A DNA stretch of 64,000 nt, from assembly GCF_000002075.1 (NCBI RefSeq), contig NW_004797578.1:464493-528492 (forward strand). The letters run 5' to 3'. Below, in pieces: positions 1 through 64,000 of this stretch. This DNA is from Aplysia californica. Lineage: Eukaryota. The notes under the pieces are model-generated. The model saw nothing but the letters and a program-made list of their open reading frames with translations. It did no database searches and was not told the DNA's origin. The first letter of the stretch is position 1, and the number at the start of each line of letters is the position of its first letter. The position numbers and the translations under genes are program-made.

Positions 1-377
1 CTGTTATCACAGTGTAGAATTCTGTGGTTCAGGGTGAACGCTTACACTGGTTGGCCTAGGCTATAAAAACGGTGAACGCCCACCGGGTGAGAATAGCCAA
101 AAGACACGCCTGCGCTATTGAGAATAGAGGTGGCCCTAGACTATACAAATACAATGAACAAATCGGTTCGGACACTTACTAATATTTACAAATACCTCAA
201 CTTCAAGCCACCATAAATTTGAAAAGAGATCTTTCACGCTGCTGTGATACTATTACTGGGAGCAACAAAACAACAGTCAGAGGAGTCACAGGCAATCAAT
301 GATCTTTGAGGCAATGCAGTTTCGTCGTTTGAAATTTTGCACTTTTTGTGTACAAATATAACCACTTCCGGTATTAG

Positions 378-872
378 CAAAGATAGTACAAGACAAGATG
401 GGCCACTCAGCCTAAAAAGTGTCCGCAGGAAGTATGCTCTTTGCTTCAGATGGCGCTGCAGTCTGTTTTGAAGCTCTCTTTCGTTTTTCCAGAAGAAGAA
501 TAGAAATAGCACCTCCTTGCGTGCGCAGATCGACTGCTGTTCATCAGCGGTTCGGGTACGTTCAGTGCGGAGTCTTGGGTTTTTAAAATTTTAATGACCT
601 CTCGCCCTTCATTCTAAAGTCAAATTAAACGAAGAAAACCATCTCCTTTTCCTCCGGAAGAGGTTTTTTGTCAGCGTAATCATTTTTAAAAAGCGTTCTT
701 CCGAAATTTATCCCAAAACTTGCTAGTTTCACTTTGATTTTTAAAAACTCAAGTAGGGTAACTCTGTTCGCAAAGAGTGCGCTTTTGTGAAGAGGGCGCC
801 ACCAAATTTTGAGGACACTTTTTTAATTGGCTCAAAGAGAGAAGTGGCCCATCTTGTTATGTACTATCATTG
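378..872. mobile_element. P-element-like MITE upstream of NOP9
   Basis: ~30-bp TIR CAAWGATAGTACA..ACAAGATGGGCCACT, CA...TG termini, 7-bp TSD gtattag (371-377/873-879). Confidence 0.75.
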
Positions 873-1296
873 GTATTAGTCTTATCCATTATCTGCCCAC
901 AATGACAAATAACTTATTCACCTGCTGCCCTTTTCTTTCACTGTGTCAAAAATAAGTACCTGATACTTTAATTTAGCTGCTTTTTAAACGTTTTCATCTA
1001 GTCAGATCTTATAATGGAAGAAAACAAAGATAATTTTGACTTGATTCAAGTCTTTTGACACAGAAAATTCGACGTATTCCCCAAAGATCGCAGTGTACGA
1101 TCTCTGGTTATTTGTAATCGTTTTGTGCAGGCAGTTAGATGTATAGTAGTTAACAGTCAGCAGTTCGTAAACAAACCAGCATGGTAATGATGGCATGGTT
1201 CCTTGAGCAGTGTTTTTGTTCTATTTCAATTTCACGAGTCTGAGTCCCGTCGGCACTTTATTTTTTTGTCCTCAGGTTTTTTAAAGTATTTCCAAA

Positions 1297-1498
1297 ATGC
1301 CCAAACCTAAGCGCTATTTTGAGTACAGCGAAAAGAAGTCCTTCGGTGGGAAGCAGAGACATGACGATGGTGGCGGTGGTGAACACAATCCGTCCCGCGA
1401 GAGACGAGGAGTCCTCTCTGAGGAGGTTATGTCTTACTATAGACAAGTCTCCGCAACTTTAGAAACAGGTTTTGATGAAGATAATCCAGAAGTCAAAG
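1297..1498 (+). CDS. NOP9: NOP9 exon 1
   Basis: ATG MPKPKRYF...YYRQVSATLE...EVK; donor gtaagc at 1499, phase 1. Confidence 0.88.
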
Positions 1499-1537
1499 GT
1501 AAGCTCTAATTTTGCAACCTCATACTCGTTGAAAGAA

Positions 1538-1602
<65 letters not shown>

Positions 1603-4600
1603 CCCCCCCCCCCCCTCTCTTCTCTCTCTCTCAAATATTTCTTCCATGTTGATATGTCTGTTCCCATAACTTTATGATGATTCATTGTTTGTAGCTCTCT
1701 GTACCAGCCAAAGAGGAATCATTTTGTGATAGATTTTAAATGTTCTTGTTTCAGATCAGTTCCTGGCCAATGTTTTCTCTTCTTTGAAAGACGAGTGTGT
1801 GTCCGTGTCACAGAACCAGACTGTGAGCAAGATCCTGGAGGTTCTCCTCTCTCACAGTCCTGCCAGCCACATGCGCCCTGTGTTCTGCAAGTTCTGCAAG
1901 GAGCTCACCATTGTTGTATTTGATGCCTTCGCCAGCCATGTGTTCCAGGCACTCATCCAGTACTTACCGCTCATGTTTGTACAGAAGGACGAGGAAGATG
2001 ATGAAGAGATGATCAAGCAAGTAAAAGTAAGTGTCGTGTTTGCTCTGTGCTGCCACATTTCGCAACCTAAGTGCTTTGTTGTCGCCTGTCCTTTTTTTTT
2101 AAAAGTGAAAGCGCTGGGGTCGCGATTTGTTTTTGAAAGCTCTTTTACACGTGATAAATTTTTCTGTTTAAATAGACGGGTAAAATCTGTGTGAACTCAT
2201 TGTGGAGGCATGGAGGTCAAATTCTTAAATGTTTGTGTCTCAATGTGAGACTGTCCCATTCAGCAGTATTTGAATCAGCTACTCTAACAATAGTGAAGTA
2301 ATATTCAATCTTAAAATGAATTCTTACTTAAATTCTTCCATAAATTTATTAAAATTACGTCTCCTTTGATTTTTAACAATGTCTAGTGATTTTGACTTTT
2401 TGGGTGCAAGCAAGGCTCTATTTATTTCTACCCATTTTCCCAATTGACTTATTATGGACCCATTCTTCTGCCATAGAAATATAAGAACATTTTTTTGAAG
2501 GGGGGATGCATTTGGACCGCTTGATACAGTAACAGGAGGATCAGATCTGAGAACCACATTCTTAGTATTCAATGATTAAAATGCTGTGCAGCGTAGCGCA
2601 CCTACTCCTAATACTCCTATGTTGGAAACCTTAGGTGTGTATACATTAAATGATAGCTTGTCACTGCATGAAAAGATTGGCGATGAAAACTTGATCTGTG
2701 GTTGAGCATTTTTTTAGAATCAATACCCAGCCCATGATTCAAGGATTGCCAGATTTTCAATGTCACTACTTCCCATGCTCCCTCAGTTCTTCAAATATGC
2801 CATTCAGTACATGCTCTCTTCCAATGTCTTTAGATCCGGAGCTATTCATTTCATTGTTGAACTGCTAGCTTTAGATTGATTGGAGTCTCTTTTATTGTTA
2901 TCTAGAATAATATTGAAGAATTATTATCTCCGCTGTCTATCTAAAAAAGAAGCTGCTAAGTGGCTTATTTAGCACTTTTTTGTTTCATCTTAAAGCCTTG
3001 AAAAAAAACAACAACTCTAAAACACACAGTAAACTTCTTTCAAATGCACTAATTTTAGAACACACATAGTTTTTCTTCCATTTCTAATGTCTCATGAAAG
3101 GCTGGACCAGATAAGAGAAGAAACTATTCTTTACTACAAAGCATGACCCCCAACATCTACTGAGAAGATGAACTACAGCAATGTCACAAATTCTACGTCT
3201 CGCCAGTAGACGTGTCAACTTCTCAGAATTTATTCTTTTTTTTTTTTTCTTCCTTTTTTCTTTTTCAGGAATCCGCTCAAGTGCTGTTCTCCTTCATGGA
3301 GTCTCACCTTCGGGACATTATGACTCATGTCTATGGTAGTCATGTTCTTCGTACTTTGCTCGAGGTCTTGGGGGGAGTTGTTGTCACAGATGATATTGTA
3401 CGAAGTCGTGTTTCCCGAAGTCAGAGCATGAAAAAAGTTGGTAAGTCCTGCTCTGATTTGTTTTTGCTGAAAGTAGTTGCAATGCCTGGTTTCTGGTTAC
3501 TGTTTCAATGGTTCATTAGAGAGGGTTGCTTGTTTGCTCTGTCTTAAGTTCTAGACATGTAATTTAGAGGTTTTACCTCAACTGATTTTTCTGTCTTTCC
3601 CTGTATTATAACTCTTTCCCTCTTTGCTAGTGTTTCTTTTAACTCGAACTGGAATACTTAAGATGTACTAAGAAGGTTATAGTCTAATAGTGAAATAAGA
3701 AAATAAAGCTCTTTTCTTTTTTCTTAGCATCTTATCAAACATTTATTATGATGAGTCACTGATAGGAACTCTTTGATTGATGTCATAGTCATAGATATGT
3801 TTGTTTTTCTTGAGGTTTGAGCCTTTTGATGAGCCTTGTGCAGTCAAACCTGCCCTGACGGCCACCTGTACAAATGGCCACTTTCCATTCCCCCTTGCGT
3901 TTTTTCTGTATATAATTTAACTGTATAAAGCGGGCACCTGTCCAACACGGCCACGGCCACCATATTTTAACACACAACCCCTATCACACTAAGCAATAAC
4001 ACCTGTCTTAGACGGCCACCTTAGTGGCTCCATTACGTTTTGTCATAAATTGTGCATTGGCCCCTGGCGTTGTTGTGAGCGAGCCGTCATAATTCAATCA
4101 CCTGTCGTTTTTGTTAGGTAGTCCCTCCAACCGATCATGTTGCGTAGGCCCCTCCCACTGTTGACCAATAGCAACCAATTTTCAGCTGCTTGTGAGGTAA
4201 ACCTGTGATCCCTCATATACCATAAGCCCCGCCCAGAACTCATACACAAATCGTAAGTGAGATGAGTGGTCACTGTTTACCCAGTTTGTAACAAAGTAAC
4301 ACAGGACGTCAACATGAACTTGTGACAGAAGCGTCGCTCGTTCTCAGAGGGGTGGCGACCCATGTGTTTGTTTTAACATGGCACTCGGTCTTCCTCGTCT
4401 TATACATTGCATTTTATTGTCACCCTTGTGCAAAATCAGCAACAAAATATTAATTACAAACAAAATACAAACCACCACCAACAACAATGCGGCTACTTTC
4501 GATTGGAACCTCAGATGGGAATGGTTTGTTTTCTTCATTTTGATCAGTCCTGCCTAAGACGGCCACCTGTCTTATACTGCCACTTTTCTCCTTGACAATG

Positions 4601-7600
4601 GGTGGCCGTCTTACACAGGTTTGACTGTACTTTCCTTTTACCTTCTATTTTCAGTGTCCATGATTTAACAATGCTTATTAATTATAGAATGTAACCTCGA
4701 TGGATCATTTCCTGAATTTTCTACTTTGTCCAGCCGACAGACCTGAAGTTGACAGTGGTGTTTTGAAATCATTTAGCGAGGAGCAGAAGTCCTGGTTTGA
4801 GACACTCTCACAGAAGTTGATCAAGCTGTGCAATTATGAAGGTTTGTATTGTGTTCTTTACAGCTGTTGTGCTTTTCTCATGTGAATAGAACAAGGGAGG
4901 TTCCCACTTCTTTACTCTCCCTAATTGTTGCAGTCTATCAGTCTTGCTTTCTACTTGCACTGTATGACTTTACTGCCTCTTTCTGTTGTTTCTGTCTGTT
5001 GGTCAAGCTTTCTACTAGCGCAAACTGATTGTCATTGTATTTAATAACTTGTGTGTGGGACGAGGGTTGCCTCTCTGTAGTGGCAAAAGAAAGTTGTACA
5101 CCCTCATGATTATGAGCATTGATCTTTGTTCTCTCTTGGCATTTTTGTTCAACTTCAGATTTGGTCTCTCTTGTGTGTGGGTGGTTGGTGGGTGCTCTGG
5201 TGTTTTTTGCTCCTTCTTTCCTTTCAAACATCTGTCGTCCTTATCTCCCCTCCTTCTATTTTGTGTTTGTTACTCTCTTGTAACACCTCTAATCTTCAGC
5301 AGTTATATGACCTTATTATGTTGCAAGTGCCGTATTTTCTTACTAAAACAAACAAACCTCTCTTTTGCTTCAATAATAATCGCAGACTCTGTATGCAGTT
5401 ATAGAAAGTGTATGTGCTGTGTGCCCTATGGTGATGGAATGTATGAATGTGTGTCAAAATAGGTCAGTATAATATGTGTTAGGAAATGCTTTAGTACAGC
5501 TTGTAACTGTTTGCTATATTATATTTTTTCTGTGGGTGGTTGGCGGGTGCTCTGGTGTGGTTTGCTTCTTCTTTCCTATGAAACATCTATCGTACTTATC
5601 TCCCCTTCTTCTTTTTTATGTTTGTTACTCTCTTGTAACACCTCTAATCTTCTGGCGCTCCTATAACCTAATGCAGTTGCGAACGCCCTAAAACCTCTAC
5701 TAAAACTAAAACTAAACATACCTCTTCTTATTGTCCAGATCACCTGAGCGACAATAATTACAGCCCAGTGCTCCAAACAGTTCTGCTGATTCTGAGCAAA
5801 ACTTCCCCATCTGAGTATGACAAATTGGTTGACACCATATTAGAAAAGACCTGCATGCTGGCAAATCAGGAAGATATTCCAGCTGATGACATTGTAAACA
5901 GGTTTGTTATAACACATAATGTTAGAGAACTCGGGATATTAGGGAGAGAGAAATTTCTGCCCACCCCCTTTTACCCCTCCTCTGGGCTTCTGACTCTTTC
6001 TACTGCTACTCCTTGGCTCCTTCTTACTGCTGTCTTTCAACCGTACCCCTGATCTTCTGGTAGGAAATATCTACATCTAGCCTTCTCGGACAAGGGTGAA
6101 AAGTCTCGGAGGTCTCATGCGCAAGTTGCACATGTTAAAGATCCCTTGGTGGCCAAAAGTCGATAAGAGTAGGCTTCGGCTGCCACCCGGGAAAAATTCA
6201 AAATTTTCTACCTACTGAAAATGTTCAATGTGTCCCCCCGCCTGTGCTCATATGGCTGTATGCAGTTGCGAGCGCTGTAAAACACTTACCAAAAAGAATA
6301 TATAAATAAGTTGTCCTACTAGCTTTCTCCTATGAGTATGAGGGTGAAGTTCTGAGACGAACTCATCTCTTTCCTATGACCCAGAAAATCATTTAGCAAT
6401 CAGTAAGTTAAATGCTGTCAGGAATATATATATAAAAACACACTAGAAATGTTTCACAACTTGAAAAAAAAAATGTGTTTTGTAATACACTTTATACATT
6501 TCTAAAATATTTTGTAGCTTTTAAGTTGTTGTGTTAGACTGCAATTGGGGATTTTAAAATAACTTTTGTTTGTCAAATAGAGAAAAATAGTCTTTGTTTA
6601 TTAGTCGACTATAAGAGAAATAAGTAGGCAGATTGTGGTAAATGCTCCAAGTGAAGACATCTGTTCCTTTTTTTTTTTATTGTTGTTGTTCTTATTTATC
6701 TGAAATTTTATTTCGTAAGTTTTTGTTCACAAATTCTTTTTACTGATCACTCAATTTTTTTGTTCAAACTTAACTTTTAAGTTGGTTGGGCTTTTGGTGG
6801 GGGTTTGTGGTATTTTTTGGGTGTGTTTTTTTTTTGTTTGGGGTTTTTTTGGAACAATTTTGTGATGTATCGTTGCAGATTACCTCTTCTTGTCCAGGAT
6901 AACATTGGCTCTTTCGTTGTGGAGCTGATCATCTCTCTGAGTTCTGGGCCCAGGTTTGAGGAGCTTTACAACTTACTCTTCAAAGGAAAGCTGCTGTTTT
7001 TTGCTGTTCATCCATTTGCAAATTATGTTCTTCAGAAAATGTTGTCAACAATCTCTGAGAAAAAACTGGTATGTTGTGGTGATTTTTGACATGTGTGTTG
7101 GGGTAGGGGGGAAATTGGTGGGGAAACTGCTTTGCGTATTGCCTAATTTGACTCGTCGTAATTGCTTTCTTCCCTGCTGTGTATGCATGGGTATGGCAGT
7201 GTTAAAGGCATTGCTGGTGAAAATTTCACCTTTTGAAGTTTACATTTGAAGGCCTTAGTTAATGGAAAAGCAATCACCAGTTTAGTTTTGTATGGAAATA
7301 AAATTAAATGTGCTTTGTTTTCTAACATGAATCAAATCCACAGAATTGATAAGTAGATGATATTCAGTCCTTGTCATGAAATCAAATTGAAGAGCACAGG
7401 GGAGAAACTACGGTAGTCACAAACTGGAAATTGTGAGGGTGCCGATTTTAAAAGATTGTGGACTCATAACGTCATATTTGTTTGACTTGTGGTTTATTGT
7501 TAAGTGTTGTTGAATGAGAAATCTAACAACTGTAATCAACCAACAGTTGAACAGAAATTCGGTTATGAGACAACAAGCGTTCAAAATTGGTATCCGGGCG

Positions 7601-10600
7601 ATTTTCTGTTTGTGACTACCGTCGCTTTCCCCCTGTAGTCTTCAATTGTATTTGACAGACTGGCTGAGTTGAGAATGCTGTGCTTTTAGGAAGAAGTTAA
7701 TGTGAACTATACTGGTTATTGGTCTCTTGGCTGTATCATTTCCTAATTTTGTCTCAGAATTTGAATTGGATTTAATTTGGTGGGTGGTCGGCGGGTGCTC
7801 TGGTGTGGTTTGCTTCTTCTTTCCTATCAAACATCTGTCGTCTTTATTTCCCCTCCTTCTTTTTTGTGTTTGTTACTCTCTTGTAACACCTCTAATCTTC
7901 GGCACTTATATTATACGACCTTATTGTGTTGCAAGTGCCGTAATACTCTTACTGAAATGAAAAAACATTTAATTTGAAGTACTGATGATGAATTTTTGGA
8001 AAGCCGTCTTTATCTAAAGTGTTTTGGTTGTGGGTCCTATAGATGCAGAATATCCTTGACGACATCAGCAAGTACATTGAGGATATCCTGGCTGTGAACC
8101 ACTGCGGTATCGTCACAAAACTGGCCGAGGCCTGTCAGAGGACTGGGGTTGGGCAGGAGCAGTTTTTGCAGGTAATTGAAGGGTTCTCATAATAGTAATA
8201 ATAAATAGCATTTGTATAGCGCATGTTCCTACTCGAAAGCAAGCTCTTTGTGCTTTACACTACATTATTACACCAGCAGACCATAGAACACTCAGAAACA
8301 TTCTCAGCCTCCCGGGAAGCATGCAGTGCAAGCAGCTGGTTAAGTGCTCAAACACTAACAAACTGACAAGATCTTTCACTGTCTATAGCTGGGTACCCGT
8401 TCCCACCTGGTCAAGTGCTCAAACACTAACAAACTGACAAGATCTTTCACTGTCTATAGCTGGGTACCCATTCCCACCTGGGTGAAGTGAGGAAAATTCA
8501 TGTAAAGCGTCTTTCCCGTGGGGTAAAGACTTAATGATGAAATAGGGCATGCCGTTAGCTCCGTTGATATTGTGCTGGGCTATGGTGTGAATGACCCAGA
8601 TTTGTTTATGTATCTTTATTGGAAAGTTCTTGAATTTGGGTTGTTGGAGATATCAAGGCTCTCTGTCCTTTTGGCTTAGTCCGCTCATCAACCCCCGGGG
8701 CAGTGCTATTTCTGGGGTGCCTTGATAGTCGAAGCAGACTTTGTGCTGTTGAAGCTAGAGAAGTGAGCAGAGTAAGCCTGATTCCCTGTAAGGACTTCTC
8801 GGTTGACCTCCACCCCTTGGCGCTCATGTGACCTTCTGCAGTTGTGAGTGCCGTAAAAACTCTACTAAACCTAAACATTAGTCCTCTCAGAGATGGACAG
8901 TGAATTTGGAGGACTTGCCTGCCGTTTAAATAGCTTTACATTGTTAAGAGGGATGATAAACCCATTGTAATGATTTCAGATAGTGATGTTTCTATTTTAC
9001 TTGCCTTAAAATGAGCTATGTAGATTTCATTCTTATTTTAAAGTGTCGATTGTCAGTAAAACCCTTAATTTGTTTGTGCTCAATTTGAAAAAAGCCAATT
9101 GCACAGACAAGGTTCTTCATAGTGACTCCTTATCTTATGTGTTATTGAAAAAGCTGTTCTCTCTTTTAGAAATAACATTGGTATGCATTTCCTCTACTCA
9201 TTCTGTGATATGGGTCCTGAAATTGCCTGAAGTCTTTGAGGGTTGTTTTTGTTGGGTTTTTTTATTCATTGGATAACAGTAGATATGTTTGTAACAGAAT
9301 TTGTTTCAGGTAATCTTGGTGATAAAAATAACTTGGTGCTTGATACCTATTTTTGTACTTCACTTATCAAACCACCCCCCCCCCCCCCCACCCCCCAGAA
9401 CAAGAACTCATTGAGAAACATACATTATGACTGCACATACAATGTTTGTGGTTCTCAGGTCCTTATGTCGGCTTTTCACTGCTATGAGCCAGAGTCAAAG
9501 CGGACCAAGATTGTGCCTCTCGTGGCATCATTCCAGACATATGAGGTTTTTTACAAGGCTGCTGAAGATTCAAAGGAAGAAGGGGCCAGTGTAAGTTATA
9601 TGTGTGTTTTGAATATCTTTCGTTTCATATTTCAAATATAGCACTCCTGTTTCGTAATATTGGAATGCCTGACATGACTCCTTTAGGATTAAAAAATAAG
9701 TAAATCTAATCTAATTTTAGATTTGATTGAAACTGAGATCTCTCCATGATGGGTAAATAGGGATGCCTCATGTGTATATGCGATCAAAGTCCTACTTTGT
9801 TACTGTATGAAAGCATGAACTTATCAGTGCAAGTGTGATTAAAGCCACCTGTTAGCTCTCTTCATGACTACAAGAATTTCAGCATCACTGCAACCTGCAC
9901 TCCCCCATCTTTCCAACTCAAACTCAAGTACATGCTCTCTTTCAGTTTTGTGGTTAGGCAACTGGGCTCGAAATCGTGAGATTGTGGGTTCGGGGGTTCG
10001 AGCCTCAGCTCGGTCCGACGTTGTGTCCCTGGGAAAGGCACTTTACACGAACTTCCCACTTGGCTCGGTCCTATCGGAGGCGGACGTTAAACTAGGAGGT
10101 CCCGCCCCTTAAATAACCTAATAGTGTTGATAGGGGCGTTAAACCTATACCGGGGTCTCTCGTGGCCTAGAGGTTAAGGTGTTGGCCTCTCATTCAAAGG
10201 TCCCGGGTTCGAATCCGGGTAGCGACCAAAAAATTTTCTTCTCTGAAATTGTCTCCTTTCACCTCCTTTCCTGCTCTCTAGCAATGTTCTGTTGTCTGCT
10301 TTCATTTCCACTTTCTGCCCACCACCCCCTCACCTCCTTTGCCCCCTCCTCTGGGCTCCTGACTCTTTCTGCAGCCTTTCTACTGTTACTCATTGGCTCC
10401 TCCTTACTACTGTCTTTCTGCCACACCCCTGATCTTCTGGTAAGAAAGATCTACACCTAGCCTTTTCGGACAAGGGCGAAAAATCTCGGAGGGCCCGTGT
10501 GCAAGTTGCGCACGTTAAAGATCCCTTGGTGGTCTAAAATCGATAAGAGTAGGCTTCGGCCGCCACTCGGGCAAAATTCAAAATTTCCTACCAACTGAAA

Positions 10601-13600
10601 ATATTAGGTGTGTCCCGCGAGCTCATATGACCTTATGTAGTTGCGAGCGCCGTAAAACACTTTACAAAAACAAAAAACCTATACCAGTTGTTTTTTTCAG
10701 TTTTGTTCTCTATTTTGAGGCCCATCTATAAATTTTAATTTATTTCTTCAATGATTTTTTTCTTGCATGCTGTTTCGTATTGGTCAATACTGAAACCTAA
10801 AAATGTTTTTTGAAAGTTGATTTTCTAGCCTGTCCACAATCCCAAACCAGGATTGTTTTTCTCCCTTTTTCTTACATATATGGTAAGGGACAAATAGAAA
10901 TGAACATGTGCAAACTGTGAAATACCCCACATAAGGAACCTCCCAACCGAAAATGCCCCTTAGCAAGGATGTAGTTATATCACAGCGTCACTGACACAGT
11001 TTAGGTCTATGTATACCCACATATATATATTATAATCTGTCTAATGCTATACATGATATATAGGTCTATATAGAGAGCGAAATTATATAAGTATACACAC
11101 TTGCATTCAATAAAAATAATAATCATTTATATAAATGTGTTGGGGTGCTCTGTCACTGCTGGAAAATTAATGGCTACCTGTAGAAAATTTGAAGTTAACT
11201 TGGCAGTCACCCTGGCACTGATTTGTTGCTGATCCTGATTTTTTAATTTTTTATCACCCCTGAGATCCTGATTTTTAGGTTTCATAGAGTGGCAAATCTA
11301 CATATATGTACAAATATATATGTGTGTGTGTAAATGTTTATGCCTTTGTCGCTTTTTTTCATGGAATTAAATATATATGTATCTCCCTAATCTCTCCACT
11401 TTTTCTGGCTTCCAGGCTCTGCTCAAAACTGTCAGCTACCATGGTTCTATGATCCTGCAGCAGCTGTTGCAGTTTTCGAAACCAGTTACCGTGGTGATGA
11501 GTGTTCTAGAGCTGTCGGCTGCAGAGCTCCTGTTCTTGGCATGTAACCACAAGGGCAGTCACGTGGTGGATGTTTTCTTCCAGAGCCCCACCGTGAAGGA
11601 CAAACACAAGGACACTCTTGTGAAGAAACTTGTGGTAGGGGAAGTTTGTCTTTATTGCTTTTTAAAAAAAATTATTTTCTTGGAAAGTTATTCATGATCA
11701 AGGTTTAATGTCCTACTATACTTAATCAAGGTCACCGGAGTGGGTGGTTGGCGGATGCTCTGGTGTGGTTTGCTTCTTCTTTCCTATCAAACATCTATCG
11801 TCCTTATCTCCCCTTCTTTTTTTTATGTTTGTTACCCTCTTGTAACACCTCTGATCTTCTGGCGCTCATAGGACCTTATACAGTTGCGAGTGCCGGAAAA
11901 CCTCTACTAAAACAAAACAAAAGAAAAATTCTTTTCTGGGAAAGTTGTTCATGATGAAGGTTTAATGTCCTACTGTACTTAATCAAAGTCACCGGTGTCT
12001 GTGCTGTAATGGCTATGCTGTTCATCATTGCACACAGGTGTGAGATCGATTCCTTTGTGGAGGGGAAGTTATTTTATCAAGTGCCCTCCTCTGCCATGGC
12101 TCTCAATATTCCGCTATTTAGCGGATTTGCGCTACTATTTCCTCCGCTAAACCACCACTTTCTGTACATAATCAAAATTGCAAATACTATTTGGTAAGTG
12201 ACTGTTTTACTTGAAATTATTTTCCAAACCCTCAAATTAGTATAAAATAACATTGTTTTGATAAATTTATAGTTTTTATTTCAGCATTCTAGGATTAAAC
12301 GGTTTAATAATAATAATGGTTGTTTTTTAAAAAATGGTCTTCTGTCGCCATCACGCGGAAAGTTCCTCTTTTTAAAAATTCTGAGTTGAGACCCATGGTT
12401 GTAAGGTATCGTGGAAATTAGACTTGTAAATGTTATTCGTATCGCAGACACACACACCGCACGCACACACACACACACACACACATGTTCATCACTCCGA
12501 AGGTCCTATGGGTTTGTTTTTGCAGCATATTCCCCATTATTCCCCTATTTTCACAATGGTTTAGTTTCAGAGGGGGTCAAACTTTTGTTTTTCTTGTATT
12601 TCCAACTGATTTTATAAGTTTTGTGAACATTTAGATATGTGGAGATCTCACGCCGTCTTATGTACACTTGTTGATTTTTTTTTAAAATTTCTTTTAGCTT
12701 GTTATATCAGTTTTAGTTTTAGTAGAGGTTTTCCGGCGCTCGCTACTGCATAACGTCTTATGAGCGCCAGAAGATTAGAGGTGTTACAAGAGAGTAACAA
12801 ACATAAAAAGAAGAAGGGGAGATCAGGACGATAGATGTTTGATAGGAAAGGAGCAAATCACACCAGAGCACCCGTCAGCAACCCACACTTGTTATATTGG
12901 TTTCTGATTTTGTTATCAAATGAAGGCTGTGTCATGTACTTTTCAGTGTATTTTCATCTTTTGTTAACCTGCATGAAATCTACTCTTGTTTTGTTCTCAG
13001 GGTCTGTACATCAACATGGCCTGTAACAAAGTCGGATCTCGTTGTCTGGAAAACATCTGGAAGCTGGTCTCCATTCCGCTACGAGTCCTCATCGCTGAAG
13101 ATCTAAGCAAGGTTCTTTTCCTACATCCTTCGTATATTTTTGTATCTGTCTCTGTCTGTTTCGTTAATTCAATAAAATGGGAAAAACTGACAACGCTTAT
13201 CAATTACCCTCCTTCCTGCCCCTGACATATGAATTATTGCTTTGGTTTATCTTTGTGAAATTAAGATTTTATGCAGCTTGATTCTGATGTTGTGTATTGA
13301 TGTGAGGCGTTAAGACCAGAAATAGATGACATCTCTCATTTTTTAGCTGTGGGGTAAGGTTGTTGATACCTTTGTAGTTTGATTCATTTTTATGGGTTTT
13401 TTCCTTGACATTGAACTGGAATGTGGTGTATATGTTTCTTGTTGTACTTGGAAGACTCCAGTTTGTATATTCCCTGGGAAGGTATTTTAAAAAATGTATT
13501 ATCTCCATCTAAATAATGAAAGGCTGAACCTGGATTGGCCTTACAGGCAGTTTAGAAGCAGCCTGTCTCATAAATTGTGTGAATTTGATCACCTTCCTTG

Positions 13601-16600
13601 AGACAGCTAAATTGAGTCTAAGTGATGAAATTACTTGTAGTTTAGAAGCACTAGATTTTATTACTCTGCCATTTTTTAGTGGTGTTTTCACCGTTCTTCT
13701 GACCTGTAACTTTTCCTCTTCCCCCCAGTACAATGAGAGACTGGAGGGGGACTTCTCTGGCAGGTTCATTTTCAACAACTTTGCCCTGCACAAATTTGTG
13801 ACCCGCCGTAAAGAGTGGAGGGAAATTCAAGGGGCAAACTCAAAGAAGAAACAGCTCCTGAAAGGCATTTTGGAAGGTATGTTTGAATTTCTGTGTCATT
13901 TATGTCTGTTACTCCTCTAGACAACCTTCTAGGTGAACCTCGTATAACTTAATGTAAACGAGGCCCTTAACCCATTACACCCTAACTTGTCCAGGATCTC
14001 CTGGAAATTTCTTTACACTCTCCACCGTAAACTGCCTGGAATCACCCACCGCCCCCTTAACTCTTTATCTCCGGCAAGCCGCTCTCAGCGGCTCACGGTC
14101 AGAATCACTGTGCTGGTGAGTCGCTGACAGCGGCTCGTCCACATTCCTTTACGGCTTCGACGTCATATTGCTTTTTGGCAATTGCTGAAAACAGGTATCT
14201 TTTATCGGAAGTTCATTCTTTAGATGAAGAACTATCAAAATAAGCTTACTTGTTTTGATTTAATGACCAATTTAGTGACGATTTTGTCATTTTTAGATAC
14301 AGTCAGAGATGGCAACCAATACGATTTTACGTATTTTAGTATTTTTTGCCGAAAATACGCGAATACGACTTTTCATGAAAAAATATGCATCCTGGAATGC
14401 GAAAAATATGGGATTCAGCTCGGGCGAATAAACCTAATTATCCCAAGTCCCATCTTTTGTCAAAATAGTATCAATACCGCAGAACTGGAATATTTGAAAA
14501 CCAAGTCCGATAAGGTCAGTAAGTTCATTTTTGCCGGTCGCGATCGTGATATTAGGCAGCACCAGAGGACAAAGACTTGGAAGCACATTTCAGAATTTTG
14601 ATTAGAGCTTTCTGCAAAGTGCGCTTTGGTGCAGGCCGGGTGCGGAATCGGGACCCTTCATACTTTGCAAGTCTGTGTTATTGAAATAAAGTGTTCACGT
14701 TTCATTGGATGGGTGATTGTAAATTATACCTACAGTATGTTGTAGCTTTCTGTTCAAGACTGGCAGATTTTCAGTGTCACTGCATCTTGCCCTCCCACAG
14801 TTGTTACTACTCTCACAGTGCACGGGTCTACTTGAGCCATTCAAGTCATTACTTTTCTCTGAGTTTGAACAATAATTTGAGTCTGTTAGTTCATATTATG
14901 AATCATGGACACCCAGACTGGTTCTTGATAGTCAAAATTCTTGTTCAAGGCCCTTCCGAACTCTCAAAGCAGGATTTATTTTTTTCATAATAATGAGAGG
15001 AAAATATTAGCGGTATATAATAGACTGAAATACTTAAGTCAAACAAGACCCCAGTACGACACTGAACACTGACATGTTGTTGACTGGGTACATGTATGTT
15101 GTATGTGTGTGTGCTCCCTATTTCGAGCTGGTGAGCTAGTGATTTTTTTTCAGGAAATATTGCCGGACACCCTGAACATTTTACTATCACTAGTTGGTCG
15201 GTCGTGGGGAATACACATTTTCCCCTGAAAATACACATTTTCATATGTCCCAATACTCATTTCGGCTTTCTGTGGTTGGCATCTCTGTCTGTATCATCCC
15301 TTGTGGTCATACTGACCCTATGCATTCCAATCTCTTGCCATTGCTCTATTAGTAATAATCTTTGCTTGAGATTCAGACCTCCTAAATTATCTAAATTGTG
15401 TCAGTGGAGTTGAGGCGCTTAAAACTCCTGCATTTAAAAATGCTTGAGGTTTACAAAATGGAAGAGAATCTGGGATAGTTTTTGTGGCCAGTTGCTTTTG
15501 TCATTTACAGGCTTTCTCATGGTTTGGGTCTAGATCTAGACTAGATTGTGCCTTTGTTCCTTCTTGCCCTTTTGAGATTTTGTTTTTTTTTACGTTTTCT
15601 TTACCTGAAATTATAGAGAAAGAGACTTGGTGAGCTTTTGAAGACAGCAATGAAAGGCATCTTTTTTTTATTCCTGAATGAGAAACAATGTACCATCTTC
15701 TTTTTCATAATCTTCAAATGTTTTGAGTCTTAAGATGTTCTTTTTTCTTTTTTAGGAAAACAGCCCAAGAAAATGAAAGAGAAGAAAAAACCTTCCAGTC
15801 AACTTGCAGTTGAGGAAACTGAGGTAATTGCAGTATTTATACTTTCATTTTGTGTTCGTGTCACTGACCATGTCAATTGTTGAGATTTAGTTGGCAGATT
15901 TGGTGAAATTCCCATGTCTCGGGGACGATGGTTACATAACAGCTTTGTAGTTCTTCGAATTGTTGAATTTGAACTTTCCTATGCTGCATTTGAACTGACA
16001 ATAATAATAAATAGCATTTGTATAGCGCATATCCCCGCTCAACAGCAGGCTCTATGCGCTTTACACTATATTATTACCCCAGCAGACCATAGAACACTCC
16101 GAAACATTCTCTGCTTCCCGGGAAGCATACAGTGCAAGCAGCTGATTAAGTTCTCAAACACTAACAAACTGACAAGATCTTTCGATGTCTATAGCCGGGT
16201 ACCCATTCTGACCAGGGTGAAGTGAGGAAAATTTGTGTAAAGTGCCTTTCCCAAGGACACAACGTCGGGCCTCTGACGGGATTCGAACCCACGACCTTAC
16301 GGTTGTGAGTCCGAGAGCCTAACATGGCGGGTTTGGCAAGAAAGCCCGTGCTTCCACAGGTCACGGGGTCATTTACCTGCGCCGCCAGGGATTTCCTTTA
16401 TCAGCCGAACACCGGCAGCGCTCTTGGGTTTTTTTTTGCAAAGTTTATCAACACATTGAGCCAAAGCTAATGTAAGCCCGGACAACACAGCAGACGAGTC
16501 AGCCTAGAGAACTTTCTTTCTGATCGCCAACGCCGAGCTGTCAATATCGCTAACGTTTGAGAAAGAAACTTGATTCGACTTTTGATCAAGTAAGACTTAA

Positions 16601-17315
16601 AGGTCATGTGACAGTAAGTTACAGCATTTTTTTAAAGTCATGTTGCCATTGTGTGTTTTTTACTCTCTGTATAATGCCTTTTCTTCTCTATCCTTCAACC
16701 ATCTACCCCATCCCCTATTGCTTTTTGCCGTCCAATTTAATCTTTGGGGTAAACAAGCAGTGGTTCTTTTGTGGCCCGCTGTAAAATAGCTTTGTGGAAA
16801 TTTTTTTTTTTTTTTTCGTTTCTCAGAACCCGACTGACTTTGTTGATGAGAGCAACGAGAAGAATCCCAGTCAGTCACTGGATGGTCCGCAACAAAAGAA
16901 GAAAAAGGAAAAGGCTGCCGTCTGTGAAGCTGTCATTGACCGGCTGCCCACATCTGGTGTTCTGGATGAGTCGAGCAATGTTGATAATGACGATAACAAA
17001 AAGAGTAGAAACAGGAAGAAGGAAAAGAAACGGGTAGTGAGAACTGCGGATAAGGCGAGTGATTCAGACACTGTACCTGTGAAAAAGAAAAGAAAACGAG
17101 ATCAAGGGGAAAGTGTTGGGGATGAGGAAGAAGTTATTGTGTCTAAAAAGAAGAAGAAGAAACAGAAAAATGTTAGTGGCAGTAGCATTAAGAAGAATAC
17201 AAATACTGAACGTGTGAAAAAGAAGAAACGAGATCAGGAGAAAAGTATTGAGGATGAGGAAGAGGTTATTGTGCCAAAGAAAAAGAAGAAGAAACAGAAA
17301 GATGTTCATGAATGA
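1297..17315 (+). CDS. NOP9: Nucleolar protein 9 (Pumilio/PUF-repeat 18S rRNA maturation factor), 13 coding exons, ~800 aa
   Basis: join(1297-1498,1755-2026,3269-3440,4734-4841,5739-5901,6879-7068,8043-8171,9459-9590,11416-11634,13001-13111,13729-13876,15756-15823,16827-17315). All introns are GT-AG, phases are compatible, total 2403 nt. NOP9-type motifs: YYRQV, FASHVFQAL, HVYGSHVLRTLL, HPFANYVLQ, YHGSMILQQLL, KGSHVVDVF, ACNKVGSRCLENIW, FSGRFIFNNFAL. Confidence 0.93.
1755..2026 (+). CDS. NOP9: NOP9 exon 2
   Basis: ttcag| DQFLANVF...FASHVFQALIQ...KQVK |gtaagt; a weaker in-frame donor lies at 2021. Confidence 0.9.
3269..3440 (+). CDS. NOP9: NOP9 exon 3
   Basis: polyY-cag| ESAQVLF...HVYGSHVLRTLLEVLGG...MKKV |gtaagt. 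Confidence 0.92.
3841..4627. mobile_element. Tc1/mariner-pogo-type MITE
   Basis: TIR CAGTCAAACCTG...CAGGTTTGACTG followed by TA; repeated gacggccacctg subterminal motifs; related fragment at ~51370-51490. Confidence 0.75.
4734..4841 (+). CDS. NOP9: NOP9 exon 4
   Basis: ccag| ADRPEVDSG...KLCNYE |gtttgt, phase 1/1. Confidence 0.85.
5739..5901 (+). CDS. NOP9: NOP9 exon 5
   Basis: ccag| DHLSDNNYSPVLQTVLLIL...DIVN |gtttgt, phase 1/2. Confidence 0.88.
5960..6292 (+). mobile_element. Family B SINE, 5'-truncated
   Basis: Matches the 3' two-thirds of 10152-10675. Confidence 0.8.
6879..7068 (+). CDS. NOP9: NOP9 exon 6
   Basis: gcag| RLPLLVQDNIGSFVVE...HPFANYVLQKML...KKL |gtatgt. Confidence 0.92.
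8043..8171 (+). CDS. NOP9: NOP9 exon 7
   Basis: ctatag| MQNILDDISKYIEDILAVNHCGIVTKLAEAC...QFLQ |gtaatt. Confidence 0.9.
8190..8520 (-). mobile_element. CORE-type SINE, 5'-truncated, with internal 71-bp tandem duplication
   Basis: Same family; 8342-8412 is repeated at 8413-8482. Confidence 0.8.
9459..9590 (+). CDS. NOP9: NOP9 exon 8
   Basis: ctcag| VLMSAFHCYEP...EEGAS |gtaagt. Confidence 0.9.
9948..10151 (+). mobile_element. tRNA/CORE-type SINE with a different tail
   Basis: ggttcgagcc B box, gttgtgtccctgggaaaggcactttacac core, tail gttgataggggcgttaaac; a family B copy is inserted at its 3' end. Confidence 0.65.
10152..10675 (+). mobile_element. Family B tRNA-head SINE, full length
   Basis: A box tggcctagagg, B box ggttcgaatcc, internal gcacgttaaagatccc (Deu/Nin-like core, inferred), shared 3' stem-loop tail, TSD aaacctatacc. 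Confidence 0.85.
11416..11634 (+). CDS. NOP9: NOP9 exon 9
   Basis: ccag| ALLKTVSYHGSMILQQLL...KGSHVVDVFF...KKLV |gtaggg. Confidence 0.92.
13001..13111 (+). CDS. NOP9: NOP9 exon 10
   Basis: ctcag| GLYINMACNKVGSRCLENIW...EDLSK |gttctt; weak donor but phase 0 matches the next exon. Confidence 0.88.
13729..13876 (+). CDS. NOP9: NOP9 exon 11
   Basis: cccag| YNERLEGDFSGRFIFNNFALHKF...GILE |gtatgt. Confidence 0.9.
14057..14300 (+). mobile_element. Left end of a TTAA-flanked DNA element
   Basis: ttaactctttatctcc...gccgctctcagcggctc; homologous stretch at 33952-34195. Confidence 0.55.
15756..15823 (+). CDS. NOP9: NOP9 exon 12
   Basis: polyY-tag| GKQPKKMKEKKKPSSQLAVEETE |gtaatt; supplies the required phase 1 to 0 bridge. 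Confidence 0.8.
16000..16324 (-). mobile_element. CORE-type SINE
   Basis: Near-identical to 31008-31342. Confidence 0.85.
16827..17315 (+). CDS. NOP9: NOP9 exon 13 (Lys/Glu-rich tail, stop codon)
   Basis: polyY-cag| NPTDFVDE...KKKKKKQKDVHE*; TGA at 17313-17315. Confidence 0.82.
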   Translation, partial: NPTDFVDESNEKNPSQSLDGPQQKKKKEKAAVCEAVIDRLPTSGVLDESSNVDNDDNKKSRNRKKEKKRVVRTADKASDSDTVPVKKKRKRDQGESVGDEEEVIVSKKKKKKQKNVSGSSIKKNTNTERVKKKKRDQEKSIEDEEEVIVPKKKKKKQKDVHE

Positions 17316-17899
17316 TAATAGTAGGGATAAGAACAAGGGGGGAAAACAAAGATGAAGAAGAGAATAAGGTAAGAGATGGGGAGATGTTGTTGCATTTAAC
17401 CCTTTCATTGCCAGGTTGTATGCGTTCCTGTCAGCACTGATTTTGAGCTGAGCTCGTTTCTCAGGACAGCAGCCTAATGTTTCAGTATTAGTGGACGCGC
17501 GGTCTAGATCTAGCGCTCTCATTACATATTTCAGACACTGGGTCTTTGATTGTCACTTTTCTTATCGGATCAGATTAACGAGTAAATGTCCTCTTTGGAA
17601 AGTGGTGGCACAGAGTCCCCCACATCGTATGGATGCGATAGTAAAACACAACGTACGGATAGGATTAAAAGAGCTGGAAGACCTTCAGCAGAGGCTGATG
17701 AAAAGTAACTTTTGAGGAATAAATTAGAGTATGTGGAATAGAGCCAGGAAAAAACAGGATGAGGTTGAGGTGGCTGTTGTAGAGAAAGACACTGCCTGCA
17801 GGTGGATAGGTGGGATATCGAGGGGAGTTCTGTGGACAGGTGGGATACTTACTTTACTTTCATGAGATATTGAGGAGAGTTCTGTGGACAGATGAGATA

Positions 17900-18348
17900 C
17901 AGTGGAACTCGGATTCAACGAGGTCGCCAGGCCCCACCTAAAATCTCGTTGAATCCGAGTGTTTGTTATAGCAAACATGAGGTTTTGTGTAGATAATTAC
18001 AGGCACTGAGCAAGTAATGTATAAAGGGAAGTCACAAATAGTGCCTGAAATGCCTGCATATTATGAGGTGTGTAAAAAAAAAAGACCGATTCGTTCGAAT
18101 GCACACACCTGTGTCATCTCGATTGTTTACCCCAAAGTTGTGTTGCTGTGAAGAGCCAAGCATACGGCAACTTTTGATTCCATAGACAAGCGCACAATTC
18201 ATTACGTAGATCTACGTCAAGAGTAGCTTATCATTGTAATAATGATCAGTTGCCGAGGGTTATTTTTATTGATTTTAAAGAAGAAGAAAAACGGGGATTC
18301 TATCTCATATCGTTGAATCCGAGTTCTTGTTGAATCCGAGTTCCACTG
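17900..18348. mobile_element. Tc1/mariner-pogo-type MITE in the putative NOP9 3' UTR
   Basis: TA|CAGTGGAACTCGGATTCAAC...GTTGAATCCGAGTTCCACTG|TA; interrupts a ~52-bp tandem repeat (17810-18410). Confidence 0.85.
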
Positions 18349-18548
18349 TACTTACTTTACTTTCATGGGATATTGAGGGGAGTTCTGCGGACAGGTGGGA
18401 TATTGTGAGGGGAATTCCGATAAATTTATTGGGCACGAGGAAATATTTCACTTTTTATAATAATGGTGAAGTTGGATTTCACAAGGTACAGCAGAAAAAT
18501 GTGGTTTCCAGATTTCCTTGTTGTTTTGTTATTATGCTAATTTCATGT

Positions 18549-18554
18549 AAATAA
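18549..18554 (+). terminator. Candidate polyadenylation signal of NOP9
   Basis: AATAAA followed by a T-rich downstream region; an earlier AATAAA occurs near 17718. Confidence 0.4.
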
Positions 18555-20188
18555 AAAAGTTCAAATTTATTTGCCTTTTGATTTTATTATTTTGTTTGTC
18601 CTCTTGTTGTAACCTTATGGTTCTAAACGTGTGTGACCCAAGTAGTCACTTTTCACATGATTTTGTGTCTTTTCGTTAACTCATCAGCCCTAGCAGTCTT
18701 CCCAGCTGGAGGTCAGCTAACACAGAGATGGGTTTGCATTTTTGCCAATATTTGAAACGATGTCATTTCCTGCTCCTTTCCTTTATTAACGCTGCTAACG
18801 CTAACCATTGAACATAATGGACTGAGAAGATCATTTTGAGATTCATCATTCTTTGAAGCATTCATTTTTGCACTTCTGTGTTTGCTGCATGAGTGAGGGA
18901 TGTGTTTGGATGTGGAAACAAAAGTCCGAACATTCATTGGTGACATCATCAGATTAGAGGCTGGTTGGCTGGTCACTGGTCATGCTTGTAACTGTTGATG
19001 GAGAGGGGGGGTAAATGTATGTAAGTCTATATATTGAAATTGATAAGATAAATCTTAACTGTCCTGATCCTGTCAAATTGGTTTGTTGTTTCTCCACATA
19101 CACTCATGCGCAAACTGACTCGCGTGTGCACACCCATCCACACACATTCTCTCACACCTCTTCTTCTCCATCCACATGTGTGCATATATAACTATACACG
19201 TGTGGTTGGCGGGTGCTCTGGTGTGGTTTGCTCCTTCTTTCCTATCAAACATCTATCGTCCTTATCTCACCTCCTTTTTTGTGTTTGCTACTCTCTTGTA
19301 ACACTTCTATTCTTTGGCATTGATATGACCTTATTGTGTTGCAAGTGCCGTAAAATTCTTTTTAAAAAAAGAAAAGAAAAAAAGCATGTAACTACAATAA
19401 TGCAATAGTATAGTATACTTAAGCATTGAAGAATATTGTAACAACAGGCAAGTTTGACGGAAAGAGAGGCAGAGGCAGACAGAGAGAAAAGATACTGGAC
19501 TAGTTGACAACATGGCTAGGAGTGGCAAGAACAACAGACACCATTGCTGCAACGCGGGGCAGAGTGAAATGGAGGTCCATGATCGCCCACGCCAGTCGGC
19601 AAGGCACCGGATGATAGTATGCTTGCACTGACGAACAGGCTCAGTCACATACATGTACATAATATAAATGAACAATAATAAATATTGTTACCATTAATAA
19701 ATAGCGTACACGCTAAATACTTTTTTCGTGTGTTTTTTTACGGCGCTCACAACTGCATAAGGTTATATGAGTGCGCGGGACCATTAAAATTAGACATTTT
19801 CAGTCGGTAGGAAATATTGAATTTTGCCAAGGTGGCGGCCGAAGCCTACTCTTTTCGATTTTAGACCACCAAGGGATCTTTAACGAGCGCAACTTGCACG
19901 CGGGACTCCGAAATTTTTTGCCCTTGTCCGTGAAGGTTAGGTGTAGATCTGTCCTACCTGAAGATAAGGAGTGTGGCTGAAAGACAGCAGTAAGAAGGAG
20001 CCAAGGAGTAACAGTAGAAAGAGTCAGGAGCCCAGAGGAGGGGGCGAAGGAGGTGAAGGGGTGGGGGCAGAAAGTGGAGACGAAAGCAGACAACAGAACA
20101 TTGCTAGAGAGCAGGAAAGTGGATATGAAAGGAGACAATTTTAAAGGACAAGTTTCAGTCCCTATCTGGATTCGAACCCAGGACCTTT

Positions 20189-20935
20189 CTGTCCCCGTAA
20201 AATTATGCTAATTTAGATGGCCAAATTATTCCCCAAAAATGCCAAATTATGCAAAAATTATGCAAGTTATCGTAACACCATTCGCGACATGTTTTGCACT
20301 TTTTCAACACGAATTTTCATGATTTTCATGTTTTATGTACAGAAAAATTTAAAACAGAACATATCAGTATCACTAATTTGTTGTGTATTTGGAAAGAAAA
20401 CAATACACATCAGTAAGAAAAAAACAACCAAAAAATATAATCTCTAACTTTCAGCTGTAGATCTAGATCTAGTTCTAATCTAGATCTATAGAGGAAAGAA
20501 AAATGTTTAAAAAAAAAAAAAGGAAATCTGGACCTCTGATGCTGGCACATTACTAAAACCAAGGACACCTGTCAAACATGAAACATCAGCATACATGAGA
20601 ACAACAACTTTTGATGGATTGTAAAATTGAACTTGCTCAAGGAACAAAATCACAACTCAAAGGCCCTAACCAAGATCTTCTAACAAGGGAAATAACCAAC
20701 TTTTTACTTACATGAGACTTATTACCAGAGACACTAAAATATAGAGACAGGTTCCTGTCTCTATATTTTAGTGTCTCTGTTATTACGGTAATTATTTCCC
20801 TTTAGTCACATGGCGAGGCGTTAATTGTTTTGTGAAAAAAAAGGGTAAAAAAAGCGAGGAATCCAAAATTATGCAAATGTTGCAGAATTACGCGAAAAAA
20901 CGGGGCCGCACTATCGCATAATCCTACAGGGACAG
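20189..20935. mobile_element. CTGTCC...GGACAG MITE with 6-bp TSD (long form)
   Basis: TIR ctgtccccgtaaaattatgc / gcataatcctacagggacag; TSD accttt. Confidence 0.85.
20726..20779. mobile_element. 54-bp perfect hairpin mini-MITE (P-like)
   Basis: 26-bp perfect arms cagagacactaaaatatagagacagg, 2-nt loop, 7-bp TSD ttattac. Confidence 0.8.
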
Positions 20936-21116
20936 ACCTTTGAATGAGAGGCGAGCACCTTAACCTCTAGGCCACGAGAGCCCCCGTGGCGTCATTGCAG
21001 ATTGCTCTTCTAGTCTTCTCCCTACCTGCAGTGTCCTGCAGTACATTATGTAGCCTACCTATCCATGAATGCTAAAGCACAACTGTTCATTACAGATGCA
21101 TGATTTCTTTCTCTGC

Positions 21117-22049
21117 NNNNNNNNNNNNNNNNNNNNNNNNNNNNNNNNNNNNNNNNNNNNNNNNNNNNNNNNNNNNNNNNNNNNNNNNNNNNNNNNNNNN
21201 NNNNNNNNNNNNNNNNNNNNNNNNNNNNNNNNNNNNNNNNNNNNNNNNNNNNNNNNNNNNNNNNNNNNNNNNNNNNNNNNNNNNNNNNNNNNNNNNNNNN
21301 NNNNNNNNNNNNNNNNNNNNNNNNNNNNNNNNNNNNNNNNNNNNNNNNNNNNNNNNNNNNNNNNNNNNNNNNNNNNNNNNNNNNNNNNNNNNNNNNNNNN
21401 NNNNNNNNNNNNNNNNNNNNNNNNNNNNNNNNNNNNNNNNNNNNNNNNNNNNNNNNNNNNNNNNNNNNNNNNNNNNNNNNNNNNNNNNNNNNNNNNNNNN
21501 NNNNNNNNNNNNNNNNNNNNNNNNNNNNNNNNNNNNNNNNNNNNNNNNNNNNNNNNNNNNNNNNNNNNNNNNNNNNNNNNNNNNNNNNNNNNNNNNNNNN
21601 NNNNNNNNNNNNNNNNNNNNNNNNNNNNNNNNNNNNNNNNNNNNNNNNNNNNNNNNNNNNNNNNNNNNNNNNNNNNNNNNNNNNNNNNNNNNNNNNNNNN
21701 NNNNNNNNNNNNNNNNNNNNNNNNNNNNNNNNNNNNNNNNNNNNNNNNNNNNNNNNNNNNNNNNNNNNNNNNNNNNNNNNNNNNNNNNNNNNNNNNNNNN
21801 NNNNNNNNNNNNNNNNNNNNNNNNNNNNNNNNNNNNNNNNNNNNNNNNNNNNNNNNNNNNNNNNNNNNNNNNNNNNNNNNNNNNNNNNNNNNNNNNNNNN
21901 NNNNNNNNNNNNNNNNNNNNNNNNNNNNNNNNNNNNNNNNNNNNNNNNNNNNNNNNNNNNNNNNNNNNNNNNNNNNNNNNNNNNNNNNNNNNNNNNNNNN
22001 NNNNNNNNNNNNNNNNNNNNNNNNNNNNNNNNNNNNNNNNNNNNNNNNN
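21117..22049. other. Assembly gap between NOP9 and METTL17
   Basis: Run of N flanked by (CT)n. Confidence 0.99.
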
Positions 22050-22096
<47 letters not shown>

Positions 22097-22286
22097 AATC
22101 TCGAACTGGCTCGAACATTGATTTCGATGTGCAACATTGATTTTCATGTGCGTCGTTCATTGAAGAGAGAGAGACTGTTTCTTTGGACAGTACATGCAAT
22201 TAATTTTTGTAGTCAGAAAAATCACGAATACCAAAGAAAACGACGGTGTAAGCCAGAGGGGAAAGGTCATAGGTCACTATCAGAAA

Positions 22287-22430
22287 ATGGCTGCCTCCAT
22301 GAACAAGGTTGGAGTCTTGTCAAAGCCTTCTATTTTCCTGCGAATTCTTGGTCAGTCTGGCGCTTCACTTGTTACAATACGAGGACCTTTGTCTTATTGT
22401 CAGGGTGTTTTCATTTGTAGAAGTATTTCG
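22287..22430 (+). CDS. METTL17: METTL17 exon 1 (mitochondrial presequence-like)
   Basis: aaaATGgct MAASMNKVGVLSKPSIFLRILG...CRSIS |gtgagt; basic, no acidic residues. Confidence 0.8.
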
Positions 22431-25400
22431 GTGAGTTTTGTCATGGATCTGTTGTGTTCTGTCATTATCATCAGTGGACATCAGTAGTACACAGTACAGT
22501 ACAGAGTGTCAGTGTCAGTCAGCAGCAGCAGACTACAAATTATGTACTAGATTTCTAGATCTAGAATCTAGATCTAGACTCTAGAATCTAGATCTAGATA
22601 CATTACAGCTCCTACATTTAACAAGATGATAAGATCTACTCTGAACACATGCGGTTAAACGTAGAACGACGTACCTGCCTGATTGGCTGCTTATTTTAGT
22701 AATGTGATGTCGTCACATCCTGGGATACCCACAGACTGTCTCTAGAAGCTAGAAGACCGCAGAGATATAAAAGATTCTCTACTACACTACACACTACACG
22801 ATCTATGGAGATACCGCATGGTATGACATGTTGGGTCAGGGGCTTGACCTATTATCCGTATCGATGTGTTTCGTACGGTAAAACTTCACACTTGCGGCTA
22901 ACTACAGCACGTCAGCCATGCTCTGGTGATGGAAGATCGCTTAGATCGATGATGCTCAGAACAGTAAGAACGCCGTTGCTTGAAACTGAAACAACACGGT
23001 AAATGCAAAGACAATAAAGCACGCGAAAATTTCTGTAAAGAGGCCCAGAGATTACCCCCACCCCCCCACCCCACGGGCCCGATAAACAATGCTCAGAAGA
23101 GATGAGCAGCAGCATCATCGGAGCACCGCATCATGTCACATTACCAGTACATCTCCTGGTAAAACAGCGCACCAAATGTCGTGCCATGGTAGGTATACAC
23201 GATTTTTGGTGCCATGCGGTTGGCTATGTTTAGATCATGTAGTCACGTGATCAGATGGGGTATCTTGGTCTGACGTCACTCAAGATGGCCGCCTTACCCA
23301 AAAATAGTTGGCGTCGTTCTCTGTTTAGTCGCATGTACTCTGAACTCACTGTTTTATTATTAAATTACATTATAAATATATATCCAGCCTAATTCTAATA
23401 GTATATATATATATATATCGTAAAACTATTCTGAGTTTTCTTAATTCTTTACTTACACTAGATCTAGACTATGACGTGTACCTCTACTTAAAGTTTTTAT
23501 TTTTAGTTCAATTAATTGGAGACAGGTTTGCTCTGTCTCTACTCTCACTCAGTCTCTCCAGTAGATATCTCTAGTAGGGCCAAGGGCGGGTTGTGTCTGG
23601 AAGAGGGACAGAGTAAGTCTCTTAACTTAGTTTACTATTAGAGCTTGTTTTAGTCTGACTGTGGTTAGAACAAAGTAAAATGAAATCCCCCGGTTTAGTT
23701 TTAATCTTATCAGATCTTTGCATGGGTCTAAAAGTTGGATGATTAACAGAATCATAAAAAGTCATACTTTTCTAGGCTCACGTCGAGACGTACACCATGC
23801 CATGTGATGAAATCTACAATCTTACACTTAGCCTGCACTGTAATGTGGGGGATGGGTGGTGTAACTCTAACAAAATTATGAGCAATTTGCAGGCAGGTTA
23901 CTGTCAGTTAATTTATGTTCTCGTGATCCTGCGACCTATGCATGCACCCAGTCAAAGAGCGGTTTTTAGTATAGCATGGTCCAAATAGAGAAACTTTTTT
24001 ATTACTAGATCGAGATTTTTTATAAAAAGTTGTTCGCTGTCCTGCAGAAGTGCGATGCAAAGTTTCATTGGCACAGGTAAATTAACAAAATGAGCTAGAA
24101 TTTTTTTAACATGGACAGACGAAGGTTAACAAGCTATTTAATCTTCTTAGGTCTTAGAGAGGAGTTTATCATAGTTTATGTACCTCTTTCTTAGTGATTC
24201 CTGTAGATTTCAGCATAATAATTCAACTTGGCAATGTTTTATTCAGATTTGGAGAATTTGGTTATTAAGGTAAGATTCGACTCTACTTTTGGGGGAGGGG
24301 GGGGTATTCCCCCAGAGGAATCGTGAGTGCAAAATGATAACAGTAAGAATATAGTACTACAATAAAAGACTGGTGATAGTCTAATCTGAATCATAATACC
24401 TAAACTCTCTAAGGGGGCTCTCGCGGTCTAGAGGTACGGAGTTTGCCTCTCATTCAATAGGTACCGGGTTAGAAAAATACCTGACAGCGACAGAAAATTT
24501 CATTCTCTAAAAAAAATATTTTTTTTTTTGTTTCAGTTATGTTAAATCAGATTTCAATTAATAATGTACTATTTTATATAAATGTGATTTTCCCATCTGA
24601 CTTTCAGGAGTCTCAGGCTGACACAGATGGCTTGCCGTTGAGCCACGTAATTACCAGAGAGAGCAAGGTGGATAGTTCAGTCGCCCAGCGACTTGAAGCA
24701 CGACAGGGTAGTGCTAATGAGTTCATCAAGTACAGAGGCCATGATGGGGTCATGAGGCGTACTCGGACACAGGTTCCCACTCGTTTGATCAAGGCAATGA
24801 AGATCTTGATGGAAAGTAAGACATGCAAAAAAAATTTGGTAAACAGATAGCTGCTTTTGTAAAACTGTTTCTTAATTTGAAATTTTGCTGTTCTCAAATT
24901 TGAATGTTAAGTTTGGAGCTAGTGTAGAATGGTACAAAAATTAAGAGGAAACAAAGTTGTAAAATATTCCTTGCATTTTATTCGTATAATCTTCTGTTCA
25001 TAAAAATTAAGTGAAAACTGCAGGGCCTACACTTTAAAATGTTGATTGCTTGTTATTTGTATAATCTTTTGTACACTGAGTGTGCCTTTGCACCGATAAA
25101 AGTTATTTGTCTTGTACTGCTGCCAAAAAAAAAAAATTATTTTGGTGTCTTCCTGCATTCTTCAAGATTTTGATTTTTCATTTATGCACTTTTATTGAGC
25201 TTCTTGTTACTTTAACTATAGTTTGTTTTTCTCTCTTACTTGCTGATTTCAGATTTTGTCTTTACTTTTTATTAACAGAGTACCCAATGGAATCAGTTAC
25301 AGCAAAGGCAGAACAGCTTGTTAAGTACCTAACACAAAGACAACCGCCCCTGTCGGATCAAGAAATAAATGATAAAGCAGTGGCAGTTGAAAGGAAATTG

Positions 25401-28400
25401 CTAGAAAAAGGTAAATGCAAAGATAGCCTTGGAGGCAAGCTAGTTTAGAGGTTAAGTGTATGATTCTCCATTATAAGGTTGGGGGTTAACACTTTCCACC
25501 CATGCATTGCACAGAGCACACAACGCTTGCCTTCACGGTCCAGGGTGCAGATGCGGTACATCAGTATGTGGTTAGTTGGTTTATTTCAGGAAAAGTGATC
25601 GAGTACCTATTTCACATTCAAGAAAAGAACAAGGGCAGGCCGAGGCGTGAGCCACAGACTGTGGAAGACCTCGTGAGTCGTGAGTGGCAGTCGGGGGGCA
25701 AGAGCATTGTCACTCGTCAGTGCAAGTTGGTCAGCGTATGGTGCTAGATAGGGACTGTAGAGTAGGCGGTCGCGTGAAATGTGAATTTGTGACTTCTTGA
25801 TGGACATCCTGCAGTTGTTGATTGCTACAAGAAGTGGGTGTTTATATTTAGACTACACAGTACTACACCTGTATCTCGGCAAAAATACCCCAACTAATAT
25901 CAAACTTTCTGTATACTGAGAAATTATTTAATGATGATCACATGTTCACCAAGAGAGGAATTAGAATCTGAACTGAAAACATTAGATCTAGCTCATTTTT
26001 CACCCGCATTCTCATCAAAGTGTAAGGGTAAAGCAGCATTGGTCTTCTACATTTTTCAAAAAAATTTTATTCCAGTTGTTGCATACATACTGATTTCAAC
26101 CTCAAAGGCCACACAAACCATTGAGAAAGGAAATTTAATTTTAACAAGTGCGCATGTCAAAAACGAGATCATTGCTACTACATTTTTTTTGCTATATCAC
26201 ACTGTCGCTCATCAGCGTCCCGTGGGGATAAGGGACGGCTTGTTACCGTCACCTATCGGCGTCCCGTGGGGCAAAGGGACGACTTCTTACTGTCGCCGAT
26301 CGATGTCCCATGGGGGCAAAGGGATGGCTTCTTACCGTCACCGATCGACGTCCCATGGGGGCAAAGGGACGACTTCTTACTGTCACTGATCGACGTCCCA
26401 TGGGGCCAAAGGGACAGCTTCTTTCCCTCATTGATCGGCGTCTTGTGGGAAAAAGGGATGGCTTCTTTCCGTCATTGATTGGCGTCTTGTGGTGAAAAGG
26501 GACGGCTTCCTACCGCTGCCGATCGGCGTCTTGTGGGGGCTAAGTGTTAAACTGTCAGTGCCAGCTGGTGGTTGTTAGTGTTCTTTTTGTCATTCCGACA
26601 ACCTGTTGACCCTTGTCATTGAAGTTTGGAAGTTGGTGGTTGGCGGATGCTCTGTTGTGGTTTGCTCCTTCTTTCCTATCAAACATCTATCATTTTTATC
26701 TACCCTCCTTCTTTTTTGTGTTTGTTACTCCCTTGTAACACCTCTAATCTTCGGCACTTATATGACCTAATTGTGTTGCAAGTGCTGTAAAACTCTTACA
26801 AAAAAAGAAGAAAGAAGTTTGGAGAAATTCTTCAAATTTAGTATGTTTGGAGTTCTTCATCTATATGAAACGTAAACAAAAGAAGATAATTCGTACATTT
26901 TTCCTTTACACAAATTTCAATTAAATATTTTGTATGTGTCTTTTGCAGATCCAAACAAGTTTGAAAATTTGAGTGGAGCTGACCTAGAGGATGCAATAGA
27001 TCAACACAGAAAAGCTGTTTTGTCAAGGCTACGAAAGACTATCTATAACTGGAAACCAATGAAGTATGTTTCATGAATATTCTTTTTTTTTCTTTTATCC
27101 GCCGCTTATACCCTTTTGGGTGTCGCGGGAAGAAAGAGACGTCTCTCTGTCGCCAGCTGGAGAGCTTGGGTCGGGGGATGCCGTGGGTGGTTAATGTTTC
27201 CCTGACTCCATCTATCCAGGTCTTTCTCAGTCGTCGTCTAGCCTTGTTGCCATCAAATTTTTTTATGTAGGCACGTTGTGCTGGATGGTGTGTTGTTAAT
27301 CGGTTTCGTGAAAATAAATGCCAAATTGTCTCCTTGTCTTCAAATTTAAAGTGTTTTGTAAAATTGTGTGTCCATGTTTGTGTGAATCAGTCCTCAACTT
27401 AGAACATATTTTTTGACAGGTCTACAGAAGACTCTCAAGATCTGGAAACCAGCAAAATACATTTCATGAATACTCTGATTCTGATTCATGCAATTCAAAG
27501 TGTGACTTGACTCTTATTGCATTACAAGCTACTGTTCAAATCACATTCAACCAATTAATGGGGCATTCTTGAACTTGGCCATGGCTTTTCAAAGATGGAT
27601 GTTCAATTTATAAGTTTTGCTCCTTAACTAGCCTTAAAGTATTGAAAGTGACATTAAACCTGCACATTTAAGAATTACTGGGATGTTGACTTGAGGTTGT
27701 ATCATGTGTAAAGAACTTGTTCTTGGCTGCATTTTATCTGACTGCAACCTTATGAAGCATGTCACTTGTCAAGAGACACAAAATGAAATGGTGGGTGGTT
27801 GGCGTGTGCTCTGGTGTGGTTTGCTTCTTCTTTCCTATCAAACATCTATCGTCCTTATCTCCCCTCCTTCTTTTTTGTGTTTGTTACTCTCTTGTAACAT
27901 CTCTGATCTTCGGCACTTATATGATCTTATTGTGTTGCAGTGCCATAAAACTCTTACTAAGACTAAATGAAATGAAAGTTAAAAAAGACATACAACAATT
28001 TTGATTGCCCCTCTTCACCAGATAGCCTACACATTGTAGTTATCCAACTTGTTGCAGCTTCAATAGTTTATCTAGTCAGGTTTCGTTTTCTGTAATGTTT
28101 TTGTTTGACAAGCTTCTTATTTTTTATACTTTGCTTCTGTTTCAGCTTTGATGCTTTCACCTCTTACACCTACATGGTTGGAAGGACGTCTTTTGACTTC
28201 TCTGTCATTATGCAGTGTTTTACAGAGGTATGTTCCTTGTACTTTTCAGTTGCTTTATCTTGCCAAGCTCAGTGTCATTTATGAGGAAAAAACAAAGGGA
28301 AATATGGCATAATCTATCTGAATGGATTAGACATCTTTATACTTATCATGCACAAGGCAGGAGTAGGCCACAGGAAACATGGAGGAGATGCGTGGAAAGG

Positions 28401-31400
28401 GATATGAGAAAGATGAAGCTCACTTGGAACGAGCTTGGAAGGATGGCCCAGGACAGAGATAAATGGAAGGAGCTTGTATGTGGCCTATACCCTGCCAGGG
28501 GTGAAAGGCATTGATGAGAAGATACTTATCGTTGTTCTTATCATTGCCCTCAGATATCAAAACGAGATCTGGACTTCCAGCCGTCCACTGTGTATCACTA
28601 TGGGTCAAAGGTCGGGGCCTGTGTCTGGTAAGTCAAAACTTTGCTCTCAATTGGTCGCTTTTAAGGACAAGTGGGCTATCCCGAAAAATGCTGTTTTGAG
28701 AAAATCGAAGGTAAAGTTTGTGCCCCTTGTTCGGTTTCGTTAAAAAACATGGAGACTTTTCTCGATAACCAAACAAATATATTCATCAATGAAACCAAAC
28801 TTTTCCTATAGGTAGGGCAATGCCCACTTTTGGTGCAGGTCAAGTTTTCTGGAACCCCCCCGGAATCTGGGTTAGCCCGCTTGTCCTTAAAAGCGACCAA
28901 TATTCTTTGTGACTTTCACTGTGTATAAAAAGCAGCTGGCAATATTAGTGCAATGTTTTAAATGCCTTGTCAACACACAGAAGTTGAGAATCTTTGTCTT
29001 TTGTGGGGTAGGAATTTTTCTCATCCTTCCTGGAAGTTCAAGTGTGGACACTGTATCTTTGTCAAGCTTTAGGCTATGGGTCTTGGAAAAGAGAACCGTC
29101 CATTCAGAATCATCTGACTATTCTTCAGTCAGACTCGACATATGAATGATGAGACTTATCAAACTCTCAGTGTGAAACATTGATGGGAAAGTCTGTGGGT
29201 GGAAACAGAGGAGATGTTTTTGTCATTTCTGTTTTTAACTGGTCAGAAAGTGGTCTTAATGAGATGCAAACACCGGTCACAATGGATTTAATTTAGACTG
29301 ATGCATGCCATTATCAGAACAAGTTCTTGGGAAGTACAAAGTTTTGACCATAGTTTGCCGACTGGACAGGCCACCCTTGATCCCACTTTGTACTTCTGGC
29401 CCTCTTGACCCCTCCCCGAAATTAGCTATTCATTGCCAAAAATGTCAAAGACAGAATTTTTCTTTGGCTCCCTCTTGGGCAGGTTCGACTGTAGTTTGCA
29501 AACAGAAATGTTCAAGTTAATATTGTGTTCAGTATCTTTTGTGTCAAATGCCTCATCACTACATGTTTCTTTGGGTTTGTAGGTATGCCCAACTTTTTTG
29601 TCTGTTGAGGTTAAGTATGGATAGGGATTTTCTTATGAAAATATTATATATGTGAGTTTAATTAATTAACAGAACTGTCTATCCATTTGCTTACTTCCTG
29701 ATATAAAGTTCTCTGTTGATGAAAAATCAAAATGAGCACATGTAGAAACTTATTCAATGCACCTAGTGGCTTATGTTGTTGAAAGTTTAACCTTTCTGTT
29801 TATATGTAAAAAAAGATATGAGTTTGATTTCCTACTGGGAAAAGTCTTTTGTACCTAGTACCTCCGTTATTCTGCCTGAATGATGTGTCTCCTCGCTAAC
29901 AAACATGACTGTACCCCCCGGGGTGGTGCTACTAACTGAAGTGTCTTTAGGCCATTCCCAAAGGGGGGACATTCTCATCTCGAGTTCTTATGCACAGTAG
30001 AATTGTAAATGGCCTGATTCATCAATTTCATGCTCGTAACTGCCTGAACTGCAACAGGGAACTGCTGCTTTTTTTTTTTTCCTAATCCTTACTATCGTCA
30101 TTTTCCTCTACTTCTTTTGTATGTTTGTCACACTCCTATGACCCGCTATTTCCGAGGTGCCTTGATAGTTGAAGCAGACTTTGTGCTGTTGAAGCTAGAG
30201 AGGTGACCAGAGTAAGTCTGATTCCCTGTTAGGACTTCTCTGTTGACACCCACCCCTTGGCGCTCATATGACCTAATGCAGTTGCGAGTACCGTAAAACC
30301 TTTTCTAAAACTAAAAACATGGCTGAAGCAACTCACCTAAATGATTTAAATTGTGTTGATGAGGGCAGAAAACATCTATCTATCACTTTCAATCATCACG
30401 CCTTTTGTCCTGCCTTCATTTTCAATCATCCCGCCTTTTGTCCTGCCTTCATTTTCAATCATTACGCCTTTTGTCATGCCTTCATTTTCAATCATTATGC
30501 CTTTTGCAATGCCTTCACTTTCAATCATTACGCCTTTTGTCATGCCTTCACTTTCAATCATTACGCCTTTTGTCGTGCAGGGCGGCTGACAAAACATGGC
30601 GGAGCATTGGAGAGCACTACTGTGTGGATAGTTCGTCCCACATGAGCACCATAGCAAGGCTGTTGCTGCAAGGTGAGCCATCTGTCCTTCCACTCGTCCT
30701 TGATCTTGATTGTCTTGAACAAACCCTTTTTGTGGGTGGTTGGCAGGTGCTCTGGTGTGGTTTGCTTCTTCTTTCCTATCAAACATCTATCGTCCTTATC
30801 TCTCCTCCTTCTTTTTTTATGTTTGTTACTCACTTGTAACATCTCTAATCTTCAGCACTTATATATGACCTTCTTGTGTTGCAAGTGCCGTAAAAGACAT
30901 ACTAAAAAAACCCAACCTCTTTTACCTGATGCTTTTATAAAAATGATCACAGCTGGATTTGTTGCCGCATTGTTCATTAAAAGAACCAGTTTTTCCAGAT
31001 GTCTGTGATAATAATAATAAATAAAAAGCATTTGTATAGCGCATATCCCCGCTCAACAGCAGGCTCTATGCGCTTTACACCATATTATTACCCCAGCAGA
31101 CCATAGGACACTCCGAAACATTCTCAGCTTCCCGGGAAACATACAGCGCAAGCAGCTGATTAGCACTCAAACACTAACAAACTGACAAGATCTTTCGCTG
31201 TCTATAGCCGGGTACCCATTCCCACCTGGGTGAAGTGAGGAAAATTCATGTAAAGTGCCTTTCCCAAGGACACAACGTCGGGCCCCTGACGGGATTCGAA
31301 CCCACGACCTTACGGTTGCGAGTCCGAGAGCCTAACCACTTCACAATTGCATGCAAAAAACTTTAGTTCAAATCACTTTGGGGAGTACTTTTTAGAGTCT

Positions 31401-31503
31401 TTCTGCTGGGATGTTGTATATATTTGAAAGGTTTTGAAAATGGGAATTCCAATGTAAAGCGCATTGAGCTACTTTTTTTGGAAATGCGCTGTATGAATTG
31501 TTA

Positions 31504-31549
<46 letters not shown>

Positions 31550-34500
31550 CCCCCCACTTGAGGTCAGTGCTGACAGTCAAGATCAAAGCAGCCTGTTTTC
31601 TAAACAACCTAAAATGTGTCAATGGGAGGGGGGGGGGGGGGGTATATATTCACAATCATTTTCTGTTTCCCTTGTCAGCCATGTCAGTCACAGACTTTCT
31701 TTTGTTTTGTTTCTCTGACACATTACATTATTACATAGCTGGATGCTTTCAGTCAATTTTCAAAAACTACGTTTTGATTACTTTAGTGTTGGCAAGTACT
31801 ATCAAAGTAGATATATCTTCAAACAAAATTATATCTGGGAATGTATCTTTTGAAGAAACCTTTTCACTTCATCAATGGCTTTTTTTCTGTTTCAGATGGT
31901 AACGAGCAGGAGACAGTGATGTCTATAAAGGGTGTCCACTTCAGACAGTTTGAGCCTAGCCCAAAAGAGGTAATTTTTTGTTTTGAAAAAAATATGTTTT
32001 ATTTACTGTGAGTGAAACTAATGATTGACTGTTGACTCTGTTACAAACACATTGTTTTTCGCGAGCATATTTTTCAGGAACTCGTGGAAAGCGGAATTTC
32101 TATCAATATGTGGCTAATAAAAGTTGTATTTCAACATGCGATACTGAAATAGTGTAGTTGTACATCGTTACATGTTAGCATTAGAGAAGGAAATTCTGGT
32201 GTGGTTTGCTCCTTCTTTCCTATCAAACATCTACCGTCCTTATCTCCCCTTCTTCTTTTTTATATTTGTTACTCTCTTGTAACACCTCAAATCTTCTGGC
32301 GCTCATATGACCTTATGCCTTATGCAGTTGCGAGTGCCGTAAAACCTCTACTAAAACAAACAAGTAGTATAAACTTTTCTAATGCTGCCAGTGTATTATT
32401 ACTTACTTGCTTTACATTTTCATCCTCTGTTGCCGTTAAGCGTCGAGGGGAGATGCAGTTTTCTATGGTAGGCCAGCTCTGCAGCTCTTTCAGTTGTGAT
32501 GTTATGTTTTCTTAGGGTTTCCTTGACACCCTCGATCAACCTTTTGCGTGGCCTTCCTCTTCCTTTATAGCCTGAGTGCTTGGTGTGGTAAGTTCTCGAG
32601 GCTGGCTGGTCAGGTGACATGCGTAACAGGTGACCAAACCATTTTATCCTCTGTCTTTCTATGTAAAGCAGGCAGGACTCAGTGCCGATAGCTGCTCTTA
32701 CTTCTTCATTTCTCTGCCTGTCTATTATTAAGTTTTATTACAAAACAAAATGATGATTCTTTCTTTGTCCAGAACAAGTTTTCCCTGGTGGTCAGCCCGT
32801 TCATGTTGATAGAACAACCCTCGGCCGAGGAGAGGATGAACCTGGTCCTCAGCTTGTGGGAAATGACCGAATCCTACCTGGTGAGAAAGATTTTTTTTTT
32901 TGTAGAGGTCGGCGCTCGCAACTGCATAAGGTCATATAAGTGCCGAAGATTAGAGGTGTTACAAGAGAGTAACAAACACAAAAAAGAAGGAGGGGAGATA
33001 AGGACGATAGATGTTTGATAGGAAAGAAGAAGCAAACCACACCAGAGCACCCGCCAACCACCCACTGAGAAAGTTTGGCTGTCAATAATTCTATGGCCCT
33101 GTGCTGTAAAACTCTTACCAAACTAAACTACTTTATTACTGTGAGTGATTGCTCAAGAGTCATTTGTTTAATTGTTAGTTATAGTGTGTTAGTAAGTTCT
33201 GATTTTTTAATATACTTATATACATTTTTTGTGGGTGGTTGGCGGGTGCTCTAGTGTGGTTTGCTCCTCCTTTCCTATCAAACATCTATCGTCCTGATCT
33301 CCCCTTCATCTTTTTCATGTTTGTTACTCTCTTGTAACAGCTCTAATCTTCTGGCGCTCATATGACCTTATGCAGTTGCGAGCGCCGTAAAACCCCTACT
33401 AAAACTAAAACTTATATAAATTTGTTATTTATTTATTTTTTTTACTGTCCTTTTATGTATAGTTAATGTATGGTTGTGAAAGCTCTTCTTTATGTGGTTG
33501 AGCTGGTTTTTCTGTGATACGTTTTTTCTTGTGTGAATGATTATGTGATTGGTGTAAAGCGTTCAGAGCCTATACTTGTATGGGATAGAGCGCTATATAA
33601 ATGCAATCTATTATTATTATTATTATTATTATTATTGAGTACTGTAAAACTAAAATAATCTGCTGCCACTGAAATTTGGCTGTTATCATCACGCTGACTT
33701 CCTGGAAACTTCCATTCAGCAACATAGACAAAGCAACAAAGATTTGCAAGTGCCGTAAAAAAGCAAATATGACCTTATGAGGTTGCAAGCACTGTAAAAA
33801 CTTTTACCAAACTCATACTCAAACTGGAATGACTCACAATGATATCTTTTTTTTTTACATCTTCAGGTACTGATTGAAAATGGGACAACAGCAGGATTTA
33901 ATTTGATAAATGAAGCGAAGGAATTTCTTTTGAATGTAAGTAGCCTTCTAAATTAACTCCTTTTCTCCAGCTAGCCGCTCCCAGTGGCTCGCGGTGGGAA
34001 CAGCTGTGCCGATGAGTCGCTGGCAGCTACTTTGGCATATTTCTTTACAACAACTTTGATGTCAAATTACTTTTTGGCAATTGCCGAAAACGGATTTTGT
34101 ACAGGGAGTTAATTCATAAGATAAAGAACTCTCAAAATAAGTTCATTTTAAAAAATTTAATGACCAATTTAGTGACGTATACGTCAATTATAGATTTCAT
34201 GTCAAAAGAAGGCCCCGACATAGTGGGTTTACCCCCCTTGGAGATGAAAAGATAAGCAGAAACTTTTATGATGAATGGGCCCCAATGACTATGTTCATGT
34301 TTTTGTTGTTATCGATCCAGCAACATCTGGGCTCTTGCCCTTCTGTCCAATGCCATGTAGACTATGTTCATAAACCGACACATGCTTGACATTTTTGTGA
34401 ATCTGACTTAGCTAACTACTTGGCCACTGTTTTTGACATGAAGCTAAAGGTTTGATGTCTGTGATGAGTGGGGTTTCAGTACAATATGATAGTTTTCTTC

Positions 34501-37500
34501 TACTTCATTCTATTTTTTTTTCTCTCTTGTAATACCTCTGATCTTCTGGCGCTCATATTACCTTATGCAGTTGCAAGCGCCGTCTCTGCTAAAACAAAAA
34601 ACATTTCCGTGAAAAATAACCCAAAACGAGTTCGTACAGCTTTAAAGTGACCCTCTACTGAATTTTCCAGGTTTCTCAGGTGGATGGCACAAGCCGGTTC
34701 CAAGGTCACGTGTTTGCACCAGTAAGACCCAAGCTTTTTTCTTATTTTTTAAAGAACTGATTCGGTTTATGTTTGACTGTGATTGTTTTTTTCTCAATTT
34801 AGTGGCGGGTGGTTGACGGGTGCTCTGGTGTGGTTTGCTCCTTCTTTCCTATCGAACATCTATCGTCCTGATCTCTCCTCCTTCTTTTTTATGTTTGTTA
34901 CTCTCTTGTAACACCTCTAATCTCCGGCATTTATATGACCTTATTATGTTGCAAGTGCCATAATACTCTTACTTAAACTAAACTAAACAATTTAGAGCCA
35001 CCTTTCTGCTTCGGATGCAGCATTACCTCCGTAGTTGACTCATGATGGCAAACGATTAATTCTTAAGATGTGATGTCTTTTTTTCGATGTAATGCGCATT
35101 GAGCATTTTTTTAGATAATGGAAATATGCTGTATAAATGCTATTTATTATTATTATTATTGTTGTTTCATTGCTGAAACATAATGCATGATGTTTTATTT
35201 TTTATTTTGACGTATCATAGTGCCCGCATGACAAGCCATGTCCCAAGCTGAGGGAACAGAAGATGCCTTGTCTCACAGAGTGTGTCCACAAGGAAGTCGA
35301 TATCAAGTCCAGTAAATTAGTAAGTCAATCTACCCAGTCAAGTAAATTAGTGAGTCAATGTACCCAGTCAAGTAAATTAGTGAGTCAATCTACCCAGTCA
35401 AGTAAATTAGTGAGTGAGTCAATCTACCCAGTCAAGTAAATTAGTAAGTCAATCTACCCAGTCAAGTAAATTAGTAAGTCAATCTACCCAGTCAAGTAAA
35501 TTAGTGAGTCAATGTACCCAGTCAAGTAAATTAGTGAGTCAATGTACCCAGTCAAGTAAATTAGTGAGTCAATCTACCCAGTCAAGTAAATTAGTGAGTC
35601 AATCTACCCAGTCAAGTAAATTAGTGAGTCAATCGACCCAGTCAAGTAAATTAGTAAGTCAATCGACCCAGTCAAGTAAATTAGTAAGTCAATCTACCCA
35701 GTCAGGTAAATTAGTGAGTCAGTCTACCCAGTCAAGTAAATTAGTGAGTCAATCTACCCAGTCAAGTAAATTAGTGAGTCAGTCTACCCAGTCAAGTAAA
35801 TTAGTGAGTCAATCTATCCCTAGAAATCCTGTCTCCTCACATTTTTATGTATACCTTCCTGAGATGACGTCATGAATATTTGCGCCAGTTGCAATTCAGA
35901 TCTTGTTGCTCTACCAGGCGTAATAAATACTTATGGCTCGGCACTTATTTGATCTTATTGTATTGTTGCAACTGCTGTAAAACTCTTACTAAGACAACCC
36001 CCCCCCCACCACCACCATCATAAAAAAAACACCAAAAACCAAAAAACTAAAGGCTTGGATAGGCAGAAGAGGAAAGGAAAGGTGTTGAAGAAAAATCACA
36101 AAGGTACTGACTGATCAATATATAGGAAGGTGAATCTGAAAATTGCATTTGCAACTGACTGTAGAGCACACTTTACTCAGTCATGTGTAACTCAAGATCA
36201 CGGGACCCAAGAACATGATTTAACAAAATTATTTACAGCATAACTTTCTTGATTACCTTTAAAGGCTGTTATTTCCGATAAAATTAAACATTGATCGCTT
36301 TTTTTTTTTTTCAGAGTGAAAAGCCCAAGAAAAATGCAAGATATTCATATGTTATTCTGAAAAAAGGAGTAAGAGAAGAAGAGGGTGAGTTTGTGTGGTG
36401 GTGAACAAAATCTATGAAACTTGGTGAAATGTCCTGTCTTTGCCTCGGTTCTTTCGCAATGTCTGTCTTACTTTTTACTAGCACTCTGTTGAGATTATTG
36501 TATCTTTGTTCTTCTTTTTATTGAAACAAATGAGGCAAAAAAAGGAAACAAAAGGTTTAAATGAAAAGTATAAGTTTGTAGTCTTGTGTGGTATCTTGCT
36601 TGTCAGGTTTGCCCTTTGTTGAGAGAGAGAAGTAGTGATTTGGGGTAGTGGTTGGGGGGGGGGGGGGGGGGGAGCATTTAAAAAGTTGCAACGGGTCCCA
36701 AATCATTATTTTCTGTATAGTTTTGCTATTTAAGATGTACCTTCAATAAAACATCCTCTGTGTACGGCTTGATAATTATTTCTTTATACAAATGACCTTT
36801 CACTTCATATAGTTAGCAATGTTGACGTTTGATATATCTGTAAATTAGAATTAAAAACTGTTCATTGCATAAGTTTACCTTTTGTGTCAGCTGATTGAAA
36901 CTATGCACCACCCACATTCCTAATGGCATACCCCCCCCCCCTTCACTTTTTGTTCAAGTCCTTGATCTGACACAGACATCAACAATTATGGTCTGCAACT
37001 CATTTCTTCCCTCAGGGGCTCTGAAAAAGAATTATTATATTATCCTGTTTTTTTCCTGTCATCTGTTTGTTCAGGTTCTCTAAGTGATTCATTCTTGGGG
37101 GTCTACCTCTGCCTCTTTTGCCTTCTCATTTCAATCTGCTAGTGTGGTTTTCTAGTTGTCTCATTTGACCTTGTCCTTGACCTTTCTGTGAACAGAGTTT
37201 GGCTGGCCGCGGGTTCTACGTCAGATCAAGGCCAAGCGCCACACCCACTGCCATCTGTGCCTGCCCTGTGGTCAGCTGCAGCATGTGGTCATCACTAAGG
37301 GCAAGTTTGACAAGTAAGTTCTATCCTAGTCACAGCTTGGCTTATTTGTGAGGCAAGCTGTTCAAATGTTTTAAGCCCAGAAAGTGCAGTTTTCCAGGAG
37401 AGAAAAAACTTTCATTTTTTAAACTATTGCACCTACGTTATGCATCTTTTCTGTGGGTGGTTGGTGGGTGCTCTGGTGTGGTTTGCTCCTTCTTTCCTAT

Positions 37501-64000: not shown

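What the first reader, a model, noticed from the sequence alone, without database searches (positions are those of the whole stretch)
35305..35820. Minisatellite multiplies the METTL17 exon 12 splice donor 17 times
Seen: the 30-bp unit spans the exon/intron junction (agtaaatta|gtRagt), giving near-identical donors at 35320, 35350, 35380, 35410, then 35444 through 35804. Donors 2-4 would add 1-3 in-frame VSQ(S/C)TQSSKL decapeptides just after the Fe-S Cys cluster. A 4-nt GTGA duplication in unit 4 shifts the frame (TAA at 35437), so the 13 distal donors give premature stops. Inference: a VNTR that could tune the productive/NMD isoform ratio of an essential mitoribosome factor, or a natural test of proximal donor choice.
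Basis: partly seen in the sequence, partly recalled or inferred. Interest (0 to 1): 0.7.

Follow-up and report, generated by a model that had tools for sequence, protein, structure and literature searches.

The report
Repeated splice donor in sea-hare METTL17
In the sea hare's METTL17 gene, a 30-base piece covering the end of exon 12 and its splice signal is repeated 16 more times into the intron, but the few spliced transcripts seen all use the first signal, so the spare copies are likely silent, as in similar repeats known from human and lancelet genes.

Summary
A single-locus 30-bp minisatellite (35305-35818) straddles the exon 12 donor of Aplysia METTL17 and gives 17 TTA|GTRAGT sites. Donors 2-4 are in frame; donors 5-17 lie behind a stop at 35437. 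The tuning idea is not supported. Spliced contigs from three studies, the NCBI protein and 4 raw reads (counted from bin depths) all end exon 12 at 35319, and no junction from the array was seen. Donor 1 also gives the loop length kept in 9 of 9 heterobranch gastropods. The array is present in two DNA-like runs, and contig depth suggests about 15 and about 30 units, so it is probably a VNTR. RNA depth is low, so a leak of a few percent, or one hidden by NMD, is not excluded. One correction: the insertion point lies between the third and fourth predicted Fe-S ligands, not after them. This is a new member of a known kind (human F7, CBS, 6-16, LMNB2, PDGF; amphioxus 'mirages'), most likely a neutral slippage product silenced by first-donor choice. 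This scan has noted the same arrangement before on other DNA, including this genome.

The parts
22299..38720 (+). METTL17 coding span, 15 coding exons, 539 aa (P0001)
   Evidence: Exon chain translates exactly to P0001; PF09243; exon 14 matches human METTL17 385-417, E 7.7e-6
35221..35319 (+). Exon 12 (99 nt, residues 380-412; predicted Fe-S ligands C380, C386, C396)
   Evidence: X4 contig aligns exactly to 35221-35319
35305..35818 (+). 30-bp minisatellite whose first unit spans the exon 12/intron 12 boundary; about 17 units
   Evidence: TRF, unit list, single locus, present in DNA-like runs X1 and X2
35317..35325 (+). Donor 1, TTA|GTAAGT, the authentic and only observed donor
35347..35415 (+). 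In-frame pseudo-donors 2-4 (GT at 35350, 35380, 35410); would give 549, 559, 569 aa; not seen used
   Evidence: zero depth at 35329-35372 in four runs
35410..35417 (+). GTGA duplication in unit 4; shifts the frame and adds a donor-like site at 35414
35437..35439 (+). First in-frame TAA when exon 12 is extended; donors 5-17 would give a 451-aa product lacking C457
35441..35809 (+). Pseudo-donors 5-17 (35444-35804) plus CAG|GTAAAT at 35706; all behind the stop; not seen used
   Evidence: no joint to 36315 listed
35301..35304 (+). TATC microhomology, left end of the likely founding duplication
   Evidence: sequence shows directly
35815..35818 (+). TATC microhomology, right end of the array
   Evidence: sequence shows directly
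36315..36384 (+). Exon 13 (70 nt); its acceptor is joined to 35319 in X5 and X8 contigs
   Evidence: Loose-end letters before 36315 equal window 35290-35319
37196..37313 (+). Exon 14, carries the predicted fourth Fe-S ligand C457
   Evidence: GT..AG joint skipping 811 in X5 and X8

Best explanation
A 30-bp piece that spans the METTL17 exon 12 donor is tandemly repeated about 17 times, the spliced transcripts seen use only the first donor, and the other 16 are likely silent pseudo-sites in a likely neutral, probably length-variable minisatellite. Shown: the array, its single locus, its presence in two DNA-like runs, and donor-1 splicing in every record seen. Inferred origin: a slip between two TATC motifs 30 nt apart duplicated the boundary; one intronic copy gained three substitutions and was then amplified and homogenised. 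Inferred choice: exon 12 is defined from its acceptor (35221) to the first donor reached, giving a 99-nt exon. The copies pair with U1 no better than donor 1, lie only 30 nt apart, and lack the purine-rich exon sequence upstream of the duplicated part, so the first site wins, as shown experimentally for the human F7 array.
For:: X5 (1203-nt contig, depth 76.9) and X8 (1387 nt, depth 19.1) carry window 35290-35319 directly before 36315; one contig per run accounts for all exon 13 depth; no joint from 35760-35820 to 36315 is listed. In X5 an unspliced intron 13 contig of depth 5.7 (4-7% of mRNA depth) survived assembly, so branches of that size can be visible there; the X4 contig (depth 7.5) aligns to exactly 35221-35319; bin depths 2.47 (X21), 0.82 (X23) and 6.18 (X4) equal 3, 1 and 7.5 x 42/51, i.e. 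records that stop at 35319; depth at 35329-35372 is 0 in all four runs. P0001 uses donor 1 and its 90% cluster has one member. L397-Y422 is 26 residues in 9 of 9 heterobranch gastropods and 21-25 in 12 of the other 13 rows. U1 duplex -5.6 for donor 1, -5.7/-5.6 for 15 copies, -6.5 for donor 4. Precedent: F7 uses only the most upstream of identical donors and adding monomers does not change this (PMC1557585); amphioxus mirages do not disturb splicing (PMC3087553).
Against: RNA depth is low: 4 raw reads in 3 runs (X22 had none at the donor) bound distal use only to below 53%; contigs drop rare variants; PTC isoforms would be depleted by NMD. X5 holds a 60-nt contig (depth 17.6) inside the array while unique intron 12 has no depth, so some RNA or DNA covers the array; it passes two donor-like sites unspliced. 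Human 6-16 and CBS arrays do use two downstream copies (PMC1557585 Introduction). In HeLa tests, the intron-proximal of two donors wins at separations of 45 nt or more (PMC3413131 passages), and donors 3-17 are 60 nt or more from donor 1. Donor 4 (-6.5) and the 35706 site (-8.3) pair better with U1 than donor 1. Output tables were cut (36 joints and 1143 loose ends not shown; 90 loose ends).
Confidence: 0.85

Rival explanations
1. Leaky nearest copies (6-16/CBS type): donor 1 dominates, but donors 2-3 are used in a few percent of transcripts and add 10-20 Ser/Gln/Lys-rich residues at a predicted beta-hairpin tip. The products are tolerated noise, not regulation.
For: 6-16 and CBS use two downstream copies (PMC1557585 Introduction). 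Donors 2-4 are in frame and match U1 as well as donor 1. The junction falls in the loop between predicted strands 398-405 and 414-429, where an insert might fold. Sensitivity here is only about 4-7% at best.
Against: Zero depth at 35329-35372 in four runs; unbroken donor-1 contigs in X5 and X8; no longer isoform in the P0001 cluster; loop length fixed in 9 of 9 heterobranchs.
Confidence: 0.1
2. Regulatory VNTR: distal donors are used at a rate set by array length, and their PTC transcripts are destroyed by NMD, so allele length tunes METTL17 dose.
For: 13 donors give a stop 192-552 nt before the last junction and lose C457. Contig depth suggests about 15 units in X1 and about 30 in X2. NMD would hide the products in steady-state RNA.
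Against: No junction from the array in any run. The NMD-immune donors 2-4 are also unused, which points to first-donor choice rather than decay. F7 splicing is independent of monomer number (PMC1557585). No sign of conservation could be tested or was seen; the GTGA frame shift is a single mutation in one unit.
Confidence: 0.04
3. Assembly artefact: the array does not exist in the animal.
For: Short tandem arrays can be mis-assembled, and the copy number in G000 may be wrong: X2 depth implies more units than the 17 assembled.
Against: DNA-like runs X1 and X2 hold high-depth array contigs joined to the unique 3' flank (35783-35989 and 35787-36665). X1's summed depth ratio of 42.5 is close to the 47 simulated for the assembled allele. 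Units carry ordered internal variants.
Confidence: 0.01

Closest known systems
Human F7 intron 7 37-bp VNTR (Borensztajn et al. 2006, PMC1557585; read parts 1-4 of 6: abstract, Introduction, Results, most of Discussion)
   Same: First monomer spans the exon-intron boundary; the donor is reiterated identically in the intron; only the most upstream donor is used; some unused copies are in frame.
   Different: Here 30 bp and about 17 units (F7: 37 bp, 5-9 units); 19 exonic letters are duplicated (F7: 4); mollusc, not mammal; whether the spare sites work when donor 1 is lost is untested here.
Human CBS intron 13, IFI6 (6-16) intron 2, LMNB2 and PDGF intron 4 minisatellites (seen only as described in the Introduction of PMC1557585)
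   Same: Donor-spanning arrays of 10-25 units; CBS has 15-20 repeats, close to this array.
   Different: CBS and 6-16 use two extra copies, LMNB2 and PDGF only the authentic one; this locus so far behaves like LMNB2, PDGF and F7.
Amphioxus 'mirages' in Adh3 and globin genes BflGb6/BflGb9 (PMC3087553; passages of one section)
   Same: Invertebrate tandem repeats spanning exon-intron boundaries, units from 10 bp, length-unstable, reported not to disturb splicing, with end units left out of homogenisation.
   Different: Different phylum and gene; BflGb6 is on the acceptor side; those cases have RT-PCR and two-haplotype data.
METTL17/Rsm22 mitoribosome assembly factor (PMC11046306; passages on the Fe-S ligands)
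   Same: Host gene; four cysteines matching human C333, C339, C347, C404 are present (C380, C386, C396, C457).
   Different: Nothing shows the protein itself is altered by the array.

Membership tests
Donor-spanning minisatellites (F7 IVS7 type, amphioxus mirages) | Tandem array of minisatellite-sized units | tested here: met
   Period 30, 16.9 copies, 94% matches
Donor-spanning minisatellites (F7 IVS7 type, amphioxus mirages) | First unit spans the exon-intron boundary, so the donor is reiterated in the intron | tested here: met
   17 AAATTA|GTRAGT sites; donor 1 is the end of exon 12
Donor-spanning minisatellites (F7 IVS7 type, amphioxus mirages) | The most upstream donor is the authentic, dominant one | tested here: met
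   3 of 3 RNA-like contig runs, 4 of 4 raw reads, P0001 and conserved loop length; low depth
Donor-spanning minisatellites (F7 IVS7 type, amphioxus mirages) | Copy number varies between alleles | tested here: inconclusive
   Summed contig depth over flank is 42.5 (X1) and 82 (X2) against 47 simulated for the assembly; one X2 unitig is 16x flank against 4x expected. This leans to yes, but it is a rough depth estimate, not a spanning read.
Donor-spanning minisatellites (F7 IVS7 type, amphioxus mirages) | Pseudo-sites become active when the first donor is inactivated | not testable with these tools
   Needs a minigene
Regulated unproductive splicing (AS-NMD) elements | An alternative PTC-bearing isoform is produced | tested here: not met
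   No junction from donors 5-17; steady-state RNA only, low depth
Regulated unproductive splicing (AS-NMD) elements | The alternative site would place a stop more than 50-55 nt before the last junction | tested here: met
   192-552 nt; the 50-nt rule is recalled and assumed to hold in molluscs
Regulated unproductive splicing (AS-NMD) elements | Isoform rises on NMD inhibition, and the element is conserved across species | not testable with these tools
   No NMD-inhibited runs listed; no relatives' genomes held
METTL17/Rsm22 | PF09243 domain and four conserved Fe-S cysteines | tested here: met
   PF09243; C380 in 21 of 22 rows, C386 in 21 of 22, C457 in 22 of 22, and C396 aligned by eye in the printed block; human ligands from PMC11046306

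The most novel reading that the evidence does not exclude
A hypervariable donor array (about 15 to 30 units between animals) leaks splicing to its distal donors in proportion to its length, and NMD removes those transcripts, so allele length sets the dose of an essential Fe-S mitoribosome factor in wild sea hares.
Probability: 0.05. Interest if true: 0.6.

Novelty: new member of a known kind. Interest (0 to 1): 0.15.

Why it matters
As it stands it matters little: it is one more case showing that first-donor choice holds against many equal copies, now in a mollusc. Its modest value is the built-in contrast of 3 in-frame and 13 stop-containing copies at 30-nt spacing; that the in-frame copies also appear unused argues for position-based choice rather than NMD or frame surveillance. 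If a length-dependent leak were found, it would be a common natural dose dial on an essential mitochondrial gene.

Tried and rejected
Dispersed repeat or transposon origin: rejected; the exact unit pattern is at one locus and the weak DNA hits are at 67-74% identity. An alternative authentic donor inside exon 12 or the array: rejected; only 35320 reproduces P0001 and the conserved loop length. Selection against strong in-frame decoys (donors 2-4 are all GTGAGT, donor 1 GTAAGT): not supported; U1 energies are equal and 12 of the 16 copies are GTGAGT anyway. RNA structure masking: donor 1 is predicted more open (0.73 unpaired) than donors 2-4 (0.38-0.50) but similar to donors 5-6 (0.63-0.68); this is a weak, single-window fold and was not relied on. 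No listed holder was on record as RNA; X4, X5 and X8 are RNA by the tool's guess, supported by exon-exact or GT..AG spliced contigs. Run X22 had no read at the donor. One search was swamped by reads of a SINE-like repeat in intron 11, so its joint and loose-end tables show nothing on exon 12. Literature: a search for Aplysia + minisatellite + splice listed one unrelated paper; this covers only the open library and does not show the locus is unpublished.

Full report
What is in the sequence. TRF reports a 30-bp array at 35306-35816 with 16.9 copies and 94% matches. Seventeen AAATTA|GTRAGT sites stand at 35320, 35350, 35380, 35410 and 35444-35804; 5 are GTAAGT (donors 1, 5, 6, 12, 13) and 12 are GTGAGT. 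Unit 4 is 34 nt because of a GTGA duplication, and the exon 12 frame runs through three decapeptides to TAA at 35437. The unit pattern occurs 14 times in G000, all in this array, with 0 control hits.

The gene. A 40-codon query from exon 14 found one protein, P0001, labelled by NCBI as Aplysia californica METTL17; the same exon matches human METTL17 in the PDB. Fifteen coding exons at 22299-38720, all 14 introns GT-AG, translate exactly to P0001. Exon 12 is 35221-35319 and joins 36315 in phase 0. Human METTL17 binds a 4Fe-4S cluster through C333, C339, C347 and C404 (PMC11046306, passages); the matching residues here are C380, C386, C396 and C457. The junction (L412/S413) therefore lies between the third and fourth ligands. 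An AlphaFold2 model (mean pLDDT 82) puts it in the loop of a hairpin formed by strands 398-405 and 414-429. Donors 2-4 would give 549, 559 and 569 aa; donors 5-17 would give 451 aa without C457, with the stop 192-552 nt before the last junction.

Which donor is used. Of 24 listed runs I laid 8, in two calls on stretches flanking the array. Upstream (33850-35372): an X4 contig of depth 7.5 aligns to exactly 35221-35319 and leaves. In the bin 35278-35328 the mean depths are 2.47 (X21), 0 (X22), 0.82 (X23) and 6.18 (X4), which equal 3, 0, 1 and 7.5 records covering the 42 exonic bases only. The next bin, 35329-35372, has depth 0 in all four runs. These read counts are derived from bin depths, not from a junction table. 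Downstream (35760-37330): in X5 (depth 76.9) and X8 (depth 19.1, a different species label but identical exon letters) the letters before 36315 equal window 35290-35319, which only donor 1 gives. One contig per run explains all exon 13 depth, and none of the 11 listed joints runs from the array to 36315. In X5 an unspliced intron 13 contig at depth 5.7 survived, so branches of 4-7% can be visible, though assembler clean-up makes this a rough limit. P0001's 90% cluster has one member, so no longer isoform is on record. The stretch L397-Y422 has 26 residues in 9 of 9 heterobranch gastropods and 21-25 in 12 of the other 13 rows (one row is a truncated isoform with 4), so donor 1 is the ancestral one.

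Results against this reading. Four raw reads alone bound distal use only to under 53%. NMD would deplete products of donors 5-17. X5 has a 60-nt contig of depth 17.6 inside the array while unique intron 12 has no depth; it is one full cycle of the unit and passes two donor-like sites unspliced. I read it as low background pre-mRNA or DNA collapsed over many units, but it could reflect a small read-through class. Donor 4 (-6.5 kcal/mol) and a new CAG|GTAAAT site at 35706 (-8.3) pair better with this genome's U1 5' end than donor 1 (-5.6); the gene's other correctly placed donors range from -4.3 to -10.1 (the row for exon 2 was off by one base and is left out). Several output tables were cut.

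Is the array real and variable? X1 and X2 cover 30 of 30 bins and look like DNA. Both have contigs joining the last unit to the unique flank. X1 differs from the window at listed letters and X2 does not, so they are probably different animals. Summed contig depth in the array bin over flank depth is 42.5 (X1) and 82 (X2); a de Bruijn simulation of the assembled allele gives 47. That scales to about 15 and 30 units. One X2 unitig of the commonest unit type is at 16 times flank depth, against 4 in the assembly. This suggests a VNTR, but it is a depth estimate under my own assumed mapping rules, and extra copies outside the assembly or a collapsed assembly would look similar.

How it likely arose and works. 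TATC occurs at 35301-35304 and again at 35815-35818; removing 484 nt (16 units plus GTGA) leaves one donor between two TATC motifs 30 nt apart. A slip between them would found the array (inference). All copies share three changes from the true exon end (-10, -15, -17), which suggests that one intronic duplicate drifted and was then amplified or homogenised (inference). For donor choice, the simplest account is exon definition with first-come priority. Donor 1 closes a 99-nt exon (the gene's internal exons are 51-208 nt), while copies would give 129-583 nt. The copies are mostly no stronger, lack exonic U1 pairing, and do not include the purine-rich stretch at about 35288-35296 (a possible enhancer; inference). 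In HeLa assays the downstream site takes over as spacing grows beyond about 30 nt and wins at 45 nt or more, mainly with strong sites (PMC3413131, passages); the short spacing and modest strength here fit donor-1 use for the nearest copy but do not fully explain silence of the far ones. That the NMD-immune donors 2-4 are also unseen favours position over decay.

Comparison with what is known. PMC1557585 (parts 1-4 of 6 read) describes the same arrangement in human F7: only the most upstream identical donor is used, copies work once it is mutated, and adding or deleting monomers changes nothing. Its Introduction lists 6-16 and CBS (two extra copies used) and LMNB2 and PDGF (only the authentic one). 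Amphioxus 'mirages' are the invertebrate precedent (PMC3087553, passages). Earlier notes of this scan list the same class in this genome (e1-9588257) and in at least seven windows of other animals; these are unchecked notes and serve only to show it recurs. The window itself is rich in minisatellites, and another abuts the exon 7 acceptor of the same gene. No supplements were consulted.

Verdict. Observation confirmed; functional interpretation not supported by the RNA available; a new member of a known kind. Best explanation 0.85, low-level leak to the nearest copies 0.10, regulatory VNTR about 0.04-0.05. Interest 0.15.

Noticed in passing
window 30383-30578: A 33-bp x 5.9 minisatellite ends two bases before the METTL17 exon 7 acceptor (30581). 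It repeats the pyrimidine tract but contains no AG in 196 nt, so it duplicates the tract without duplicating the acceptor.
   Followed up: partly
window 22287-22298: An in-frame ATG 12 nt upstream of P0001's start would add MAAS, a typical start for a mitochondrial presequence (recalled); the NCBI model may begin four residues late.
   Followed up: no
window 35703-35711: An A>G change in unit 13 creates CAG|GTAAAT at 35706, the best U1 match in the array (-8.3 against -5.6 for the real donor); no use seen.
   Followed up: partly
window 36666-37224: Run X5 holds intron 13 contigs (depth 5.7-10.3), one running into exon 14: intron retention, pre-mRNA or DNA carry-over.
   Followed up: no
window 34500-34600 and 34800-34990, with many similar copies (e.g. 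26640-26800, 27790-27960, 33230-33410, 37450-37640): A very abundant SINE-like repeat family fills the introns; polyA reads from other loci pile on it at depths in the thousands on both strands.
   Followed up: no
window 26211-26544: A GC-rich 44/45-bp x 7.4 minisatellite in METTL17 intron 3, not at a splice site.
   Followed up: no
window 38590-38720: The Aplysia protein ends in an acidic tail (about residues 497-539) with pLDDT under 50 in the model.
   Followed up: no
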